Sequence record: KX397373.1
Reading direction: 5' to 3' (one strand)
Length of the DNA: 64,000 nt
In this document: in pieces, positions 1 through 64,000 of the stretch
Numbering within the stretch: the stretch's first letter is position 1
Layout of the letters: every line of letters starts with the position of its first letter
Program-made: the position numbers and the translations under genes
The notes under the pieces: generated by a model
What the model was told of the DNA's origin: nothing
Seen by the model: only the letters and a program-made list of their open reading frames with translations
Database searches by the model: none

Positions 1-1245
1 GCTGAACCGTACTTCTTTGAGAACGCCAAAGACCAGGTACGCGCATGGCCCGTCCGCACGATGTACAACATTACAATTACGCTGCGCCGTACCAGCGCGT
101 CGCGTGATGAATTGCTGCGCTGGACAAACCGTCTGGACTCTTTAATCGATATGGGTCGCTTCTCGGTGATGACCGAAGCCGAGGCGTTCTATTATATTCC
201 GCGTCCTGCCCTGCACTTACTGAACGCGTGTTATGTGGCTGCCGGTACCCGTGTGCCCGAGTTTGCTGATTTCAAAGCGTACCTGAAAGCCCACTTCACC
301 CCTGATGTCTTTGTGGCAGGGAACGTGGCCGGGGGACAGGAAGCGTTATCGGTACGTTATTCACCGACCCGTCTGGAAACCGTGTACGATGTGCAGGTGC
401 CCGCCTGGGACAAAGACGAGAACCGTTGGGAAGCGACATTCGTTGTGCGCTTCTCGTATCAGCGCCCGGAAGAGATTGTGGTGTCGTATCCGTACATCAT
501 CAATCAAACCCCGTTAGCAGAAGAATACTGGCCAGAGATAGACCCGCCGTGGGTGTCGAACGAGGAAGACGTGCAGCGCCATGCGCAGCAGAAGAACCTC
601 GACGGTACCTGGTGGATTAATGAATCCCGCCAGTTGATTCGTCTGCCGTATCTGCTCTCACCGACCGAGCAGTTTGAACGCACGCACTCCCCGCTAAAGA
701 ACAAGCTGCTGCACATCTTTGGCACGGACGTGGTGTTCGATGAGGACAACATGACCAGCCCGAAAGTGCTGAGCGTCGATGACTTGCCGTACGTCTGGAA
801 CAAAGACCTGCTGCCGTACATCGAACACTGTCGGGCCATTGACCCGACCGGGCAACGGGGGGTGTTCCGTACCGAGTTGTTTGAGGAGGGACAGATCATT
901 GAACCGCGTTTCTATAACTGGGACAACGGTACCTTTGCCCTGAAAGGTCGTGATGTGTTGGTCAACAAAGGCTACTACCTGACCGAGTCGGTGATTTACG
1001 ACTGGCGGAACCTTGACCTTTGGCCACTCCAGTTATACCCGAAAGCCGCGAAGGTGTTAATTGAATGGTTATTCCCCGAGTGGGACGTACCAGCCTGGTG
1101 GTGGGATTTGCCGAAGTTCCCACCGAGTGTGGAGGACGACATCAAGAACCTCACCAAAACGCCAGACAAACGGATTCTGTTAACCATCTTTAACACCACT
1201 ATCTTTACCATGCGAGGTACTGAGAATGTTGAAAGCGTCGCGTGA
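1..1245 (+). CDS. Conserved phiKZ-like (probable virion) protein, 5'-truncated at the window edge
   Basis: The frame is open from base 1 through the ORF-track ATG at 61, so the true start lies upstream of the window. It is the first of a run of tightly packed long ORFs; function is inferred from context. Confidence 0.55.
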   Translation, partial: AEPYFFENAKDQVRAWPVRTMYNITITLRRTSASRDELLRWTNRLDSLIDMGRFSVMTEAEAFYYIPRPALHLLNACYVAAGTRVPEFADFKAYLKAHFTPDVFVAGNVAGGQEALSVRYSPTRLETVYDVQVPAWDKDENRWEATFVVRFSYQRPEEIVVSYPYIINQTPLAEEYWPEIDPPWVSNEEDVQRHAQQKNLDGTWWINESRQLIRLPYLLSPTEQFERTHSPLKNKLLHIFGTDVVFDEDNMTSPKVLSVDDLPYVWNKDLLPYIEHCRAIDPTGQRGVFRTELFEEGQIIEPRFYNWDNGTFALKGRDVLVNKGYYLTESVIYDWRNLDLWPLQLYPKAAKVLIEWLFPEWDVPAWWWDLPKFPPSVEDDIKNLTKTPDKRILLTIFNTTIFTMRGTENVESVA

Positions 1246-2578
1246 CCAAACCACGTTCGTTCCCGTGGAACCGGAAACCCCTATCCTGAATAAACCACAG
1301 GACGGGGTAAAGGAAACCACGAACATCGTGACCCAGCCACTGCGCACTACGGTGACGGACTTTGACCGTATCCCGAAACAGTACCTGATGAAGTACGTGG
1401 AAGGGTCAGCCTGGCCAGTGGATTTCTTCAACTTCCTGAAAGGGAAGAATGATGCGAAGAAATTCTTTGACACGCAGGTCATTACGCCTGACCAGCAGTT
1501 AGAGAAAATCATCGGGATGGAATTGCGGGTAACGTCTGCCCTCGACCGTTCGCAAGACGGGCAGAACAAAACCTTCTCCCTGACCGGCTCGGCTACGGTG
1601 GCCAATACCATTGCGCCGAACGAAGGTTGCTTCTTCGTGGCTCCGATTGGCGATGACCGCTATGCGTTGTTTAACATCACTTCGGTTACCCGGATGTCGA
1701 ACAACAAAGTGGCGACGTACAATATCGAGTACGGGATGCTGTTTGAAGTGTCTCCGGCAATTGCGGAAACCCTGCGCCAGTGTACCGTGCGGGAATGGTA
1801 CTACGTGGCTGAGCGGGCGTGGACAGGTGGTGATACGTTACTGTCCCCGAACGAGTACCGCAGCTTCCTGAAACTGGGCGATGCTGTACTCGACATTGAA
1901 ACCACCTACGTGAAGCGTTTCTGGAACTCGGAAACACAGACACTGTTGTTCCCCCGCGACTGGCGTGTGTACGGGTTGAAGGGAGCGTCGTACTACGACG
2001 TGTTCCTGTGCCTGTTTGTGCGCACCATCGGGCTGCGGGCGGTGGGTAAGGATATTCAGATTTATCCGCACCCGCCAAAGAACGTGGAAGATGTTGAGTG
2101 TTTGTTCACGGCGATTGCCAAACAACAACCGACGTTCCTCAAGTCGTACAACAAACCGAACGGGGCGTATCTGGTTAATACCTTCCGGACGATGCAAACC
2201 CGTAACTCGGTTGCCTGGTCGCGCATCACCAATACCCGTTACTTTAGTGATGACCTGCGTTCACCGAAACAGTTTCCGGCCGAGTGGGTGAAGTTCACGC
2301 CGTTTGACCCGACCATCGTCGACAAATACCGCGGGAACGAAGGGGAATCGCTTCCGGCGTTCTTGCCGTTAACGTATAACCCGTATCTGTTGTCGGAAAC
2401 GTTCTACAACGGCTCGTACAGTTCGTTGCTGGAATACGGTTTGAATCTCTACCTCAATAAGCGTGCAGTCTCCTCCGAGATTGCGTTGAAGCTGGCTGAG
2501 GTGTGCAACACGTTACCAGAGGATGCCCAGTTCTATTACATCCCCCTGGTGTACGTGCTGTTGAAATACGCGAGGTAG
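1226..2578 (+). CDS. Probable virion structural protein (phiKZ-like conserved)
   Basis: 450-aa ORF overlapping the previous stop; resembles conserved phiKZ-family structural proteins by recognition only. Confidence 0.55.
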   Translation: MLKASRDQTTFVPVEPETPILNKPQDGVKETTNIVTQPLRTTVTDFDRIPKQYLMKYVEGSAWPVDFFNFLKGKNDAKKFFDTQVITPDQQLEKIIGMELRVTSALDRSQDGQNKTFSLTGSATVANTIAPNEGCFFVAPIGDDRYALFNITSVTRMSNNKVATYNIEYGMLFEVSPAIAETLRQCTVREWYYVAERAWTGGDTLLSPNEYRSFLKLGDAVLDIETTYVKRFWNSETQTLLFPRDWRVYGLKGASYYDVFLCLFVRTIGLRAVGKDIQIYPHPPKNVEDVECLFTAIAKQQPTFLKSYNKPNGAYLVNTFRTMQTRNSVAWSRITNTRYFSDDLRSPKQFPAEWVKFTPFDPTIVDKYRGNEGESLPAFLPLTYNPYLLSETFYNGSYSSLLEYGLNLYLNKRAVSSEIALKLAEVCNTLPEDAQFYYIPLVYVLLKYAR

Positions 2579-2582
2579 TAGC

Positions 2583-3131
2583 GTGCAACAACGTGACCCA
2601 AAGTTTACCGCAGCCTTTATGCTGTTTCACAAGTGGGTGTTCTGGCGCGTACCGGAGTACGCGACCATTACCAAGTACGCCAGTCAGGAACACGGGTTGT
2701 TCTTACCGGAAGACCCGAAGAAAGCCCGTGCGATTCTGCTCAACAAAAAGAGCATCTATTTGCATCCCTCGGAAGCGGCGGTGTACGCGGCAACCGGTGG
2801 GGCATTAGACATCACCGACCCGAATGACGCGATCATGGTCTACGGGTGGATTATGGAACATCTGGCAGACTGGTTACGGTATATGGAACAACCGCACTTG
2901 ATGGTACGTCCTGTGCCAATGGAAGGGTTGCGGCAGTTCAATGCCCTGGCAGGAAAACTGTTCCCGGTCGCCAACCGCTATGGCTACTTTAAGAAGCCAG
3001 AACGGACAATGGTGTCCGCAGTACAGGCCCTGTTCGGGGAAGTCCGGGAAGAAGTTCAGCAGCACCGGTTTAACGATACGATTATGCGGCGTATCGAGAA
3101 GGTGTATCGTCAACGTGGAGGAATGCTCTAA
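2583..3131 (+). CDS. Conserved hypothetical jumbo-phage protein
   Basis: 182 aa, GTG start, stop overlaps the next start (TAATG). Confidence 0.6.
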   Translation: MQQRDPKFTAAFMLFHKWVFWRVPEYATITKYASQEHGLFLPEDPKKARAILLNKKSIYLHPSEAAVYAATGGALDITDPNDAIMVYGWIMEHLADWLRYMEQPHLMVRPVPMEGLRQFNALAGKLFPVANRYGYFKKPERTMVSAVQALFGEVREEVQQHRFNDTIMRRIEKVYRQRGGML

Positions 3132-4441
3132 TGTCGTTTGGTCGGTTACAGAAAATTGCGAATACGCACATTTCACAAGCGGCAGGATTACCGGCCATCG
3201 ATTACGGGGCATTTATCACTGTACGCGGTGCGCCGTTAACGGTGCTGAAAATCGTCTCGCTGATTCATGCCAGCAACTTCGTTAACGACATGGCGACGCT
3301 CACTCACTTGACGGTGGCGGTGCCGTTTAGCCAGATGCGATTAACGACGTCTGCGGCAGAAGGTGATATCAAAATCAAACTTATCCTGCGTAACGGGAAC
3401 AAGATTGCCGGACGGTTCAGTTACCGGGGCATCGCGATTAATAACCGCGACCACGATATGGAATCCCCGACCATGTTCCTGGGGGAGTCGAACGACAAAT
3501 CCCTGGCGTTGGTAACGTTTGAGTTGATGGATGAGGCGATGTGGTTCTTGCGGGTACGGCAAGTGGGGGGTATTTATCACGATACGAACCCGCTGACCGT
3601 GGCCCGATCGATTCTGGCGGATACTCTGCCCACTGGAGCGGCATCCGAAGGACAGTTGTTGAGCCTGTCTTACGACGAGGAAGAACAGCAGGGGTATCGG
3701 GATATACTGATACCGGACTCGCAGGATTTCTTGTCAGTGTTCGATTACCTGCAAAAGCATTACGGCATTTACAGCAAAGGGCTGGGTGTCTTTTTGTATA
3801 TGCAGCGCTGGCATCTGTTCCAGCCGTGGGACTCGAAGAAGTTTACCGGGGCGAAGAAGAAACTCGTTATCATCAACCTGCCGCGTGAGATGGCCTCACA
3901 ACTTGACCGGACGTGTCAGGTGTCAGGTGATACCGTGTACTTGATTTGTGGTGGGGATGTCGTGGCGATGGAGTCGAAAGACGAAGACGCGATGAACAAA
4001 GGGACGGGGTATCGGGTAGGTTCACTGCGCGTATTAGATGGACGTGCAACGTCGTTCTCCCCAGGGGAGATTTCAACCACGACGTCCGCGGACTTTGTTT
4101 CTCAGGCTGACCCGAATGCGTATCCGGGGGGTGTGGTAAACGCGCCGATTGATCCAAAGCAGCATTTCTCTGACACGGATAAACCGCAACGCTCGAGCCT
4201 GGCCGCCCGTAACGGGACGATTACCAAGACCACTTGGAACCGTTCCACTCACGGGGTGCTGACGCCGGGGATGGCGGTGAAGTATATGTATGCGAACGAC
4301 TATGGCGTCTATTCCCGCTACGGTACCTTGGCCGCTGAGGTCTTCCAGTCAGCCCAAGACGGCCAGACGATGGCCTCGGGTCGATACAATACGCAGTCCC
4401 AGTTAACCCTGTGGCTCACCGAAGAAAAATTTACAGACTAA
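3131..4441 (+). CDS. Probable virion structural protein
   Basis: 436 aa, translationally coupled to the upstream gene within the structural operon. Confidence 0.5.
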   Translation: MSFGRLQKIANTHISQAAGLPAIDYGAFITVRGAPLTVLKIVSLIHASNFVNDMATLTHLTVAVPFSQMRLTTSAAEGDIKIKLILRNGNKIAGRFSYRGIAINNRDHDMESPTMFLGESNDKSLALVTFELMDEAMWFLRVRQVGGIYHDTNPLTVARSILADTLPTGAASEGQLLSLSYDEEEQQGYRDILIPDSQDFLSVFDYLQKHYGIYSKGLGVFLYMQRWHLFQPWDSKKFTGAKKKLVIINLPREMASQLDRTCQVSGDTVYLICGGDVVAMESKDEDAMNKGTGYRVGSLRVLDGRATSFSPGEISTTTSADFVSQADPNAYPGGVVNAPIDPKQHFSDTDKPQRSSLAARNGTITKTTWNRSTHGVLTPGMAVKYMYANDYGVYSRYGTLAAEVFQSAQDGQTMASGRYNTQSQLTLWLTEEKFTD

Positions 4442-4485
4442 CGTAGTGTTATGTCGAAACACACCAAAACCTTAAGGACTTTTCA

Positions 4486-5286
4486 ATGAAAGCGATCCAC
4501 ACGTTTCGCATGTCAGGACAAACGCTTCTGAGCATCGACGAATACGAGAAAAAGAACTTCTCTAAACCGGCGAAGTTATTTGAACGTTGTGTGCAGCTGA
4601 TGCCGCATGGGCAGCAACAGCAGCTGGACTTTATCATGGCCTCGTCCATGGATAAGACCGTTGCCGTCATCTTTACTGTTGACGGTGTTCAAAGCAAACG
4701 TGACCTCGCGATCACTGATGAGGGTAGTCTCGGTGACCTGCTGTTCCGTCACGCCCTGACTACTGCGGTTATCAGTGGGGCGCTGGAAGCGCAGTACGGG
4801 TTTGCCTACTGCTACTTCTACGCCCAGAAAATCTCCAACACCATCGTCCCTGGTGACCCGGATACGTACCCGCAATACATTGAACAGCTGACTCCGGCTG
4901 AGTTCAACGAAAGTGCGGACTACGAGTTCAACGTCTTCCGCTTTACCATGGTCGGCGAATCGCGTGTGAAAGAATACACCACGGCTTTCCGTGCGGTGGT
5001 ACGTTACGCGGTGCTGTCGTCTGACGAAGGGCTGTCCAGTAACTTCAATGAGGTGTTCCCGGTCTTGCAGTTGGGGCCATACATCACCTTCAACGGTTAC
5101 GTACCATTCCCAGCCCAAATCATCGGGCCGTTGAACGACAACTCGATTCTGCCGATTGCCGAAGATCGCGACCTGTTCGCGTCCAACGCGGTACTGCTGG
5201 TGAACGATACGCGTTTCAACATCTCCATCCAGGCGGGTATCAATGACCACGCAATCGCGGTCACGGATAAGATGGCGCTGCGTTAA
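4486..5286 (+). CDS. Hypothetical protein
   Basis: 266 aa; AAGGA RBS upstream; followed by a hairpin. Confidence 0.7.
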   Translation: MKAIHTFRMSGQTLLSIDEYEKKNFSKPAKLFERCVQLMPHGQQQQLDFIMASSMDKTVAVIFTVDGVQSKRDLAITDEGSLGDLLFRHALTTAVISGALEAQYGFAYCYFYAQKISNTIVPGDPDTYPQYIEQLTPAEFNESADYEFNVFRFTMVGESRVKEYTTAFRAVVRYAVLSSDEGLSSNFNEVFPVLQLGPYITFNGYVPFPAQIIGPLNDNSILPIAEDRDLFASNAVLLVNDTRFNISIQAGINDHAIAVTDKMALR

Positions 5287-5290
5287 GACC

Positions 5291-5330
5291 TACCCGACCT
5301 CCTTGTGGGGTCGGGTATCCTTTATTTGTT
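5291..5330 (+). terminator. Intrinsic terminator-like hairpin
   Basis: TACCCGACC(TC)...(GG)GGTCGGGTA stem at 5291-5317 followed by a T-rich run. Confidence 0.6.
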
Positions 5331-5461
5331 TGCTAAACGCCACACAGCGAAGATAACGTGTGCTAAGGCAACGTATGTACCGCAATCGCTTAAAACTCGT
5401 TACAGTGCGTTTGAGAGCGTTTTTAAGGCATTGAAAAGAAAGTTTGACTCCAATGTTTTTC

Positions 5462-5481
5462 AGATATATATTACCTACATG
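5462..5481 (+). promoter_or_regulatory. Putative early (virion RNAP) promoter
   Basis: AGATATATATTACCTACATG. One of 8 intergenic copies of this motif; contains the TATATTAC core reported for phiKZ early promoters. Confidence 0.75.
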
Positions 5482-5532
5482 AGAGAAAACAATTATCTCT
5501 CTAATCCGACCATTTCCTAAAGGAGTTTTACC

Positions 5533-5778
5533 ATGACTAAAATCGCATTCATCAAAGACATGACCAAATGCTTCGGTATCGCAGTGATGATTCTCGCATC
5601 TGCCATCATTGGCTTCCTGTCTCCGTTCGCCGTAATTGACGGTGTAACCTATCTGACCGGTAACATGGTTATCGGTGCGCTTACCGGTGGTGCATGGGGT
5701 GCAACCTTGCTTGTCGGCTGCTTCATGGGTTGGGACAAAGCACTGGTTAACTACTTGAAAGCCAAATTCAAAAAGTAA
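5533..5778 (+). CDS. Small membrane protein (paralog of 6505-6750)
   Basis: 81 aa with hydrophobic segments; AAGGAG RBS; shares LSPF..D..TYLTG....G...GG.W......GWD..L.N.L with 6505-6750. Confidence 0.8.
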   Translation: MTKIAFIKDMTKCFGIAVMILASAIIGFLSPFAVIDGVTYLTGNMVIGALTGGAWGATLLVGCFMGWDKALVNYLKAKFKK

Positions 5779-5787
5779 TACCCCTCT

Positions 5788-5842
5788 AGGCCACCACGCG
5801 GTGGCCTTTTTAATTCGACCATTATCCCATTAGGAGCAGTAA
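5788..5842 (+). repeat. Intergenic hairpin + TCGACYATT + RBS unit, copy 1
   Basis: GGCCACCACGCGGTGGCCTTTTTAATTCGACCATTATCCCATTAGGAGCAGTA; near-identical to 54581-54633. Confidence 0.85.
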
Positions 5843-6442
5843 ATGAACACAATTGAAATGGCAGTAAAAGCGAAAAACGAAGACCAGCTGGTGAATGCCG
5901 TTCTTTATAAACTGTCCCAAAAGTTCGGACACCAATACGTTTCCAGCGGCTTCCAGAATTTGACCACGCGGCCAAGCGGGGAGTACGTGTTGCCGGAGAA
6001 ACTCCAGGCAGCAAAAACCGATAACTATTACGGAGTCCTGGTACACCACATCCAAGCCGCATTGGCTGCGCAGTATGTGGGCTGTACTGTCCGTGTGAGC
6101 CCGGCGCAATATTACCGCGATGGCGATATTGACCCGATCGGTTTCTTTTGCGTTCATGTTGAACATCCTGACGATGGACAGGTCATCAATTTCGTGGTTT
6201 ATCTTCACCCGCTGGAAGCAGCATTCCACGCGGTGGATTTGAACCGGCTTGTTGAGATGAAGACGCTCGCAACACGCGAAACTCCAATCGTGGTACTTAC
6301 CCACGATATGATTTTAGAAGTAACCGGAATGGACTACGTAGATGGATACGTGATTGATTCCGTCAGCATTGCCGCACATGCCGCAGGCTGGTCAGATACC
6401 GAGCAATATGGACTGTCGTTGTTACTGTCCGCGATTAACTAA
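5843..6442 (+). CDS. Hypothetical early protein
   Basis: 199 aa, AGGAG RBS. Confidence 0.8.
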   Translation: MNTIEMAVKAKNEDQLVNAVLYKLSQKFGHQYVSSGFQNLTTRPSGEYVLPEKLQAAKTDNYYGVLVHHIQAALAAQYVGCTVRVSPAQYYRDGDIDPIGFFCVHVEHPDDGQVINFVVYLHPLEAAFHAVDLNRLVEMKTLATRETPIVVLTHDMILEVTGMDYVDGYVIDSVSIAAHAAGWSDTEQYGLSLLLSAIN

Positions 6443-6504
6443 ACACAACCGGGAGAGGAAGCTCTCCCGTAATTCGACCATTAAGCATAACAGGACACCT
6501 TAAG

Positions 6505-6750
6505 ATGACCGACGCTGAAATCAACTTCACAACACCACTCACGTTCAAACGTATTACCCTGGCCATCATTGCAGTCGTTGTTGTACTGCTGTCGCCTTTC
6601 GTTGTAACCGATGTAACCACGTATTTAACCGGCAGTGAATCCCTCGGGGAACTCATTGGCGGGCTTTGGAGTGTGCTGCTGGTAGCAACCTTTTACTTTG
6701 GTTGGGATACCCTGCTGCTGAACCACCTGCGCACCAACTTCACGAAATAA
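6505..6750 (+). CDS. Small membrane protein (paralog of 5533-5778)
   Basis: 81 aa, hydrophobic; preceded by hairpin 6450-6469 and TAATTCGACCATT. Confidence 0.8.
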   Translation: MTDAEINFTTPLTFKRITLAIIAVVVVLLSPFVVTDVTTYLTGSESLGELIGGLWSVLLVATFYFGWDTLLLNHLRTNFTK

Positions 6751-6800
6751 GCTTTACCCTTAACACAATTCGACTATTAACTATCTCAAGGAATACGACC

Positions 6801-6944
6801 ATGATCTCTCGCAAACACAAACTCGCTATCTATTCTATCGCTGTTGCTGTACTGGTAACCGTTGGCATGATGACCATCAACAATGACTACAACACTTGCC
6901 GCGCTAACGGTAACTCAGTAGCACTGTGCACAGGACGCGGCTAA
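6801..6944 (+). CDS. Small single-TM protein with a C-terminal Cys pair
   Basis: Start moved to the ATG at 6801 (AAGGA RBS): MISRKHKLAIYSIAVAVLVTVGMM...TCRANGNSVALC. Confidence 0.7.
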   Translation: MISRKHKLAIYSIAVAVLVTVGMMTINNDYNTCRANGNSVALCTGRG

Positions 6945-6945
6945 G

Positions 6946-7131
6946 ATGACTTTCTCTGATAACGCGTTCGCTGAATTCCTGTCCAACCCACGTATCAAAC
7001 GCGAGTGGGACAATCTGTCTAATGGCTCCCGTCATCGCCAACACGATGATGAGGTGACGCACGTCACTGCCCAAGTGTTACTGGTGGATTCCACCGGTAT
7101 CGCCTATCCCCAATTCGAAGAGAGTTACTAA
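6946..7131 (+). CDS. Hypothetical protein
   Basis: 61 aa, packed directly between neighbours. Confidence 0.6.
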   Translation: MTFSDNAFAEFLSNPRIKREWDNLSNGSRHRQHDDEVTHVTAQVLLVDSTGIAYPQFEESY

Positions 7132-7132
7132 C

Positions 7133-7303
7133 ATGGCTGTAATGCAAAACGCTGACGGTAGTATTCGTGTGCTGGAAGACAATGAAACGGTTGTCCGCGG
7201 CGAAGAAAAGGAAAAGGTGTTCATCGCCGCCCCGAAGAACGTCGTGAAGCCAGATTGGAAAAACGACCTGGCCGAATTCCGCAAACAGCTGGAGAAGAAA
7301 TAA
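7133..7303 (+). CDS. Hypothetical 56-aa protein (absent from the ORF track)
   Basis: MAVMQNADGSIRVLED...FRKQLEKK; fills the gap exactly and its TAA overlaps the next ATG. Confidence 0.65.
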   Translation: MAVMQNADGSIRVLEDNETVVRGEEKEKVFIAAPKNVVKPDWKNDLAEFRKQLEKK

Positions 7304-7866
7304 TGGACATGAAGAAAGAGTTCGACTTCAAGAATCACAAACCGGATACCACAACCAAGCATTACTTTGGAAAAGAAGAACTGGACGGTGTTGTTATTCA
7401 CGACAAACTGGACGATTCGAAAGTGCCAGAAAGTGACTACGCTACCCGTAAGCAACAACTGGCACAAACTGAGCTGGACAAGTTTGACGTCTCTCGTGGC
7501 TTACCGGAAAGTCTTAAACCATGGAACCTCCCACCGGAGAACGTGGGTAAGGGTGTGGTATTGAAGCATATCTTGCATGAAGACCTTCCTGTTGACGCCA
7601 ACGGTAAGGTTGCTGACCTTGCCCCGCCACGCGGGATGTATCGTGACGAAGACGGTAACTTTCGTGACCTGAAGGAGCTCCGTAAACGTGACCTACTGTT
7701 AGGCGGTGATTTCGAAGACGGTGAAGTAGTTAAAATCATCAAAGGGTTAGGTGCAGACTACGACGGTATCTCTTTACCGCTGCATAAACCCTCCCGCGCA
7801 GAGAAGTCCGTCAGTAAATACCGCAATGTGATGAATGGGCTTATCGCTCGCGCATCCAAGAAGTAA
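7303..7866 (+). CDS. Hypothetical charged protein
   Basis: Start moved to the TAATG-coupled ATG (MDMKKEF). Confidence 0.7.
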   Translation: MDMKKEFDFKNHKPDTTTKHYFGKEELDGVVIHDKLDDSKVPESDYATRKQQLAQTELDKFDVSRGLPESLKPWNLPPENVGKGVVLKHILHEDLPVDANGKVADLAPPRGMYRDEDGNFRDLKELRKRDLLLGGDFEDGEVVKIIKGLGADYDGISLPLHKPSRAEKSVSKYRNVMNGLIARASKK

Positions 7867-7873
7867 ATCCAAC

Positions 7874-7899
7874 GCCACCTTCGGGTGGCTTTATTTTTT
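7874..7899 (+). terminator. Intrinsic terminator
   Basis: GCCACC-TTCG-GGTGGC followed by a T tract. Confidence 0.75.
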
Positions 7900-7917
7900 C
7901 CCTTAAGGAATATTGTA

Positions 7918-8796
7918 ATGTTAACCATCGACCAATTCTTACCGAAGTCCGCAGGCGCAGCACCAAGCGCTGAGAACGCATCAATTGTCTACAAGCACGA
8001 GGAAGGTTATCGTTTAACCCGCCATCAGGGCGGTAGCACTGACGTCTTCTTTGTGGTGTGGGACGGTAACACCATTATCGCTTCTGGCTCTTACAACAGT
8101 TTGCAGATGCCAGAACGGCTGGCCAACGAAGACAAAATCCAAACGGTTTACCGAGTCCTGGCCCGTGGAGCCATCTGGTTGCTGGTGCTGACCCGTGACC
8201 CAATTGCCCGTTTAACAGCATTGGACAAATACAACGACTTCGTAGAAGCCATTACCCAACTTGAAGACTATCAGGATGACCGTGTAACACGCGCCATGAG
8301 CAGCTGGAAAGAAGAAGGTGAGATTGCACACTTTGCCGGTAACGCTATCCTGGCGCGCGCTGAGGCGCTGTATTTGGCCTTCCCAACCTGGAACTACGAA
8401 GTCATCAGCAAAGAAGTCGACGGCGTGAAGATGGAGGCGATGGTGCAATACGGTGTGCCGGGTATTCGTCTGCTCTACACCGTGAAGAACGTGGATGAGA
8501 AAGCCCGTGCTGGACAAGAGCTGAAACGCTGGTACACGTTACCGCTTGACGGCGACTGGTACACCGCTGCCGATAATCACCTTGCAGTAATGTCACAAAT
8601 CGCCCAGGGCAATAAAGCCGAGATGGAAGAACCTGCTCAACCGCAGGCTAAGCCTGCTGGGCGGCCGAAGCAAGACTTCACCTGTGAGCAGTGCGGCGCG
8701 ACGTATGAGATTATGCCGTTCAACCGTTTCGAAGCTGTGAAGGTGCGTTGTAAAGAATGCGGTCACGACCAGGTTGATGCCTACCGGGCAAAATAA
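7918..8796 (+). CDS. Hypothetical protein with C-terminal zinc ribbon
   Basis: AAGGA RBS before the ATG at 7918; CEQC...CKEC motif at the C-terminus. Confidence 0.75.
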   Translation: MLTIDQFLPKSAGAAPSAENASIVYKHEEGYRLTRHQGGSTDVFFVVWDGNTIIASGSYNSLQMPERLANEDKIQTVYRVLARGAIWLLVLTRDPIARLTALDKYNDFVEAITQLEDYQDDRVTRAMSSWKEEGEIAHFAGNAILARAEALYLAFPTWNYEVISKEVDGVKMEAMVQYGVPGIRLLYTVKNVDEKARAGQELKRWYTLPLDGDWYTAADNHLAVMSQIAQGNKAEMEEPAQPQAKPAGRPKQDFTCEQCGATYEIMPFNRFEAVKVRCKECGHDQVDAYRAK

Positions 8797-8801
8797 AAGA
8801 G

Positions 8802-8837
8802 ACCCTACTCCTTCGGGAGTAGGGTAGTTCTTTTTTT
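8802..8837. terminator. Bidirectional terminator between convergent genes
   Basis: ACCCTACTCC-TTCG-GGAGTAGGGT with an A-rich run before and a T run after. Confidence 0.8.
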
Positions 8838-8905
8838 GTCCTTATTTTTTTTGTGTTCGAGGACGCATAAACTGCCGTAGGGGAGCCTAAGCTCCCCGGT
8901 CGCTG

Positions 8906-10471
8906 TTACGCGAACAATTCATCACCCATTCCACCGGTGAAGAAGTTGATTGACGACGCTGTTACGGTTTCTTCTTTATCACAGTCCCAAGGCAAAATGC
9001 CCACATCCGCAAAAGGTAATACAGTGTAGTGATGTGCTTCTTTGGTATCAATAATCGTACGATGTTTACCACGCTGCACTTCCAGGAAGCTGTGTCCATT
9101 CACAACACGCTTGTTGAAGTACATCTCACCATCGGCTTCGTTATCCAGACTTGAACAGTCGGAATACAACCCACGACCTGGCAAGCTCTTACAGAACCCG
9201 ATTGGGTCTAAGGCTTTCAGACGTTTCCCTTCTGGGGAAATCTGGTGCGGGGCAATCATGAACCCGCGGTTACGCACGACCTGGTAGTTACGGGCCATAC
9301 GGTAAATTTCTTTGATGTCACTACCGACTACGCCGTTACCGTGACCACCTTTACTGATAGTCCCCAGGTAATCTGCGCGAATACCGACAACGTGATAGCC
9401 ACGACGTTTCAAGTCGAGAATCAGGTCGTTGATGTAGTGCACTTTAAAATCGGAGTTGGTGTGCTTCTGGAACACGTAATCCCAACCCTGTGCCTGAATC
9501 TTACCACACAGGTAATCTGACATCTGCGTTGTATGAGCAAGCTTTTCTTCCGCCGTCGCTTCTGCCGGTAACACCATGCGTGGTGCTTCACCTTCGAAGT
9601 GACCGTAGATTTGCTGATACCCGTATGCCAGGTTAACGTCGAGTTCGTTTTCCAGGCTCAAGTCCAGGATAATCGGTTGCAAGGTTCCCTTCACATCTGC
9701 CATGACTTTCTCAGGCGTGTTGAAGATAGGTACCGACAACGTCAGTAACAGACTGAACAATGACTTGCAGTTAAAAGGAAGTGCAGGCATCAGCCACATC
9801 TCTTCCGTTATACCCTTATTACAGCCCAGCATTTGGTTGATAGATTTCCAACCCGTCTGCAAGCCATTACCCGCTGCCTTCTTGTTAATCGAGTCAAAGA
9901 CTTTGATAAAGGGAGCGCGATTATCCGTCACCAGTTCACCAACCAGTGATGGAATCTTATTATGAGAGCGTTCGCTGAACGTGGAAAGCGTATCTTTGAG
10001 TTCGCTTAACGCGGTTTGTACGTCAACGCGCGTTTCCGTACCGTTAAGTGTGCCAATAGCACGCCCTAACCGTCGCTTCAACTCCACGCCCTGAATACAC
10101 TGGCGTAGCTGGAAGTAATATTGTGACACTTGACGATTAAGATGCTCGATACGTTTCTCCGGATCTTCCGGAATATCATCTTCCAGGAATTTGGTAATCG
10201 TATCGTATAGAGGACGTACTTGCGTGGTGGCCAACTTCAAACGCTTCATGACGTTTGCGTGGTCGTAAGTCATGCCGCCGTCTATGATGGATGTGATGAT
10301 GTCCTTGATTTCGACGAGCGCGGACCTTTCGTCCCCTTCCTCGGCGTACTCAGGAAGCTTAGCCTCAAGCAAAACTTTTCTTATGACATCGTGGTCCCGA
10401 CTTGGGTCAGTCAAAAGACTTTCTGCGTAAAGAGCGGCTAAGGCTGTTATCAACATCATTTTATTGTTCAT
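8906..10471 (-). CDS. dnaB: DnaB-like replicative helicase
   Basis: 521 aa. Walker A-like ALPFNCKS, then LSLENE, IRADYLG, HQIS and RGKHR SF4 helicase motifs. Position beside the major capsid gene matches phiKZ-like phages. Confidence 0.85.
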   Translation of the reverse strand: MNNKMMLITALAALYAESLLTDPSRDHDVIRKVLLEAKLPEYAEEGDERSALVEIKDIITSIIDGGMTYDHANVMKRLKLATTQVRPLYDTITKFLEDDIPEDPEKRIEHLNRQVSQYYFQLRQCIQGVELKRRLGRAIGTLNGTETRVDVQTALSELKDTLSTFSERSHNKIPSLVGELVTDNRAPFIKVFDSINKKAAGNGLQTGWKSINQMLGCNKGITEEMWLMPALPFNCKSLFSLLLTLSVPIFNTPEKVMADVKGTLQPIILDLSLENELDVNLAYGYQQIYGHFEGEAPRMVLPAEATAEEKLAHTTQMSDYLCGKIQAQGWDYVFQKHTNSDFKVHYINDLILDLKRRGYHVVGIRADYLGTISKGGHGNGVVGSDIKEIYRMARNYQVVRNRGFMIAPHQISPEGKRLKALDPIGFCKSLPGRGLYSDCSSLDNEADGEMYFNKRVVNGHSFLEVQRGKHRTIIDTKEAHHYTVLPFADVGILPWDCDKEETVTASSINFFTGGMGDELFA

Positions 10472-10485
10472 GGAGCATCCTTAAA

Positions 10486-11010
10486 ATGCAGATTCGTTTT
10501 AGTCCACCGTGGGAAGTTCAACCTAACATAGATAAAGGGGCTGCTGTTAAAAGTTTGGAATTGCTCCAGGCAAGCTTCTTTAACTGGTTATATGACAGCC
10601 CAAAAGGTTTCAGTTCCATTATTTTGCCAGAAGTCGGTCCGATACCCATCTACAAAGCGTTGATGGCTCCGCCGTTACTTCCAGCTAAATATTATGACCA
10701 GGTGTTGAATCTGGTCGAAAGTGGTACCGATGCTTCTCTTACTGATTTATATGGGGAAGCATTCTCTGGTCGTCTACGTTGGGTATTCACACAGCGTGGC
10801 GGCGTCATTGTGGCGTCATTTGCAGAAGCGAAGTCCGGACCGGGTTTCTCTTTGGGTGAAGACCACGCTGCGAAAAAGATGTTCTGCGCAGAACTTTTTA
10901 AATATGTGCGTACCAAGACTCGCGTCGTGGATGATACGTTCAGCACTTCTACGCAGTTCGCAACTCATGAAGTGCTGACGCAACTTTACGCATGTCATTT
11001 ATCTCAATAA
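10486..11010 (+). CDS. Conserved hypothetical protein upstream of the capsid gene
   Basis: Start moved to the ATG at 10486 (GGAG RBS), since the track start lies inside the helicase gene. Confidence 0.7.
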   Translation: MQIRFSPPWEVQPNIDKGAAVKSLELLQASFFNWLYDSPKGFSSIILPEVGPIPIYKALMAPPLLPAKYYDQVLNLVESGTDASLTDLYGEAFSGRLRWVFTQRGGVIVASFAEAKSGPGFSLGEDHAAKKMFCAELFKYVRTKTRVVDDTFSTSTQFATHEVLTQLYACHLSQ

Positions 11011-11021
11011 GGTTGAATGAA

Positions 11022-13331
11022 ATGAAAGATACCCGAATCTCTAATCTGGAGAAGCTCGTCAACGCGGGTAACGAGCTTGTAGCCAACGTATCGGCTGGTA
11101 CCTCCGCTTCCGATGTGTGGTCAACTGTTGTTGCTGGTGAATCTGTTCGTAAAAACGCGAAAGCTTTTAGCTCGCTGAACGACAGCGCTGCCCAGCAGTA
11201 CCAAACCGTGTTCCCTGGCAAAAGCATGTCTCATGCTGCCCAGGTAGCTTCTGCAATGATTCTGGGTGCTGCCGGTCACGGTATGGATCTGGTTCAGGCC
11301 GTTGCTCACGAAAGCGCGAATCCGAAGTACGACAAGTACATGCCGATCGCTATCCCTGGTGCCGCTACTCTGGCTGCCGACTACGGTAAAGACCCGCTGG
11401 TCGCGCGCGAGTATTACACCAACAAAGACTACGACCGTAACCTGGGCCTGACCTGGACCCTGAACGTTCGTGCTCTGGAAACGCAGTCTAAGTTCGCTGA
11501 GACGCTGTTCCCAACCATCACCGTTGAAACCAACGATGTTGGTATTACCGTTCGTACCAAAGTTACTACTGTAACTCGTGGTATTCTGAACGCGCTGCTG
11601 ACCAAAGATGTGGTTGAAGACCACCGTCAGCCGCTGCACAACGCCCTGTCGAACCACAAAGTTCTGCAAGATGACGCGATTCGCATCGTACCTTACGTGA
11701 TGGAAACCGGCGACAACGCTGAATACTTCATCGACGCAGGCATCGTGCCGAACGAAAACGTGCAGCTGGGCCGCGTACCGCCGTACCCAACTAACTACCT
11801 GACCTTCGAAAAAGAACGTCTGAACCTGTTCCAGCTGGCTGCTCATCCGGGCATCGTGCAGGAAGGTTACGACGAAACTGACGAAATCGCGCCAGGTGCT
11901 GCTCTGGGTAGCCTGCTGATCTCCGTTCGTAAACCGAGCGAAGATGTTGCTGATGGTGCGCTGATCAAGCTGAACGTACGCGACATGCAGTTCGCTACCT
12001 TCCAGCGTCCTCCTGAAGGTGACGGCCGTGAGCTGGTGCTCCAGTTCCGTCGCACTGCGTTCTCTCTGAACGCCAAGTCTCTGGACTGGAAAGGCGATGA
12101 CATCCCTGCACTGGCTGCACTGGCTCAGAACCAGTACACGCTGAAGTACAGCATGAACATCACCATGTCACTGTTCACCAACGGTCAGTATTCTGGTCGT
12201 GTTGACGTGTCTGGTAAGTCACTGACCATCGAAGGTCTGTTCGACGCCACTGGTAACCTGGTCGATACCAAAACTGGTACCGGTAAAGTTATCATGGACG
12301 GTCTGAAACTGGAACTGCTGGGCTGGCGTTTCGACGGTACTCGTACCAACGAAAACCGGAGAACCCAGGGCTTGCTGCTGGACCCAATCTGGGAACAGGA
12401 GAACTACAAGCTGCAATACGGTTCCCCGATCATGACCAAATCGCCGGTTGGTGTTGAGTATGACGACACCGAGCGCCTGGATGACCTGGTTTCTGCGGTT
12501 AACATCCGTAACGAAATGCTGGCTATCACCCAGACTCTGAGCTACACCGAAGCTGTGAAAAATGCTTTCGAAAGCATGATCACTCCATGGGACAAACCAG
12601 CCATCCGTGGTCTGGGTCGTCACTGGGTTGCTCCGTGGTACAAAGAGAGCGACTACAACGTCGATCAGGTTATCCAGTCTCTGGATACCAAAGATGCACT
12701 GATCAACGCCCGTCAGGGTCTGGTACAGCGTATCGGTGACCAGGTTACTCGTGCAATCCAGGACAGCCGCTTCATGCCTGCCCTGCGCCTGCTGACTGCT
12801 AACCCGGACGCACTGCCGAAAGTCGTTATCGCAACTGACGAGCCAACTGCTGCTATGCTGCTGCTGACTCAGGGTGACCAGCGTCTGCTGGGCGATCGCT
12901 ACGAGTACGAAGTCATCACCACCAACGATGACCGCTGGCGTATCTGGAATGCCGCGGATGAGTCTTGGACTCGCCGTCTGCAATGGGTACTGAAAGTGCC
13001 TACCGTTGATGACGGTTCTTACTGTGTTCTGAACTGGGGTAACCACTTCTGGTCTCCGATCATGGTAACCAACATCAACATCCAGCGTAACGGCGCGACC
13101 AGCAAAGAGCTGGCTGTGCAGCCACGTAACGCCCACATCTGTCACTGCCCGATCACTGGCCTCATCTGGATCAAAGGTATCACCAAATACGTTGAAAGCA
13201 AACTGGCTTACAACGTGTCTGTTGAATCCAATGGTACCGGTGCGACCGATGGCGGCAACGGCGGTAACGTAGGCGGCGATACTACTGGTGCTGGCACCGG
13301 TGGTACTGGCGGCGCGGGTACTGGTTCTTAA
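11022..13331 (+). CDS. Major capsid protein precursor
   Basis: About 769 aa with strongly biased codon usage. N-terminal propeptide with A-x-E sites (AGE, AHE, ARE). Size and synteny with helicase and nvRNAP beta match the phiKZ gp120/SPN3US gp75 class. Strong terminator follows. Confidence 0.85.
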   Translation: MKDTRISNLEKLVNAGNELVANVSAGTSASDVWSTVVAGESVRKNAKAFSSLNDSAAQQYQTVFPGKSMSHAAQVASAMILGAAGHGMDLVQAVAHESANPKYDKYMPIAIPGAATLAADYGKDPLVAREYYTNKDYDRNLGLTWTLNVRALETQSKFAETLFPTITVETNDVGITVRTKVTTVTRGILNALLTKDVVEDHRQPLHNALSNHKVLQDDAIRIVPYVMETGDNAEYFIDAGIVPNENVQLGRVPPYPTNYLTFEKERLNLFQLAAHPGIVQEGYDETDEIAPGAALGSLLISVRKPSEDVADGALIKLNVRDMQFATFQRPPEGDGRELVLQFRRTAFSLNAKSLDWKGDDIPALAALAQNQYTLKYSMNITMSLFTNGQYSGRVDVSGKSLTIEGLFDATGNLVDTKTGTGKVIMDGLKLELLGWRFDGTRTNENRRTQGLLLDPIWEQENYKLQYGSPIMTKSPVGVEYDDTERLDDLVSAVNIRNEMLAITQTLSYTEAVKNAFESMITPWDKPAIRGLGRHWVAPWYKESDYNVDQVIQSLDTKDALINARQGLVQRIGDQVTRAIQDSRFMPALRLLTANPDALPKVVIATDEPTAAMLLLTQGDQRLLGDRYEYEVITTNDDRWRIWNAADESWTRRLQWVLKVPTVDDGSYCVLNWGNHFWSPIMVTNINIQRNGATSKELAVQPRNAHICHCPITGLIWIKGITKYVESKLAYNVSVESNGTGATDGGNGGNVGGDTTGAGTGGTGGAGTGS

Positions 13332-13353
13332 TCAGTAGTCGAACGTTAGGATT

Positions 13354-13391
13354 AGCTTACTCCCTTCGGGGAGTAAGCTTTTTCTTTTTTT
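13354..13391 (+). terminator. Intrinsic terminator after the capsid gene
   Basis: AGCTTACTCCC-TTCG-GGGAGTAAGCT followed by a long T tract. Confidence 0.9.
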
Positions 13392-13406
13392 ATCCTAAAA
13401 TTTCAC

Positions 13407-13426
13407 GGATAGATATTATCTACATG
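13407..13426 (+). promoter_or_regulatory. Putative early promoter
   Basis: GGATAGATATTATCTACATG motif copy. Confidence 0.7.
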
Positions 13427-13459
13427 ACGCACGACCATTTTACCCATAGGAGAATTAAC

Positions 13460-14293
13460 GTGAAGAGAATTGAATTAGCAAGTTTAGCTTATATCCGTAC
13501 AGTTACTGGTGGTAAGTTGTTAGAGTTCAATGCGGGTGTTCACAACTTCATGCCAGACGTTTTCGTATCAGATTTGAAATTCGATATTCTTTATAACTTT
13601 ATCGAAATGCGCCTCTCCGTCTTAAAGGGTGATTTCGGAAAGTATTCAAGACTGGAAGGTGTCGACACGTCTAAGCTGAAAGTATTGGCCCTCGGAGACG
13701 GGTTGACCTTCGAGATAGTCAAAGACTACAACGACAGTGACGAAGAAATTATCGGTGTCCTGTCAAACTTCCTGTCTTTGACCGGGCTCTACCAGCAAAG
13801 CCACACCATCATTGAGCGGGTTGCTCATTCTCGGGTAAACGGTACAATATTGCGGTTGGTTCCACTACAGCATGATAAGACACTCACCCCAGCAGACATA
13901 CCTGCATACATGTCCGGCACGCTCAGTAACGATGACCTTGAGGTTGAACATGCATTACAGTCGATGTCGCTGTATTTCCACTCAAAAGGTGTGCGTCACT
14001 ACGTCCTGATGTTTGGCAACACTAATTCCGTCTGTATTGCTGGTGAATACGCCGGACCCAAAAATGAATACGAAGCACAAAATGGCACATGGGAAGTTTT
14101 CCGTAAGATAGATGAAAGCCAGCCCAGTCGTGAAATGCTTAACGTGGCCGATACCCTAATGGGCCTTTCGAAAATAGCCACATTGCCAGACGCTGGTTAC
14201 GCGTTAAAACTGGAAAATGGTTTAGGGGATGTCTCGCTCGGTCGACTCACTAAGGACGATTTAAGAAAGATTGCACTGGCACTTGTTAAGTGA
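13460..14293 (+). CDS. Hypothetical protein
   Basis: GTG start at 13460 after AGGAG. Confidence 0.7.
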   Translation: MKRIELASLAYIRTVTGGKLLEFNAGVHNFMPDVFVSDLKFDILYNFIEMRLSVLKGDFGKYSRLEGVDTSKLKVLALGDGLTFEIVKDYNDSDEEIIGVLSNFLSLTGLYQQSHTIIERVAHSRVNGTILRLVPLQHDKTLTPADIPAYMSGTLSNDDLEVEHALQSMSLYFHSKGVRHYVLMFGNTNSVCIAGEYAGPKNEYEAQNGTWEVFRKIDESQPSREMLNVADTLMGLSKIATLPDAGYALKLENGLGDVSLGRLTKDDLRKIALALVK

Positions 14294-14349
14294 TGCTATC
14301 TTTTTACGCTACACGCAGTCGTTATGCGGGTCGCGTTCAAAGTATTCTG

Positions 14350-14369
14350 AGATAGATATTATCTACGTG
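14350..14369 (+). promoter_or_regulatory. Putative early promoter driving the nvRNAP beta operon
   Basis: AGATAGATATTATCTACGTG motif copy. Confidence 0.75.
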
Positions 14370-14402
14370 GTTGTATCTATTGGTTTTTAACTGGGATGCG
14401 AA

Positions 14403-15407
14403 ATGAATCGTTATGATTTAGACATTGAACCGACGATTACGCAGCGACCCATGTATCATGGTGTCGTGAAGAAGACCATCTCCTACGAAAACAATACAGG
14501 TATTCCAGTCCACGTCACTGAACTCAGTGGCGGCAGCTTTATCTTGGCCCCGTCGTCGCATACGGCGTCGGAGTTCGGTATCGTCATTTACGTGACGTAT
14601 AAAGCAGTCGGTGGACAGGCTAACCTGACGGGGCTTCGCGAAGGATTTCCTGCGAAGCAGTTTTCACAAATGTGCCGTGAGATACAAGAGTCGGGTGAGA
14701 CCACATTGATGTACGTGGTGTCAGATATCTCGGCGTTGATGCACGGTGACTTGGTCGTGTTGAAAAAGCTAGGTATGGCGTTTTCTACACAGCCGGTCAG
14801 ACTTGATTCCAATCCCATTGCATTGCCGGGTGGTGAACGGAGCGAGTTTACGTTGGGGGTCGTGGTTGTACAGCGGTACGACGATCCGAAGGTATATCGT
14901 TGGGTACGGTTCTATACCACGCAAGTGGAAGTAGACCCTATCCGGTCGAAGTATTACGATGAAGGGATTTACATGGTGATTGGCGGTGGGAAGTTAGCAG
15001 AGGGTGGCAGGATGTTGCATTTCACATTCGAAGACCCGTTGTCACCGTTCCGGGTATTTGCATCTGAAGACGAGTCGAAAGCGTATCGTTGGATGGACGC
15101 AATTCCAGACCTGCGTGATTTGCGCAGTAAGCTGGAAACCAACTACCAATCAAAACTTCAGGATTTAGACGATAGAAAGAACCAGCTGGATCTCGAGTAT
15201 CGAACGCAATCTAACGAATTGGCAATTGAGAAAGAGAGGTTATCCCTACAGAACAAGCGAGAGGAAAATGAAATCAAACAACGGGCAGAAGTCCGCAAAG
15301 ACCAATATGAGGCGCGTTCGATTCATCGTAAGGACGGGTCAGAGTTCTTAAAGGCAATCCCTGCGTTTATGGCGGCTGGTGTCGCAGTGATAGGGATGCT
15401 AATGTAG
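14403..15407 (+). CDS. Hypothetical protein with C-terminal coiled coil and hydrophobic tail
   Basis: 334 aa; heptad-like charged C-terminal region ending in FLKAIPAFMAAGVAVIGMLM. Confidence 0.75.
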   Translation: MNRYDLDIEPTITQRPMYHGVVKKTISYENNTGIPVHVTELSGGSFILAPSSHTASEFGIVIYVTYKAVGGQANLTGLREGFPAKQFSQMCREIQESGETTLMYVVSDISALMHGDLVVLKKLGMAFSTQPVRLDSNPIALPGGERSEFTLGVVVVQRYDDPKVYRWVRFYTTQVEVDPIRSKYYDEGIYMVIGGGKLAEGGRMLHFTFEDPLSPFRVFASEDESKAYRWMDAIPDLRDLRSKLETNYQSKLQDLDDRKNQLDLEYRTQSNELAIEKERLSLQNKREENEIKQRAEVRKDQYEARSIHRKDGSEFLKAIPAFMAAGVAVIGMLM

Positions 15408-15419
15408 GGAGGCCATGCA

Positions 15420-17195
15420 GTGTTTAAAGATGCGATAAGAAAGATTAAGGAAGACGGTAAGATTGTCCCCTTCAATCGTGCAATCGCGGAAGGTGTCGGC
15501 TACACGCAGGCAAAAGACGGGATACATGACCGTGTGCATCAGATTCTGCGCCGTGAGTTAACTCATGACCGGATTGAGAACCCACGCTTACCCGAAGGTC
15601 TGTCTGTGTTGAACGTCCGCCACATGGCTCCGTTTGAATCATTTATCTACAAACTGTCCAAGTCAGACAGCAACCGTGCGGGAAGAGGGCGTACAGCGCT
15701 GTCAATCGCTGCTACGGACACGTACATGGTCATGGCTACCTTCCGTATACCGGGAGACGGTCGTCCTACGTCGCGTCCAATTAGCCTGCCGTTTATACGG
15801 CGTGGCGGTCTCATGAATTACTTCGGTACCACGTATCACGTTGCGCCGGTAATTCACCAACCGGGTATCTGTCGTGAACATGGCGGTATTTTCATCAACT
15901 TTGACTTCACCCGTAAAGTCTCGTTGAAGTTCTGTAAGAAACCAACGAAGATTTTGGTGAATGGCATGAAGGAGGAATTGTTCCTGCCGGGTACGTCGAA
16001 CTTGTTCGTCTCGAAAAACCCGATAGGTCACGATACCGACGAAAAACCATTGATGTATTGGATGTTCGGACGTTATGGCTTTAAGGAAGCCGTCAAGCGT
16101 TACACCGGTGTTGATGTTAACATCTGGCCTGCATTCAAAGTACCCGATCTCGACTTGAATAAAGTTGCGGTTATAGGTTCGGGCGAACAACAGTACAACC
16201 GTCAGATTCAATACGTCGTAACGGTGCCTGTTGACGCATTACCGAATCTCCACAACACACGTTGGGATCAGAACGAACACTCCCTGCTGATTGCCGTCTC
16301 TGCGTTCTTTAAAGCGGCGCACTATTACGCCAGCAAGCAGAACAGCAAAGGGGGTCGTGCACCAACCCTTCCGGCACTGTTTACCCAGATAAACGAATTC
16401 GCGATGGATGAAGACATTGCTAACTTGAACTCTCCGGCAATTTGGAAGGAGATTCTTGGGCGCAGTATCCTCGGCATGAAACCATCCGACATCGAACTGG
16501 GTCGTAGCATGGGCAGCCACTTTGTGGAATGCGAACGCTATGTCAACAGTACCTTCCGTGGCGAACTGATGGCAAACGATCCGAACATCCCTGATGACAT
16601 GGATATGTTTGACTTCCTCTGGTATACCACGCAGATGATGGTACGTACTCGCCTGACCAAACAAGAAGACATCCCGTCGATGTATGGCAAGCGTTTAACG
16701 GTAACCGATTATCTGCTGCTGGGACAGCGCGGCTTTACCACAACGATCTCGAAGATACGTTGGCGTCTGGGCCAGATGGAAAACCGTACCCCGGAATCCT
16801 GCTCGAAAGCGATTCGTGATGCGCTGAACAAAGAGATTGTGCTGAATCTGGTGTTGCGTAACATCACCGGTAACGGCGGTATCAGTTTCTTTAACGCGTC
16901 AACTGAATCAATGGTATTAGCTGTCTCGACTCATGCGATTGGCCAAACGGAAACGGATGCCAAGCGTACGAAGAAAGGCGGTAAAACGGTGAACCTGAAT
17001 GACCGCACGAAGCACGCCTCCGCGTCGCATCTGGAATGTGGTAATGCCTACTATATTCCGAAGTCGGCACCATTCAAGTCCAACATCCTCAACCCGTACA
17101 TGAAGACGAACCTTCACTTGGTGATGGTACGTAATCCGAAGTTGGCTCCGTACATCAAGCCAACGGAAGAAGACATTGCAAAAATCGGCCGTTAA
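15420..17195 (+). CDS. Non-virion RNA polymerase beta subunit, N-terminal fragment (phiKZ gp123-like)
   Basis: 591 aa, GGAGG RBS. RPISLPFIRRGG...YHVAPVI and TPKSxPxKxxxL-like motif resemble RNAP beta N-terminal regions. Syntenic downstream of the capsid gene. Confidence 0.75.
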   Translation: MFKDAIRKIKEDGKIVPFNRAIAEGVGYTQAKDGIHDRVHQILRRELTHDRIENPRLPEGLSVLNVRHMAPFESFIYKLSKSDSNRAGRGRTALSIAATDTYMVMATFRIPGDGRPTSRPISLPFIRRGGLMNYFGTTYHVAPVIHQPGICREHGGIFINFDFTRKVSLKFCKKPTKILVNGMKEELFLPGTSNLFVSKNPIGHDTDEKPLMYWMFGRYGFKEAVKRYTGVDVNIWPAFKVPDLDLNKVAVIGSGEQQYNRQIQYVVTVPVDALPNLHNTRWDQNEHSLLIAVSAFFKAAHYYASKQNSKGGRAPTLPALFTQINEFAMDEDIANLNSPAIWKEILGRSILGMKPSDIELGRSMGSHFVECERYVNSTFRGELMANDPNIPDDMDMFDFLWYTTQMMVRTRLTKQEDIPSMYGKRLTVTDYLLLGQRGFTTTISKIRWRLGQMENRTPESCSKAIRDALNKEIVLNLVLRNITGNGGISFFNASTESMVLAVSTHAIGQTETDAKRTKKGGKTVNLNDRTKHASASHLECGNAYYIPKSAPFKSNILNPYMKTNLHLVMVRNPKLAPYIKPTEEDIAKIGR

Positions 17196-17226
17196 CAGTT
17201 TTCCCCATTAAGGAGTATGAATTAGA

Positions 17227-18861
17227 ATGAGCATCACTATCGAAGAAGTCACTAACGTCCTGAAGCAGAACCTGTCCCGCGACAACGTGTTGGCCACGCT
17301 GAACCAGGTGATGACTGACAACGGTATGTCTCCCGATCAGGGTTTGAAGGTGGCACGCGCCGTAGGTATCTACGCACAGGCCAAGAAGCTGAACAATCAG
17401 CAGGTTATTCAGTACATCATCGATGCGTACAAAGCCTGTGTGTATCAATCTATCGCCGCAAAAGGCAATACGTTCTCAAGCGACATCCACGGTAAGCTGA
17501 TGTCGATGTGGGGTGATGTGGAGAAGATTATCCAGATCCTGCGTAACGCTAACAGCGGTGGTGGTTTAGGTGGTGGCGGTGGAATCGGTGGGTCTGGTGG
17601 CGGCATCCGTGTCTCCGAAGGACTGACCTTGTCTGCGCCGGAAGTAGGGGTAAGTGCCCAAGCGTCTGCCGGGTTGAAAGTCGTTATGCCGCAAACCGAT
17701 CTCGATTTCGGTAGCGACAACGGGCTGACTTTCGTGAACGAAGCCCCGACTCAGCAAACGCCTGTGGCCCCACAACCGGCAGTAGTCGATCCAGCAACCG
17801 CACCGCAAGCTACTATCAACTTTAATGCACCTGTTAACAACCCAATCGGTGCCGCGACTTCTAAGGGACAGAACATGAGCATGAACGATCCAGTCATTAA
17901 CATTTTGCAGGAGATTGAAGTGGAAGATTACGCAGCTCACGAACTGGTAGCACCGGTCGAGAAAACCAGCGTACCAGCGAAGGAAGCGAATAGCCGCATC
18001 AAGTCTTCGCAGTATGCAGAATCGCGTGACTGGGTTAGTCCGCTGCAAAGCATCATTTCAGGTGAAGATGAAATTGTGCTGTACAAAGGGGCTGGCATTA
18101 TCGTGCGTGCGCGTGACAGCTACCGTCCGTACCTGGTTGGTACCACCGACGCCAGCGTGAATGTGATGCGTGAATTCCTGGCAACACACAACGCCGCGAA
18201 AAGCGATCTCGATGGTCTGACCGAAGTGAACGACGTAGAAAAACTGATGGATCGTGTCATGAAAACCATCAGCAAACTGCGTGGTGCTGCAAAGGCAATC
18301 CATGACTTCGCATTAGAGAAATCTGATGAGCCCGAAGTGGTGGTGTCTGAAGTTGCTCGTTTCGCCAATGCGTATCTGGCGAACCTGACCCTGCTTATTC
18401 ACAACGGTATCTCGCTGGGTACTAACCACGGTACTGACGTCCCAACCGTACCGGGTATCTCGCTGGAACGTGCACCGGACGACATCAACTGGTTTGCAAG
18501 CGACCTCTACACCCAGACTACCGGGGGTAACGGCGTAAGCGAGCACGAAGATTTCTTCCGTGACCTGTTCCTGACAGTGGCTAACTCTATCCGTAAGCTG
18601 ACGCTGAAACTGGATGATAAAGGTCAGGTTGTAAATCTGGTGCAGAGCTGCATCACTGTCGTGGTGCCGGGCATGTATCAATCTGTGAGCAAATATCACA
18701 TGGTTGAAATGGCCTCGTTGGGTAATGCCTCTGAGCCGGTGATCGCGATTTACGAAGCACTGCAAAACGATGTACCGCACTCGCAGGTTATCCTGCAAGT
18801 ACCACAAGGTCAGTTCCTGTTGCTGAGCAACGGCGAACCAACTGCGCCGGTACGCTACTAA
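17227..18861 (+). CDS. Hypothetical two-domain protein with Gly- and Pro/Gln-rich linker
   Basis: 544 aa; AAGGAG RBS; SGGGLGGGGGIGGSGGG linker. Confidence 0.8.
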   Translation: MSITIEEVTNVLKQNLSRDNVLATLNQVMTDNGMSPDQGLKVARAVGIYAQAKKLNNQQVIQYIIDAYKACVYQSIAAKGNTFSSDIHGKLMSMWGDVEKIIQILRNANSGGGLGGGGGIGGSGGGIRVSEGLTLSAPEVGVSAQASAGLKVVMPQTDLDFGSDNGLTFVNEAPTQQTPVAPQPAVVDPATAPQATINFNAPVNNPIGAATSKGQNMSMNDPVINILQEIEVEDYAAHELVAPVEKTSVPAKEANSRIKSSQYAESRDWVSPLQSIISGEDEIVLYKGAGIIVRARDSYRPYLVGTTDASVNVMREFLATHNAAKSDLDGLTEVNDVEKLMDRVMKTISKLRGAAKAIHDFALEKSDEPEVVVSEVARFANAYLANLTLLIHNGISLGTNHGTDVPTVPGISLERAPDDINWFASDLYTQTTGGNGVSEHEDFFRDLFLTVANSIRKLTLKLDDKGQVVNLVQSCITVVVPGMYQSVSKYHMVEMASLGNASEPVIAIYEALQNDVPHSQVILQVPQGQFLLLSNGEPTAPVRY

Positions 18862-18867
18862 CAGATA

Positions 18868-18898
18868 AGGGAACCTTCGGGTTCCCTCTTCTTTTTTT
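18868..18898 (+). terminator. Intrinsic terminator
   Basis: AGGGAACC-TTCG-GGTTCCCT followed by a T tract. Confidence 0.85.
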
Positions 18899-18938
18899 AA
18901 GCGCTTATTATAGAGTAGCTCTATAGTGAGGTTAGCAT

Positions 18939-19247
18939 ATGGTCAAGTTGATTGTGATAAACCTGGACTTTGATCGCAGTGTCAGATTCCGCTTTGAATT
19001 ACCCGACACGAAAGCCACGGAAGCGTTCTTAGTCCACTTTCGCAAGTCAAAGACTACCATTAATCATGGGCGTCGCTGGATTATCTATTATAACGCCCGT
19101 GAGACGCTCTTACAGGCGATTCGTGTAGGAAAGCTTACCGATGTATTGGAAAAGCTCAAAGCCTTTGAGAATGACACTCTGGCGATTGGTATCATGATTG
19201 ACGAGCCAGCGAACAAACCCAAAGAGCCGACACTTGATGACGAATAA
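18939..19247 (+). CDS. Hypothetical protein
   Basis: 102 aa, GAGG RBS. Confidence 0.7.
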   Translation: MVKLIVINLDFDRSVRFRFELPDTKATEAFLVHFRKSKTTINHGRRWIIYYNARETLLQAIRVGKLTDVLEKLKAFENDTLAIGIMIDEPANKPKEPTLDDE

Positions 19248-19295
19248 AAAAAGAATACCTACTCCCGAAGGAGTAGGTAGCCTTTATTTTTTTTT
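19244..19295. terminator. Bidirectional terminator (UUCG loop on the minus strand, after the portal gene)
   Basis: A tract + ACCTACTCC-CGAA-GGAGTAGGT + T tract between convergent genes. Confidence 0.85.
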
Positions 19296-19298
19296 GCC

Positions 19299-22040
19299 TT
19301 AGAGCGGAATGTCGTCGTCGTTTTGATCGTCGGTATTCGCGTCATCGGTATTGGCATTGTCGTCCGTGTTAGCGTTGTCATCCAACAGGGTGTCGTTATC
19401 GCTACCGTCACCGTTGTTATCGTCATCTAACCCGGTATCCGTACCGTCACCGTCCATGTTCAGATCGTCATCACCGCCGAGACCGCCATCATCTCCACCG
19501 GTGTTGTTGTCATCGAAACCACCACCCCCGCCGAAGTCACCCGCACCCGCAGCATTCTCATCGAGGTCAGCGGCTTTCGCCAGCGTTTCGATTTTACCCG
19601 TAACACGCTTCGCCAGCTGGATAAGGGTTTTGCTTCCGGCCGCCACTTCATCCGAAATCGACTTGACGTTATCTGCACGCTTCTCATCGTCGTAGATAAG
19701 GTCAAAGAAGTCATTCTCAATCCCTTGCTTACGCAGCCAGTTACGGGCGTAGTAGGTTTTAAGCATGGTCTTCAGGTCGTCTGGTGAAATACCGATACCT
19801 TCGTTCTGCAAGCTGTTGGACATGTCATCCGTCACAACCAGGTCAGCCAGCTTCTCGAAGAACTCCATACGTTTATCAAACAGATCCATTTGCGAAGAAG
19901 CCGCAGAGGTGTCCGGTGGTGGCAAGGTTACTTTCATGCCGTTGATAAACTTCGCCAGAATCTCAGAGGTCTGTTTGGTCAAACCATCTGTGGTGATACC
20001 TGGGTCTGTGGTCTTCAGGTGCTCTACAATGATTTTCAGCAACGCTGATTGCAATGCAGGGGACGCCTGAATGGAGTTGGTCACGTACCGGGTCAGTGGG
20101 GTGGATAAGATTTCCTGCTTCTTGGTAATCTGCTGAGTAACCAACAGGGACTTCGAGAAAATCTGCGAGGCGAACTCGAGGTTTTCTGGAGTCAACACCA
20201 GGTCAGGGTCAACACCGGCGATGTGACAGGTACGACGCAGTAACGTTTCATCAAACTCCGCATCCGGGGCTTTATACTCCGGGGTGGTGTCTGACTGGGT
20301 AATTTTGTGACTCGCGTAGTAGTCATTACCGGTAACGTTAAAGGCCAAGCCTGCGTTCGAGGCCATTGACCAGATGTCATTCATGTCCCCCCACTGCGGC
20401 ATCCTGCGGTTGTAGGAGTTGATGATGTCAGACTTCGCCTGGTCAACCGTTTTCTGACCGTTCATGTCGTCCGGTGACAGTTCAATGTCGAACTGCATGT
20501 GACGAGCCGAGTTCAGAATCGCGGTGTTCATGGTGGCAAACAGCAACGCCATACGCACAGACGAGATAATGAAAGAACGCTCAGTAATCGACACACCGAT
20601 ACCGTCTTCATCGAAGTCGGTCGCGAAGTAGCACAGGTTGCCCGCAGGAATGTAGATAACCTGCGTGTGACGTTTCGCCAGATGACGGGCTAACATGATA
20701 CGACCAAACGTTTCGGTCACAGTCATGCTCAACTCAGCCCCACCCAACGCATCACCCAGTGCTTTGGTCAGCTGGTCTTCGGCAATCTCACCGTAACGGG
20801 CAGTCAGACGGGCAGCAATATCGGGCGTAACCCGACTGCTATTACCCATGCCGATGTTTGCACGGTTGATGATACTGTCGTTCATCCCGTCGTTGTTCAG
20901 GTAGTTCATAAAGTTCGCATCGCCATACAGCGAAGAACGCGAGTTAATGAAGTTACCCATTTCATCAACGATAGCCAAATAGCCAATCGGATTTCGGACA
21001 TCATCACCGATAACCAGTGGTAATGTCGATTCCGCAGGCAGCAGGCGTTCGATGTATTCGATTTTGTTCGGGTCAGCCATGGAGATGGTTGGGACTTCCC
21101 CGTACATCTTGACCTGTGGCGTTTCCTTATATGCTTCGTTCAAATCCCCCAGGTTGACCAAGCCCTGTTTGGCAGCTTGTTCATCACGGTCTTTAAACGC
21201 GTCTGCATCGTACTGAGAACCACCCGACGGTGTGCTCGGCTGTTCATATGCGTACTGCTCTAACTGACCGTACAGCTGCGTACGTGCGTTCTCTTGCGCG
21301 ACGCGCTCGTAGGCCAGAGGTAGCATCATGATGCGGGGGTTATCGGTCAGTGTCAGGTCGAGTTTGAAATCGCTCGAGAAGCACTTATCGCCTTTACCGA
21401 AGTCCAGCGTAAAGGTTTGGGGTTTTGGACGACGGGCTTCCCCACGGGCGCGACCCAGGATACTTTCTACCCCGACCTTTGGTGCTTTCTCAGGATTGAC
21501 ATCACCGAGAATACCCAGCTGTGCTTCAAAGAAGTCCGCTTGCGATTTCTTGGTGGACTCTTGTGCCACACTCGGCTTTAAGCCAAAGAGTTCGTCAAAG
21601 CCGGTGTCTGACAGAATCATCACCGGTGAGGCACCTTTGGATTTCAGCGCATCGTACATCCACTGGTACAGTTTCTTCGGCAGGTCGCGTGCTTTGTCGT
21701 GGAACTCACGTACCGGTTCCAACATTGCCACCCGTAAATCAATCGGGATATCCGCAGTGTTGTCGTAAATCAGTGTCGTGTTAATCAAATCTTTTGTGGA
21801 CAGGAGTGATGACGTCGCAATGGTGACGATTATCTCCAGTTCCGGTAACGCATCGAAAATACGCTCAGCATTTTTGACTGTGCGGATGCGCGAACTCGCT
21901 ATCCCGGTGAGTTCTGACCGGGTGGGTGTTACACCGCCTTCTTCACGCTTACCACGCTCTTGCGAGGCAGAGGGGCCTGTGCTTTTACGCAAGACCGCTG
22001 AAATGGCGGGGTCGCCCGTTAATTTACTATAATCGTCCAT
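19299..22040 (-). CDS. Portal protein precursor (phiKZ gp129/SPN3US gp81-like)
   Basis: 913 aa on the minus strand. A-Q-E sites at residues 159-161 and 248-250; acidic D/N/G C-terminal tail. Size, orientation and synteny fit the phiKZ-like portal. Confidence 0.75.
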   Translation of the reverse strand: MDDYSKLTGDPAISAVLRKSTGPSASQERGKREEGGVTPTRSELTGIASSRIRTVKNAERIFDALPELEIIVTIATSSLLSTKDLINTTLIYDNTADIPIDLRVAMLEPVREFHDKARDLPKKLYQWMYDALKSKGASPVMILSDTGFDELFGLKPSVAQESTKKSQADFFEAQLGILGDVNPEKAPKVGVESILGRARGEARRPKPQTFTLDFGKGDKCFSSDFKLDLTLTDNPRIMMLPLAYERVAQENARTQLYGQLEQYAYEQPSTPSGGSQYDADAFKDRDEQAAKQGLVNLGDLNEAYKETPQVKMYGEVPTISMADPNKIEYIERLLPAESTLPLVIGDDVRNPIGYLAIVDEMGNFINSRSSLYGDANFMNYLNNDGMNDSIINRANIGMGNSSRVTPDIAARLTARYGEIAEDQLTKALGDALGGAELSMTVTETFGRIMLARHLAKRHTQVIYIPAGNLCYFATDFDEDGIGVSITERSFIISSVRMALLFATMNTAILNSARHMQFDIELSPDDMNGQKTVDQAKSDIINSYNRRMPQWGDMNDIWSMASNAGLAFNVTGNDYYASHKITQSDTTPEYKAPDAEFDETLLRRTCHIAGVDPDLVLTPENLEFASQIFSKSLLVTQQITKKQEILSTPLTRYVTNSIQASPALQSALLKIIVEHLKTTDPGITTDGLTKQTSEILAKFINGMKVTLPPPDTSAASSQMDLFDKRMEFFEKLADLVVTDDMSNSLQNEGIGISPDDLKTMLKTYYARNWLRKQGIENDFFDLIYDDEKRADNVKSISDEVAAGSKTLIQLAKRVTGKIETLAKAADLDENAAGAGDFGGGGGFDDNNTGGDDGGLGGDDDLNMDGDGTDTGLDDDNNGDGSDNDTLLDDNANTDDNANTDDANTDDQNDDDIPL

Positions 22041-22051
22041 TGGGGTCTCCG

Positions 22052-24241
22052 ATGCAGAGATTTAACATATTTCGAGATCAGGCCATCGCCCTCGCCAAAT
22101 CCTTGATTATCAAATCGGATTCGATTGCGAAGCAGATGAACCTGGCAATTACAGAGAGTGGCGGATACGTTTCCGATAACCGCGCAACGTGGCGTTACTA
22201 CCAGCACTTGGCCGGGCAACGTCATGCCATTGATAAACCGATTTATATCACGTCGTTAGACAGCGCTAACAACGAGCAGATAGAACTCACGACAGCGAAC
22301 CTGTCTCGTCATAAAAAGACCTCTAACGTTTACCGATCGAACCCCGAGTACATCGACCAGTTGATTCTCAACAATCTCGAATACGCGGTGTATATCCGTG
22401 GGGTGTTCTGGCCGGTGGATTTGGCCTACGCATTGCGCGTAGACGACTGTTCTATTCTGTATTACGACTCCGCGTTAGTGGAGTCCCAGGAGACGTCGTT
22501 AATTCCGTCTCTGGAAGCCCGTATCCGAGCACTGCATGTGCGGTACATGGCAGAAGGGTGGAAAGTCCATAACGATGCGTTCGTGCTGGCGTTCTATTCG
22601 ATTCTGTTCCCGAACCTGCCGGGTATCATTATCTACCTGCGCGGGACAATGCAGCACACCACAGAAACGCACAGCTACTACGTCACGGAATTCCTGGCCT
22701 CTCACCAGGAGCTGCATGAGTTTATGCCGTACCTGACGCAGAAGCAGAAGTTTATTCTGTACCGCAACATCCGTTACTGGGAACGCAACTCAGGTAAAGA
22801 AGAAATCTTTAGCTGGCAGATTGACGCGCTCTTGACCGGATGGGGGATGCCAGCGGTGGGCTATAAAGTGGGTCAACAGATTCACGACCCGACCACCGGC
22901 AGTGACGATGACCTGTCACCGTTACCGATTGGCTACCAACAGTCACTCAACTACACCGAGAAAGATTCTGGGCGTGATTTAGACCTGGTTACCACCACGG
23001 ACATCATCCAGAAAGAAGTTGGGTTGGCCTATAACAACGCGGTATACGAACCGGAATACCAAACGGCACTTGATACCCGACTGTCGTTAACCCAGTACCC
23101 GAACCTGCCAACGAAACTTGTTGAGGTCACGGCCGTTGACCCCGAAGCTATCGAACGATTTGAATTCATTCATAACCTCTTTAATGAATGGGTGCATTTG
23201 GTGGCCGAAGGGAAATACAACATCTACCACGAAATCCTTAACCCGACCAACGGGGATACTTTAAAGCTGTCATCAAAAGAACTGCTCGCACTGTTCTTGT
23301 ATGCCAGCTATAAAGGTTACTCGGATGTTGCACTGGAAACCATCCCGGTGTTCAACGTATTTGGGGTGTTGATTAAACGCTGGGTACCGTTCACGGAAAT
23401 GGAGCAGCACCTTATCCCGAGCTGGGATAAACGCTTTGACGCCCTGATTAACTACTATACCGACACCCACACTGAGGTGATTGGCAGCGTAGGCTCTGCG
23501 GATGAACTCTATGATAACATCACGGAGATTATCACCCAGAAGCGTCGCCGGTGGCGTTACGGTAAGAACCGTCGCAAGTTAAAAGACCGTGCAGCGGGCG
23601 AGATGTTGTTTGCGTACCATTACCGTGACTACAAATGCGACCTGAAAATGTCGTATACCAGCTACGACCAGTTTTTCAAAACCTTCGGGTTTGATTACAC
23701 ACTGGTTTCAGCTGAGACGTGGCAGGATATCGCAACCGATGCGTTGAACGTTGCCACCAACATGGAAACCCGTGCGACTATCTCGCAGTCAGAGATTCAA
23801 CGGGCCATGGTGCGGTTGATGACGAAACTTTCTTCGTATACGGTTCACTTCGCTGCCCGTATGGGGTCTGATTCCTACGATGTGATGGACCCATTGTGTC
23901 CGATGCTGGATGATATCCCCGCCAGTGGTGAAGGTACTGTTGATATCGTGGAGCCGTTGTTGGGTATCCAGCGTGTCAGTCGTAACCAGTTCATGACCAC
24001 CGACACCGTTTTACCGGCCGCGCCGGTTATTAAATCGTTGGCAATTCCCCAACGCATCAAGCTTCGGATGAACGTTTACATGGGTATCCGTGTGAAAGTC
24101 AACCAAGAGGTGGTGGTCGATGTTAACCAACCGTCCGTGGATGTGATTCGCGTCCGGACGTCGTCTGATGAGTGGTCATTGAGCGAACGTGTGCCGCAAG
24201 GCGTGCTCGATGGTTTCCACCTCGACCAATTACCAAAGTGA
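22052..24241 (+). CDS. Conserved virion structural protein (possibly baseplate)
   Basis: Start moved to the ATG at 22052 (MQRFNIFRDQAIALAKSL) because the track start overlaps the portal gene. Confidence 0.6.
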   Translation: MQRFNIFRDQAIALAKSLIIKSDSIAKQMNLAITESGGYVSDNRATWRYYQHLAGQRHAIDKPIYITSLDSANNEQIELTTANLSRHKKTSNVYRSNPEYIDQLILNNLEYAVYIRGVFWPVDLAYALRVDDCSILYYDSALVESQETSLIPSLEARIRALHVRYMAEGWKVHNDAFVLAFYSILFPNLPGIIIYLRGTMQHTTETHSYYVTEFLASHQELHEFMPYLTQKQKFILYRNIRYWERNSGKEEIFSWQIDALLTGWGMPAVGYKVGQQIHDPTTGSDDDLSPLPIGYQQSLNYTEKDSGRDLDLVTTTDIIQKEVGLAYNNAVYEPEYQTALDTRLSLTQYPNLPTKLVEVTAVDPEAIERFEFIHNLFNEWVHLVAEGKYNIYHEILNPTNGDTLKLSSKELLALFLYASYKGYSDVALETIPVFNVFGVLIKRWVPFTEMEQHLIPSWDKRFDALINYYTDTHTEVIGSVGSADELYDNITEIITQKRRRWRYGKNRRKLKDRAAGEMLFAYHYRDYKCDLKMSYTSYDQFFKTFGFDYTLVSAETWQDIATDALNVATNMETRATISQSEIQRAMVRLMTKLSSYTVHFAARMGSDSYDVMDPLCPMLDDIPASGEGTVDIVEPLLGIQRVSRNQFMTTDTVLPAAPVIKSLAIPQRIKLRMNVYMGIRVKVNQEVVVDVNQPSVDVIRVRTSSDEWSLSERVPQGVLDGFHLDQLPK

Positions 24242-24248
24242 GAGGCTT

Positions 24249-24770
24249 ATGGGATACCGTATTGATTTGACCAAACCCCCCAAGCAGATTCTGGTTGACC
24301 GTTTTAACTACGTGTTCGGTCTATCCTATACTGCGGACAATTACGACTTCCACCCGGCAGGTGCTCAGCCCCTGACCAAAGAGGAAGTCCGTAAGAAAGG
24401 GGTCGAGTCTAAAGTTGCGGCGCGCTTTAAGAACGGCATTACCGGTCACCGTGAGTTTTACTTAACCCGTGCAGACTTGTCCAAGTTCCTTGTCGGGATT
24501 GAAGTGGAGGTGCCGAAGGGTGCGGTAGAGTGGAGTCATGAACTCGCTCCCTACGTCATCGACCAGATTGGCTTAGACCTTGAGAAGTATGACATCATGG
24601 TTGAGCCAATCACCGATGATATGGAAACGTATCAAGCTCGGCTGATGCCAAATCACCTGTCTTTTAAAGGCACCATCACTATTGTATTTGTCGACCCGAC
24701 ACCACGCTTGCTGGCGAACCTCGTCACGAAGCGGGCCTTGGATGGGTTCCTCTATGGAGTATTTCTATAA
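24249..24770 (+). CDS. Virion protein, distant member of the paralog family at 57.5-64 kb
   Basis: GAGG RBS; KQILVDRFN...YLTRADL...LDGFLY pattern parallels the array members. Confidence 0.55.
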   Translation: MGYRIDLTKPPKQILVDRFNYVFGLSYTADNYDFHPAGAQPLTKEEVRKKGVESKVAARFKNGITGHREFYLTRADLSKFLVGIEVEVPKGAVEWSHELAPYVIDQIGLDLEKYDIMVEPITDDMETYQARLMPNHLSFKGTITIVFVDPTPRLLANLVTKRALDGFLYGVFL

Positions 24771-25657
24771 TGGCTAACACCAAAGTTTACGATGGTAAAC
24801 TCTCGACGGTGACGTTAAACGCAATGCGTCTGGCCACTGCGCTTATCATGGGTTGTGATGTTCAGTATCCGCAGAAGTCTACGCTGAACGAATATTACAA
24901 GCTCCAGACGGCAAAGCTGCCTGACGGCACCGAACGCCCTCACCTCCAGTACCTGTCTATCGGTAACCGTGGCCACATGGTTGACCAGTCGGATGTGGTG
25001 GCAGACGTGGTGCCGGTGGCGAAGACGCCGATTACTTCTGGGATGTTCTCCCGTGTGCCATTGGTGCTGCGTACGTTGGACAATGACTTGTCTGATGAAC
25101 AGCGCAAGCAATACGCCTTCCGTAACCGTGAAACCATCAACGGTCGCGAATACTGGGCCTATTACCTGAAACGCATTGACATGCGTGCGGTGAAAACGAC
25201 CGACCTCGACATCACCCGTGAAAACGGTGTGGAGAAAATCGAAGACTTCGTGTACACCGATGCAGAGCTGAACCCGGTACCGAAAGAGCTGCCGGATTAC
25301 GATTACGACGATGACGGCACCGTGGAAATCCCGGACGGCCGTTACGTGGAATCGGGCGCTGACCTGGTGATTCCATGGACTGAATTCGATGTCCAGGAAT
25401 ACATGAACGTCACCAGTATCATGCGCGGCTCCCCACGCAGTTCTATCATCTCTGAGATTGCCTTAAGCTCCGGTATTGATACCGTGGCCACCGGTAAATC
25501 TGCAACAGGTTCAGATTTCAGCTACGATGAAGCCATCGGCGTGCAAGCGCTGTACTACATTTCGCTGTTCACTAACCTGGCACAAACCAACGATCGTCTG
25601 TCGCTGACTATCCGTGTAGGCCAGCCTGCACCGTTCTTCTTGGGGACTGCATCTTAA
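24770..25657 (+). CDS. Conserved phiKZ-like virion structural protein
   Basis: 295 aa; YLSIGNRGH and PLVLRTLDNDL...YAFR...YYLKRID motifs recognisable from phiKZ-family virion proteins. Confidence 0.65.
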   Translation: MANTKVYDGKLSTVTLNAMRLATALIMGCDVQYPQKSTLNEYYKLQTAKLPDGTERPHLQYLSIGNRGHMVDQSDVVADVVPVAKTPITSGMFSRVPLVLRTLDNDLSDEQRKQYAFRNRETINGREYWAYYLKRIDMRAVKTTDLDITRENGVEKIEDFVYTDAELNPVPKELPDYDYDDDGTVEIPDGRYVESGADLVIPWTEFDVQEYMNVTSIMRGSPRSSIISEIALSSGIDTVATGKSATGSDFSYDEAIGVQALYYISLFTNLAQTNDRLSLTIRVGQPAPFFLGTAS

Positions 25658-26310
25658 TGCTAATCCCTGAGCCGAGATTCCCCGACAGAATGATCAGGAT
25701 AGGTGCAGTTGACCCCGGTACCTCCCATCTTGGGATGGCGGTACTTGACTGGGAATACGGCGCTGACATCGCTGAAGTTGTTTGGGCAGACACGGCTCAC
25801 GTCACGAACTCGGCCAACTACTCTTCTTTCGCGGAAGTGGTTGGCAATCGTGACGAACGGTTAGTGGAGTTAGAGGAACGCTATCGTGAGTTCTTGCGAA
25901 TTGCGCGCCCTACCTTCCACTGTACCGAAACGCCATTCATGCGTCGGTCGATGTTATCGGCGTACGAATCTGGGGTGGAATTGCAGTTAATGCTGCGTCG
26001 GACACTCTGGGAAGTCTACCCAGAAAAAATCCTCCATGGGTTCAACCCCATTATTGTGAAATCATACGTCGGTGTCGAAGCCAAGGGAACGGACAAGTCG
26101 CACATGCAAGCGGCTGTCTGTAAACTGTACGCAGACCACACTCTCGTTGATTTATCGACGCTGGATGAACACAGCATCGATGCCGTGGCGGTGGGTAACA
26201 TCTTCGTCAGGGTCAACTTACTAAACTTAAATAGCCTGCTCCCACCGCGTGTCAAAGCGCCGAAAGGTGCAACAGGCAAACGGCGGCGAAGTCGGCGTCG
26301 GAGGAAATAG
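25657..26310 (+). CDS. ruvC: RuvC-like Holliday junction resolvase
   Basis: AVDPGTSHLG catalytic Asp motif, ETPF Glu, P..VK..V.G motif and DEH.IDAVAVG. Confidence 0.85.
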   Translation: MLIPEPRFPDRMIRIGAVDPGTSHLGMAVLDWEYGADIAEVVWADTAHVTNSANYSSFAEVVGNRDERLVELEERYREFLRIARPTFHCTETPFMRRSMLSAYESGVELQLMLRRTLWEVYPEKILHGFNPIIVKSYVGVEAKGTDKSHMQAAVCKLYADHTLVDLSTLDEHSIDAVAVGNIFVRVNLLNLNSLLPPRVKAPKGATGKRRRSRRRRK

Positions 26311-26312
26311 CG

Positions 26313-26891
26313 ATGTCGCAGTCTTTGCAGGAAGCCTCCACCGCAGTGCTGGACGTTCTCATTCAAGCGGGCACCAATAAGCTCAGTAAAGATGAAGCGG
26401 ACAAACTGACGGCGGCTGCTACAACGGCACTCGGTGCCGGTGCCATTATCGATGTGACCAAACCCGCGAACATCATTCTCGCTACCTTACGTCCGGTGTT
26501 GCTCGACAGCATTGGCAAGATGGCTGAGGGTTTTGAAAACCGTGCGGTGGTCTCGGTTGAGGGGCTGGGTGATGAGATGGGTAAGGAAACGATGCTCACC
26601 TTGTGGCCTAAGCTTGGCGGTGCGCAACGGATGTTAATCATCATGTTAGCACTGACCACTGTAGTTGTTTCTGGTTTCCTGGCGTACGACACCCACTTGC
26701 ATTACCCGGATGACATTACCGACGTATTGCTCGTGAGTCTGCTCCCCCTTTTCGCTTTGTTTGTGTTCGCAACCTGGCCTATCAAGACCCTGGCGTACAA
26801 ATCGCTGGAAGTCGCGACCCGTGTTGTAGAAGCAAAACTTCAAAAAGGTTCGCAACAGTCGAAGCCTACCACGACTACACCTACTAAGTAA
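26313..26891 (+). CDS. Membrane protein with 2 TM segments
   Basis: Hydrophobic LIIMLALTTVVVSGFLAY and VLLVSLLPLFALFVFATW segments. Confidence 0.7.
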   Translation: MSQSLQEASTAVLDVLIQAGTNKLSKDEADKLTAAATTALGAGAIIDVTKPANIILATLRPVLLDSIGKMAEGFENRAVVSVEGLGDEMGKETMLTLWPKLGGAQRMLIIMLALTTVVVSGFLAYDTHLHYPDDITDVLLVSLLPLFALFVFATWPIKTLAYKSLEVATRVVEAKLQKGSQQSKPTTTTPTK

Positions 26892-26897
26892 TTAAGC

Positions 26898-26931
26898 ACT
26901 CCTACCTTCGGGTGGGAGTCTTTCTTTTTTT
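26898..26931 (+). terminator. Intrinsic terminator
   Basis: ACTCCTACC-TTCG-GGTGGGAGT followed by a T tract. Confidence 0.85.
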
Positions 26932-26982
26932 AATTACAATTTTAGCGGTTAATGTGATAAGTCTTACCGAAGGATAATAACC

Positions 26983-27639
26983 ATGAACCTAGCGTTTCGC
27001 CGACGTTCCCTGCTTCTCCCGGTTACGGCACTCTTGAGCAGCATCAATAACCTCTCCCGTGTCCGCTTTACTCCCGAGGACAGGAAGAACCTGGTGTTGG
27101 CGGCTATCTACGAGTATCTCGGCTATGCCCACGGTACCGTCCCGCTTGACCGCATTATCGATACGCCGTACCACGAAGGCCGTTTTGGTCACGCCGTAAT
27201 GGCGGTGTTGAATCGCCAGCACGTAAAAACCGCGGGCTTAGAAGTCGAACTGAATTCACTGCACGCCAAAGTCTTCCAGCAGCTGCACGAGCTGTTATTC
27301 AATTATGGTATGCTGACCAATGATGTCGTTGACAAACGCGACAACGGCGTGCCGGGGTGTTTTGACCACGGTTACACGTTAAAGCTGGTCTCACCGAAAG
27401 GCAAGACCGGTCGCAGCAACGGCGCTTGGGTATTGGTGGAGTGGGTTCGTCCCACCCTCGATATGGAGGAGATGTCAGTTAACACATTTTTCCTCCGCAT
27501 TGCCAAACATCTTGCTACACGAAAACAGCCACTCGATTACTGGTTAGTGGTGTTTCGAACTACCCGTCTGGAAGCCTTTCTCCAGATAGCGAACTTCGAC
27601 ATTCTGCTGACGGTACTCCGGGCAGCTGGGAGAAAGTAA
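26983..27639 (+). CDS. Hypothetical protein
   Basis: 218 aa, AAGGA RBS. Confidence 0.7.
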   Translation: MNLAFRRRSLLLPVTALLSSINNLSRVRFTPEDRKNLVLAAIYEYLGYAHGTVPLDRIIDTPYHEGRFGHAVMAVLNRQHVKTAGLEVELNSLHAKVFQQLHELLFNYGMLTNDVVDKRDNGVPGCFDHGYTLKLVSPKGKTGRSNGAWVLVEWVRPTLDMEEMSVNTFFLRIAKHLATRKQPLDYWLVVFRTTRLEAFLQIANFDILLTVLRAAGRK

Positions 27640-27640
27640 C

Positions 27641-28120
27641 ATGCACCAGATTGACGTTTCATTAGACAAAATCTCCGAGAAGAACTTTCCCGGACTCAAA
27701 GCCTACCTCACCGACTTAAACTCTATCCGGGATGAACCGGTACGAGTCACGATGGCGGTTGAAGACGATATCGTTCATGGTGCAATGGTGTGGGAACCGG
27801 GCAACTTGATTTACGTGGTAGTCAGCGAACACTCCCGCCGCCAAGGTGTGGCGTCGTTCCTGTTGAAGTACCTTATGCAGAACTCAGACCGTAAGCACGT
27901 CGCCTGCCGAGTCCACCCGGCAAACATCGGCGGGCTGGGATTCTTTTCTGCCCGAGGCTTCCAAATCGACCGTTGGTATATCGCGCAGGATAGCAAACGC
28001 TATTTTCGTATGACGAACAGTTATAACGTTGCGTCGTACACGCCACCGGAAGAAGGCCACTTGGCTGAGTTTATCGACAACACTCCAATCTTTCTCTCGG
28101 TAGCGAATAGCGTCTACTAA
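27641..28120 (+). CDS. GNAT acetyltransferase (RimI-like)
   Basis: V.VSEHSRRQGVASFLL acetyl-CoA motif A and N...LGFFSARGF motif B. Confidence 0.85.
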   Translation: MHQIDVSLDKISEKNFPGLKAYLTDLNSIRDEPVRVTMAVEDDIVHGAMVWEPGNLIYVVVSEHSRRQGVASFLLKYLMQNSDRKHVACRVHPANIGGLGFFSARGFQIDRWYIAQDSKRYFRMTNSYNVASYTPPEEGHLAEFIDNTPIFLSVANSVY

Positions 28121-28136
28121 CAGCGAGAGCAGCACC

Positions 28137-28613
28137 ATGTTACGTGTTGTGTATGAAACACGGAGTCTGGATGATATCCAGTCAAAAACAATACGCTGTG
28201 TAGAACGGGTGGCCGAACACGAACTGGATATTACGTCTGGTAAGTTGCGCGGCACACCTGTGGATATTCTTCAATACAGTGTTTGTAATACTTTTAAAGC
28301 AAAGACTACACCCGCAATACGGTCCAGTAAAAGAAAAAGCTTTGCCGACTTAAAGCATCGGTTACAACGACACTTTCGTCGGAGTTCTTGGAAAGCCCTC
28401 GTTGAAATGGTTGTGGATGATTTCATCAAGGAACTGGAGTGGGAAGAAGTCCTCAAGGAAGCTGGCTATCCAACAAAGCCTTTTTCGTACCACTGGCATC
28501 ACTTCAAAAAACAGTACCATGACGCCCTACGCTGGTCACCGAACACTCGGAACATGATACAGCGCCTGGAAACCATGGACTGGCTACAGAGCTATTTAGA
28601 AGAGGATGCGTAA
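28137..28613 (+). CDS. Hypothetical protein
   Basis: 158 aa within the operon. Confidence 0.65.
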   Translation: MLRVVYETRSLDDIQSKTIRCVERVAEHELDITSGKLRGTPVDILQYSVCNTFKAKTTPAIRSSKRKSFADLKHRLQRHFRRSSWKALVEMVVDDFIKELEWEEVLKEAGYPTKPFSYHWHHFKKQYHDALRWSPNTRNMIQRLETMDWLQSYLEEDA

Positions 28614-28615
28614 AG

Positions 28616-29008
28616 ATGCGTATTGTATTAGTTGTGTTACTAGCCTTATTTTCGGCGTACGCACCAGCAAAAGCTTTTGTACCTGCGGATATTCAGCAGT
28701 TCAAACCGGCGATTCCTGGTGAGAAACCGATTGTCTTTAAAGCCGACGATGACCCGCAAATCGTTACTCGTAATGAGGAGTGGGTGGTTGTGAATTACGG
28801 TAAATCGGATTTGTGTCCAGCCGGTGGATTCTACTTGGTTAATCTCAAGCGATCTACCTACCAGTTTGTTGATGCGGGAACGTGCTCTGCCCGAACCCGT
28901 GTAGCGATTGAAGTCGCTCCGCACAAAAACAAAAACATCAATATTCAGTTATTGACGTTTTACGTGGGAAATGACATTGCCACGCGATATCCGTTATACG
29001 GTTACTAA
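28616..29008 (+). CDS. Putative secreted/periplasmic protein
   Basis: Sec-like signal peptide MRIVLVVLLALFSAYAPAKA; two Cys in the mature part. Confidence 0.65.
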   Translation: MRIVLVVLLALFSAYAPAKAFVPADIQQFKPAIPGEKPIVFKADDDPQIVTRNEEWVVVNYGKSDLCPAGGFYLVNLKRSTYQFVDAGTCSARTRVAIEVAPHKNKNINIQLLTFYVGNDIATRYPLYGY

Positions 29009-29098
29009 CTCACCTACAGGGGGGCAACCCCCTGGTTCCTTTATTTTATTTGTCCCCGGTTACTATGACATTAAGCCAGCACGAGCGGGAGAACAGGA

Positions 29099-29716
29099 AT
29101 GTCGTTTGTAATAGACTTCTCACATCACCATAGCCAAACCCTCCTCGATCTAGTGAACTTTGTCAACCAGGGAACGGTCTATGTGCCACTTTCAACAGAA
29201 AACATCGCTCTGGAGAATTTGGCTCCGCCGACAAGAGAAGGTCGTTGGTCAGTAAAGCTGACTGACAAAAAGAAACCAAGCGACTATGTGGTCGTGCAGT
29301 ACACCAAAATAAACCTGGACGAGTTTATTACCATTCCGGAGAAACACCTGGGGTGGTTCGATTTATCAAAGGGTAAGCCGAAGGATTTATCGGTTTGGTC
29401 GCAGCCTGCGCTCGAAGCCTTTGAAGCCACTTGTGAAGATTACGGCATGGTCATTGCCAAGTCATGGGAAAACCCTTCACAGTGTCACGTTGAGTACGAT
29501 TCTGTGCTCGACCGGTACGTTCTAATCTACGAATGTGAATCGTTTGTCTACGGCCCCCGTAGTCGCTTTGTGTTGCCGTATAACTTAGGCCAAGACCTGA
29601 CCACGACAACATTAGACGGGTTGAATTATGACCTGGCAGGATTCTGGGGACGGAAGCTCCAGGAACTTGTAACGATTCGTCGCATGGATGGATTTAAATA
29701 CCGTGTGTTTCCATAA
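29099..29716 (+). CDS. Probable virion protein, distant member of the tail paralog family
   Basis: LLDLVNFVN...V.YTKINL...TTLDGLNY pattern shared with the 57.5-64 kb array. Confidence 0.5.
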   Translation: MSFVIDFSHHHSQTLLDLVNFVNQGTVYVPLSTENIALENLAPPTREGRWSVKLTDKKKPSDYVVVQYTKINLDEFITIPEKHLGWFDLSKGKPKDLSVWSQPALEAFEATCEDYGMVIAKSWENPSQCHVEYDSVLDRYVLIYECESFVYGPRSRFVLPYNLGQDLTTTTLDGLNYDLAGFWGRKLQELVTIRRMDGFKYRVFP

Positions 29717-29719
29717 CCC

Positions 29720-29755
29720 ACCCTGCCTTCGGGCAGGGTTTTCCCTTATTTTTTC
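29720..29755 (+). terminator. Intrinsic terminator
   Basis: ACCCTGCC-TTCG-GGCAGGGT followed by a T-rich run. Confidence 0.75.
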
Positions 29756-29786
29756 CAAATGGAACAATGGGTATGGAGGAACGTCT

Positions 29787-30383
29787 ATGAAAGAATACAA
29801 GATTGCGGTGGTTGGGTCGCGTGAGACACCACCGGAAGTAATGCACGAGATGTACATGGTGTTGCTGCGCGGGTTTAACATGCTCATTCGCCGCAATTAC
29901 AAGATTCTTTTTCGCAGCGGCGGGTGCTACAAAGGTCCCGACCAACTGGAGTTCCAATTTGCCCGCCAATGGGACAACACCATTGACCAGGACACAGGAC
30001 GAAAGGCAGAACGTCCTGATCAGTTTGTTTGCTATCTGCCGGATGACAAAAAGCTGTGGTTGAAGAATGTTCACAAAAACGTGGAGTTCCGTGTAATCGA
30101 ACAAACCGAAGCATACCGAGAAATCGTCAGTCGTCACCATCCTGCCCCGGATAAGCTCCAGCCGTTTGCCTGGGGGTTGCATGGTCGTAACCTCAACATT
30201 GTTATGGGCGATAATTTAGACGACCCAGTTGATGCCGTCTATTATTCTGCCGAACACGACAAACACGGCAATCCAAAAGGCGGGACAGCCATGGCCGTGA
30301 AATATGCGAAGGAGTGCGGGGTACCCTGTTTCTTCCACGCAACTGATGCTCGGGCCTGGCTGGAAAGCCTGCGTTTATTATGA
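29787..30383 (+). CDS. SLOG/DprA(Smf)-like Rossmann-fold nucleotide-binding protein
   Basis: IAVVGSR, RSGG..GPD, RN..IV.G and GGTAMAVKYA motifs; GGAGG RBS before 29787. Confidence 0.75.
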   Translation: MKEYKIAVVGSRETPPEVMHEMYMVLLRGFNMLIRRNYKILFRSGGCYKGPDQLEFQFARQWDNTIDQDTGRKAERPDQFVCYLPDDKKLWLKNVHKNVEFRVIEQTEAYREIVSRHHPAPDKLQPFAWGLHGRNLNIVMGDNLDDPVDAVYYSAEHDKHGNPKGGTAMAVKYAKECGVPCFFHATDARAWLESLRLL

Positions 30384-30414
30384 CCCGAGCGCTTTGACTA
30401 CGAGGCCCTCTGTT

Positions 30415-30681
30415 ATGCAAACCACTGGATTAGCCCAACGTTTGTGGGAAGCGTTCTTTCCCCCTACCCAGCCGAAAAGAAAAGTGTCTCTTCGTCGCTG
30501 GCAAGGCACGGAAGAAGAATTCTTCGATTATCTCAACCGTAAAGGGTTCGACGCGAAAGTTGCTCCTGAAGACAACAATCCGTACGTGACCATTTACACA
30601 TCCAAAGAAACCGGCGAGGCCATTGGGACACATGTCCGTTGGCCAGGGCGTAACCACTACTACACCATGACGGTTTCATGA
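30415..30681 (+). CDS. Hypothetical protein
   Basis: Start moved to the ATG at 30415 after GAGG. Confidence 0.6.
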   Translation: MQTTGLAQRLWEAFFPPTQPKRKVSLRRWQGTEEEFFDYLNRKGFDAKVAPEDNNPYVTIYTSKETGEAIGTHVRWPGRNHYYTMTVS

Positions 30682-30691
30682 GGGACAACTC

Positions 30692-31681
30692 ATGTCGCTT
30701 GATTTAGATTACATTACGCTGGAGGAGGACCTGGACAAGGTCCTCGCACTGGAGTCGCGTGGCGTGGGCCTAAACAACCCCGCCATTCAGTCGATTCGCA
30801 AACGTTGGTGTGTGGATACCCAGGTGGCTCGCGAGTCGCGTGAACGTACCCAGACCACCTCCTCAACGCTGTATCAGATGTACCATGAAGTCGTTGGGCT
30901 TTTCAGCAACCGTTATCACGATGCTGTGCGGGTGATGACCAAGAACGCTGAGAAGATTGACGAGCATGTCGCCAAGATGGAAGGTTGGATGAAGCGTACG
31001 TCGCATTTCACCGCCAAAGAAGTTCCATCCGCAGGGTGGTGCGCCCGTGTCTGTTACGAAGACGTACCGGACATCAAAGAGTGCATCAAACTGGCTAACT
31101 CCGCGAACGGGTTAGAAGCTGCTGTGAAGCAGTACACTATCGTCACCAGTCAGATGGTGCTCGACCCCGGTAAAATCAAACGCAAAGTAGAAGACGGTGA
31201 GCTGAAAGTCATCGGTTATTCTACCGCCGCAGCGGTACACCGTGCTTCGGGTATCCTCGGTCGCTTTGGTGAGGAAGACGTGCAGGCTCGCCCAATGGCC
31301 GGGAATGTCTACGTCGTCACTTATGGGTCAGGCGATAAAGCCAAGCTGGACTTTGGGGTAGGGAATGGCGGTAACTACCGCGATACCATTGCTGCCTTAA
31401 CGGAAAGCGAATGTCGTCAGGCACTGGCCGCAGCGAAGAAGATTGCCAAGGCACTGCGTGACCGTGGGGCGAAAAACGGTATCTTTGGGTACAGCGGGAT
31501 TTACGAGGAAGTTGAGAAGATGAAAGCTCAGCTGAAAGACATGCACGGTGATGAACTGCGCGTGGCGACTCGCCGCTACAAGAACGCCTTGAAACTCGAA
31601 GATGCGTTCACTACCGCACTTGACCGTGTGGCCGATGGCCTCATCAGTTGGGTCGGTGCAACGTTGAAAGCCAACCAATAA
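30692..31681 (+). CDS. Putative internal head (ejection) protein with AxE-cleaved propeptide
   Basis: ALE-S (residues 19-21) and ARE-S (46-48); paralog of the next gene. Confidence 0.65.
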   Translation: MSLDLDYITLEEDLDKVLALESRGVGLNNPAIQSIRKRWCVDTQVARESRERTQTTSSTLYQMYHEVVGLFSNRYHDAVRVMTKNAEKIDEHVAKMEGWMKRTSHFTAKEVPSAGWCARVCYEDVPDIKECIKLANSANGLEAAVKQYTIVTSQMVLDPGKIKRKVEDGELKVIGYSTAAAVHRASGILGRFGEEDVQARPMAGNVYVVTYGSGDKAKLDFGVGNGGNYRDTIAALTESECRQALAAAKKIAKALRDRGAKNGIFGYSGIYEEVEKMKAQLKDMHGDELRVATRRYKNALKLEDAFTTALDRVADGLISWVGATLKANQ

Positions 31682-31693
31682 CAGGAGCCGGAA

Positions 31694-32845
31694 ATGTCGA
31701 CGCTCGAATTGGATTTTGCAGTGCTCACCGATGACTGGGAGCGCTTGGTGGCGTTAGAGTCAATCGGTGTCGGGCTCGACAACCCGGCGGTACAAGCGAT
31801 TTGTCGTCGTTGGTGTATCACTGACGAAGAGTTACTCGTGGCCCGTGAATCGCGCGAGATGATGGAACGTGCTCAGGTGGTATCGGATACCGCCGCCAAT
31901 CCCCGGCTGATTGAGAAGGTGATTATTGGTGGAGCACACCAGGCCGGTCGATTAGCCGAGAAGGGTATCCGTAAAGGTGCCAAAGCCGGTGCCCGTGGCG
32001 TGGCAAAAGTGTCAAAGAACCTGTTGTCGCGTTTTAATGCTTTCGCAGAAGATTTAGCGAAAGAACAAATCGAGTACATGAAGCACGCTGTTTCCAAAGC
32101 CACAAAGCTTGAGAAAGGAATGCAGCATCTGGCACTTGATTTAAAAGAACACAAATCCCTCGATATCCACCCGATTGAAACCGGTCGCTGGACATCGAAG
32201 GTGTGTATCGAAGATAAGGTTGATGTGCACGGGTGTATCAGCTTTATCAGCCGTGGCAGCTCGTTAGAAGGGGCGGTACAAGAGTACGTGGTGAAAACCC
32301 GCGGCATTCTTGAATCGAAGAAAGTCACTGAGACCGGCAGCCTCGATAAGTTCGGGCGTTCCACGAACTGGGCGATTAAACGCTCTGCTGGGATTATGGG
32401 AATTGTCAACCCCTTCAAGAAAGTCTCTGCTCGACCGCTGGCGGGTAACGTCGTATTGGTTGAACACCACAACGGCGCGATTCAATACGCCGTGGCCAAC
32501 GACGGCGATTACGCTGACCACATCCCGTCCTTGTCTCATGCGGACTGTGAAGCGGCACTGAAAGCGGTACATCAAATTGTGGGTCTGCTGCGTGAGCGCG
32601 GTGTGAAACGCAAAGCGGTGGGCTACACCGGCATCAGTGAAGAAGTCAATCACATGCGGCGTGAACTGAAAGGTGCCGAAGGCAAAGACATGATTGCGCT
32701 AACCAAGGCGTACAAGTCGGCAATGGCGCTGGAAGACTCCTTTACCACGGCATTAGTGCGGGTAGGCGAAGGGCTTTTGGAATACGTAAAACGTTCGCTA
32801 AAAGGGCAAGGCAGCAATGAAAGTCATTCTGATAACAAAGCCTGA
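31694..32845 (+). CDS. Putative internal head (ejection) protein, paralog of 30692-31681
   Basis: ALE-S (20-22) and ARE-S (50-52); shares W...VC, RP(M/L)AGNV and YK.A..LED.FTTAL.RV motifs with the previous gene. Confidence 0.65.
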   Translation: MSTLELDFAVLTDDWERLVALESIGVGLDNPAVQAICRRWCITDEELLVARESREMMERAQVVSDTAANPRLIEKVIIGGAHQAGRLAEKGIRKGAKAGARGVAKVSKNLLSRFNAFAEDLAKEQIEYMKHAVSKATKLEKGMQHLALDLKEHKSLDIHPIETGRWTSKVCIEDKVDVHGCISFISRGSSLEGAVQEYVVKTRGILESKKVTETGSLDKFGRSTNWAIKRSAGIMGIVNPFKKVSARPLAGNVVLVEHHNGAIQYAVANDGDYADHIPSLSHADCEAALKAVHQIVGLLRERGVKRKAVGYTGISEEVNHMRRELKGAEGKDMIALTKAYKSAMALEDSFTTALVRVGEGLLEYVKRSLKGQGSNESHSDNKA

Positions 32846-33281
32846 TAGCAAATACGGGAAGCTTTATAGCGAAGGACTACTGGGACTACACAATGAACTC
32901 TACGACGACCAGCACGAAAAGCTCGACCAACTCAACGGCCGTCAGGGCTTTTCTCGCATTAGCGAACTCGACGAGGTTTGGGGTGTGGGGACTCTATGCG
33001 CGTGCGCTGTTGATGACCGCGATAGTCCTGTGGGCTTCATTACGTTTTCATACACCAAGCAGGGCAATCGTTTTCTCTGGGTGCACAACTTCTTTGTACA
33101 AGAAGCCTACCGCTCCGAAGGCGTTGGCCAAACCCTGATAGATACCGTAAAGGATTACGGTAAGTCGAAAGGCTGCAAATGGATGCAACTCACTGTGCTG
33201 GACAATAACTCCCGCGCAATTGCGTTCTACGAACGTTACGGTTTCCGTACTGAATACCAGGACATGGTAAAGGAGTTGTAA
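32817..33281 (+). CDS. GNAT acetyltransferase
   Basis: FFVQEAYRSEGVGQTLI and LTVLDNNSRAIAFYERYGF motifs. Confidence 0.9.
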   Translation: MKVILITKPDSKYGKLYSEGLLGLHNELYDDQHEKLDQLNGRQGFSRISELDEVWGVGTLCACAVDDRDSPVGFITFSYTKQGNRFLWVHNFFVQEAYRSEGVGQTLIDTVKDYGKSKGCKWMQLTVLDNNSRAIAFYERYGFRTEYQDMVKEL

Positions 33282-33890
33282 ATGACTTCCATTCGCAGCG
33301 TGCCACATCAACCTGGCTCGCGCTTTACATTTGCTGTAAAACGTTTCTGGGGCGGCCAACGCCCTGGCTGGAAAGTGGTACGTGTGGCGGGTGTGTTTTG
33401 GTCACTGCCTCCAGGCACACTCGATTACTTGTCGGTGGATGAGATAATGCAGTTTGCGGCGTTAGCCGATAGCAAACAACGTTACTCGTTCAACAGTGTG
33501 GTCGAGTGTTCCTCTCAGGGTAAAACCCGTGACGCGTGTAAACCCGGCATTTACTGGACAGGACAGAAAGCCTTCCAGGTCGGTATGTGTCAAGACCGTT
33601 GCATCAGCACACCGTTCCAGTGGGTTGACGGTGACGTAACGTTCACCGGTATCTACGTGAGTTTCCCGGATGCCCCTGAACGTGACTATTATCTGGCCAC
33701 GCCGAAAGATGTGAGCATGGCCACCTTTTATAAATATCTCCTGTTCTACAAGCAACACATTGGCATCCACCCAGTGCAGGAGGATTGGTATTATCGCAAC
33801 CCTCTGCCGTATGGCCGGGACAGGAGATTAAATAGATGTTCTATGATGAACTTCGAAAGTACACCCACGCAATTAGCGCTGGAAATATAA
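33282..33890 (+). CDS. Hypothetical protein
   Basis: 202 aa, AAGGAG RBS. Confidence 0.7.
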   Translation: MTSIRSVPHQPGSRFTFAVKRFWGGQRPGWKVVRVAGVFWSLPPGTLDYLSVDEIMQFAALADSKQRYSFNSVVECSSQGKTRDACKPGIYWTGQKAFQVGMCQDRCISTPFQWVDGDVTFTGIYVSFPDAPERDYYLATPKDVSMATFYKYLLFYKQHIGIHPVQEDWYYRNPLPYGRDRRLNRCSMMNFESTPTQLALEI

Positions 33891-34207
33891 GCAAAGATAA
33901 CAATTTACAAGACGTGGTGGATGTGGTTGGGCGTTCCGACGATGTATTGTATGTGGATGTCGATGAAGCCTTTGTCGCGGAAGGGGTGAAACGTGTGCAG
34001 TTAACTGTACGGGCCAAAGCAGGTAGCTGTTCTCTCTCCTTTCGCGTCAGTGCCGAATTCTTTATTCCTTTGCGTTGTTACTTTAGTCACGATGGCGATG
34101 TGTATCCTGCTCGCTGGAATGACAATTATCAAAAATTTGGCTACCCACTCGAAGAACACCGGCGTACGGTGTATGACTTTATGAAGTCTGTCATCGAGGG
34201 GTTCTAA
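33836..34207 (+). CDS. Hypothetical protein
   Basis: 123 aa; AGGAG RBS; 55-nt overlap with the upstream gene. Confidence 0.6.
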   Translation: MFYDELRKYTHAISAGNISKDNNLQDVVDVVGRSDDVLYVDVDEAFVAEGVKRVQLTVRAKAGSCSLSFRVSAEFFIPLRCYFSHDGDVYPARWNDNYQKFGYPLEEHRRTVYDFMKSVIEGF

Positions 34208-34218
34208 TGGGGTAAACT

Positions 34219-34821
34219 GTGATGTCTGAGATGATTCTCGATTCGCTGTTTTTGGTGACGATTACCCACATCAACAAAAACGGCAAGCCGCCGCGGAACG
34301 TGTTTATCGAACGTCATGGGTTTATACGCCGTTATCACCTGCAAGCGGTGTTAGTTATTGCGTGTAAAGTGGCGCAGATGAAACGACCGTCGGTGGCCTG
34401 TAGTACCAATCACATTCTGATGATTCTGCAACGGGCTATCTCCGTTATCCGTCGTAAACGTCGTCGTGCTTCTTTTCGTTTTTATCCGAACTCGACCAAC
34501 AAAGTGGTAGGTGGGGATATGAGTAAAGTGGTTGACTTGCGTGAAGCGTCGTGCAACGTACGGGGTTTAGCATTAAACCGTCTGCTGGGTGTCATTAACG
34601 AAACCGGACGTGAACCAACACCGCCAGAAGGACAAGCGGCATTGGAACTGCTGCGTAATGCAGAACTGGTTATCGTGGATACCGATTTGCAATCCGCCCG
34701 GATGCAAAACTACCTGGCGCGCCAAGTGCTGTTAACCTTGTGTGTGACCAGCGAGCAAGCGTCAGAGCTGACCTTGCCAGAGGTTCCTGTGTGGGGCGAC
34801 CCACAAGTGGATCATCAGTAA
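34219..34821 (+). CDS. Hypothetical protein
   Basis: 200 aa, followed by a terminator-like hairpin. Confidence 0.6.
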   Translation: MMSEMILDSLFLVTITHINKNGKPPRNVFIERHGFIRRYHLQAVLVIACKVAQMKRPSVACSTNHILMILQRAISVIRRKRRRASFRFYPNSTNKVVGGDMSKVVDLREASCNVRGLALNRLLGVINETGREPTPPEGQAALELLRNAELVIVDTDLQSARMQNYLARQVLLTLCVTSEQASELTLPEVPVWGDPQVDHQ

Positions 34822-34827
34822 GCAGTA

Positions 34828-34864
34828 CCCCTCACTTCGGTGAGGGGCTACTCTATTATTTTTT
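34828..34864 (+). terminator. Terminator-like hairpin
   Basis: CCCCTCAC-TTCG-GTGAGGGG with a T run some nt downstream. Confidence 0.65.
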
Positions 34865-34884
34865 GGATAGATTTCATCTAAGCG
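34865..34884 (+). promoter_or_regulatory. Putative early promoter (variant)
   Basis: GGATAGATTTCATCTAAGCG. Confidence 0.55.
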
Positions 34885-34902
34885 AACCTAACCTAAAGGA
34901 GT

Positions 34903-35607
34903 ATGAACTTGGACACGCTTATGAAAAACTTCGGGGCACGTAACATCAGCGAAGTGATGAAACATCCCAGCTACAAATTCGTCAGCCAACACGGTGACAA
35001 AGGTGCAACACTGGCGTTGTACTATTTCCGCATTATCGACACCCCAGAGAGAATGCAAGGCTTCTTCGTCGATGTGAAAAGCGGGGCGATTCTGTTTCCG
35101 ATGGGTTATCAACCGCAGTACAAAGTTGACGACCCGTATGTCTACGAAGACATCCTTTGTGAAACCTCGCGTTACTACATCGAACATTGCCGGTTGGATG
35201 AAGATATACTCGAGGCGCTAACGCAGGGCGACCGACACAAACTGGCGAAGTTGGAACCTACGCTGTATGCGTTATACGACCTGGCCAACCGCGTCTACAG
35301 CAAAGCATTCAGTGTACAGATGCGTGCCATGAAGTATAAGGAAGTGTTGCAGTTTGAACGCATCCCGATGGCGATACTTGGCAGGCAACGGCATGTGTGG
35401 GTTGAACGTGAAATCCGTTTCTACTCCCGCCGTAAACAAATCATCTACCGAATTGAATTAGGTGGCACCAAGGCACACCCGCAAACCATTCAGCTGGTAC
35501 GCAAATTCACACTGGAGCGCATCCCAACCCTGACAGAGTTCGTGATGCTGCCTGAGAACCTTCCTTTTATGGAACTCTATTACGCGCGCGATAATAGCGA
35601 GGAGTGA
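34903..35607 (+). CDS. Hypothetical early protein
   Basis: 234 aa, CCTAAAGGAG RBS. Confidence 0.8.
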   Translation: MNLDTLMKNFGARNISEVMKHPSYKFVSQHGDKGATLALYYFRIIDTPERMQGFFVDVKSGAILFPMGYQPQYKVDDPYVYEDILCETSRYYIEHCRLDEDILEALTQGDRHKLAKLEPTLYALYDLANRVYSKAFSVQMRAMKYKEVLQFERIPMAILGRQRHVWVEREIRFYSRRKQIIYRIELGGTKAHPQTIQLVRKFTLERIPTLTEFVMLPENLPFMELYYARDNSEE

Positions 35608-35695
35608 TTTTTTACGTCAGTACCAGTGTATATGCAATACCCGTAGTGAGTCGGGCAAAACTCACCAAACCTTAACTTATATAGAGAGACACATC

Positions 35696-36448
35696 ATGTT
35701 AGAAGCCAATGTATTGTTTTCCAAAGACGGCAAGAAAACCATCAGCCTTGTTGAGTCCAAATTGAAATCCCGCAATCCCGATTTTAAGCATTATAATATC
35801 GCGATTACGGATTTAGAGACAAACGAGACGTGGCCATTTGCTACTCACTTTCAGACGAACTCAACAATCTCTGATGAGGAAAACAAAGCGCGTGCTGTAC
35901 AAGCTTACATGAATGAACTGGGCATCTTGTTCTTTAAACTGATCGCCCGAAAAGATGAAGCCCGTGAAGCATATATCGCCGATGACTGGGAAAAGCTGGC
36001 TGAACTTTGCCCACGCTATATCATCACCAAGGACTTCCTGGAACCGCTTTCCCTGCACCTGCTGGGTACCCCGTGGGTGCATCCGCCTGTGTCACATTCA
36101 CGGAAAGCCACACTGAACTTCCGTGCTAATCACAAAGGGGTGTTGTTGGTGGCAACCTGTAAGCTAGGTTGGAGTCATCGGGCAATCTGTTCTGACCAGG
36201 TTACGGTGACGTACGATTTCAGTTTGCAAAGCGGCACCGTGAATGATTTTCGCGATGTCGGGTATCTCCAACTTCGTCACCATTACCAAAACGGTAACTG
36301 GCCAACCCTTAAGCAGTTTATGACCGAGTCACGCGTAGAACGTGTGATTGATGCCTGGCTATTGTCGTACAAGAATTTTCCGGCAAGCGGCTCGTCCGTA
36401 CAAATGACGCCTGTCCCTATTTCCACCCTTGATAATAACGAGAAGTAA
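35696..36448 (+). CDS. Hypothetical protein
   Basis: 250 aa, followed by a terminator. Confidence 0.75.
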   Translation: MLEANVLFSKDGKKTISLVESKLKSRNPDFKHYNIAITDLETNETWPFATHFQTNSTISDEENKARAVQAYMNELGILFFKLIARKDEAREAYIADDWEKLAELCPRYIITKDFLEPLSLHLLGTPWVHPPVSHSRKATLNFRANHKGVLLVATCKLGWSHRAICSDQVTVTYDFSLQSGTVNDFRDVGYLQLRHHYQNGNWPTLKQFMTESRVERVIDAWLLSYKNFPASGSSVQMTPVPISTLDNNEK

Positions 36449-36469
36449 GCAGTACCATTCTTCCCGCCC

Positions 36470-36500
36470 AGGAGACCTTCGGGTCTCCTTCTTTTTTTTT
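36470..36500 (+). terminator. Intrinsic terminator
   Basis: AGGAGACC-TTCG-GGTCTCCT followed by a T tract. Confidence 0.85.
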
Positions 36501-36555
36501 ATACGCCCCGCCCTAATAGTGTGAACAGCAACAATAATTAACTCGGGGATTTATC

Positions 36556-37179
36556 ATGTTAAGATCGGTGTCTATCGACGCTCCAGATTTCGCGGGCAAA
36601 GACACATTGTCAAACCTTGTCGTTGGGATGTTACGTGCAGCGGGCATTAACGCTGTCATGATTAACCACCCTACCAACGTGACTGAGCCAGGCATTCGTG
36701 CCCGTAACTTGGTCGGGCAAAGTGCGGCAAAACAAAAAATTGCAGAAGCCATGTGTGAAGACTTCCACATCACCATGGATGTAAAGGTGCCGATGTACGA
36801 CGTGGTCATCTTTAACCGCTTCTGTATCTCCACGATCGCCTACCAGGGTGTCGACGGTAAAGGCGAGGTGTTCCGCTCAAAGGTCGCTGACCATCCCAAT
36901 GCCCCACAGCTGTATGTGGCCATTGATGTTGATTACGACACTGCGATGGCGCGCTACAAAAAGCGTTTAGCAGAACAAGGCAAGAACTGGGATGACGAAG
37001 TCTTGACCATGCGCTATTTGCAGGACGAGCGTTCGTGGAACGGTTTGCGTGACGCCTATCGTTTTGCGCACCAGATTATCACTGAGGGCGGGGACAAGTT
37101 CCCGTTGGTTAATGTGGTCTCGGATGACAATATCGCATTAACTGCCAGCCAGATTGTACAACGCATTCTGGAAGGTTAA
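36556..37179 (+). CDS. tmk: Thymidylate (dTMP) kinase
   Basis: P-loop DAPDFAGKDT; F(N)RF.ISTIAYQG corresponds to the TMK DR...S..AYQG motif; A..R lid region. Confidence 0.85.
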   Translation: MLRSVSIDAPDFAGKDTLSNLVVGMLRAAGINAVMINHPTNVTEPGIRARNLVGQSAAKQKIAEAMCEDFHITMDVKVPMYDVVIFNRFCISTIAYQGVDGKGEVFRSKVADHPNAPQLYVAIDVDYDTAMARYKKRLAEQGKNWDDEVLTMRYLQDERSWNGLRDAYRFAHQIITEGGDKFPLVNVVSDDNIALTASQIVQRILEG

Positions 37180-37182
37180 TGT

Positions 37183-37220
37183 AACCCCCTCTTGCCTACG
37201 GGTAGGAGGGGTTTTATTTT
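37183..37220 (+). terminator. Intrinsic terminator
   Basis: AACCCCCTCTTGCC-TACG-GGTAGGAGGGGTT followed by a T tract. Confidence 0.8.
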
Positions 37221-37230
37221 AAATTATCTT

Positions 37231-37250
37231 AGATATATTTTACCTAGGTG
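37231..37250 (+). promoter_or_regulatory. Putative early promoter with leader hairpin and TCGACTATT box
   Basis: AGATATATTTTACCTAGGTG, then an AGAGTT/AACTCT hairpin, then TCGACTATT at 37274. Confidence 0.75.
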
Positions 37251-37301
37251 AGAGTTGTACATTGAACTCTTATTCGACTATTAATCTAAAGGAGTATTAC
37301 C

Positions 37302-37673
37302 ATGGCCCGTTTTAAACACGAATCAATGCACATTGTAAAAATGAAATTCCTGGTACGTTTGTCTTTCATTATCAAACGTATTACCGAAGTAGACATCACC
37401 CAGAAAGAGCTGGCTGAATTCATCGGCTGCTCCGCTTCCCAAATTTCCGCCGTGAAGAATGAGCGTGAACGCGCCGTCACGGTTGAGACGCTGATGCGTA
37501 TCGCGGATGCCCTCAAGCTGACGTACAGTATTGAGCTGCGTTCCTTTAACGGTAAAGTGACCGAAGCCTTCCGACTGGAATCGGCGGTAGACTACATGAA
37601 AGAGAATCCTATCCGTGTACTGGAAACCGGTATCCGCATTCTCGCTCGTCGTCACGATGTTGTCACGCACTAA
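37302..37673 (+). CDS. XRE/Cro-like helix-turn-helix regulator
   Basis: ITQKELAEFIGCSASQISAVKNE....TVETLMRIADAL. Confidence 0.85.
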   Translation: MARFKHESMHIVKMKFLVRLSFIIKRITEVDITQKELAEFIGCSASQISAVKNERERAVTVETLMRIADALKLTYSIELRSFNGKVTEAFRLESAVDYMKENPIRVLETGIRILARRHDVVTH

Positions 37674-37682
37674 GGAGGCGGT

Positions 37683-38063
37683 ATGAACTGGCATGTCCAC
37701 GGCATCACCGCCAAGGTGATGAAAGAAGACCATGACCGTTGTAAGCATTTGAAGGTCGGGCAAATGGCGACACGTTACACCGCAGAGTGTGACTTGTTCG
37801 GACGCGAAACGTACTACGTGTGCGAGCCGTGCTATGTGAAGTTGCAGGAGGAATTGAAACAGGAAGAGGTGACATGCTCGGACTGTGGTGGAAATTTCCC
37901 CCGCAAACAAACGACGATGTGGAAGTGGTACGATTTCGACCACTTGCAAGGCGATGAAGCATTGTGCATCTGTGACAATTGCTCGTCCCTGCCCCGCCAT
38001 CAGAATCGGGTCGAACAAGACAAGCGTAACTACGAGGAAGAGTTCCCCGAAGTTGCCGAATAA
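37683..38063 (+). CDS. Cys-rich putative zinc-binding protein
   Basis: CKH, CEPC, CSDC and CDNC motifs; AAGGAGG RBS. Confidence 0.7.
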   Translation: MNWHVHGITAKVMKEDHDRCKHLKVGQMATRYTAECDLFGRETYYVCEPCYVKLQEELKQEEVTCSDCGGNFPRKQTTMWKWYDFDHLQGDEALCICDNCSSLPRHQNRVEQDKRNYEEEFPEVAE

Positions 38064-38069
38064 GAAACT

Positions 38070-38095
38070 GGGAGCTTAGGCTCCCTTTCTTTTTT
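38070..38095 (+). terminator. Intrinsic terminator
   Basis: GGGAGC-TTAG-GCTCCC followed by a T tract. Confidence 0.75.
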
Positions 38096-38108
38096 GTCTT
38101 TTTACACG

Positions 38109-38260
38109 ATACCCTATTGTTGTGAAAGCCTGTGTCTTTTGGACAAGGCGTAAACTATCACCTACGGCTATGCACGGCGATACGTTCTCAAGTTGACGTG
38201 GTTATCAGGGAAGTTAATAAAAACCTGCCACAGGGCTTCTGAGAGCGTTTTAGAGGGTAT
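38109..38260 (+). promoter_or_regulatory. Putative structured 5' leader of dam
   Basis: Nested complementarity: ATACCCT(38109-15)/AGGGTAT(38254-60) and AAGCCTGTG(38126-34)/CACAGGGCTT(38229-38). Confidence 0.4.
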
Positions 38261-38262
38261 TA

Positions 38263-39081
38263 ATGATTAAACCAATTCTTAAGTGGATGGGTGGGAAGTC
38301 TCGTATCCTCCCTGTCCTATTACAACACCTGCCTCAGCGCAACACGTTTGTGGAACCGTTCGTGGGTGCAGGTTCGGTATTCCTGAATACCGATTATGAC
38401 AATTACATTTTGGCGGATTCAAACCCTGACCTGATTGAGCTATTGTCAATTGCAAAAGACCAACCCGAAGCGTTAATCGCTGCTACCCAACCGTTGTTCG
38501 TAGACGGGAATGTACGGCGAACGTTTATGGAGCGGCGTGAGGCGTTTAACGCGACAGGTACCGATGGGATGTCGCGAGTTGATCGTGCAGCAATGTTTTT
38601 GTACTTAATGCGCCACGGGTATAACGGGATGTGTCGTTATAACGGAAGCGGGGGCTTTAATGTGCCGTTCGGCAAATACCCCAACGGGGTGTATTATCCG
38701 CTGAATGAGATTAATGCCTGGGCGAAGAAATGCAAAGACGCTGATGTGACTTTGCTGTGTGCAGATTTCCGCACCGTACTGGAGTCGTGTCCAGACAACG
38801 CAGTTATCTACGCTGACCCGCCGTATATCCCGCTGTCCGAAACAGCGAAACACGCGCAATACCACAAAAAAGAATTCTCGCAAACCGACCACCGTGTGCT
38901 TTCCCGTATGCTGTTCGCGCAGGTTGAACGGGGAAACAATGTGGTGTTGTCCAATGCAGATACTTTATTAACTCGCGAAATCTATCACGGCTTCAACTGG
39001 CACACAGTGGAAGTCGGACGGTATATGTCCGCGGATAAATCGAAACGTAAAACGGTACCTGAATTAATCGGTGTACTGTAA
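38263..39081 (+). CDS. dam: DNA adenine methyltransferase (Dam/D12 class)
   Basis: KWMGGKSR, FVEPFVGAGSV, RYN.SGGFNVPFG and YADPPY motifs. Confidence 0.95.
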   Translation: MIKPILKWMGGKSRILPVLLQHLPQRNTFVEPFVGAGSVFLNTDYDNYILADSNPDLIELLSIAKDQPEALIAATQPLFVDGNVRRTFMERREAFNATGTDGMSRVDRAAMFLYLMRHGYNGMCRYNGSGGFNVPFGKYPNGVYYPLNEINAWAKKCKDADVTLLCADFRTVLESCPDNAVIYADPPYIPLSETAKHAQYHKKEFSQTDHRVLSRMLFAQVERGNNVVLSNADTLLTREIYHGFNWHTVEVGRYMSADKSKRKTVPELIGVL

Positions 39082-39090
39082 GGGCAAGCT

Positions 39091-39897
39091 ATGAACGTTT
39101 ATGATGTTTACGCCGATAACGATGACCAGAAATCGGTTACCTTTGCGGGCAAACTCACACGGCTGGAGAAGGTCAGGGAAAGTATTCAGGGGATGCGTCC
39201 GTTGGATGAGGACAGTCACTGGTTGGTGGTGACGAACAGCGGGACTGTGCAGCTGTATTTCCGTGGCACAGTCAATGGCGGGGTGTTGTATCTGTACGAA
39301 CTGCACTCGCTGTGTGCGGAGCCGATATTTACCGCCTGGCGGTCGTTGATGCGCCAGTTAGAAGTGAAGCACATTGATTTGTCTGTACGTCACGACGATC
39401 GCAGTCACGTTCATCTGTACGAGCAGCTGGGTTTCGAGTGCGTTTCCCAACGTGTGGAAATCACCGTCACCGCAGATGCTGTCTTTGAACCAGATTCCAA
39501 CGTGGTGGGTATCGAAAACCTGACTATCGAGCAGACAGGTGAATTGTGTACGCTGATACGTGCTCGGGCTGTCACTGACAAAGCCGCCGAAGAGTTACTC
39601 GGTGAGTTGGCGATGGGGTTCATCAGTGGTGTCGTGCTGCTGACGGACAATCACGTTGGGGCGTGTTTGTTGTACAAAGAGTTCCCGAAGATGTTGGTCG
39701 GGGAACAATGTTTCTGTGTGATGGCCACCACTGACCCGGATTACGGTCATGTCTTTGGCCTGTGTTACGCCGGGTTAATGTTGTTGGGCCAGCGCACACA
39801 GAAGAAAATTAATCTGGGCTTTGCTGTCGATTATCACCCAACCGCACAGGAGGGCGTGGTCTATCGGCCAGTAACGCACCACTATTCGTTGCGATGA
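39091..39897 (+). CDS. Hypothetical protein, possibly degenerate GNAT-like
   Basis: DLSVRHDDRSHVHLYEQLGF resembles GNAT motif B. Confidence 0.5.
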   Translation: MNVYDVYADNDDQKSVTFAGKLTRLEKVRESIQGMRPLDEDSHWLVVTNSGTVQLYFRGTVNGGVLYLYELHSLCAEPIFTAWRSLMRQLEVKHIDLSVRHDDRSHVHLYEQLGFECVSQRVEITVTADAVFEPDSNVVGIENLTIEQTGELCTLIRARAVTDKAAEELLGELAMGFISGVVLLTDNHVGACLLYKEFPKMLVGEQCFCVMATTDPDYGHVFGLCYAGLMLLGQRTQKKINLGFAVDYHPTAQEGVVYRPVTHHYSLR

Positions 39898-40724
39898 GGG
39901 CAGGCATGTTACGAATTGTAGAACGCACAGAGCATTTGTTGGATAGGGAATGGTTGGAAGACCGACACGCTTTGTTCTTTCTTGAACGTATCCGTTTAGA
40001 TGACATGAAACCACCGCGTAAGTTGTTTTATCGAATCTTTGAAGCGTTTGAGAGTGAGTCTCCGGCACCGAGTGCGGTGGTCTTGTGTTTAGACCACGGT
40101 TTCATGCTGGAGCTTATCACCATGGCTCGCGATGAGAAGGCTAAGCTGTCTTCTCTCGCCGACGACTTACTGACCGCGACGTTACACACGTATATCGTGA
40201 CGCACACCGTGGAAGAAGGTGAGGTGTACGCCCGTATGGGGTTCCATTGTTCTACCGTGAACTACCGCATTAAGAATCCGCAACCGGAACAACCGGATGT
40301 TGACTTCCAACCTACACTGGAAGCGGCATTTGATACTCGCGAGAAGTTTCTGGAATGGGTTTCGGTCATTTACGGCCGCGAATCCATTTACGACATCATG
40401 CTCACTGGGGGTCGGTTTGTTTCGATGCGGGATGACGCAGGGCTATGTGGGACGGTTATCTCTACGTCCCCTGGCAATGAGCGTTGGGTGGTCGGCAAAG
40501 CGTTTGACGGGCAGGGCAATATTCTGCAACTGACTACCGCACGCTTTGCGGCGTTTATGAAATGTATTTTGTCCTCGTTACCGAAAGGTGAAGAGGTGGT
40601 TTATACCTATCACCAGTTTGAAGGTGGGAATGAAGCCATGTGGTTGCTGCAAAACGGTTGGCTACCGGAAAGCTTTGAATACGCCCGTTCTAAATCCCAT
40701 AAAGGAGTAACTAATGCAAATTAA
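39894..40724 (+). CDS. Hypothetical protein, possibly degenerate (tandem) GNAT-like
   Basis: VYARMGF and AMWLLQNGW motif-B-like segments; ATGA-coupled to the previous gene. Confidence 0.45.
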   Translation: MRAGMLRIVERTEHLLDREWLEDRHALFFLERIRLDDMKPPRKLFYRIFEAFESESPAPSAVVLCLDHGFMLELITMARDEKAKLSSLADDLLTATLHTYIVTHTVEEGEVYARMGFHCSTVNYRIKNPQPEQPDVDFQPTLEAAFDTREKFLEWVSVIYGRESIYDIMLTGGRFVSMRDDAGLCGTVISTSPGNERWVVGKAFDGQGNILQLTTARFAAFMKCILSSLPKGEEVVYTYHQFEGGNEAMWLLQNGWLPESFEYARSKSHKGVTNAN

Positions 40725-40998
40725 TCGTTCTATTGCCAAAACCAAAGAAGTGGTTTACACCGTTGTCGACGGTAACGACGAACAGTTCGCTGCGGTCATC
40801 GATGAAGACCATGTTTTGCAGGTAGCCTACCCAGGCGAAGAAGTGACCCGTGGACACCAACGTGTCCTGGATAAACTGATTGCCAAAGTGAAAGGTCGTG
40901 ACGGGGTGAAAACCTACAATGTACTGACTGGCTACACGCTGCAACAAGGCGAGAGCGAAATCCTGATTGTGGCCAACGGCGTATCCGAACTCGTTTAG
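40714..40998 (+). CDS. Hypothetical protein
   Basis: 94 aa, AAAGGAG RBS. Confidence 0.75.
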   Translation: MQINRSIAKTKEVVYTVVDGNDEQFAAVIDEDHVLQVAYPGEEVTRGHQRVLDKLIAKVKGRDGVKTYNVLTGYTLQQGESEILIVANGVSELV

Positions 40999-41028
40999 TA
41001 TGACCCTGAAACTGTGTTGAGGTTTACC

Positions 41029-41514
41029 ATGGATATGATCGAACTTGGTCAAATGGACCAGCACAACTTCGACCTGGATGTTCGTAGCCGCGAAGACTGT
41101 TCACCTGAGGTGATGATGTCGGCGTACCACGAACTGTTAACCGGCGAGCCACTGACTGACGAATACGTACACCGTTTCGAGAAAGTGCTTGCTGGCCTTA
41201 TCGGGTCGAATGCTGCCCATGTTGGCCTGCTGCATGAAATGAACTTCTCAGGCGTCGAACCACTGGATGCTGCGGCTATCTTAAAAGACGGTGCAGCCCC
41301 TGGCGACGAAGTGATGGACATGATTGCAAATATCCGCGCGCAGTTTGATGAAGCTGCTGAGAAGTACGCGGAGGAATTGGAAGGGCGGGATTTGGTGGCC
41401 CCACTAGACCCGAACCCAACCGATGAACAGCGTCGTGCAGCAAAACTGACGCTCGCACGTTATATCATCGCAGCCATCCTCACCGATGACCGTGAAGAAA
41501 ACGAGCTGAGTTAA
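41029..41514 (+). CDS. Hypothetical acidic protein
   Basis: Start moved to the ATG at 41029 after GAGG. Confidence 0.7.
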   Translation: MDMIELGQMDQHNFDLDVRSREDCSPEVMMSAYHELLTGEPLTDEYVHRFEKVLAGLIGSNAAHVGLLHEMNFSGVEPLDAAAILKDGAAPGDEVMDMIANIRAQFDEAAEKYAEELEGRDLVAPLDPNPTDEQRRAAKLTLARYIIAAILTDDREENELS

Positions 41515-41520
41515 GGCGTG

Positions 41521-41560
41521 CCTCCTTGCCTACGGGTGAGGAGGTTCCCTTTATTTTTTT
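41521..41560 (+). terminator. Intrinsic terminator
   Basis: CCTCCTTGCC-TACG-GGTGAGGAGG followed by a T tract. Confidence 0.7.
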
Positions 41561-41613
41561 ACACTGGGCCACCTACTTATGTGAAAATCGCCCAACCTTT
41601 GAGGAAGAAATAA

Positions 41614-41949
41614 ATGTGGATTAGTTCGATTCATCGTGACCTGCCTAAAATTGTGGACTTCGGCACTTCGACAACCGGTGACCCGCACCCGGAGCCAGTC
41701 CAGATTGACGTGGGATTGGTGCGCTTTGACCGTATGGAAGAAGGCATGTTCATCGTTATCGATGACAAAGAAAACGAATTTGTGCTGTTCCACGAAGAAG
41801 TGGATACCAGCGAAATCGTTGAAGGTGTCTGGCTGGCAAGCTGGCACGACAAAACCACGGACAAGTGGATGTGGGCAACCGCGAAACAAGTCGGTGAAAA
41901 TTCCTTTGTGCTGAGTGAGAAGCATCACGTCGAGCCGATTCCTCACTGA
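41614..41949 (+). CDS. Hypothetical acidic protein
   Basis: 111 aa, GAGGA RBS. Confidence 0.7.
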   Translation: MWISSIHRDLPKIVDFGTSTTGDPHPEPVQIDVGLVRFDRMEEGMFIVIDDKENEFVLFHEEVDTSEIVEGVWLASWHDKTTDKWMWATAKQVGENSFVLSEKHHVEPIPH

Positions 41950-41963
41950 TCGCAAATCCTTTC

Positions 41964-41983
41964 AGATAGATGTTATTCAAGGG
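41964..41983 (+). promoter_or_regulatory. Putative early promoter (variant) followed by a GGGAG/CTCCC hairpin
   Basis: AGATAGATGTTATTCAAGGG; hairpin at 41981-42000. Confidence 0.6.
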
Positions 41984-42022
41984 AGAACTTATACACTCCC
42001 TGTTAAACCTAAAGGAATACTC

Positions 42023-42643
42023 ATGAAATCAATCGCCATCCCCATGGGCACTGTTCAGTTCCCAGAGTTTTCTGGCATCCGTATTTACCTGGCCGAAGCC
42101 TTGGCAGGTGTTGCACACAAACTGGTGGAAGGTCCTTACTCCGCCATTGTTCGCAAGATGTTGGATGATGCACAGATTCCAGCAGACCAGAAAGTTTTCC
42201 TTACCATTGACGAAAAGGAACTGGCCGCCGGTCAGCCGCATCGTCGTGGTGGTGCGCACATCGACGGTGTGTACGATATGTTTGCCGATGAAACCCGTAT
42301 GGGTTGGGGCGGTGGTGGTGGTTGGTTAAATGGTGTTCCTGGTCGGATGCTTGACGACGCAGGCCACAAACGTTCTTACCAAAATGAGAACGGTGGCATG
42401 TTGATCGTTTCCAGCTTCCCTGCCTGTCAGGTGTGGACCGGTGAGTTAGACGGTGTGGCCGGACAAGGCGGTAGTTGCGAGCATCTGCGCGACAAGTTCG
42501 ATACTCTGGAGACGAGCGTAATGGACGCCAACCGCGTTTACAAAGCCAGCTCCATGTGTATCCACGAGTCGCTTCCTGTAACACAGGACGTTAAACGTCA
42601 GCTGTTACGAATCACGCTGTCGGAGCAATACCAATTTCATTGA
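42023..42643 (+). CDS. 2OG-Fe(II) oxygenase-like protein
   Basis: H-x-D (AHIDG), distal His (IHESLP) and R..LR (RQLLRIT) facial-triad pattern; CCTAAAGGA RBS. Confidence 0.7.
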   Translation: MKSIAIPMGTVQFPEFSGIRIYLAEALAGVAHKLVEGPYSAIVRKMLDDAQIPADQKVFLTIDEKELAAGQPHRRGGAHIDGVYDMFADETRMGWGGGGGWLNGVPGRMLDDAGHKRSYQNENGGMLIVSSFPACQVWTGELDGVAGQGGSCEHLRDKFDTLETSVMDANRVYKASSMCIHESLPVTQDVKRQLLRITLSEQYQFH

Positions 42644-42666
42644 GGTAGGCTCCAAGGAGAAATCCC

Positions 42667-42981
42667 ATGGCTAAGCAATATACCATTGTTAAACGTGAAG
42701 GTACGACGCTGCTGTACGCAGAGAAGAATGGCGACAAAGACGCCGTAGCCAAGAAACTGAACCTGCAAGGGTTCCTCTATCAGGGTCTGCGTAAAGGTCT
42801 TACTATCGTCTTCAAAGGGTTACCCCAAGCCAAGAACCTGCGTGTTCTTCGTGCCGACGGTAACCTGAAGGCGTTGACTCCGGATGTTCCAGTTGACACC
42901 TTGCCGGTGAAAGCTGTGAAGAAGCCCGCAGCCAAAACCGCCAAAGCTCCTGCGAAGTCTCGCAGCCGCGCAACGGCATAA
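42667..42981 (+). CDS. Small basic protein with K/A/P-rich histone-H1-like tail
   Basis: C-terminus PVKAVKKPAAKTAKAPAKSRSRATA. Confidence 0.7.
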   Translation: MAKQYTIVKREGTTLLYAEKNGDKDAVAKKLNLQGFLYQGLRKGLTIVFKGLPQAKNLRVLRADGNLKALTPDVPVDTLPVKAVKKPAAKTAKAPAKSRSRATA

Positions 42982-42984
42982 CCT

Positions 42985-43019
42985 AATCCCTACCCCGATA
43001 ACGGGTAGGGATTCTTTTA
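42985..43019 (+). terminator. Intrinsic terminator
   Basis: AATCCCTACCC...GGGTAGGGATT followed by a short T run. Confidence 0.7.
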
Positions 43020-43044
43020 TTAATTCCCTAGGGAAATAAACATC

Positions 43045-43494
43045 ATGTTTCAAAACTCAGTTGTGTCAACGACGGAATTAGTTGCGTTTAAACGGCGCAC
43101 CTCCCAGGCACTCGAGGAGGAAAACCGTCTTGGTGGAATGAAGGAAGTGGTGGAAGCCTTCCTTAACTGGCCGCACGTTGCTACCCTGTGGTGTAACGAA
43201 GGGCAAACCCGTGTCGAGGGTGGAAAGCATCGTACGCGGAACCATCATTATATTTCGTTTGTGGTAACGCAGGAAGGACTGCATGATCTCGAGAACATCT
43301 ATAGTGCGTGGCAGACTCACCCGTTAAGTGAGCGTATTCAAATCACGCTTTCCAGAATGCGTTTTGGCCCAGCGGATACCGAGACCTTCGGTGGCTGGAC
43401 GTTCAAACTTAACTACCGTCCTGACCCAGAAGTCATCAAGGACGTGTGTGAGCATTGGTTAAAGATCGCCAATTTTACAGATAGCGACCATTAA
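43045..43494 (+). CDS. Hypothetical protein (paralog of the next gene)
   Basis: L.AFK.RT..ALE....G..E...A....P...T.W...G shared with 43517-43993. Confidence 0.75.
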   Translation: MFQNSVVSTTELVAFKRRTSQALEEENRLGGMKEVVEAFLNWPHVATLWCNEGQTRVEGGKHRTRNHHYISFVVTQEGLHDLENIYSAWQTHPLSERIQITLSRMRFGPADTETFGGWTFKLNYRPDPEVIKDVCEHWLKIANFTDSDH

Positions 43495-43516
43495 ATGTAA
43501 GACCCTAAAGGAGGAT

Positions 43517-43993
43517 GTGATGAAGAAGCGTTATGGTGGTGTTAGCTTATCGGATTTGAAAGCGTTTAAGCAACGTACCTTTGAAGCACTGGAAAAGAAA
43601 TGGATTGAAGCCGGTATCCGGGAAGCGTGTAAAGCCATCAACAAGCACCCTGGCGCAACTACCGTGTGGGCTTGTCAGGGACACGGCCCGTACTCAAAGA
43701 AGAAGGCTCCGAACAATTGCAACATCGTGTTCGCAGTAGCCGCTGGGTACGAGCACCTGATTGATGAGTTTATCGCTGAGTTGATGGACTCAGAGTTGCT
43801 CCCGTTATGGAATCTGGCACTGTGCCGTTTACAGTATCCTGATGCGTCGTTCCACATGCTGGAAGACACCACGTTGAAGAACACTTACAACGCCTGGCAA
43901 ATCTCCTACGGGTTCATGCACACCGAAGCGACCTTGCGCGAAGTGCGTAAGACTTTCCTTTCCGCTGCTAATAAGGTATTCCGTTCAAAATGA
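43517..43993 (+). CDS. Hypothetical protein (paralog of the previous gene; weak TYW3-like N-terminal motif)
   Basis: I...C..IN..PG.TTVWACQGH motif. Confidence 0.75.
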   Translation: MMKKRYGGVSLSDLKAFKQRTFEALEKKWIEAGIREACKAINKHPGATTVWACQGHGPYSKKKAPNNCNIVFAVAAGYEHLIDEFIAELMDSELLPLWNLALCRLQYPDASFHMLEDTTLKNTYNAWQISYGFMHTEATLREVRKTFLSAANKVFRSK

Positions 43994-44691
43994 GCAAACA
44001 AAAGAAACCCCGCAACAAAAAATATAATCCTCGCCAGGCACTGGACAACAATGCCTTGCAGGTTGCTGAGAACGCCCTGAACCGTATCACGTTCATCGGC
44101 AGCTCCATTCGGCGTATGGCCCCGTATGCCGGTCGTGGGTTCCACATGACCACCACGCCACGTATCCGCATGATCGCCACGGATATGCTCGTACAGGGCC
44201 TCTACGACCAGAACCGGGCATGGAAGCTCTGGGTCGCCCATCTGTCTTCCAACTCTGCCGGGGAAATTGAGGCTGAGTCAATGGTCTGTACCCTGGACGA
44301 TTACAACCTGGGTGATTTCTGCCAGCACGCGGAACAAATCATTCGTGACCTGCGCCCTGAAGGTGCAGGAGAATACTTCGGTTATGCGTTTGTCGCCGCA
44401 CCTAATGAGCGTTACGAACTGGCGGATTCCGAAGACCGGCTGCTGGAAAACTTCATGCACTCTGGCCTGCTCGATAAAGAGAAACACCTCGACGAGAAAG
44501 ACCAGTTTGTCACCCGCGAACAAATGACCATTATGCTGATGTCGGACACCGGTAAGTTTGACGTAAACGTTCAGCACAAAGTCGAAGTGCCGGACATGGT
44601 CTACAAGACCCGTGAAGAAACCTTATTGGAGACAGTCGATGTTCCTGAAGAGAATAAAGGCGCTGTTCAAGAAAGAGAAGACGACTACTGA
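43990..44691 (+). CDS. Hypothetical protein with basic N-terminus
   Basis: 233 aa starting MSKQKKPRNKKYNPR; ATGA-coupled. Confidence 0.75.
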   Translation: MSKQKKPRNKKYNPRQALDNNALQVAENALNRITFIGSSIRRMAPYAGRGFHMTTTPRIRMIATDMLVQGLYDQNRAWKLWVAHLSSNSAGEIEAESMVCTLDDYNLGDFCQHAEQIIRDLRPEGAGEYFGYAFVAAPNERYELADSEDRLLENFMHSGLLDKEKHLDEKDQFVTREQMTIMLMSDTGKFDVNVQHKVEVPDMVYKTREETLLETVDVPEENKGAVQEREDDY

Positions 44692-45169
44692 TTTTTCTCC
44701 CATTGACCAAGCCATTAAGGATTTTATCCACACTGGCGCGACATGGGATGAGATTCAGCAGTTAGCCCGCCACATGAATTTCGGGTCCGTGTTTGACATG
44801 TGGCTTTACGTGGAAGACGCTGGGCTGCGCAGTGAGTTACGGGTACGTTGTGACCCGGATACCCGTAAGCGTATTGAGGATTACTGGCACCAGGAAATAC
44901 ACGGTAAGCAGCCAGTTGCGTTAATCGTCAGTAACACACGGACGAATTTCGACAACTTGGAAATGTTGACGCGCTGGCTTTGGGATTCAGTAATGTCACG
45001 TTACCCAATGCAGAAAGTTCGTTTCGGCGCTGAACATGTTTCCCGACGTCCTAATCGTGTCAGCTTGAAAATAATTACCCACGGATCGACTGTTCCCGTG
45101 GACGTTGCTTTTATCGAAGGTCTGACAAAGTCCCAGGTAAAACGTTTGATGGAAAGTTACCCAGTATGA
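44639..45169 (+). CDS. Hypothetical protein
   Basis: Start moved to the ATG at 44639 (GGAG upstream). Confidence 0.6.
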   Translation: MFLKRIKALFKKEKTTTDFSPIDQAIKDFIHTGATWDEIQQLARHMNFGSVFDMWLYVEDAGLRSELRVRCDPDTRKRIEDYWHQEIHGKQPVALIVSNTRTNFDNLEMLTRWLWDSVMSRYPMQKVRFGAEHVSRRPNRVSLKIITHGSTVPVDVAFIEGLTKSQVKRLMESYPV

Positions 45170-45660
45170 GAATTTCAGCAAAAGTCGTAGAGGTACCTGC
45201 TAAGTTAGAAGTTGAGGCGGTCGGGATTATTCTGGACCTACCTGTTTCAAGCTTTGCAGACATCGAACATCCCGAGACAGCATTCCATGCATTCTTGAAA
45301 CGATCGATGGTTTATTGCGAATACGGTAACCCCGAGTTAGGGGAAATCAAATTCGGTCGTCTGGTGGAAATTGCTGATCGAATGAAGTGTATTGATCCCG
45401 AGCGTATTTGCGGGGTATTGACGGATGGTAAAGTCGAGGTTGTTCCTGGTGAACGGGTGCGGGTCACCGCGAAGTTCACCCCATCTGGCCCTTATAAAGA
45501 TGCTGCTATAAACTTGATTAAAGCGTCAGAACAACTTTGCCTGAGTGCTCGCTTTCTGTTAAACGAGCAGAGTAAAATAACACAAGTCCCGACATGGGAC
45601 GTTGTCACAGAAGTTCCTGAACAACCGTTCAACTTCGGACTTATTTTGAAAAACCAATAA
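45166..45660 (+). CDS. Degenerate T4 gp21/S80-like prohead-protease-fold protein, copy 1
   Basis: YCEYGNP...R...ID.ERICG...F.PSGPY...LSAR; catalytic His of the G(E)xxHP motif replaced. Confidence 0.45.
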   Translation: MRISAKVVEVPAKLEVEAVGIILDLPVSSFADIEHPETAFHAFLKRSMVYCEYGNPELGEIKFGRLVEIADRMKCIDPERICGVLTDGKVEVVPGERVRVTAKFTPSGPYKDAAINLIKASEQLCLSARFLLNEQSKITQVPTWDVVTEVPEQPFNFGLILKNQ

Positions 45661-45670
45661 GGATTATGTA

Positions 45671-46132
45671 ATGGAAATCGTACGCAAAGTGGCAATTGAA
45701 GCAGACAAGGGTGGTTCAGACGCTTACTGGGTAGTGAAGGTTGCTGACCTGGATGCGTTTACGCGCAACAATGTAAAGTACGTGGGTAAACCGCGTAACC
45801 TGCTGCGTGACTTCTTCCGCCGTCCGCACACTTTCTGCGAGGTCGAGGAGCCTAACCTGGCAATCTACAACCGTCTGACACCGAAAGGGTCGGATGAGTA
45901 TATCGGTCGTATCAATACGGTCGTGCAAAAGAACATCTGTGGCGCGTTGTCTAATCCGCGTGTTGCAGCTGATGGGCGTTCCATTAACCTGGAACTCCGT
46001 CCGTGGGGCCCACATGCGTCGCGCCTGCGTGAGTTACTGCAAAGTGACATCACCCCGGTCTTCGCCATGCGCGCCATGACGGATGTTGACGGTAACGTTG
46101 ACAAAGTTATTACCTGGGATTTGGTTGGGTAA
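45671..46132 (+). CDS. Degenerate T4 gp21/S80-like prohead-protease-fold protein, copy 2
   Basis: FCEVEEP...R...V...NICG...LRPWGPH...FAMRAMTD; both His and Ser positions replaced. Confidence 0.45.
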   Translation: MEIVRKVAIEADKGGSDAYWVVKVADLDAFTRNNVKYVGKPRNLLRDFFRRPHTFCEVEEPNLAIYNRLTPKGSDEYIGRINTVVQKNICGALSNPRVAADGRSINLELRPWGPHASRLRELLQSDITPVFAMRAMTDVDGNVDKVITWDLVG

Positions 46133-46212
46133 TAAGGTAGTGCCCGGAGGTTCGCCTCCGGTTGTTGTACCCTATGTAGTTTGATTATAACAATTCCAAT
46201 AAGGAGAAATAT

Positions 46213-46389
46213 ATGGAAAATGTGTATGTAGTAATAATGGTTTTATTCGGGTTCTGTTCTGGTTTCACTTTCGCAAGATTCTTGAGACTCAGAAAGAAAC
46301 GTGACTTCACTGCTTCGGCAGGGCAACTCTTAATGGCTATCGCGTTCGCGGCAGTCTTTATCTGGGCGGCATGGCAACGTTGGATGTAA
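46213..46389 (+). CDS. Small 2-TM membrane protein (58 aa, absent from the ORF track)
   Basis: AAGGAG RBS; MENVYVVIMVLFGFCSGFTFARFLRLRKKRDFTASAGQLLMAIAFAAVFIWAAWQRWM. Confidence 0.7.
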   Translation: MENVYVVIMVLFGFCSGFTFARFLRLRKKRDFTASAGQLLMAIAFAAVFIWAAWQRWM

Positions 46390-46390
46390 C

Positions 46391-46732
46391 ATGAAACGAA
46401 TAGTTCTGGTAGTTATAGGTGTCCTTGCGGCACCTATTTTCGCTCACGCTGAAGAAGCAGAGCAACTCCTGGTGATAGACCAGGATGATTACGAGCGTGT
46501 GTTTTTAGAATGTGTCAAGTCGTTAAACGGCCCACAGAAAACCACGTTTAATGATTTAGACGAGGCCATCGAAGCTTGTCAGAAAGCGGCTCGGGAGATG
46601 GCCATTAAGCGGGGAAAGTTTAATGTTACCATCGGTGGTCAAAACAAGGACGTACGTGTCCTCGAAAAAGACCACTACATGATTGACCACTACGATAAGA
46701 AAGTAAGAGAAGAGAAAGGGAAAAATAAATGA
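46391..46732 (+). CDS. Putative exported protein with a Cys pair
   Basis: Signal peptide MKRIVLVVIGVLAAPIFAHA; F.EC....GP..T.FND....I.AC motif. Confidence 0.65.
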   Translation: MKRIVLVVIGVLAAPIFAHAEEAEQLLVIDQDDYERVFLECVKSLNGPQKTTFNDLDEAIEACQKAAREMAIKRGKFNVTIGGQNKDVRVLEKDHYMIDHYDKKVREEKGKNK

Positions 46733-47841
46733 CGCGTGTAGTGACATTAACCGGGGGCGTTGATTCTTCCTGGAATCTGATGAATATGATTAACCGTGCG
46801 GGAATGAACGAAAGCATCCGTCCACTCTACATGGATTTCAAACAAGGTCAGGATGCGTCCTTTGCTGAGTTTGTTCTGGGTAGCGAAATCGCCCAACGGT
46901 TGCTGAAACAAAGTCAAGGTTATCAATCTCTTTTGCAGTGGATTTCACCCCCGGATAATTTCTTCCCGGAAGTCCGCGTAACACAGCATCACCAGTTGGG
47001 TAGTCGGTTGACCCAGCAGGGCTACACTATATTGGGCGTGGCTTGGGTAATGAATAAAGTGTTGGGACAATCGCCAGGTTCTACGGCAACGGTTGGCTGG
47101 AATATGGCGGACACCGTAGAAGCTTCTGGTGCGCAAGCCGAATGGTCTATTGAGGACTATGCACGGTTGAAGCGGATGTATAGCGACCTTATCTATTTTC
47201 AGGACCACGGTTATCGCGCAGCACCGTTGCTTACCCCCGCCTGGGAAATGGATAAGTTTGAGATGTGGTCTGCGCTTCCTGCGAACGTGCAAGAACTCAT
47301 CACAGTTGCTTCGCACTACGAAATCGGTATTCGTTATATTCCCGGTGAAGAATACTTCTATATTGAAACCCAACTGCGCGGTTGCGGGAAAGCTCTCCGC
47401 TACCAACGTCGCGGCATTGTATTAACCCATGCCTGGCGTATTAAGCTGGACGATGAATTCTATCGGCGGGTGTATAGTGGCAACTTCCCAGCTGAAAACT
47501 TGGGTGGTGGGCCTCGCAAGTTCTTGAAAGAGCTTAAGCAGAAGCGTGACCCGTTCCGGGAACTGACAATCGGTCTTGAAGACGCATCGTTGGATATACG
47601 TTCTTACAACGAGGAAGAGTGGGAGAAAGAAAAACTCGACCTTGAACTGCGTTGGGCGGCGTACAATGGCGAAGAAAGTGAAAATCTGGACGCTCCAGAT
47701 GGCGAAGTGGCGAGTAGCCGAAGCGAAGGGGATTCCGGCGATCAACACAACGGTGAAGTCGGGTCTGAAACATCTGGCACCGACGTGGGACTTTCTGAGC
47801 GTGTATCAGAAGTCGGACAAGGGGCCGCAAGCGCAAGCTGA
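46729..47841 (+). CDS. QueC-like PP-loop (adenine nucleotide alpha hydrolase) protein
   Basis: N-terminal VVTLTGGVDSS PP-loop followed by LYMDF..GQ...E; Zn-binding Cys cluster mostly missing. Confidence 0.6.
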   Translation: MTRVVTLTGGVDSSWNLMNMINRAGMNESIRPLYMDFKQGQDASFAEFVLGSEIAQRLLKQSQGYQSLLQWISPPDNFFPEVRVTQHHQLGSRLTQQGYTILGVAWVMNKVLGQSPGSTATVGWNMADTVEASGAQAEWSIEDYARLKRMYSDLIYFQDHGYRAAPLLTPAWEMDKFEMWSALPANVQELITVASHYEIGIRYIPGEEYFYIETQLRGCGKALRYQRRGIVLTHAWRIKLDDEFYRRVYSGNFPAENLGGGPRKFLKELKQKRDPFRELTIGLEDASLDIRSYNEEEWEKEKLDLELRWAAYNGEESENLDAPDGEVASSRSEGDSGDQHNGEVGSETSGTDVGLSERVSEVGQGAASAS

Positions 47842-48049
47842 TTATACCCGTTTGTACAATTTGAAGTTAGACCGGTTGTTAGATGAGGACGCGGAGAAGC
47901 TCGTGGAGATTCTTCGGATGGGGGAAGTGGCACTAATGTGTTATTGCCCTGCTGGCCAATTCTGCCACCGATATTTGTTAGTCGAGAAACTGCGTGAAGT
48001 AGCTGAATGGTTCGGTTATGAATTCGAGTACGCAGGAGAGTTAACCTAA
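47666..48049 (+). CDS. DUF488-like protein
   Basis: LAPTWD...Y...Y...L and ALMCYC....FCHRYLL motifs; start at the ATG at 47666, overlapping the QueC-like tail by 176 nt. Confidence 0.7.
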   Translation: MAKKVKIWTLQMAKWRVAEAKGIPAINTTVKSGLKHLAPTWDFLSVYQKSDKGPQAQADYTRLYNLKLDRLLDEDAEKLVEILRMGEVALMCYCPAGQFCHRYLLVEKLREVAEWFGYEFEYAGELT

Positions 48050-48052
48050 AGG

Positions 48053-48496
48053 ATGATGAACATGAAATTAATTATGCCCGCTAAAACTATCAACAACTTT
48101 GACTACAACGCAATGATGAACGTGAACTCGTTGCGCGGTATTGTGCAAAATGCTGCACGTCGTCTGGAAGCAGAAATCGTTGAGTGTGACTACGAAGAGT
48201 TTGTAAAGTATTCCTTCGTAGGTGAAGCGTACCGTATTGCGCTCTACCATGCGTTGTATGCTGATGACATCAGCGATGTGAAGAACTACCTCTCGCGCTG
48301 TGTTGAAGTCTTCCAGGGCGAACGCGAAGAGATGGCCTTCGTCGATGGGGAGTTCCCGGATTATGTCCGTGCCGGATTCGATAAGCTGTTGACCAACATC
48401 AACAAGAAGCTGGAAGCCAACGGTGTATCCGGTGCTTTTGGTAATGTGTCCCCGTCCTATTACGATAAAGATGCCAAGCAAACCCTGCTTCACTAA
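48053..48496 (+). CDS. Hypothetical protein
   Basis: 147 aa, CCTAAAGGA RBS. Confidence 0.75.
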   Translation: MMNMKLIMPAKTINNFDYNAMMNVNSLRGIVQNAARRLEAEIVECDYEEFVKYSFVGEAYRIALYHALYADDISDVKNYLSRCVEVFQGEREEMAFVDGEFPDYVRAGFDKLLTNINKKLEANGVSGAFGNVSPSYYDKDAKQTLLH

Positions 48497-48509
48497 GCAG
48501 TGTGTGTCG

Positions 48510-48544
48510 CCCTACTCCTCACGGAGTAGGGTTCTTCTTTTTTT
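48510..48544 (+). terminator. Intrinsic terminator
   Basis: CCCTACTCC-TCAC-GGAGTAGGG followed by a T tract. Confidence 0.8.
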
Positions 48545-48559
48545 AGCCTAAAAATATTC

Positions 48560-48579
48560 AGATAGATATTATCTCAGTG
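48560..48579 (+). promoter_or_regulatory. Putative early promoter
   Basis: AGATAGATATTATCTCAGTG, followed by an ATGTGT/ACGCAT hairpin. Confidence 0.75.
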
Positions 48580-48639
48580 AATGTGTGAAATTTACGCATA
48601 CCCCAGTCGATATGTATTGTCCCTTAAGGAGCATTTTCC

Positions 48640-49047
48640 ATGACTCAAAAAGTACAGAATAGCGGTATGTCTGGTGCCATCGGCAAGAACCTTTTTAAGG
48701 TTGCTTGTGTGGAAGTTGCAACGGATGTAGAAGGTGAAGGGGAAGTGAAACTGATGCGCCGGGTGATTGACCTGGTGAACAAACACAACGAAAGTGACGC
48801 TGATTTCAAACTGGAAATCCTCCCCATTCCCCGTTGGCCTTTCGGTCAACGTACCATGATTGTCTTCGAGCGTTTCATGAACTGTCTGCGAACGTTTGAA
48901 AGCGACCCAAACCGTACCAGCGCAGCTATGTTGGAAAGTGCTTCTGTTCTCGCTGCTAACTTTGATAAACCCGTTGCTGTTGTCGGTGCAGGACGTCCAA
49001 TCGGTCAGGGCTTCTTGTCTGAGCTGATTAAACGTAACGCGCGCTAA
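48640..49047 (+). CDS. Hypothetical early protein
   Basis: 135 aa, AAGGAG RBS. Confidence 0.8.
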   Translation: MTQKVQNSGMSGAIGKNLFKVACVEVATDVEGEGEVKLMRRVIDLVNKHNESDADFKLEILPIPRWPFGQRTMIVFERFMNCLRTFESDPNRTSAAMLESASVLAANFDKPVAVVGAGRPIGQGFLSELIKRNAR

Positions 49048-49072
49048 CCTAACCCCCTGAAGGAGTATTACC

Positions 49073-49591
49073 GTGTCATTAACCATTAACATGAATTTCT
49101 TTACCAAGCGGGAGCGGCAGGTACTGGAGTCCGGTGCTGCTGCCGTGTCACCTGACCTGAACATTGACCCGCTTAAAGCCAAAGTCGCTGAGATGTTCCC
49201 CGTTGGCGAATGGGATATCTGGTACTTCCGCTGCCGCAGTGTGGCGAACGCTTTAACTCAGCTGTCGAATTACCATCCGTCGGCCCGCGCGGAAGACTGG
49301 ATTTGGCGTGTACCCCGCACACCGACATCGGTGATGTACGAAGGGGGTGAGAAGCAGGTTTACATCAAACCCGTGGCTAACCCGCCCCGTCTGAACGAAT
49401 TCCTGGAAGTTATCTGGGACAGACCGCGGGAAGAACTGCGTGCAATTGTTAACGTCTTAAGCGCGTTGCAAATTGACGGCGTGATGGGACTTCGCATGGA
49501 ATCCCGTGATGACAAGAAGTCGTACTGGGAACTGTCGTGGACAGAACCTAAGTTCGAAAACGTCAACCTTATTTTCCTGCACCGGGGGTAG
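49073..49591 (+). CDS. Hypothetical protein
   Basis: 172 aa; GTG start after AAGGAG. Confidence 0.8.
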   Translation: MSLTINMNFFTKRERQVLESGAAAVSPDLNIDPLKAKVAEMFPVGEWDIWYFRCRSVANALTQLSNYHPSARAEDWIWRVPRTPTSVMYEGGEKQVYIKPVANPPRLNEFLEVIWDRPREELRAIVNVLSALQIDGVMGLRMESRDDKKSYWELSWTEPKFENVNLIFLHRG

Positions 49592-49594
49592 GGT

Positions 49595-49885
49595 ATGTTG
49601 GATTGGTTATTGGGTCTCATTAACAAACGCCAGGCACAACTTTATAAAGAGAACCAGGAGCTGCGTAAGTACAAACAGGGCTGGGACAAACTGGCGACTG
49701 CGGCAGTTCAGTCTCAAGCGGCACTTGCCCTTACTGCGAAGTTTATTGCCGCTGGCCGTACGCACACTGTTGCAGATGCACAGAAGCTCGTCGAATTAGC
49801 CGAAGAACTTGGTCTCAAAGTAGACCATGCCATTTATCATCAATTAGAAGCGGAGAAATGCAATGGGAAACGTAACAGTAACTGA
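49595..49885 (+). CDS. Hypothetical coiled-coil protein
   Basis: 96 aa within the operon. Confidence 0.7.
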   Translation: MLDWLLGLINKRQAQLYKENQELRKYKQGWDKLATAAVQSQAALALTAKFIAAGRTHTVADAQKLVELAEELGLKVDHAIYHQLEAEKCNGKRNSN

Positions 49886-50273
49886 CCCGAAAGAAGAATT
49901 GGCACTGGCACTTAAGTCAATGGAAATTCACCAGTTGCAGAGTCTCCAGCATGAAACGGCCGGGCAACGTGATCACTTCATCACTGTGGCACAAGCAGCG
50001 ATTAACCTGAATAAGGTCTTGCTGCAAAAGCTGTACAACTTAGAACACGCAACCATCCATGCCAAAGGTTTGGCCGATGCTTCGGAGAAAGTTACCGACG
50101 TCCGCCTGTTCGCGTCTAATCAGATGGAGAAAGTACAAAATGAATGGGATGTTGCCTGCAATGGTGAACGTAGTACCAATGACCCCCGCAAAGTTGGAAC
50201 GAAACCGGGACTCTTCGTCGGTGACACAACCGTCTCTGAATATCTCGGCTTCAATCGGGATGGCCATCGCTAA
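49863..50273 (+). CDS. Hypothetical coiled-coil protein
   Basis: 136 aa, GGAG RBS. Confidence 0.7.
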   Translation: MGNVTVTDPKEELALALKSMEIHQLQSLQHETAGQRDHFITVAQAAINLNKVLLQKLYNLEHATIHAKGLADASEKVTDVRLFASNQMEKVQNEWDVACNGERSTNDPRKVGTKPGLFVGDTTVSEYLGFNRDGHR

Positions 50274-50769
50274 CGAGTTAATGCGTCTGGGGATTACAAA
50301 GCTGGATTATATCCATCCGGCTTTACACCCGACTGCGGATAACATGGAAGCGAAGTTCTGGTATGACCAGGCCAAGGCCATGGGTATCAAGCAGTTGGTA
50401 CGCAGTCTAATCAAACTGACGTACCTGTCTGGGTTTATTGAGCATCCGTTATACCACGAGTTAATGATGCTCCAGTGTGCGGAACCGGTCACGCCGGACG
50501 AAATGGTTGAACGGATGTATCGGGTATTTGAGAACGCGACCGAGTGTCACTTCCCAGACATCCGCGAATGTACGGTCGAATTTAAACGGGGTAATGATTG
50601 TGGACTCTACTTCGAATGCGAACCTGTCTGGCATGTCGCCGATGGAGATTGCAAAGTACCTGATGCAGGGCGGTTTATTGGCGGACACGCCGGAGACAGC
50701 AGCGAAGATAATAACAACGTTGATGGTCACCAAAGGGCCTTACCACGAGGTCGTCTTCCTTGGGAGTGA
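50260..50769 (+). CDS. Hypothetical protein
   Basis: Start moved to the ATG at 50260. Confidence 0.6.
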   Translation: MAIANELMRLGITKLDYIHPALHPTADNMEAKFWYDQAKAMGIKQLVRSLIKLTYLSGFIEHPLYHELMMLQCAEPVTPDEMVERMYRVFENATECHFPDIRECTVEFKRGNDCGLYFECEPVWHVADGDCKVPDAGRFIGGHAGDSSEDNNNVDGHQRALPRGRLPWE

Positions 50770-50917
50770 GATTTGTGTGCGGACATTGTGTCGTCGGCAT
50801 GAAGCGGGGCGGGTTCCGTTAACACTAGGCGGGGTACTATTGCTGATGTCACACGCTGACCACTATGTTAACGATTGCATGATGTGGGTTGCAAAAGGTG
50901 GGGACAATGGGTTTTAG
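50633..50917 (+). CDS. Hypothetical protein overlapping the previous gene's tail
   Basis: MSPMEIAKYLMQGG...; fills the gap to the next gene; start uncertain. Confidence 0.45.
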   Translation: MSPMEIAKYLMQGGLLADTPETAAKIITTLMVTKGPYHEVVFLGSEICVRTLCRRHEAGRVPLTLGGVLLLMSHADHYVNDCMMWVAKGGDNGF

Positions 50918-51260
50918 TAAACGCGGTACGGTCGTCTTTCAGAAAGGGCACGCTCGTCTCTATAAAGGCAAGAAGCTCATCCATACGTTTAAGTACGAAG
51001 AAAACCAGTTAATCATTAACGTTGTTATTCTTGGCCTTGCTTCTAAATGGACGCCGTTAGATAAGACATTAGCTGGTCGGGCGATGGCGAAGCTTCGTTG
51101 GAAACAACGTATGGCGTGGAGAGCACCTCTCCCAGCGGAAGCCTTCATGGTACAACCACGACACCCACACATCATCACCTCGGCCATTATTTCGAAGATT
51201 GGTGTTGCGGACCTGAATAAGATGATAACTGTCAGAGGAGAGACACATGACGCAGGATGA
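50907..51260 (+). CDS. Hypothetical basic protein
   Basis: Start moved to MGFSKRG. Confidence 0.6.
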   Translation: MGFSKRGTVVFQKGHARLYKGKKLIHTFKYEENQLIINVVILGLASKWTPLDKTLAGRAMAKLRWKQRMAWRAPLPAEAFMVQPRHPHIITSAIISKIGVADLNKMITVRGETHDAG

Positions 51261-51654
51261 AAAAGAACTTCACTTCCCGTTGTACAATCAAACCGATATT
51301 CCGGAACCTGGTCGACGTGTGTTGTTCCATATCGTCAGCCCGGTAGATTCTGGGATACGTGACCCCGAAGGTTCCAGCTGGAAGACCGGTTATCTGGTCA
51401 AAGGAATTTCGAAGGAAGAACGCTTTATGCTTCCAGACGGTGACCCACGTAAAACGTCCTGGCAGCAAGGTGATGAAGAAGGGAACAACCAACGTCCTTT
51501 CTCCTGGCAAACCGACAGTCCGATGTCGTACCACGGCCAGTTGGTTGATTGTTGGATGGAACTGCCGCGTGAGTTAAATGCGAAACTTAGTGCGCAACAC
51601 AAAGCAGACCAACAGCATCGTGAGGAAATGGCTGCATTTTACAGAAGTTTATAA
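51247..51654 (+). CDS. Hypothetical protein
   Basis: 135 aa, GAGGAG RBS. Confidence 0.75.
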   Translation: MTQDEKELHFPLYNQTDIPEPGRRVLFHIVSPVDSGIRDPEGSSWKTGYLVKGISKEERFMLPDGDPRKTSWQQGDEEGNNQRPFSWQTDSPMSYHGQLVDCWMELPRELNAKLSAQHKADQQHREEMAAFYRSL

Positions 51655-51676
51655 TTAAACCCTTAAGGAGTATGAA

Positions 51677-52930
51677 ATGTTAAAACCGCGCAAACAAGTC
51701 CGTCTGCAAATGGTGAAAGTAGAATTGTCACGTAGTTCCCGTGCAGACAGCGCCAATATCTACCTTGGCAAAAAGTTGTTGAAACGTATTGACCGTAAGA
51801 CCTTATACGAGGCAGGCAAACATGTCCGCGATATCGTTGAAGATCGCAACGGCGAAAAAGGGGATTATTTCCAGTTACGCAAACCACTGCGTGACGCCTA
51901 CCGATTCACGCAACTCGAGTGGTTGCTCAGCTGGGTACCGGGACGGAATACGCTGTACATGCTGCGCAAGTTTCCACGCCCGGTAGTAACCGCAGCAATG
52001 AAGAAAGCCCAGGAAGAAGCGTTCAGAGACATCCTGGACTCCTGGGATATGCCCACCATGTTAACTCGCAACGTTGAACCGTCACCCGAGATCAAAAAGC
52101 TTTACGATCGGCTCCGTGAGAGACACGCAGGTAAACCATTGACGGTTATTGTACCGAGCGCACCGCGCCTGCCAGGACGTTCGTCGTTTGAAGCGTATGT
52201 ACGCAGTGGTGCAATGTGTTCTCCGGCACATCAACGTATGCTAGACATTCAGGCTGCGTTAGATTTGCTCGGGGTGAAAGATTTCAAAGCCCTGCGGATA
52301 AGTGATGTGGATATGTCCGGTATTGACGAGCCTGAGCGTAAGTTCCATGCTGCGTCTGTCCTGGTGACCCTGGGTGGTAAACCGCTCGACCGCAAAGAGA
52401 ACTCTCGACTGGCCAGTATCATCACCAGCTTCCTGACTGAGTTCCGGCGTCAGGTTGGTGTCGAGCGTATGTTGGCCTACCCGTCCACTGGCCCACAGAT
52501 TCATCGTTGGTTAGCCCACATCGGTACTATCGTCCCCACGTTAGGTACATTGCCGAAACGTGAAAATGCCATTGACTTCTTAACTGAACAGCAGTGGGGT
52601 GTGTTCGGGGTGAATTTCCACGAACTCATTAAGTCGGTTCACGTCTCCTTGTGTTTGTTGGATAAGAGCGAACGCCACGGTCGTATTGGGGCAATGGGTG
52701 ACCATTTCCCAAACGGTGAGCTGGATATTTACGCTTGGCCATCCCAGCGTATTACCGATAAAGAAATAGATATTGACAGTATGCCGTTATTGCACGTCGG
52801 TGAAGTCGATGGTGCGAAATACTTTGCGCAAGTTCTCAAAGCGCGTAAAGCAGGCAAAGGTCAAGAGTTCACAATTGACTCACTCGGTGCGTTTAATAAA
52901 GAAGACCCTAAAGGAGAAAGTGATGCTTAA
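51677..52930 (+). CDS. Hypothetical protein starting MLKPRK
   Basis: 417 aa, AAGGAG RBS. Confidence 0.8.
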   Translation: MLKPRKQVRLQMVKVELSRSSRADSANIYLGKKLLKRIDRKTLYEAGKHVRDIVEDRNGEKGDYFQLRKPLRDAYRFTQLEWLLSWVPGRNTLYMLRKFPRPVVTAAMKKAQEEAFRDILDSWDMPTMLTRNVEPSPEIKKLYDRLRERHAGKPLTVIVPSAPRLPGRSSFEAYVRSGAMCSPAHQRMLDIQAALDLLGVKDFKALRISDVDMSGIDEPERKFHAASVLVTLGGKPLDRKENSRLASIITSFLTEFRRQVGVERMLAYPSTGPQIHRWLAHIGTIVPTLGTLPKRENAIDFLTEQQWGVFGVNFHELIKSVHVSLCLLDKSERHGRIGAMGDHFPNGELDIYAWPSQRITDKEIDIDSMPLLHVGEVDGAKYFAQVLKARKAGKGQEFTIDSLGAFNKEDPKGESDA

Positions 52931-53153
52931 GCCACGTAAACGTAAAGATACCGCCGTGGTAATGCGCGGAAAGAACGGTGGTCTGGTCGGCTACAATCGT
53001 AATGGTCGAATTGTGATTACACAAGAAGCCATCGATGGGATTCATCTGGTGTACAGTACCGCATACCGTTACCCACAAGCAAATAAGCTGGTGCGTGAAG
53101 TATTACGCAGGACCGAAACACGTTCAGCCTCGAGGGCTATGAATCATGCTTAA
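52923..53153 (+). CDS. Small basic protein starting MLKPRKRK
   Basis: Start moved to the ATG at 52923 after CCTAAAGGAG. Confidence 0.7.
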   Translation: MLKPRKRKDTAVVMRGKNGGLVGYNRNGRIVITQEAIDGIHLVYSTAYRYPQANKLVREVLRRTETRSASRAMNHA

Positions 53154-54066
53154 GCCTAAGAAACGTAAGAACGGTGCGGTGATTCTGTCACCACGCATCT
53201 GTGTGGCGGTGGGTAAGAAACTGATTGTACAGGACGGGAAATGGGTCAGCGAAGGGTTCAGTAAATACGCTTCACTGTCCATGTGTGCAGACATGTTAAA
53301 GATGCATGGGAAAGCAGGTCGTAATCGTCGGGCACAGATGCCAAAGGTTATCCGTACTGTTGCAGGCTGGTACATGCGCTACATGAAGAAGAACTTCCCA
53401 CAAGCAGCCACAACGTTTGAAGAAGGGACTTTTGTTCGCACAGAACCCACCGCAATCGGTGGTGAACTCCCGATGCGTACTGGCACCGCGTTGCAGCCTA
53501 GACTGTATGCTTCGCTGACTAACCGCCCGGAGTCAAAACCAACCCCACCGGAAATTGAACGTATCCTTCGTTCTAAACGCCACGCAGTTAAGAGCGCACC
53601 AAATGAGAACGGTGTCCGTCTGGAAACCGTCTTCACGCATTACGAAGAAGGTGGTTACGGTGTGTTCAGTCGTTGGGTCGATGACCAGGGTCGTCCAACC
53701 AACAGCAAAGGTGTACTGTTGAACCTGCCGGAAATCAAAGGCGTGAAACTTAAGAGTAGTGGGAACATCGAAGGTATTCCTGCGAAGCTTATCAGCACGC
53801 TGGACGATGAAACGATGGCTGATATCGTTAAGAAGTTCGGCACTGTGCAGGAACAGGCTTTGCTGGATTCCCTCAATCCGGAAACTGCATCCGAATATAC
53901 ACCTGAGAAAGCGCAGGATGTGTTAGCGATTATTGTGAAACGGTTTGTGGAAAAAGAGTTGAAGGTAACGCTGCCCCACAGCAAGGTTGACGTGAAGTTC
54001 CGTAGCCCCACTATGGAAGACATTGATAATCTGCGTGATGCCTTACAGGAACGTGATGGGAAATAA
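53146..54066 (+). CDS. Hypothetical protein starting MLKPKKRK
   Basis: 306 aa, GAGG RBS. Confidence 0.8.
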   Translation: MLKPKKRKNGAVILSPRICVAVGKKLIVQDGKWVSEGFSKYASLSMCADMLKMHGKAGRNRRAQMPKVIRTVAGWYMRYMKKNFPQAATTFEEGTFVRTEPTAIGGELPMRTGTALQPRLYASLTNRPESKPTPPEIERILRSKRHAVKSAPNENGVRLETVFTHYEEGGYGVFSRWVDDQGRPTNSKGVLLNLPEIKGVKLKSSGNIEGIPAKLISTLDDETMADIVKKFGTVQEQALLDSLNPETASEYTPEKAQDVLAIIVKRFVEKELKVTLPHSKVDVKFRSPTMEDIDNLRDALQERDGK

Positions 54067-54074
54067 ATAAGTGG

Positions 54075-54110
54075 TACCCTACTCCTCCGGGAGTAGGGTA
54101 TTTCTTTTTT
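54075..54110 (+). terminator. Intrinsic terminator
   Basis: TACCCTACTCC-TCCG-GGAGTAGGGTA followed by a T tract. Confidence 0.85.
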
Positions 54111-54138
54111 TGTCTCAGCATTGATTAAAAATAATTTC

Positions 54139-54158
54139 AGATATATATTACTTAGGTG
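54139..54158 (+). promoter_or_regulatory. Putative early promoter with leader hairpin and TCGACCATT box
   Basis: AGATATATATTACTTAGGTG, a GAGAG/CTCTT hairpin, and TCGACCATT at 54184. Confidence 0.8.
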
Positions 54159-54213
54159 AGAGTTAATACAAATCTCTTACTAATCGACCATTTAACCTAA
54201 AGGAATTTGAATC

Positions 54214-54570
54214 ATGACTATCGTAACTACTGGTGTTCTGAATGCGCGTCTGGCAGAAACTGTTGCAGTGATTAAAGAAACTGATGCGCTTTACAATGAC
54301 CACCGTGACGGTGAGAAATACCTGAGCTATGCCGACATTAAATACTTCGGCGTAGCTTACCATCCGGAGTTCGGTCTGTGCTTAGTCGCGGCCCATTCTC
54401 CTGTACAGTCGCTGAACCGCATCACGGTTCGCGATGGCAAAGCTTACATCACCACTTGGGATGTAGGCGGTACCCTGCGTGCTGATTGGCACAAGGACGA
54501 CATGGAAGCAGCACTGAACGCGCTCATGTCAGCGAAGTACAGCAACCTGGTTGCAATCTTCAAAGCGTAA
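54214..54570 (+). CDS. Hypothetical early protein
   Basis: 118 aa, CCTAAAGGA RBS. Confidence 0.8.
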   Translation: MTIVTTGVLNARLAETVAVIKETDALYNDHRDGEKYLSYADIKYFGVAYHPEFGLCLVAAHSPVQSLNRITVRDGKAYITTWDVGGTLRADWHKDDMEAALNALMSAKYSNLVAIFKA

Positions 54571-54580
54571 GACAACCTTT

Positions 54581-54633
54581 GGCCACCACCCGGTGGCCTT
54601 TCTAATTCGACTATTACCATTAGGAGCATTACC
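54581..54633 (+). repeat. Intergenic hairpin + TCGACYATT + RBS unit, copy 2
   Basis: GGCCACCACCCGGTGGCCTTTCTAATTCGACTATTACCATTAGGAGCATTA; near-identical to 5789-5842. Confidence 0.85.
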
Positions 54634-55062
54634 ATGTTTACACTGAACTCTGAATTACGTGACTTCGTTCGCAACAACCCTAACGTTGCCTCTCTCGTTA
54701 TCGTCATCGCCGTTAATGGGCAGGACCCGAACGAATACGCTATTGAACAATACGAAGCGTTGCTCAAAGAAGCAAAACGTGCAGCGCTGTATGCACCACT
54801 GCCGAAGCGCGAACATTTCCCAGAAGGCGAACTGGGTGATACTATCTATCACGATATTCGTGCGCAATACTTCGTCAACCAACGCGTGTTCGATATTGAA
54901 CAAGCACCACTCGAAGGCCGTACCTTCGGTGACATGATTCGTAACTGGCGCGAAGAACTGATGAAAGATAACACTATCGCTGAACTCAGCAAATCTTTCA
55001 GCCAGACTTCACTGGACTTCGAGCAGCGTAACATCGCACTCGCTACCCATCGCGTTATCTAA
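54634..55062 (+). CDS. Hypothetical early protein
   Basis: 142 aa, AGGAG RBS. Confidence 0.8.
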   Translation: MFTLNSELRDFVRNNPNVASLVIVIAVNGQDPNEYAIEQYEALLKEAKRAALYAPLPKREHFPEGELGDTIYHDIRAQYFVNQRVFDIEQAPLEGRTFGDMIRNWREELMKDNTIAELSKSFSQTSLDFEQRNIALATHRVI

Positions 55063-55136
55063 GTAACACTCGGGAGAGCCTAGGCTCTCCCTTCTCTTAT
55101 ACTCATCTCAAATCTAAGACAAAAAGGAAATTCACC

Positions 55137-55370
55137 ATGCGCAACTTATTCACTGCTACTACTACTTCTGTAATCGCTACCGCTTCTGCTGGCAGCAAAA
55201 CTACTTCTCGCAAACCTGACCTGCTGGACGTCCTGCTGAAACTGTCTCACACCGAGCGTGAAGCAGTGATGAAAGAACTGAAAGAAGGCAACAAGATGGT
55301 AGACAAATTAGATGTGGTCTACGGTTCTAAAGACAAGAAAGATTCTGGCGGTCTGCTGTTCATGGCCTAA
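55137..55370 (+). CDS. Hypothetical small early protein
   Basis: 77 aa; AAGGA RBS; preceded by hairpin GGGAGAGCC-TA-GGCTCTCCC. Confidence 0.75.
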   Translation: MRNLFTATTTSVIATASAGSKTTSRKPDLLDVLLKLSHTEREAVMKELKEGNKMVDKLDVVYGSKDKKDSGGLLFMA

Positions 55371-55376
55371 GGCTAA

Positions 55377-55467
55377 CGCGATGCGAAACTATTACTTGCG
55401 ATGTTGATGTCCTGGGGAAACCTGGGGCATCACATCGTGACGTAATCATCGCGCTTTCTTTTTTTTT
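55377..55467 (+). other. Long four-segment RNA hairpin with GAAA loop followed by a U tract
   Basis: 30 potential base pairs in 4 nested stems at 55377-55453; T tract at 55455-55467. Confidence 0.7.
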
Positions 55468-55566
55468 CGCCAGCCCCCAGTTCACGATACCCTCGCGTTT
55501 TGAATCTGTTCCCCTAGCGGAAATTGCTATGCAACACCCGACCCTTCACTCGACAGGAGAGCAGTA

Positions 55567-57384
55567 ATGACCACCCAAGCGATGGCCGTCATCTCATTTG
55601 ATCGTTGTGCTTCAATTGGCGCACTGCGCGCTACTGAACCTGCTCAGCCAGGTCAACGTATTGATTTGAAAGAATATAGTCAGGGCACTGGCTACGGCGG
55701 AGGTTACTTCATTCACCAAGAGAATGATACGACTTCACCGGATGATGGGGGTTATTGCATCGTGACGCCGAAAGGTGCACGCTGGAAACGTGCGTTAAAC
55801 TCTTTACATGAACTCAACGTCTGTCACTTCGGTGCAGTCGGGGGTGGTAAAGTAGATACCGCTGACGCGTTCGCGAAAATGATGGCTTGGTCTCAGGCGA
55901 ACATCCCTGCTATCGGCGTGCAATATCCCGCCGGTATGTTCAAGCTTTCCAAGTTTACCAACACCAAAGAGATTGCGCGTTTCCGTGTAGCGGGTGCGCC
56001 AGTCAACAGTGACTTCGGCTATTTCAATACCACAACCCTTATCGGTGACAATACCGAAGAGGGTTTTATCCTGGATATCGTGGCGCGCCGTACGTCTATC
56101 GCTCACATCAACTTCGAAGGTGCTGCTGATCCGTTCGCGGCTAATGACAAGAAAGTCGCGGGGCTGAAAGGTTTCCTGCGTAACACTTGTCCGGGCGGTC
56201 AATACGTTCGTGTGAGCAACTGGGCAAGTTCGTTCGTTGGGGGTGTGACCTTCAGTATCCTTGATGCGCTGGACACCAAGTTCGACCAGTTCTACGTTTC
56301 TAAACACACCAACAGCTTCATCTATGGTCGTTGGTCTGGTCAGACGTGGGGTGTGTGGGATCACGAAACTGCTATCGAGCTGTCGAACTTCAACGTGCAG
56401 AACTGTACTGGCCCGCACGTCTTTGACCTGCCGCGTGCGACGCAGTCTGAAATCAATAACGGTTGGATTGAACACACAACTAACCCTGGTAACTTGTCTG
56501 ATGGCCATTGGCTTATCAGCAACTTCTCCATGGAAGGCTGTGGGCCGATGCTGATTGAGAATGCGCGTTTAACACGCCATCACATCAATCTGCAAGCGGG
56601 GTCGAGCTGGGACAAGTCCACGGGTAACTCTAACTGGACAGGTCTGTCAGGCTACGAGAAAGGTGACCTGCAACTGGAGTGGCACGGCATTGATGTTGCC
56701 GGTTCCATGACAGCAAGCTACTACTCGCCAGAGTTCCGTCTCGACAACAACAAAGGGTCGTCACAGTGGTTCTATCTCGGGAACATCCGCACCACCGGTG
56801 TGGGTGAGAACGTGAAGATTACCCTGCAAGGTACCCGTGGTTATAACTCGGTTAAAGGCGATGCTACGCAACACGGTGGGGCTGCACAGGCTCACGGTGC
56901 CGCAGTTATCAGCATCAAAACCGTGTCATCTAACTACGTTGACCTGGAGTGGGATGGCGAGGGTGCCTGTCCGGTGAAGAACGTCAAGTTCACGAAACCG
57001 TTCAAGAACTCCTGCCATGTCTTCGTGGAGCTGTTCGACTGGACGCGTTACGTCTCACCGTTCGTACAAGTCACCTCGAAGTCTCGCTTTGAAGCAGGGA
57101 TTCCGTTTGATGTCGTCTATGACGGCCGGGCATTAACACTGGCTGAAATCCAGGCCATTGTCGATACCCAGTCAGCTGCGGCGGGTTCAACGATTGAACT
57201 GCTGGATGGCGTAACCGGGATGTGCTTCGGTGCCAAGAACGGTATCGGTTGGAACGGGCAAGGCGACCTTCTGCTGCGCTTTGCGCTGAAAGACGGCTAC
57301 CTGCCAGTGAAGATTACCGACCCGGTAACTGAGCGCGTGACGCAAGGCTACATCAAGGTCGAAACATCTATTCCGGCGAAGTAA
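55567..57384 (+). CDS. Tailspike-fold (beta-helix) protein, AmsF/WceF-like EPS-modifying enzyme or depolymerase
   Basis: N-terminal tailspike-type domain (LRATEP...GYGGGYF...DDGG..V...G.RWKR), then NVCHFGAVGGGKVDTADAF...YPAG.F (pectin-lyase-like start) and Gly/Asn/Ser-rich beta-helix-like repeats. Family named from recollection of amsF homologs in Erwinia jumbo phages. Confidence 0.6.
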   Translation: MTTQAMAVISFDRCASIGALRATEPAQPGQRIDLKEYSQGTGYGGGYFIHQENDTTSPDDGGYCIVTPKGARWKRALNSLHELNVCHFGAVGGGKVDTADAFAKMMAWSQANIPAIGVQYPAGMFKLSKFTNTKEIARFRVAGAPVNSDFGYFNTTTLIGDNTEEGFILDIVARRTSIAHINFEGAADPFAANDKKVAGLKGFLRNTCPGGQYVRVSNWASSFVGGVTFSILDALDTKFDQFYVSKHTNSFIYGRWSGQTWGVWDHETAIELSNFNVQNCTGPHVFDLPRATQSEINNGWIEHTTNPGNLSDGHWLISNFSMEGCGPMLIENARLTRHHINLQAGSSWDKSTGNSNWTGLSGYEKGDLQLEWHGIDVAGSMTASYYSPEFRLDNNKGSSQWFYLGNIRTTGVGENVKITLQGTRGYNSVKGDATQHGGAAQAHGAAVISIKTVSSNYVDLEWDGEGACPVKNVKFTKPFKNSCHVFVELFDWTRYVSPFVQVTSKSRFEAGIPFDVVYDGRALTLAEIQAIVDTQSAAAGSTIELLDGVTGMCFGAKNGIGWNGQGDLLLRFALKDGYLPVKITDPVTERVTQGYIKVETSIPAK

Positions 57385-57389
57385 TACCC

Positions 57390-57426
57390 AGGGAGGCTTC
57401 GGCCTCCCTTTCCCCTTTCTTTTTTT
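57390..57426 (+). terminator. Intrinsic terminator
   Basis: AGGGAGGC-TTCG-GCCTCCCT followed by a T-rich run. Confidence 0.8.
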
Positions 57427-57495
57427 GCCCCTTTTAATATGCTGGCAGGGGGTCATAGACGTGACCTCAACAATCCCTTTAAACGAGTTAACGCG

Positions 57496-58293
57496 ATGTC
57501 TCTTACTTCTAAACAGAATCTGCTAAAACTCATCAACGAAGAAAACAAAATCAGCCCTCCGCTGAGTTTGGATGACGTTGATATCGGACTGCCGGAGGTG
57601 GTGTCAGTAGATGGGCGTGATTCGCAGGTAGTATTGACTTCCAAAATGCGCGGGGATGAAGGTTCCCAGGTGACCGTGGATTACCACCGTCGCCCATTAG
57701 AAGATTACCTGAAAGACGACAATGTCTTTGGTGACGAGGATGTGCACACCACGCACGACCTTATCACGGCGATTAACGAACGGTTCGGGTTGAAGTTAGT
57801 GGCTGAGGATATCGAAGATAATCCGGTTGCTGGCATCTCCCACGATGTCGTGGCGGTAACGGATTCCCATGAGTGGCGAAGCGTTGCAACCATCGAAATC
57901 AAACCTGCCACACCCCTGGCGGATGTGATTCCAAACACGGAGCTGGACGGTCTTCTGTATCCCGATCATCAAGACACGCAATTCGGTCAAGCGTATATCT
58001 ATTCGCGTGATGTCGACTGTAGCCACATCTCACCGTTCCTGAGCAAGTTAGCAGTAGGTATCGATGTAGATGACACAGCGTTAGCAGTTGAATTAAACAA
58101 ATGTGTGCCTGAACTTTGGGTTGCTCAAGATACAGCCGCCCCGTATAACCTCCGTAATGCGAAGGTCATCTTCGATGGCATTCCTGCGGACTTACCGGGT
58201 GCTAACACGAAATACGCGTACGTGGTCTCAGTGGAACTCACTGACCTGTGCTCGAACTTCCGTGGTGCGCTGAACTTACACTTTAACAACTAA
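57496..58293 (+). CDS. Virion paralog-family protein 1 (phiKZ gp131-135/SPN3US family-B type)
   Basis: Start at MSLTSKQNLL; family motifs LL..IN..N, Y.R, IN..FGL.L..DI, LDGL.YP, NF.G.L.L.FN. Confidence 0.7.
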   Translation: MSLTSKQNLLKLINEENKISPPLSLDDVDIGLPEVVSVDGRDSQVVLTSKMRGDEGSQVTVDYHRRPLEDYLKDDNVFGDEDVHTTHDLITAINERFGLKLVAEDIEDNPVAGISHDVVAVTDSHEWRSVATIEIKPATPLADVIPNTELDGLLYPDHQDTQFGQAYIYSRDVDCSHISPFLSKLAVGIDVDDTALAVELNKCVPELWVAQDTAAPYNLRNAKVIFDGIPADLPGANTKYAYVVSVELTDLCSNFRGALNLHFNN

Positions 58294-58303
58294 GGGGGTC
58301 TGA

Positions 58304-59137
58304 GTGTCTATTTACGATAAACCCTCGCGGGAGATGTTGTTAGAGGCCATTAACAAACAGAACAATACCGCGCTCACCTGGAACCAGATTGCCTCCGGTT
58401 ATCCGGAAGTGATTCAATCCGAAGGTGCGGAACGTAATACGCGCGTGCTGCTCTACGGCTTAAACGGCCAAGGGTACAAAGGTTCGGTCTCTATTGAGTA
58501 CGACCGTATCGACATGCCGACGTTGTTCCGCAATCTGGTGCCGGTGATTATCACCAACCCGAAAGACAAGCTCTCGGACTTACTCCCGTTCTTAAACGAG
58601 AAGTACGGACTGTCGTTGATTGCTGATGACATTGTTGACCAGTCCGTTAAAGACCTGGGTGACAGTTGGCTACTGGATGTGGCAATCAAACCGGGCTGCT
58701 TAGCCTGGCAGGGTGGGTTTACGCTGCGCTTTGCGAAGTTTATCCCGAACCTGAAAGATGTGGTGACCGATGTTGACTTGAGCGTGATTATTGCGCCGTA
58801 TACCGTGGATGTCAAACCCCACGCTGAATACGTGGCGTACGGTTACGATTGGTCAGAGTTGTCCAAATCATTCGTCACTGACTGGGCGTTTAACCGCGTC
58901 TTAACAGCAGCGGATGTTGATGCGTTGAATGAAGTGGTGCCATTGAAGTTTGCTTTTGTAAACGGAGCGACTGCGCAACCAGGACAGATTGCTTTGTCCG
59001 GTGCACGGTTTAAGGGTGTGACTGCGGTGACCCCGAACTCCAAGTACGACGAAGACTTCGAACGGGTAGCCACCATTGACCTCGCCGCCGACAGCAACTA
59101 CTCGGGCAGCCTTATCCTTCACTTCCAACCGGTATAA
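58304..59137 (+). CDS. Virion paralog-family protein 2
   Basis: Same motifs (ERNT, GYKG, YDR, LNEKYGL). Confidence 0.7.
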   Translation: MSIYDKPSREMLLEAINKQNNTALTWNQIASGYPEVIQSEGAERNTRVLLYGLNGQGYKGSVSIEYDRIDMPTLFRNLVPVIITNPKDKLSDLLPFLNEKYGLSLIADDIVDQSVKDLGDSWLLDVAIKPGCLAWQGGFTLRFAKFIPNLKDVVTDVDLSVIIAPYTVDVKPHAEYVAYGYDWSELSKSFVTDWAFNRVLTAADVDALNEVVPLKFAFVNGATAQPGQIALSGARFKGVTAVTPNSKYDEDFERVATIDLAADSNYSGSLILHFQPV

Positions 59138-59146
59138 GGATAGACG

Positions 59147-60001
59147 ATGCCTATTTTAGCCACAGCTGAAAAGCTTATTCTGGCCGAGATAAACGTAGAG
59201 AACGGACTTGACCTGAAAGATAATGAAGTGTCTTTCGGCCCTCCGGCCGTTCCTACTGAACCTGACGACGTAGCCAAAGCCAACGGGCACAACTCGATGG
59301 TGTCGGTACAAGCATTACCTATCGCGAACGCGACAGGCCGTGCCACTGTGTATTACGATCGTTTAGAGTTCAGTGACATGTTTACTGGCCTCGACGGTAA
59401 TCAGCCGCTGCGTGTTCCGGCACGTTTAGATTCGGTGTTTACCGCGCACGATATTGTCCCGCTGGTCAATCAGTATTTTGGGTTGAGCCTGCGTACGTCG
59501 GATGTCGAGAACACAGAGATTAACCGCTCCTCGTGGGTGGTGGACTTTGTGGCCACAGCCGATTCACTGGGATGGTTAGGCACCATTGAAGTGCAGGTGC
59601 TGCCGGGAGATGCGTTACTGCCCAGTAACTTCGACCCGACAACGGTTGACCCGTATATCATTCCGTACTTTAACACCAAAGTTGGCCAGGCCGCAGTCTA
59701 TGGCTACCCGTGGCGGTTCGATGACTACGCCGCAGAACTGATGGCGATGGGCACCACCACAACGGATGCCAAAAATATCCGACTGGCACAGATTCTCCAG
59801 AAGGTCACAGGTGACCCGTGGCAGGTTTACCGTAACCCGGTGAACTTCAACCTGAAAGAGAACACCTTTGTCTACAACGGTAAGAACAGCGCTTCCTTCC
59901 CGACGAACCCGTCTTACGACAACGTACTGGTGATTGAGCTGTCCTTGTACTGCCTGAACTTTGGTGGGCGTATGTACATCCATTACAACGACCCTGATTA
60001 A
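59147..60001 (+). CDS. Virion paralog-family protein 3
   Basis: Same motifs (YYDR, VNQYFGL, NFGG..YIHYN). Confidence 0.7.
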   Translation: MPILATAEKLILAEINVENGLDLKDNEVSFGPPAVPTEPDDVAKANGHNSMVSVQALPIANATGRATVYYDRLEFSDMFTGLDGNQPLRVPARLDSVFTAHDIVPLVNQYFGLSLRTSDVENTEINRSSWVVDFVATADSLGWLGTIEVQVLPGDALLPSNFDPTTVDPYIIPYFNTKVGQAAVYGYPWRFDDYAAELMAMGTTTTDAKNIRLAQILQKVTGDPWQVYRNPVNFNLKENTFVYNGKNSASFPTNPSYDNVLVIELSLYCLNFGGRMYIHYNDPD

Positions 60002-60021
60002 TCCTGCTAAAGGAAGTTAGA

Positions 60022-60918
60022 ATGAAACCTTTAAACAAAACGTCCGACCTCCTGGTTCTCGATTTCATCAATGAGAAGAACTCAGGTGCGAATCTCGAGC
60101 TGACCAAAGTTATTCTGGGTACGCCTGTTGAAAACACCGGTGCGGACAAAGATGACCGTAATACCCAGATGGATGTCAAGGCGCGTAAGAACTCCGGTTA
60201 CATCGGCGATCAGGGCGTGACCTATAACCGTCTGGAAGGTGAAAAGCTGTTCCTGAACGTCACGGCTTACCTGGACGTGAAAGAACCGAAAACCACCACT
60301 GACCTGCTGAGCAAACTGAACGAGCAGTACGGTCTGAAAATCACCGAAGACGACATCGACCCAACGGCTATCCCGGACGGCACTAACCCGCCAGTAACCA
60401 ACCCGGAAGATCCAGACCCGGCTCCGGTTGACCACCTGGTGACCTTCAAAACCGATTGCTACGCCTACCTCGGCGCTATCCCGGTGAAAATCGGTGCTAA
60501 GCCACAGGTCGGTGAGCGTCTGAGCCTGGTCATCACCCAAACTCAGCTGGATGGCCTGGTGTACCCAGACACTCCGATTGAGAACAAAGGTCAAGGCTAC
60601 ATCTACTCCTACGGTGTGGACTGTTCTGCCATTGCTGCGTTCCTGGATGTACAGGCAACCGGCGTGATGGCGAACGACACGGCGTTTGCTGTCGAGCTGA
60701 ACAAAGTGGTTCCAGAGCTGTGGGTTGCGGAAGATGCCTCTAAGGATTACAACCTGAAAGGCGCAAACGTAACCTACGTTGGCCTGACTGCGGACGACGG
60801 CACGGGCAAACCTGTTGAAGGCGCGAATACCGCTTACAACAAAGTGATGCTGCTGGAGCTGGACGACACCAAGTGCTCTAACTTCACCGGTACCATGTTC
60901 CTGCACTTCAACGCCTAA
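60022..60918 (+). CDS. Virion paralog-family protein 4
   Basis: Same motifs plus a Pro/Asp-rich insert; followed by hairpin 60925-60952 and a T tract. Confidence 0.7.
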   Translation: MKPLNKTSDLLVLDFINEKNSGANLELTKVILGTPVENTGADKDDRNTQMDVKARKNSGYIGDQGVTYNRLEGEKLFLNVTAYLDVKEPKTTTDLLSKLNEQYGLKITEDDIDPTAIPDGTNPPVTNPEDPDPAPVDHLVTFKTDCYAYLGAIPVKIGAKPQVGERLSLVITQTQLDGLVYPDTPIENKGQGYIYSYGVDCSAIAAFLDVQATGVMANDTAFAVELNKVVPELWVAEDASKDYNLKGANVTYVGLTADDGTGKPVEGANTAYNKVMLLELDDTKCSNFTGTMFLHFNA

Positions 60919-60986
60919 TGGCACGCTAGGGGGAGGCTATCCTCCTCCTAGCACTGCTTTCTTTTTTCTGTGCCGAGGAGGCTGCT

Positions 60987-61823
60987 ATGGCGATTTATAG
61001 TCAGTCTCAGCGACAGTATCTCTTTGATGCAATCAACGCGGAGAACCCTGGTGCGATTATGCCCATGGGGTTGAACAACGCGATTATCGGGAAACCGAAA
61101 GTGATTCCAACAACAGAGACTGGAGCCAATACCGAGATTGTCATTCGTGGCCGTCAAGGGCGAGGCTACGCAGGCGGACAAACTTTCCGCTACAAGCGTT
61201 TGTCGCTGAACGACTTATTTAAGAACCTGGTTGCGACGGTGACTTCACCGCAGGCGTATGGCTGGCTGAACAACGATGCGAAGAAACTCGCGTTTGTCCA
61301 AAACGTCAACGCGCGCTATGGTCTTAATCTGGAAGCCATTGATATTCCAGATGTGTACGTATACCTCAACAACAAGAACACGGTCAACGTGTTAGCAACC
61401 TGCGTCCAGTACACCGGTGGGATTACCTTTAACTCGGTTAGAGGGAAGAACTCGCTGGAAGAAGCAATTCTGGATGATGTGTTGAAGGTACTGAATCACC
61501 CTATTGACGTCGACGACCAAAAGCTCTGCGGAACGATGCTGGGTTATAGCGTGGACTTTACAGACGAGCCGCAAATCATGCAGGCGTTTGTGAATGGGCG
61601 TATGGACGTGGGGGCGAACTTTACTTCGGGGGCCAGTGATAACCTGGTGACACTGATGGTCAGTCGTGGGTTACCGTCGTTTGATTTTACCGGTGCCACG
61701 ATTAAGCGCGTGAAAACCACCGCGGAACCACGGGCGAACACCATGTACGATAACGTGCTGGTTATCACGAACGTTAACGATCCTCACGTCGGTGGCGATT
61801 GGCTGCTGCACTACAACGATTAG
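60987..61823 (+). CDS. Virion paralog-family protein 5
   Basis: Same motifs (YKR, VNARYGL, LLHYN). Confidence 0.7.
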   Translation: MAIYSQSQRQYLFDAINAENPGAIMPMGLNNAIIGKPKVIPTTETGANTEIVIRGRQGRGYAGGQTFRYKRLSLNDLFKNLVATVTSPQAYGWLNNDAKKLAFVQNVNARYGLNLEAIDIPDVYVYLNNKNTVNVLATCVQYTGGITFNSVRGKNSLEEAILDDVLKVLNHPIDVDDQKLCGTMLGYSVDFTDEPQIMQAFVNGRMDVGANFTSGASDNLVTLMVSRGLPSFDFTGATIKRVKTTAEPRANTMYDNVLVITNVNDPHVGGDWLLHYND

Positions 61824-61834
61824 GAATAAAACGA

Positions 61835-62722
61835 ATGGCAATCTATCAACCTTCGAAGGACGTCATTCTGGCCGCCATCAATGCACAGAACTCCATCGCG
61901 GTTAAAGCGACAGACATTGTGTACAGTGCGCCGAAAGACATTCGTGGTACTGATAAAGGTAACACGACCAAAAAGAACACCCAGGTTAAAGTCACCGCCG
62001 ATGGCGTCGTGGGGTCAACCTGGTCGGGCAAAAAGAACGTGTTCTACGACCGTCTCCAGATTCAGGACTTGGTGGTGCTGATTGGTGACACGCTCTATAT
62101 CGGGCCGTCAAACAACCATCTTCAGGAAGCTATCCCTGCCCTGAACCTGCGTTATGGTTTTGTGTTTGAAGCGGGTGATTTGCAAGAAGCAGAAATCCTG
62201 TGGAACGAAGACAAAACGGCGGGCACGGTAAAAGTGAAAGCGGTTGAGACTTCACTGGGCTGGATTGGTGAGTACAACTTTAAAGTGGTGAAAGGTGACG
62301 AATCCCTGCCGTCGAAAGTGTCAACCAACACTCTGTCCGGCCTGAAATACCCGAACGGCCAGATGGGTTCCGAGACGGTCGCTGCTACCATTGCGCAGGT
62401 CTACTCGTACCCGTTCAACTTCACCGTGTACCACGACCTGTTCAAATCCTTCACACCGGGTGTGTTGACGGGCGACGCCCTGACCAACTTCGTCAACGCG
62501 ATGAAGGTCATCACCGGCGGGTCGTGGGTCACTACCAACAACGCCACTTGGGGTCTGTCTGGTGCAGAGGTTACGTTCGTGGGCAACAACGACGCAGTTA
62601 CCATGCCAACCAACAGCAAGTACAGCTTCGTGCTGGCGGTGAAACTGCCTGCGTCGCTGACGGCGATGGTCGGTACGATGTACCTGCAATTCAACAAACC
62701 AGAAGACCCGAACGAGGTGTAA
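61835..62722 (+). CDS. Virion paralog-family protein 6
   Basis: Start moved to MAIYQPSK after AGGA; same motifs. Confidence 0.7.
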   Translation: MAIYQPSKDVILAAINAQNSIAVKATDIVYSAPKDIRGTDKGNTTKKNTQVKVTADGVVGSTWSGKKNVFYDRLQIQDLVVLIGDTLYIGPSNNHLQEAIPALNLRYGFVFEAGDLQEAEILWNEDKTAGTVKVKAVETSLGWIGEYNFKVVKGDESLPSKVSTNTLSGLKYPNGQMGSETVAATIAQVYSYPFNFTVYHDLFKSFTPGVLTGDALTNFVNAMKVITGGSWVTTNNATWGLSGAEVTFVGNNDAVTMPTNSKYSFVLAVKLPASLTAMVGTMYLQFNKPEDPNEV

Positions 62723-62725
62723 TGT

Positions 62726-63571
62726 ATGGGACTCAACTACAGTAAGCCTTCTGACTTGCTGGTCTTCGATCTGTTAAACCGGGATAACCCCGGTTTACCG
62801 ATTCCGGTGGATGCGAATAACGTAATCATCGAGAAGATTACGCAAGTGACGCCAGGCCCGGCCAATAACAACCGCAACACCCAGGCGCGTCTTCGCGGGG
62901 TACAGGGAATGGGGTTCCGCGATTCCCTGACCTTGTACTACGACCGTATCAGTTTGGCACGTCTTATCCCGTGGTGGAGCTACGGTACAGCTACACGTAC
63001 TGCGTGCGGTATTACCAACTTCACAGCAGCGAACCTGCACGAACTTCTGCCATCCATTCTGGATACGTACGGTATTAACCTGCAACCCAAAGATGTGACC
63101 AATCAAAACTTTGGTGGTGTAGGCCAACCGAATTATAACTTTACCTACTCCTGTAACGCGTTGGCGACTTCGCCCGCGTATTTCAATGGTTTCACTGGTT
63201 ACCTGATGCGTGGTCTGCCGGTGCTGGATACGTCGATTACGATTGACACCTTGAACGTCATGAAGCACCCGATTGGCATTGACACCAATCAGATGTGTGT
63301 GGACTTGATGACCTGGGGTATCGATTTCACGGCGTACAAGAACCTGCTGACGGTCACGTCGGGTGGTCTGCCAAACTGGGCGGGCCTACGTAACCTGTTG
63401 GACAGCCTGGGTGTGCCGAACTACGCTGCGCCGATGAGCTCCAACACGGTGCAGGATGTCGCCACCACGGGGAACCAGTGGGCGAACAAAGACTACGACC
63501 GTGTGGTGATTCAAACCGGTATCGATGAGACCGGGGCGAAGGGTGTAGCCTACTATCACTACAACAACTAA
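62726..63571 (+). CDS. Virion paralog-family protein 7
   Basis: Same motifs (NRNT, GFRD, YYDR, YYHYN); terminator AGGGCC-TGCG-GGCCCT + T at 63576-63600. Confidence 0.7.
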   Translation: MGLNYSKPSDLLVFDLLNRDNPGLPIPVDANNVIIEKITQVTPGPANNNRNTQARLRGVQGMGFRDSLTLYYDRISLARLIPWWSYGTATRTACGITNFTAANLHELLPSILDTYGINLQPKDVTNQNFGGVGQPNYNFTYSCNALATSPAYFNGFTGYLMRGLPVLDTSITIDTLNVMKHPIGIDTNQMCVDLMTWGIDFTAYKNLLTVTSGGLPNWAGLRNLLDSLGVPNYAAPMSSNTVQDVATTGNQWANKDYDRVVIQTGIDETGAKGVAYYHYNN

Positions 63572-63625
63572 ACCAAGGGCCTGCGGGCCCTTTCTTTTTT
63601 GTCGTAGGTGGGCTTAGGAGTCACT

Positions 63626-64000
63626 ATGCAATTCTATTCCAGTGCTGCGTTACAACTGATATACGACCAGGTGAACCGAGACAACCCGGATTTACCGGTA
63701 AAGCTTACCCAGGACGTCGCGGCACTCAAGAGTGGGCCGACGGCTAACTCTGCCAATGGGCGCAATACCCGTGCGGTATTTGTCGCCTATCCCGGTAAAG
63801 GGTACCGTGGTGAAATCACACTCTATTACGACCGTGTTAACTTAGGACAAATCTTTACCACGACACTCCGCCCGCTTATCAGCCTGCCTACGACAGTGAA
63901 GACGTTAGCAGATGCGTTGCCGTATTTGAACGACTTGCTCGGGCTCAGTCTGACCGTTGAGGATTTACAATCCCCTACGATGCCTCTGGCTCCGGATACC
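63626..64000 (+). CDS. Virion paralog-family protein 8, truncated by the window end
   Basis: AGGAG RBS; MQFYSSAALQLIYDQVNRDNP...GRNTR...GKGYRG...YYDR; open to base 64000; not in the ORF track. Confidence 0.7.
   Translation, partial: MQFYSSAALQLIYDQVNRDNPDLPVKLTQDVAALKSGPTANSANGRNTRAVFVAYPGKGYRGEITLYYDRVNLGQIFTTTLRPLISLPTTVKTLADALPYLNDLLGLSLTVEDLQSPTMPLAPDT

Follow-up and report, generated by a model that had tools for sequence, protein, structure and literature searches.

A nine-nucleotide box upstream of the Shine-Dalgarno sequence in early operons of Erwinia phage Stratton and related jumbo phages

We analyzed a stretch of 64,000 nucleotides (the window), which corresponds to bases 62001-126000 of KX397373.1, the genome of Erwinia phage vB_EamM_Stratton (100% match), and found that a nine-nucleotide box stands shortly before the start codons of about 15 genes of this phage. 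The box is a real, conserved element, established as to its position, its orientation, its conservation and its variation among lineages. Within the 5' leaders it is a tag, predicted to be single-stranded, at the upstream border of the ribosome-binding region, and it is carried almost only by the genes of operons headed by a promoter-like motif, P1 (AGATATATWTTACYTAGGTGAG), which together with its 5' hairpin is the strongest promoter class. We tentatively favor, at somewhat less than an even chance, the reading that the box is an mRNA tag beside the Shine-Dalgarno sequence of immediate-early messages, through which a trans-acting factor would set their translation or decay jointly.

Stratton is an SPN3US-like jumbo phage of the genus Erskinevirus and encodes several RNA-polymerase beta-like subunits. 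Its whole annotated genome was compared with that of SPN3US, with parts of the Asesino, Huxley and ChrisDB genomes and with 48 loci of IMG/VR relatives, and relatives were fished with the P1 motif as the query. Stratton, Huxley, ChrisDB and Caitlin were isolated on a common host strain. A literature search with the box and promoter strings returned unrelated primers only, which agrees with the statement, made in a sequence-only reading of the window, that the box had no known description; a search for transcript maps found none for the SPN3US group.

Copies of the box in the window and in the genome

The pattern YCGACYATT occurs eight times in the window against 1.81 copies expected, and none of 100 shuffles held eight or more. 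Seven copies lie on the plus strand, before gp83 to gp86, gp121, gp152 and gp153, at 27, 28, 31, 31, 28, 30 and 27 nt from the respective ATG, exactly as the sequence-only reading had listed them. That list was right for the plus strand and lacked the eighth copy, on the minus strand. The same reading held all copies to be intergenic, which is true of six of the seven plus-strand copies; the one at 5506 falls inside annotated gp82 (5305-5520, GTG start, 71 aa). This open reading frame shares bases with P1, the hairpin, the box and the terminator that follows gp81, and it is probably a false gene call, because its counterpart in Asesino is cut to 26 aa and is unannotated there. Full leaders, with promoter motif, hairpin, box and AAGGA(G), were found where they had been described, at 5462, 37231 and 54139, and a hairpin does precede six of the seven boxes, the exception being that at 6770; two of these six hairpins are terminator-like. 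In the following list, boxes were placed by motif search and annotation, the P1 copies before gp121 and gp152 by motif search, and the hairpins of gp84, gp121 and gp152 by sequence and folding.

5462-5485, plus strand: P1 promoter motif (AGATATATWTTACYTAGGTGAG type) before gp83, one of seven Stratton copies
5481-5501, plus strand: 5' leader hairpin of gp83, GAGAGA...TCTCTC, read directly from the sequence
5506-5514, plus strand: box CCGACCATT, 27 nt 5' of the gp83 ATG (5533)
5788-5811, plus strand: terminator-like hairpin and T run 3' of gp83 (hairpin itself 5788-5807)
5815-5823, plus strand: box TCGACCATT, 28 nt 5' of the gp84 ATG (5843)
6450-6469, plus strand: hairpin CGGGAGAG...CTCTCCCG 3' of gp84
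6474-6482, plus strand: box TCGACCATT, 31 nt 5' of the gp85 ATG (6505)
6770-6778, plus strand: box TCGACTATT, 31 nt 5' of the gp86 ATG (6801), without an upstream hairpin
37231-37254, plus strand: P1 promoter motif before gp121 (HTH_3 regulator)
37250-37270, plus strand: 5' leader hairpin of gp121
37274-37282, plus strand: box TCGACTATT, 28 nt 5' of the gp121 ATG (37302)
43484-43492, plus strand: possible degenerate copy GCGACCATT, 36 nt 5' of the gp132 ATG (43520); weight-matrix score 11.4, below the clear members
53001-53009, minus strand: exact match within the gp150 coding sequence, on the opposite strand, taken as a chance copy outside the element
54139-54162, plus strand: P1 promoter motif before gp152
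54158-54178, plus strand: 5' leader hairpin of gp152
54184-54192, plus strand: box TCGACCATT, 30 nt 5' of the gp152 ATG (54214)
54581-54603, plus strand: terminator-like hairpin and T-rich tail 3' of gp152 (hairpin itself 54581-54598)
54607-54615, plus strand: box TCGACTATT, 27 nt 5' of the gp153 ATG (54634)

The Shine-Dalgarno sequence of gp83, AAGGAG, occupies 5520-5525. The core of the P1 copy before gp83 is identical in SPN3US, Huxley, ChrisDB, Caitlin and uncultured relatives, and the Asesino ortholog has the box TCGACCATT at the same place. The box in the gp121 leader is identical in the leaders of Asesino gp118 and SPN3US gp165. Membership of the copy before gp132 is doubtful.

The whole Stratton genome contains 15 exact copies, 13 of which lie 18-31 nt 5' of an annotated start on the same strand; the probability that at least 13 of the 15 would fall before starts is 3.7e-26. 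Six of these 13 are outside the window, before gp45, gp72, gp76, gp201, gp271 and gp272. A weight matrix adds two members with one mismatch, before gp20 and gp205, which brings the total to about 15. The information content is in TCGACYATT, with a weaker TAAT on the 5' side and an A on the 3' side, so that the core can be written TCGACYAT[T/C] with TAAT before and A after as the usual flanks; four to five of the nine core bases are G or C. In 13 of the 15 members, 7-11 nt separate the box from the GGA of the Shine-Dalgarno sequence, and within one genome the spacers vary among copies while the core is constant.

These counts strengthen, genome-wide and in the relatives, the earlier proposal that the spacing is tied to the start codon, and a positional comparison with gene starts in Stratton and SPN3US found the box both enriched and conserved. 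It does not occur at a similar frequency inside coding sequences: exact copies outside start regions number two of 15 in Stratton and three in SPN3US, where one more copy lies 39 nt 5' of a start. Composition predicts about eight exact copies per genome, and the non-start copies are therefore about 3-fold rarer than expected (5-6 against about 16, Stratton and SPN3US together), a depletion that hints at avoidance of ectopic sites. In the Stratton annotation, the box was found before no tRNA gene, no structural gene and no gene that follows an opposite-strand neighbor; this agrees with the earlier remark that structural genes lack it, none of the tagged genes being annotated as structural. A search for hexamers enriched before predicted starts, which was noisy, did not recover the box in Stratton; it recovered GACTAT in Machinavirus and TATGAC generally. 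A BLAST survey of other phages with the 43-nt start region gave noise.

Lineage variants and the operons that carry the box

Across eight orthologous pairs of Stratton and SPN3US, the box is 96% identical, against 41% for the 20 nt upstream and 55% for the 7 nt downstream. SPN3US has nine copies before genes, of which all except one belong to P1 operons; eight of the nine stand at orthologous sites, 26-29 nt from the ATG. Asesino also keeps the box at orthologous genes. Each lineage has its own variant at the corresponding position, whether in a P1 leader or after a terminator, and the variants are homogeneous within each genome. Huxley carries GACTWTCGAGGA, and ChrisDB, Caitlin and one uncultured phage carry GACYATCAAGGA, both fused to the Shine-Dalgarno sequence; three other uncultured phages carry CGACTTGTT or CGACTGTTT plus a spacer. 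The GACYAT core is common to all lineages that infect Erwinia and Salmonella. Conservation at orthologous single-copy sites across genera argues for selection. In Machinavirus the element directly abuts the Shine-Dalgarno sequence, about 19 nt from the ATG. This ties it to the ribosome site, and a start site would find no space before the Shine-Dalgarno sequence.

P1 occurs in seven copies in Stratton, each followed by a hairpin whose 5' arm begins in a conserved GTGAG. Among 41 distinct P1 leaders from the relatives, this hairpin persists with differing stem sequences (mean dG -7.3, mean z -2.35). Because the structure is kept across many stem sequences, the hairpin looks like a selected RNA structure, and it is plausibly a 5' stabilizer. 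Every one of the seven P1 operons contains at least one box, and 14 of the approximately 15 members lie no more than 3.7 kb downstream of a P1 in unbroken plus-strand gene arrays. The restriction to early-promoter operons that had been noticed in the window thus extends to the genome, and SPN3US behaves likewise. In five of the seven P1 leaders the box is 36-48 nt from P1. The P1 leader of gp199 (record 165294-165414) is long, 120 nt, and contains no exact box; the counterpart leader in SPN3US (165691-165783) has a terminator-like hairpin followed by a degenerate TCGACTGTA, which stands 20 nt 5' of the ATG.

The fifteenth member follows a second promoter-like motif, P2 (ATAGATATTATCT-N3-TGA), which is intergenic and present in 14 copies in Stratton and 12 in SPN3US, all on the plus strand. 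Most copies precede genes at matching positions in the two phages, polymerase genes included. Three of the Stratton copies are in the window and 11 more are elsewhere in the genome:

13411-13429, plus strand: P2 motif
14354-14372, plus strand: P2 motif
48564-48582, plus strand: P2 motif

P2 is 39-76 nt from the start, and 39-49 nt in eight of the ten clear cases. Its core is nearly palindromic (AGATA-T-TATCT), and with P1 it has the common frame AGATAT..ATTAYC-N4-(G)TGA. Early promoters of jumbo phages contain about 10 nt of highly conserved AT-rich sequence centered near -10 (PMC7598289), a description that both motifs fit. P2 is probably another class of phage-polymerase promoter. Before gp45 the box is 19 nt after the P2 motif, and this arrangement is kept in SPN3US; in P1 and P2 leaders alike the distance from box to ATG stays at 26-31 nt.

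In the stretches scanned for sigma-70 promoters, which covered two of the P1 copies of the window and not that at 37231, sigma-70-like pairs overlap both copies (5444-5472, TTGACT-17-TATATT, 10/12 matches; 54121-54149, TTGATT-17-TATATT, 9/12). These hexamers are probably incidental, because the -35 element is not conserved among the P1 copies. The conserved block of P1 extends far past a -10 hexamer.

The box genes and the first genes of P1 operons gave little indication of function. In a scan of 16 of their proteins against Pfam and PHROGs, all were classed as 'unknown' except gp121, a Cro/C1-type protein with an HTH_3 match (1.5e-09) whose P1 leader and box are kept in Asesino and SPN3US, and gp272, with a weak HD match. 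One box-headed locus differs in size among the phages: SPN3US has a single gene there, Asesino two genes and Stratton four, and each added unit starts with a box:

5533-6944 of the window: cassette locus in Stratton
17016-17485 of comparison locus L008 and 15485-15628 of comparison locus L010: the corresponding loci

Within this locus, gp83 and gp85 are paralogs (37% identity), copies of one duplicated gene whose 81-aa product contains a long hydrophobic stretch. The SPN3US ortholog of gp86 (RefSeq tag gp200, 53% identity) has its box behind P1.

Readings of the box

To examine the structural context of the box, 23 leaders were folded. The box was predicted to be unpaired with a probability of 0.72, against 0.56 overall, and it lies 2-8 nt after a hairpin in eight of 13 copies. 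A conserved secondary structure that includes the box was rejected, the box being mostly unpaired in these leaders. Rfam 15 gave nothing at the gathering score over the whole window; within 5300-7000 there was a chance-level match to isrD (E = 0.41). Both variable positions of the box are C or U, so that a G in a pairing partner would be tolerated. A search for antisense partners in Stratton and SPN3US found as complements only the opposite strands of the boxes themselves and non-conserved matches in coding regions.

If the box is an mRNA tag, a putative sequence-specific trans-acting factor would dock on it in the message. Because the site is within the mRNA covered by the 30S subunit, such a factor would control the access of ribosomes or the lifetime of the message for all of the approximately 15 immediate-early genes jointly. 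As the reader, an RNA-binding protein or endoribonuclease encoded by the phage would be more likely than a component of the host, and its effect could be either early shut-off, as with RegA and RegB of T4, or preferential early translation. This reading is supported by the occurrence of the box downstream of two promoter classes at a distance that is constant relative to the ATG but not relative to the promoter. Its placement, the P1 regulon, selection on the core, the lineage variants, the fusion to the Shine-Dalgarno sequence, the predicted unpaired state, the depletion elsewhere and the read-through in P1 operons (see below) all point the same way. On the other hand, spacing from the ATG carries little weight by itself, because P2 is also rather constant in this respect, and four to five boxes directly follow terminator-like hairpins, which is the classical place for a promoter. 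Furthermore, what follows the box, ATTAcc and then purines, has a loose likeness to the ATTAYC core of P1 and P2; the GACYAT core common to all the Erwinia and Salmonella lineages would allow a host factor as the reader; homogeneity within a genome could partly reflect gene conversion; and depletion elsewhere fits a promoter or a DNA site equally well. Overall, the mRNA-level element proposed in the sequence-only reading is the one that the sequence evidence favors, with an internal promoter, a DNA operator and a mere recombination junction retaining some probability. The same reading suggested a tag for handling in the EPI vesicle or the phage nucleus, and the box may have this role, as its link with the earliest operons would allow. 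We regard as improbable the more specific proposal that the box is an address label for the messages which the injected virion RNA polymerase makes in the first minutes, those of the P1 operons. A phage-encoded factor or ribosomes modified by the phage would read the label, which could direct the transcripts from the early vesicle to ribosomes, prioritize their translation and later silence them as a block. If true, nucleus-forming jumbo phages would have a post-transcriptional code dedicated to their immediate-early class, and this code would co-evolve with its reader in each lineage.

The box could instead be an internal promoter of a further class, used by one of the two RNA polymerases of the phage, so that its genes would be transcribed by read-through from P1 and later from a start of their own just upstream of the Shine-Dalgarno sequence. 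A terminator-like hairpin directly before the box at gp84, gp153, gp72, gp205 and SPN3US gp82 fits this arrangement, and so do the ATTA after the box, which also begins the ATTAYC core of P1 and P2, and the rarity of the box elsewhere. The number of copies, about 15, resembles the 13 mapped middle promoters of 201phi2-1 (PMC11512511), and a tandem early-plus-middle promoter is documented for one gene of phiKZ (PMC8244752). However, terminators that no promoter could follow are common in these operons: gp90, gp206, gp274 and the gene at position 5606 of Huxley locus L035 abut terminators and leave no room for a promoter. Read-through must therefore be normal in P1 operons, and a terminator before the box requires no promoter. 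In Machinavirus, where the element abuts the Shine-Dalgarno sequence, a start 5-10 nt downstream would delete that sequence; phiKZ leaders are typically 31-40 nt long and none is leaderless (PMC8244752). The box is not AT-rich and lacks the late TATG (PMC7598289), and five of the seven P1 leaders would have to hold a second promoter 30-40 nt behind the first. Its spacing tracks the ATG, and tRNA genes, structural genes and genes after an opposite-strand neighbor are all without it. We therefore consider an internal promoter unlikely. A promoter for host sigma-70 was rejected on inspection, because TCGACY as the -35 element would place the start site inside the gene; in the scanned stretches, no sigma-70-type promoter was called at the boxes.

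The box could also be a processing site, at which a host or phage endoribonuclease would cut in or next to the box and thereby free each cistron from the hairpin-capped fragment upstream or inactivate early messages. The motif is predicted to be single-stranded and follows a hairpin by 2-8 nt, so that the upstream product would keep a protective 3' hairpin; it is depleted elsewhere; and, like the RegB sites of T4, it occupies intergenic start regions of early genes (PMC3014915). A cut here would strip the 5' hairpin from P1 leaders, which looks stabilizing, and no candidate nuclease was identified. RNase E prefers R-N-cut-W-U-U, and by inspection the box misfits this preference, with C two positions before AUU. 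Processing would be a sub-case of the RNA-level model, inseparable from it by sequence, and as a reading of its own we judge it rather unlikely.

The cassette locus suggests another view, in which the box is a cassette core with no regulatory role of its own, kept by recombination or gene conversion, and serves as a short homology by which small early genes are inserted or swapped, in the manner of PeSL. Growth of one locus by box-headed units (one, two and four genes), the paralogy of gp83 and gp85 and the homogeneity of the variants within each genome are what it would lead one to expect. Yet only 9-13 nt are constant, and the flanks differ among copies and genera (96% against 41-55%), although conversion tracts should homogenize the flanks as well. 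Homology this short is a poor substrate for recombination, and conservation at orthologous single-copy sites across genera indicates selection. Recombination alone would not account for nine fixed nucleotides amid drifting flanks, and we give this view little chance.

Still less probable is a DNA operator, to which a phage protein such as gp121 would bind, blocking elongation and shutting off P1 operons. As an HTH_3 protein (1.5e-09) with a conserved P1 leader and box, gp121 would then be autoregulated, and the box is depleted elsewhere and flanked in SPN3US by TAAT and ATTA, a short inverted repeat. The core itself is asymmetric, however, all functional copies have one orientation, and the register of the flanks differs by one base between Stratton and SPN3US. 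Moreover, a roadblock needs neither a position that follows the Shine-Dalgarno sequence and the ATG nor the fusion seen in Machinavirus.

The least probable reading, which we consider very doubtful, is an enhancer of translation by host ribosomes of the T7 epsilon kind, acting through rRNA pairing or S1 binding: the box does lie just upstream of the Shine-Dalgarno sequence, it is followed by an A/U-rich spacer that we take, by eye, to resemble the T7 gene 10 leader, and one variant with its flank (TATTAAC) matches 16S rRNA around position 460, but the constant UCGACY is not A/U-rich and phages of one host strain differ in both variant and spacing. Pairing with rRNA was rejected, because complementarity to E. 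coli 16S, 23S and 5S rRNA was not above that of shuffled controls; the best Watson-Crick run with 16S was 6-7 nt against a mean of 6.8 for shuffled 16-mers, and the complement of the core is absent from the 16S, 23S and 5S rRNA of E. coli K-12.

Comparison with known systems

The sequence-only reading had compared the leaders with PeSL, a composite terminator/early-promoter motif of T4-like phages (PMC2839356, PMC4122927). The comparison is apt as to cassette shuffling. Both are short repeated modules with a stem-loop before small early open reading frames of unknown function, and copies of both bound insertions or replacements between close relatives, as in the box locus that goes from one to two to four genes (PMC4122927). 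It fails in anatomy. PeSL is read by the sigma-70 RNA polymerase of the host, whereas P1 is of the phage-polymerase type, and PeSL has no counterpart of the box next to the Shine-Dalgarno sequence, whereas box leaders run in the order P1, hairpin, box, Shine-Dalgarno sequence. Because P1 precedes the hairpin, the hairpin would form the 5' end of the message; after terminators, the box alone follows, without promoter-like features.

For the favored mRNA tag, the nearest working analogues are RegA and RegB of T4, taken as analogies, and the box has the defining features of neither. RegA allows joint repression of about 30 early messages, each of which has an unstructured RNA site in its translation-initiation region (PMC3014915). 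The box is similarly predicted to be unpaired and is located in the start regions of about 15 early genes, but a RegA site overlaps or adjoins the AUG and is rich in A+U, with no sharp consensus, whereas the box is 18-31 nt upstream and has a sharp 9-nt core that contains C and G. The endoribonuclease RegB, which inactivates early messages as a class, has sites of the form GG*AGRAYARAA in the intergenic starts of early genes (PMC3014915). Like these, the box is a long motif in early-gene start regions; unlike these, which are cut within the Shine-Dalgarno sequence and are A-rich on the 3' side, it has another sequence and lies 5' of the Shine-Dalgarno sequence.

In the nut sites of lambda and the boxA-boxB elements of rrn operons, a leader behind early promoters likewise combines a hairpin with a short linear box. 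That arrangement recurs here, but the box has no sequence likeness to boxA, is tied to each ATG and often follows terminators, and the polymerases are non-canonical. Promoters of the jumbo phages phiKZ, 201phi2-1 and AR9 are likewise short motifs repeated before one temporal class of genes (PMC7598289, PMC8244752, PMC11512511). The box differs from them in that it is not AT-rich, has neither TATG nor TACT, lies downstream of promoters and next to the Shine-Dalgarno sequence, and in one genus is fused to that sequence.

The box thus belongs to a known kind, the regulatory cassettes of phage early genes, and what is new is the motif, its tie to the Shine-Dalgarno sequence and its lineage-specific variants. 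For nucleus-forming jumbo phages, nearly all that is known of regulation concerns promoters, and it comes only from phages of Pseudomonas and Bacillus. Nearly all genes of the immediate-early operons that are initiated independently bear the box, which so defines a class by sequence in the SPN3US group. Its nine nucleotides provide a handle for finding the reader factor and a compact part for expression cassettes in phages of this group, and the lineage-specific variants are a ready co-variation test for a reader protein.

Late promoters of the phiKZ type have T(-3)ATG(+1) at the start site (PMC7598289). No TATG is present in the box or its variants; a separate motif, TATGAC, stands before other genes. 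In Stratton, in SPN3US and in uncultured relatives it is enriched at 12-42 nt 5' of predicted starts; the complete genomes of Stratton and SPN3US each have eight such copies where about one is expected. Copies are found at 29063-29069 of the window, before gp109, and at 61710, 158952 and other positions of the record. TATGAC may be the counterpart of the late TATG promoter of phiKZ.

Follow-up and report, generated by a model that had tools for sequence, protein, structure and literature searches.

Why should an intergenic sequence of about 52 nt occur twice in one phage genome, 49 kb apart, in front of genes that show no visible relationship? The duplicate was noticed in a sequence-only reading of a 64,000-nt stretch of DNA (hereafter the window), which proposed that early operons are assembled from a reusable intergenic scaffold into which open reading frames are swapped by a cassette-like gene-capture system for host-takeover or anti-defence genes. 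The window is identical to positions 62001-126000 of record KX397373.1, the genome of Erwinia phage vB_EamM_Stratton (Stratton), a jumbo phage of 243,953 bp (genus Erskinevirus, species EaH2). Stratton encodes several split RNA-polymerase beta-type subunits and in this resembles the phiKZ/SPN3US group; its annotated recombination proteins comprise UvsX, an SbcCD-like nuclease and helicases. For the comparisons, the whole Stratton record and the whole genome of the congener Asesino were pieced together from annotated parts, and phiEaH2, the Salmonella phages SPAsTU and SPN3US (the latter of another genus) and metagenomic contigs were included as further relatives. Coordinates are those of the window unless the record is named, and all listed features of the two regions, locus A (gp83-gp85) and locus B (gp152-gp153), lie on the + strand.

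The anatomy of the unit can be read directly from the DNA. It is composed of three parts: (i) a GC hairpin of 7-8 bp with a T-run, (ii) a box and (iii) a Shine-Dalgarno (SD) site. Copy A (5789-5842), placed between gp83 and gp84, consists of the hairpin GGCCACC-ACGC-GGTGGCC (5789-5806), a T-run (5807-5811), the box TAATTCGACCATTA (5811-5824) and the SD block CCATTAGGAGCA (5827-5838). Copy B (54581-54633), placed between gp152 and gp153, contains the hairpin GGCCACC-ACCC-GGTGGCC (54581-54598), the tetranucleotide TTTC, the box TAATTCGACTATTA (54603-54616) and the same SD block (54617-54628). Common to both are the GGCCACC-N4-GGTGGCC hairpin, the T-run, TAATTCGACYATTA and the SD block, and the alignment first described, with 47 matches, 4 mismatches and one 2-nt gap (about 90% identity), was reproduced. 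Both hairpins were flagged as terminator-like by the scan and dominate the RNA fold, in which the box and the SD site are unpaired. A search of Rfam with both loci (E ≤ 1) returned only sub-threshold chance matches.

The setting of the two copies was likewise as first described. The flanking proteins are dissimilar, with no alignment between gp83 and gp152 and an E value of 14 for gp84 and gp153. Each copy follows the first gene behind the same predicted AT-rich motif, termed class I (5464-5474 and 54141-54151), and is thus located between gene 1 and gene 2 of an early-type operon. The next spacers are also alike, both carrying GGGAGAG..CTCTCCC stems (6451-6468 and 55072-55091).

In a plus-strand self-BLAST of the whole genome, the pair (record 67789-67838 and 116581-116628; 90% identity over 50 nt, E = 3e-6) ranked third of only 8 intragenomic repeats, the others being a terminator family and promoter-like motifs, and it was a clear outlier among 105 spacer pairs. 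Searches of the genome and its relatives found the full unit in two copies only, and only in Stratton and phiEaH2. The GGCCACC and GGGAGAG hairpin sequences each occur exactly twice on the coding strand of the Stratton genome. Asesino contains no spacer duplicate comparable to the Stratton pair; it carries the GGCCACC hairpin once, at locus A only (after gp83), and the GGGAGAG hairpin once, at locus B only (after the gene of the gp153 family). These counts bear on the idea that spacers become alike simply by being selected to contain a terminator, box and SD site. A consensus of the box and its SD-proximal part (CCTNAAGGAG-like) does recur across many spacers, and the architecture reappears in SPN3US, as such convergence would predict. 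Terminator stems, however, are free of sequence constraint, and yet both 7-bp stems are identical, as is the second pair of hairpins; given also the exact hairpin counts in the two genomes and the outlying position of the pair, we consider this account highly improbable.

The box itself also recurs. The leader box TCGACYATT is present in 15 copies genome-wide, mostly in early-type operons. Its core, CGACYATT, has 18 matches on the + strand and 5 on the - strand of the Stratton genome; an SD site and a start codon follow directly after 15 of the 18 (P = 2e-19), and all but two of these 15 are 26-31 nt before the start. Searched with up to 2 mismatches, the 14-nt core gave 7 matches in the window, where 0.58 would be expected, and 11 genome-wide. 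Nearly all start-associated boxes belong to units headed by class-I or class-II AT-rich motifs, and they are found in two main settings: (i) the 5' leader behind a class-I motif, after a small 5' hairpin (gp83, gp121, gp152 and gp271), and (ii) internal spacers of the same operons (gp72, gp76, gp84, gp85, gp86, gp153, gp201 and gp272). Two more copies are located behind the second class of AT-rich motif, ATAGATATTATCY. In SPN3US the box has 10 forward matches and 1 reverse match; 9 of the 10 forward matches precede an SD site, and one unit consists of a hairpin, TTTT, a box and an SD site, with a different stem. Since SPN3US shares the layout but uses other stems, the architecture is a conserved design, and only the sequence identity of the Stratton copies calls for a historical explanation.

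Between Stratton and Asesino the box is no more conserved than the surrounding spacer, because the spacers are well conserved throughout. A role of the box as a translational enhancer pairing with 16S rRNA was considered and rejected, as duplex energies with E. coli 16S rRNA were no better than those of shuffled boxes. A near-perfect reverse complement of the box (13/14) was noted at 53000-53013, where the gp150/gp151 coding region carries it on the + strand and the box itself reads on the minus strand; pairing with box RNA is conceivable, and the match is probably due to chance.

Promoters were predicted only upstream of the operons. The class-I early-type motif TTYAGATATATWTTACYTAGGTGAGA occurs 7 times genome-wide, always upstream of genes and on the coding strand; the copy at 5464-5474 is the predicted promoter core heading the locus A operon. 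Read as sigma-70-like sites, the motifs of the two loci score 10/12 (5444-5472, TTGACT-17-TATATT) and 9/12 (54121-54149, TTGATT-17-TATATT). Early promoters of jumbo phages have been described as AT-rich blocks of about 10 nt near position -10 (PMC7598289), a description that the class-I motif fits. The predicted class-I early promoters could be read by the host polymerase, the virion polymerase or both. The sigma-70 scan found no site inside either unit, the operon-leading class-I motifs being the only matches. A literature search with the promoter word TATATTAC gave nothing useful, and no description of phiEaH2 or SPN3US promoters was found in the papers searched.

Several other repeated elements were recorded alongside. 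A further AT-rich motif, strand-specific and reading (G)ATAGATATTATCY with nnnGTGA behind it, has 13-14 copies upstream of genes, including those for RNA-polymerase subunits; its sites are at record positions 7996, 16543, 24654, 29897, 75411 (window 13411), 76354 (window 14354), 110564 (window 48564), 185523, 194218 and 240132, among others. The motif probably represents another class of promoter, with a 2-nt deletion relating it to class I. A strong terminator with the stem CCTACTCC..GGAGTAGG lies upstream of locus B (54073-54102) and belongs to a repeated family with three copies in Stratton (window 8802-8840, record 70802; window 54076-54114, record 116076; and record 179398-179430) and at least three in Asesino; at locus B it is also present in Asesino, SPAsTU and SPN3US. 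Such conservation of a terminator stem across genera is unexpected for intrinsic terminators. Outside the window, near the right genome end (record ~242930-243050), a very AT-rich block of repeated TTAATATCTTTAGATAT-type units was seen, which may be a replication or packaging feature.

The box comes directly after terminator-like hairpins with T-runs and keeps a constant short spacing to the start codon, which raises the question of whether each unit is a terminator-promoter cassette in which the box is a promoter for a multisubunit RNA polymerase of the phage, for example the non-virion enzyme acting at middle times. A unit would then terminate one transcript and begin another, just as the promoter-stem-loop elements of T4-like phages discussed below do. 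In jumbo phages, genes with continuous expression do have promoters of two classes in front of them (PMC7598289). Against this, the box also occurs within leaders, about 40 nt downstream of class-I cores; it shows no likeness to the known phiKZ/AR9 middle and late motifs or to sigma-70 sites, and structural, late-type genes are devoid of it. This explanation therefore appears unlikely to us, and a box acting at the RNA level is favoured.

The borders seen in the comparison with relatives show how the spacers relate to gene content. At locus A, the class-I core is followed by a 5' leader hairpin, GAGAGA-N9-TCTCTC (5481-5501), seen in the RNA fold and arranged in the same way after other class-I motifs, and by the leader box core CGACCATT (5507-5514), 26 nt before the start of gp83. 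The first gene, gp83 (5533-5778; 81 aa, phrog_16811), is 80% identical to Asesino gp83. The next two, gp84 (5843-6442; 199 aa, phrog_21313) and gp85 (6505-6750; 81 aa), are absent from Asesino. Between them lies the second spacer (6451-6483), in which the hairpin GGGAGAG-GAAG-CTCTCCC (6451-6468) is directly followed by a box TAATTCGACCATTA (6470-6483), and a further box, CAATTCGACTATTA (6766-6779), precedes gp86. In the whole-genome chain, the gp84-gp85 segment (record 67812-68766) measures 955 nt compared with 14 nt in Asesino, and two box copies border the indel, the box before gp86 forming the right border of this Stratton-specific segment. A three-way alignment showed that the Asesino spacer is composed of the left part of the Stratton gp83|gp84 spacer and the right part of the gp85|gp86 spacer, the changeover falling between T-run and box.

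The inserted gp84 is bracketed by hairpins, and the sigma-70 scan recognised no promoter of its own. Its relatives (28-52% identity), found in Machinavirus phages and a metagenomic contig, occupy a different locus, near BhsA-like and structural genes, where they are the first gene behind a class-I promoter; since they sit elsewhere, gp84 at locus A is an ectopic copy. On its two sides stand the paralogues gp83 and gp85 (37% identity). Both have a hydrophobic, glycine-rich core, and their sequences suggest that they are probably small membrane proteins.

Along locus B the nearest relative changes from segment to segment, which makes the locus a mosaic. Its leader (54141-54192) comprises the class-I core (54141-54151), a 5' hairpin (54156-54180) and the box core CGACCATT (54185-54192), and is 96% identical to that of Asesino and 87% identical to those of SPAsTU and SPN3US. 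In Asesino, SPAsTU, SPN3US and a metagenomic contig the same leader runs straight into the gp153 family. In Stratton the ORFan gp152 (54214-54570; 118 aa) stands between the leader and the gp153-family gene, its insertion bordered by the leader box and a second box; gp152 was found only in Stratton, phiEaH2 and one metagenomic (Logan) contig, L022 (80% identity). The following gene, gp153 (54634-55062; 142 aa, phrog_8484), occupies a hypervariable slot: it shares 87% nucleotide identity with SPAsTU and 70% with the Logan contig, and the Asesino occupant is not alignable at the nucleotide level (22% amino acid identity). The megablast match to SPAsTU starts inside copy B, at the end of the hairpin, 5 nt before the box. 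Behind gp153, the hairpin GGGAGAG-CCTAGG-CTCTCCC (55072-55091) is shared with Asesino and SPAsTU and is therefore ancestral at this locus; the second spacer is 92% and gp154 84% identical to Asesino.

The gp153 family is small (5 representatives at the 50% identity level), and gp153 is among the most rapidly replaced genes. The predicted structure of gp153 is a confident all-alpha model (pLDDT 92.8), for which Foldseek gave no match at E ≤ 0.001 (E > 1) and the best VIA Z was 4.4. The suggestion that gp153 is an integrase-arm or SAM-like DNA-binding protein was discarded, as it scored at chance level and the model has no structural neighbours.

The L022 contig separates the hairpin from the gene that precedes it. 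Its gp152|gp153 spacer reads stop-N15-box-SD and contains no hairpin, so the hairpin at locus B is a later patch and not the vehicle that brought gp152. To the left of the patch lies TTCAAA and to its right the box, and the two may have acted as short homologies in the patching. The upstream genes of the two loci also resemble each other before their stop codons (20 of 34 positions match), and a duplication reaching into the 3' coding ends, with a chimeric gp152 C-terminus, was therefore considered. It was rejected, because the gp152 homologue of L022 has the same 3' coding sequence without the hairpin; the 3'-end similarity thus predates the patch, and may reflect a left-hand microhomology (TTCAAA) or chance.

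We propose that the near-identity of the Stratton copies results from recent ectopic transfer between loci A and B in the Erskinevirus EaH2 lineage. By parsimony over five outgroup loci, from which both order and direction are derived, locus B would have received the GGCCACC hairpin patch from locus A, and locus A would have gained the GGGAGAG hairpin of locus B along with gp84. A rival account is a single accidental ectopic duplication or gene-conversion patch, the gene differences being ordinary phage mosaicism that could arise at any intergenic site. The limitation of the full unit to two copies and one species agrees with it, as do the absence of a comparable duplicate from Asesino and the many indel borders that have no box. 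It would leave aside that at least two transfers, in opposite directions, appear to link the same two loci, that borders at three sites fall on box copies and that variable genes are enriched behind box-bearing leaders. A one-off event of this kind is, in our assessment, possible and rather unlikely. The sequence-only reading had named it as the outcome to be expected if only two copies existed and the flanking genes were invariant across relatives; the first proved to be the case, whereas the flanking genes do vary.

The enrichment of variable genes extends beyond the two loci. The genes gp94, gp153 and gp271, each directly behind a box-bearing leader, share 21-29% protein identity with the occupants of the corresponding slots in Asesino, and their neighbours 84-96%. 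The first of them, gp94 (13460-14293), is the first gene behind its conserved leader and 29% identical to its counterpart; gp271 (record 225897-226292), in the same position, is 21% identical; genes adjacent to either exceed 90%. Judged from this divergence, both are candidates for host-interaction genes under exchange. No Pfam family was found for any of the slot genes. Overall, 6 of the 14 box-led genes were non-alignable with Asesino, compared with 17 of 241 others (Fisher p = 5e-4), an enrichment that comes from only four independent loci. The suggestion that genes between spacers would differ among relatives while the spacers stay constant was borne out for gp84+gp85, gp152, gp94, gp153 and gp271. 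Early genes may also be hypervariable for reasons other than their spacers. Although borders of indels or insertions lie on box copies at three sites, about 30 of the 36 indels or replacements relative to Asesino have no box at their borders, and the breakpoints around gp94, gp153 and gp271 coincide with ORF ends generally and not with the box specifically. Of the scaffold idea, the conserved spacers flanking swapped genes are retained.

Hairpin-containing repeats flanking unrelated ORFs, with box copies bordering insertions, could also suggest integron-like capture, with a phage enzyme that recombines DNA at the hairpin-plus-box units. A search for tyrosine recombinases (PF00589) gave no match in the whole record, although 14 of 14 control genomes scored. 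Moreover, the full unit exists in only two copies, the stems are short, perfect and different between units, and the gp152 insertion exists without a hairpin. We regard such capture as very improbable, and the dedicated gene-capture system originally envisaged was abandoned on these grounds and because most indels lack a box. The sole public sequencing run with this region (X1) consists of fragmentary contigs at about 3x depth, contains no joints and is too shallow to show circles.

The explanation that we prefer, with a probability of roughly 60%, is that the unit serves early-type operons as a control spacer between cistrons, and that general recombination at such conserved spacers, without a dedicated enzyme, makes them preferred joints for gene shuffling. 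Its regulatory roles and the recombination mechanism are what we infer from the anatomy and borders described above. The hairpin would probably serve as an attenuator of read-through, as a 3'-end stabiliser of the upstream cistron, or as both. For the box, an action on the RNA is most likely, by which the translation or decay of early messages would be controlled jointly; a function as a secondary promoter is less likely. The short spacer sequences are conserved within a genome as well as from one genome to another, and recombination proteins of the phage itself could therefore use them as joints. The transfers between the two loci, the insertions of gp84+gp85 and gp152 and the replacement of the gp153 allele would then be products of general recombination of the phage acting on the box, T-run, SD site and leader, and the expected outcome would be insertions, deletions, allele replacements and small ectopic patches. 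The comparison supports the notion that early operons are built from a small vocabulary of conserved spacers between which the genes differ among relatives.

A bolder version may be stated, which we consider improbable: the spacers would be recognised by a phage factor, such as a nuclease or recombination mediator acting at the box, or the box would be an early-mRNA signal of polymerase-encoding jumbo phages that also targets DNA exchange, so that phages of Erskinevirus and Seoulvirus would deliberately hold their early host-takeover or counter-defence genes in slots open to exchange.

Large sets of early genes, believed to act in host takeover, are carried by jumbo phages of the phiKZ/SPN3US type. 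If the spacers are joints of exchange, they would mark the slots of the most rapidly replaced of these genes (gp94, gp152, gp153, gp271 and gp84), making them candidates for host interaction. The practical value is modest, the spacers being natural, tolerated insertion points for engineering such phages.

Among known arrangements, the Stratton spacers invite comparison with four. A moron is an extra transcription unit inserted between genes that are adjacent in related phages, and it brings its own promoter and terminator. In the same way, gp152 and gp84+gp85 are additional genes that separate elements found side by side in relatives, and gp84 is bracketed by hairpins; gp152, however, uses the resident leader of the operon, and its L022 homologue has no downstream hairpin. 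Integron attC sites are likewise repeated, hairpin-forming sites flanking unrelated ORFs in a row, but Stratton has no integrase, no attI and no imperfect-palindrome attC architecture, and its borders fit short-homology recombination. In the jumbo phage AR9, with mapped transcript starts, early transcripts carry a conserved 5' UTR motif of unexplained role (PMC5312081). Like this motif, the Stratton box is a conserved sequence in early mRNA leaders of a jumbo phage and is distinct from the promoter; AR9 belongs to another phage group, and the likeness noted here is one of position, with transcript starts in Stratton being predicted only.

The closest parallel is offered by the PeSLs (promoter-early stem-loops) of T4-like phages, composite elements of an early promoter and a stem-loop, copies of which border indels and form mini-circles (PMC2839356, PMC4122927). 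Spacer-joint gene shuffling was thus known before in T4-like phages, and the present case would be a PeSL-like process in a new phage lineage; descriptions of PeSLs or PeSL-like elements were not found in the literature searched on phiKZ-type jumbo phages. Both kinds of element are short composite spacers (stem-loop, conserved motif, SD site and start codon) upstream of ORFans in variable regions, both border indels or replacements between close relatives, and general homologous recombination has been proposed for both. PeSLs, on the other hand, carry an early promoter of proven sigma-70 type, occur about 50 times per genome and were shown by PCR to yield mini-circles (Arbiol et al., 2010, PMC2839356; Comeau et al., 2014, PMC4122927), whereas the internal units of Stratton carry the TCGACYATT box and no sigma-70 promoter, amount to 15 boxes and two full units, are known from sequence alone and belong to a phiKZ-related phage with its own RNA polymerases. 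Of five PeSL features, three were found in Stratton, namely a stem-loop with an SD site, the association with variable ORFans and the location at indel borders, and the sigma-70 promoter is not among them. The Stratton spacers would thus be best read as working like PeSLs, without being classified as such. If they are indeed joints of exchange, the principle would extend from T4-like phages, which depend on the host polymerase, to a lineage that has its own polymerases and a different regulatory vocabulary.

What the first reader, a model, noticed from the sequence alone, without database searches (positions are those of the whole stretch)
55377..55467. 30-bp, four-segment RNA hairpin closing an early operon
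Seen: nested stems CGCGATG/CATCGCG (55377-83/55447-53), ATTAC/GTAAT (55391-95/55442-46), GCGATGT/ACATCGT (55398-404/55432-38) and GATGTCCTGGG/CCTGGGGCATC (55406-16/55421-31, three G-U pairs), a GAAA tetraloop, then a ~13-nt T tract. It is roughly three times longer than the other terminators here, with G-U pairs and bulges typical of RNA-level selection. Established: T7 early mRNA uses long bulged hairpins as RNase III sites. Inference: a processing site, a 3'-UTR-derived sRNA, or a dsRNA decoy/ligand for host RNA-sensing defences.
Basis: partly seen in the sequence, partly recalled or inferred. Interest (0 to 1): 0.66.

Follow-up and report, generated by a model that had tools for sequence, protein, structure and literature searches.

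The report
Giant terminator hairpin in jumbo phage
A real, unusually long (30-33 bp) RNA hairpin followed by a U-run ends a small three-gene unit of the Erwinia jumbo phage Stratton; it is most likely an oversized transcription terminator and mRNA 3'-end protector, not a new kind of RNA element, but why this one locus carries the genome's strongest hairpin is unexplained.

Summary
Window 55377-55453 folds into a four-segment hairpin with a GAAA loop (30 bp as described, 33 by RNAfold; -42.6 kcal/mol, z -7.5). A 13-nt tract with 12 T follows directly.

The window is Erwinia jumbo phage vB_EamM_Stratton (SPN3US/phiKZ-like). The hairpin lies 7 nt after the stop of gp154 and 100 nt before the EPS-depolymerase gene.
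- It is the strongest T-tract-abutting intergenic hairpin in the 244-kb genome (-42.0; next -29.9; median -18).
- It closes a 1.2-kb unit (gp152-154) that starts at a near-perfect copy of an AT-rich promoter-like motif. By analogy with phiKZ-type virion-RNAP promoters this is probably early.
- G-U pairs make it strand-specific (+ -42.6, - -29.0), so it acts as RNA.

Only the apical 10-13 bp stem is conserved across lineages (compensatory changes at 6 of 10 positions). The outer segments are lineage-specific: a rod in Stratton/phiEaH2, branched in Asesino, 15 bp in ChrisDB and Caitlin, and an independently built ~29-bp rod in Machina-type phages.

Best reading: an extreme long-stem intrinsic terminator and 3' stabiliser. 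RNase III processing, an sRNA or a decoy are untested, because no RNA data exist. Interest is modest.

The parts
54138..54154 (+). AT-rich promoter-like motif (class CAGATATATATTACYTA), the putative start of the gp152-154 unit
   Evidence: Six hits in the window against 0.08 expected. Eleven in the Stratton genome, and 9-11 in Huxley, Asesino and ChrisDB, all on the forward strand with 0 in the reversed-pattern control. A perfect copy lies upstream of the homologous unit in each of those genomes. The link to vRNAP promoters is by analogy (PMC5312081).
54214..54570 (+). gp152, 118 aa, unknown function (phrog_33210)
54581..54598 (+). Short 7-bp hairpin with a weak T run after gp152 (weak internal terminator or stabiliser)
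54634..55062 (+). gp153, 142 aa, unknown function (phrog_8484)
55072..55091 (+). Short 8-bp hairpin with a weak T run after gp153
55137..55370 (+). gp154, 77 aa, unknown function (phrog_10202). Conserved in 47 SPN3US-like phage records.
   Evidence: The AlphaFold model is low-confidence (pLDDT 53).
55377..55453 (+). The long four-segment hairpin (30-33 bp), acting as RNA on the + strand
   Evidence: Ranked first in the window and in the genome.
55384..55390 (+). 7-nt one-sided bulge between the outer stem and the rest of the rod
   Evidence: Dot-bracket structures
55399..55405 (+). CGATGTT block, invariant in six lineages although its pairing partner changes
   Evidence: Alignment A2. It is not a recurrent genomic motif.
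55406..55431 (+). Apical 11-bp stem with GAAA loop, the conserved core terminator stem
   Evidence: Compensatory double changes at 6 of 10 positions across six lineages
55455..55467 (+). U/T tract (12 of 13 T) that starts 1 nt after the stem. It is also the exact point where Stratton and phiEaH2 begin to diverge.
55517..55531 (+). Conserved block ending in TGCTATG, about 40 nt upstream of the gp155 start. Candidate late (TATG-type) promoter.
   Evidence: Conserved in Stratton, phiEaH2, Asesino and Machina-type phages. It is not a repeated word in the window. TATG as the phiKZ late-promoter core is from PMC5312081.
55567..57384 (+). gp155, EPS depolymerase (tail enzyme), the gene insulated by the hairpin
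   Evidence: phrog_4250, E 1e-257; annotation

Best explanation
The element is an exceptionally long-stem intrinsic (hairpin plus U-tract) terminator in the 3' UTR of gp154.

Proposed mechanism:
1. The phage RNA polymerase transcribes the short gp152-gp153-gp154 unit from an AT-rich, probably early, promoter.
2. It passes two weak 7-8 bp hairpins between the genes.
3. The conserved GC-rich apical stem nucleates first and the helix zips down through three further segments. Its base closes 1 nt before a 13-nt U-run, and the transcript is released there.
4. The released mRNA keeps a roughly -42 kcal/mol 3' hairpin, which should block 3'-to-5' exonucleases.
5. The terminator also insulates the downstream depolymerase and virion genes, which have their own promoter-like elements.

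Shown here: the structure, its position, its strand specificity, covariation of the apical stem, and its outlier status.
Inferred: actual termination, mRNA stabilisation and the timing of the unit.
For: - Canonical terminator geometry. The stem base lies 1 nt from a tract with 12 of 13 U, 7 nt after a stop codon, on the strand of the flanking genes.
- phiKZ-family polymerases do stop at hairpin plus U/T-rich sites. ONT-cappable-seq of phiKZ and 201phi2-1 shows this, and in 201phi2-1 elongated stems gave stronger termination (PMC10914365; PMC11512511).
- Long stems (14-15 bp or more) are an established way to make terminators resist antitermination (PMC10325885).
- The + strand folds 13.6 kcal/mol better than the - strand in Stratton, and 18.6 better in SNUABM10, because of G-U pairs.
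- The apical stem has compensatory changes at 6 of 10 positions.
- In Machina-type phages all 29 pairs are kept in 6 distinct sequences. Variable columns are enriched in unpaired positions (6 of 19 against 4 of 58; p = 0.012).
- A terminator follows the gp154 homologue in every lineage that has an intergenic gap there.
- The unit is bracketed by a conserved promoter-like motif.
- The element is first of 76 intergenic T-tract hairpins in Stratton, and the top compact one of 99 in Huxley.
Against: - No transcript 3' end has been measured. No RNA run holds the phage.
- A 10-15 bp stem suffices at the same position in ChrisDB, Caitlin, SNUABM29 and Proteus phage 7.
- Ten other units with the same promoter class end in ordinary terminators. 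Termination alone therefore does not explain the extra 20 bp.
- In Asesino the structure is branched, and only a 4-bp helix abuts the U-run, which is poor terminator geometry.
- The 5' half is more conserved in sequence than a plain stem requires, including an invariant 7-nt block.
- In Huxley the homologous hairpin is not in the top six by the looser 90-nt MFE measure.
Confidence: 0.6

Rival explanations
1. RNase III processing or retroregulation site. The 25-26 bp quasi-continuous helix between the loop and the 7-nt bulge would be cut by host RNase III once the mRNA is in the cytoplasm. That would either trim the 3' end to a stable stub, as in T7 early mRNAs, or remove the protective hairpin and trigger decay of the gp152-154 mRNA as a timed shut-off. 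This could coexist with termination.
For: - The helix is longer than two turns and is interrupted by bulges, like known phage RNase III sites (structure; the T7 comparison is textbook knowledge, not tested here).
- The extra length beyond what termination needs is otherwise unexplained.
- A long rod recurs independently in Machina-type phages.
Against: - There are no cleavage data.
- The rod is not conserved in Asesino, ChrisDB or Caitlin, where the quasi-continuous helix is only 13-15 bp.
- It lies at a 3' end, not between cistrons.
- The whole hairpin is upstream of the U-run, unlike lambda sib.
- Rfam gives no match.
Confidence: 0.2
2. A functional stable RNA. After 5' decay of the mRNA, the roughly 85-95 nt hairpin would persist as a 3'-UTR-derived small RNA, a protein-binding module, or a dsRNA decoy for host defences.
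For: - The 5' half is conserved in sequence across lineages, with an invariant CGATGTT block whose partner changes.
- The element is extremely stable.
- It is the outlier at this one locus in Stratton and, by the compact-hairpin measure, in Huxley. By the looser 90-nt measure it is also first in Asesino but not in Huxley's top six.
- Small RNAs (5'-UTR-derived and intergenic) are reported in related giant phages (PMC11512511).
Against: - The conserved block is base-paired in Stratton, not exposed like a seed.
- The block does not recur elsewhere in the genome.
- The overall architecture differs between lineages.
- There is no Rfam match and no expression data.
- The decoy idea has no evidence of any kind.
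Confidence: 0.1
3. A DNA-level element. The inverted repeat would mark or promote recombination at the left edge of a swappable tail-enzyme cassette, and any effect on RNA would be incidental.
For: - Stratton and phiEaH2 are about 99% identical through the unit and the hairpin, then diverge abruptly from the T tract onward: 31 differences in 110 nt.
- The slot downstream holds different genes in different phages.
Against: - G-U pairs make the fold much better on the + strand as RNA.
- As DNA the hairpin is only -21 kcal/mol on + and -17 on -.
- The stem substitutions seen are those that RNA pairing tolerates: U-A to U-G.
- The position between a stop codon and a U-run is that of a terminator.
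Confidence: 0.05

Closest known systems
Rho-independent (intrinsic) terminators of phiKZ-family jumbo phages (phiKZ, 201phi2-1)
   Same: A GC-rich stem-loop directly followed by a U/T-rich run, at the end of a transcription unit. It is read by phage multisubunit RNA polymerases. In 201phi2-1 elongated stems gave stronger termination (PMC10914365; PMC11512511).
   Different: Those terminators are short and stereotyped: about 7-8 bp in phiKZ, and -6.9 to -19.3 kcal/mol in 201phi2-1. Stratton has its own stereotyped family of 9-12 bp hairpins. This element has 30-33 bp in four segments, about -42 kcal/mol, and is unique in the genome.
Extraordinarily long-stem, antitermination-resistant terminators (TerR of plasmid pLS20; PMC10325885)
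   Same: The stem is far longer than average, the U-tract is long, and the element sits at the true end of an operon. In that study length, not sequence, was the functional determinant, and imperfect stems were tolerated.
   Different: TerR has 15 bp, so this element is twice as long. No processive antitermination system is known or was found for these phages. The polymerase is also different: host B. subtilis RNAP there, phage RNAP here.
Phage RNase III sites (T7 R1.1-type) and the lambda sib retroregulator
   Same: A long, bulged RNA hairpin at the 3' side of early phage messages. The helix is long enough for RNase III.
   Different: T7 sites lie between cistrons without a U-run. The sib hairpin forms fully only in read-through transcripts that extend past the terminator. 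Here the whole hairpin precedes the U-run. No cleavage evidence exists.
3' stabiliser hairpins ('positive retroregulators', such as the B. thuringiensis cry terminator; from my own knowledge, not checked here)
   Same: A very stable terminator stem-loop that prolongs the half-life of the upstream mRNA.
   Different: The function is not measured here. The 5' half is conserved across lineages while the 3' half is variable, which is not a described feature of such elements.

Membership tests
Intrinsic (Rho-independent) terminator | GC-rich stem-loop immediately followed by a U-run | tested here: met
   The stem base at 55453 lies 1 nt from a tract with 12 of 13 T at 55455-55467.
Intrinsic (Rho-independent) terminator | Lies downstream of a stop codon on the strand of the upstream gene, and folds as RNA on that strand | tested here: met
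   It lies 7 nt after the gp154 stop. The + strand gives -42.6 and the - strand -29.0 kcal/mol.
Intrinsic (Rho-independent) terminator | Stem of the usual length (about 5-14 bp) | tested here: not met
   The stem has 30-33 bp. The genome's median is 14 bp, including A/U extensions.
Intrinsic (Rho-independent) terminator | Transcripts actually end in the U-run | not testable with these tools
   No RNA run holds the phage, and the contigs laid did not cover the site.
Long-stem antitermination-resistant terminator (TerR type) | Stem of 14-15 bp or more, with a U-tract of at least 7 | tested here: met
   30-33 bp and a U-run with 12 of 13 U. The criteria come from PMC10325885.
Long-stem antitermination-resistant terminator (TerR type) | Sits at the end of an operon that is subject to processive antitermination, and resists it | not testable with these tools
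   No antitermination system is known for these phages. Two weak internal hairpins (54581 and 55072) would fit such a scheme, but that is only suggestive.
RNase III processing site (T7 R1.1 type) | About 20 bp or more of double-stranded RNA with an internal loop or bulge | tested here: met
   There is a 25-26 bp quasi-continuous helix from the loop down to the 7-nt bulge.
RNase III processing site (T7 R1.1 type) | rnc-dependent cleavage, and a position between cistrons of one transcript | tested here: inconclusive
   The position is a 3' end before a U-run, not inter-cistronic. Cleavage is not testable here.
Lambda sib-type retroregulator | The RNase III hairpin forms fully only in read-through transcripts, so it spans the terminator's U-run | tested here: not met
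   Both arms lie upstream of the U-run.
3'-UTR-derived small RNA | Terminator hairpin plus a conserved single-stranded seed, and accumulation as a discrete RNA | tested here: inconclusive
   A conserved 7-nt block exists, but it is base-paired in Stratton. Accumulation is not testable. There is no Rfam match.

The most novel reading that the evidence does not exclude
The gp154 3' UTR is a dedicated regulatory RNA module of Erwinia-infecting SPN3US-like jumbo phages, not just a stop signal. Its features would be a sequence-conserved 5' half with an invariant CGAUGUU block, and a selected, very stable long or branched fold. It would be cut by RNase III or bound by a phage or host factor, either to time the decay or stabilisation of this early message or to leave a persistent RNA of about 90 nt.
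Probability: 0.2. Interest if true: 0.6.

Novelty: new member of a known kind. Interest (0 to 1): 0.3.

Why it matters
If the reading is right, this is the most extreme natural long-stem terminator seen in a phiKZ-like phage. It would be a useful very strong insulator part.

It also gives a clean test case for a specific question: do the phage's own multisubunit RNA polymerases obey the same hairpin-length rules as bacterial RNAP? These polymerases probably work inside a phage nucleus without coupled translation. That last point is assumed from the phage's relatives and was not checked here.

The work also defines an operon map for this poorly annotated phage group: a promoter class, a terminator family, and a cassette slot for the depolymerase.

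If the extra length serves RNase III or a binding factor instead, it would be a first example of 3'-UTR-based post-transcriptional timing in this phage family.

Tried and rejected
- Raw sliding-window MFE (110-nt spans, both strands) did not single out the element, because branched folds in coding sequence reach -43 to -49 kcal/mol. I replaced it with T-tract-anchored single-hairpin scans.
- The Rfam E-value scan of 54000-57000 found nothing at the hairpin.
- The sequencing-run search found no RNA holder. Contigs of the two runs laid did not cover 54600-56340, so they gave neither variants nor transcript ends.
- IMG/VR and metagenome searches with gp154 added only one new hairpin variant, L031.
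- TGCTATG and ATATGCTGG as general promoter words are not enriched in the window. Only their cross-phage conservation supports a promoter role.
- GCGATGTT as a recurrent genomic motif: its other copies are in coding sequence, at chance frequency.
- Identity of the hairpin between Stratton and phiEaH2 as evidence of selection was rejected, because the whole upstream unit is about 99% identical.
- Structure prediction of gp154, to look for an RNA-binding fold, gave pLDDT 53 and was unusable, so no fold search was run. The protein atlas gave no hit and Pfam nothing.
- Literature searches for SPN3US gp135/gp136 timing, and for transcriptomics of these Erwinia phages, found nothing usable.
- A small ORF inside the hairpin, or read-through of the gp154 stop, was considered and dropped. 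A second in-frame stop follows after one codon, and the putative peptide is not conserved in Asesino or ChrisDB (my reading).

Full report
IDENTITY AND CONTEXT

The window matches Erwinia phage vB_EamM_Stratton (KX397373; window position = record position minus 62000) at 100%. Stratton is a 244-kb SPN3US/phiKZ-like jumbo phage of the genus Erskinevirus that encodes split multisubunit RNA polymerases.

The finding lies in the 196-nt gap between gp154 and gp155. gp154 is a 77-aa protein of unknown function (55137-55370, phrog_10202). gp155 is an EPS depolymerase (55567-57384, phrog_4250, E 1e-257).

RNAfold gives the same hairpin with 33 pairs:
- -42.6 kcal/mol for 79 nt, z -7.5, with no shuffle as good;
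- -45.8 kcal/mol, z -6.0, with flanks.

Raw windowed MFE does not discriminate, because coding sequence reaches similar energies through branched folds. I therefore scored, for every T tract, the best single hairpin whose base abuts the tract.
- In the window the element is first: -42.5 kcal/mol and 33 bp, against 9-17 bp and -14 to -26 kcal/mol for recognisable terminators.
- In the whole genome (386 T tracts on both strands), after removing hits that lie in ORFs of 90 aa or more, it is first of 76: -42.0, next -29.9, median -18.1 kcal/mol and 14 bp.

IT ACTS AS + STRAND RNA

Because of G-U pairs the + strand folds far better than its complement:
- Stratton: -42.6 against -29.0 kcal/mol.
- SNUABM10 homologue: -35.3 against -16.7 kcal/mol.
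- Huxley and SNUABM4 are nearly symmetric.

As DNA the hairpin is weak: -21.4 kcal/mol on + and -17.3 on -. This argues against a cruciform or a bidirectional element.

IT CLOSES A DEFINED TRANSCRIPTION UNIT

A 17-nt AT-rich motif (CAGATATATATTACYTA) occurs 6 times in the window against 0.08 expected by chance.
- It occurs 11 times in the Stratton genome, and 9-11 times in Huxley, Asesino and ChrisDB.
- Every copy is on the forward strand, and the reversed-pattern control finds none.
- Each copy sits 55-80 nt upstream of a gene start and is followed by a conserved 5'-UTR stem and leader.
- A near-perfect copy at 54138-54154 precedes gp152. A perfect copy precedes the homologous unit in the three other genomes.

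[quoted passage not shown] By that analogy gp152-gp153-gp154 is an early unit of 1.2 kb.

gp152 and gp153 are each followed by a 7-8 bp hairpin with a poor T run. The large hairpin with the strong U-run ends the unit.

Downstream, a block ending in TGCTATG is conserved about 40 nt before the depolymerase start in Stratton, phiEaH2, Asesino and the Machina-type phages. A second conserved TATG-containing block precedes the first virion-structural gene in every lineage examined. So the hairpin separates an early-type unit from late-type units. The timing is inferred, not measured.

COMPARATIVE ANATOMY

gp154 homologues exist in 47 phage records. Wherever there is a real intergenic gap after the homologue, a terminator follows, but its size varies:
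- Stratton and phiEaH2: the same 33-bp rod.
- Asesino: the apical 13-bp stem is kept, with a U-A to C-G compensatory change. The 3' outer arm is unrelated, and the 5' arm pairs with upstream sequence. The whole forms a branched structure closed by a 4-bp helix next to the U-run.
- ChrisDB, SNUABM9 and Caitlin: about 15 bp.
- SNUABM4: a branched form with a long outer stem.
- SNUABM29, Proteus phage 7 and SEGD1: plain 8-9 bp terminators.
- SPN3US, EC001 and SPAsTU: no gap. The next gene follows, and a plain terminator comes after it.
- Machina-type phages (Huxley, Machina, Parshik, SNUABM10, SNUABM43, pSal-04 and one metagenomic variant): a rod of about 29 bp, different in sequence, that closes directly on the U-run.

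Two points follow from the alignments.
- Across the Erskinevirus/ChrisDB group the apical stem shows compensatory double changes at 6 of 10 positions.
- Within the Machina type all 29 pairs are intact in 6 distinct sequences. The four changes in paired columns are wobble-to-Watson-Crick on one side. Variable columns are enriched in unpaired positions (6 of 19 against 4 of 58; Fisher p = 0.012).

So the apical stem is an ancient, selected helix. The long extensions are lineage-specific but are maintained where they exist.

REPLICATION OF THE OUTLIER RESULT
- In Huxley the homologous hairpin (-33.8 kcal/mol, 29 bp in 70 nt) is the top compact intergenic hairpin of 99. The one hit above it is a loose 97-nt fold; by its sequence it runs from what looks like the 3' end of a short gene into a simple terminator (not checked against the annotation).
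- With a branching-agnostic measure (MFE of the 90 nt before each intergenic T tract), the element is first in Stratton and first in Asesino, by small margins. It is not in the top six in Huxley.
- Ten other Stratton units driven by the same promoter class end in ordinary terminators of -8 to -30 kcal/mol. The long stem is therefore specific to this locus, not a requirement of the promoter class or the polymerase.

WHAT THE COMPARISONS CANNOT SAY

The identity of the hairpin between Stratton and phiEaH2 is not evidence of selection. The whole upstream unit differs by about 1%. Divergence begins exactly at the T tract, with 31 differences in the 110-nt spacer. This does show that the hairpin belongs to the upstream unit, and that the U-run is a mosaic boundary next to a swappable cassette slot.

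UNEXPLAINED

The 5' half of the element is more conserved in sequence than the 3' half. A 7-nt block, CGATGTT (55399-55405), is invariant in six lineages. Its pairing partner is a downstream arm in Stratton, ChrisDB and Caitlin, and an upstream arm in Asesino and SNUABM4. The block is not a recurrent genomic motif. A plain stem does not need this.

MECHANISM

The best-supported reading is an extreme long-stem intrinsic terminator that also leaves a very stable protective 3' hairpin.
- phiKZ-family polymerases terminate at hairpin plus U/T-rich sites. In 201phi2-1 elongated stems terminated more strongly (PMC10914365; PMC11512511).
- Stems of 14-15 bp or more make terminators resistant to processive antitermination (PMC10325885).

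The extra 20 bp are not explained by termination alone. That leaves room for an RNase III site, a stable RNA, or a bound factor. None of these could be tested: no RNA data exist, there is no Rfam match, and no literature covers these phages.

The lambda sib design is excluded, because both arms precede the U-run. The dsRNA-decoy idea has no support.

VERDICT

This is a real, strand-specific element that stands out in its genome and is partly conserved. It is filed as a new and extreme member of the intrinsic-terminator kind. There is about a 20% chance that it is a dedicated post-transcriptional module.

Noticed in passing
window 5461, 13406, 14349, 37230, 48559, 54138 (all +); 11 sites genome-wide: A promoter-like class, CAGATATATATTACYTA. 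Each copy is followed by a short 5'-UTR stem and a conserved leader ending in AAGGAG. There are 9-11 copies per genome in Stratton, Huxley, Asesino and ChrisDB, all on the forward strand. It is probably the virion-RNAP (early) promoter of this phage group.
   Followed up: partly
window 8801-8826, 13353-13380, 19250-19285, 48509-48532, 54074-54101: A stereotyped terminator family: a 9-12 bp stem of the type CCCTACTCC / GGAGTAGGG, mostly with a UUCG-like loop, then TTCTTTTTTTG. It is analogous to the conserved terminator motif reported for phiKZ.
   Followed up: partly
window 57430-57496, and the equivalent spacer in all relatives (L003, L004, L006, L008-L013, L019-L021): A block (TTTAATATGCTGGCAGGGGG) is conserved across genera. 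It is followed by a 5'-UTR hairpin and GAGTTAACGCGATG in front of the first of the paralogous virion-structural genes. It is a candidate late promoter plus leader.
   Followed up: partly
window 55567-57384, and the slot after gp154 homologues in L003-L014: The slot between gp154 and the structural paralogues is a cassette site. It holds the EPS depolymerase in Erskinevirus and Machina-type phages, unrelated genes of 143-241 aa in SPN3US, SPAsTU and Caitlin, and nothing in ChrisDB, SNUABM4 and SNUABM9. The depolymerase is about 76% identical in DNA between genera whose gp154 proteins are only 42-45% identical, which suggests horizontal exchange.
   Followed up: partly
window 53700-54000 (3' part of gp151): A local divergence hot-spot between Stratton and phiEaH2: 76 differences in 300 nt, inside an otherwise 96-99% identical region.
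   Followed up: no
window 55567-57384 (gp155): The depolymerase matches PHROG 4250 only from profile position 140 onward, so it lacks the N-terminal part of about 140 residues present in other family members.
   Followed up: no
Huxley record KX397368 189718-189791 (+), in locus L048: A 31-bp hairpin of -46.1 kcal/mol abutting a T tract. It lies in a region covered by a long ORF. It is stronger than any terminator in that genome.
   Followed up: no
window 55137-55151 and homologues (alignments A3, A5): The N-terminus of gp154, MRN-F, is invariant across all lineages and is followed by a variable, probably disordered stretch. It could be a targeting tag, like the shared N-termini that another reader noted for gp149-151.
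   Followed up: no
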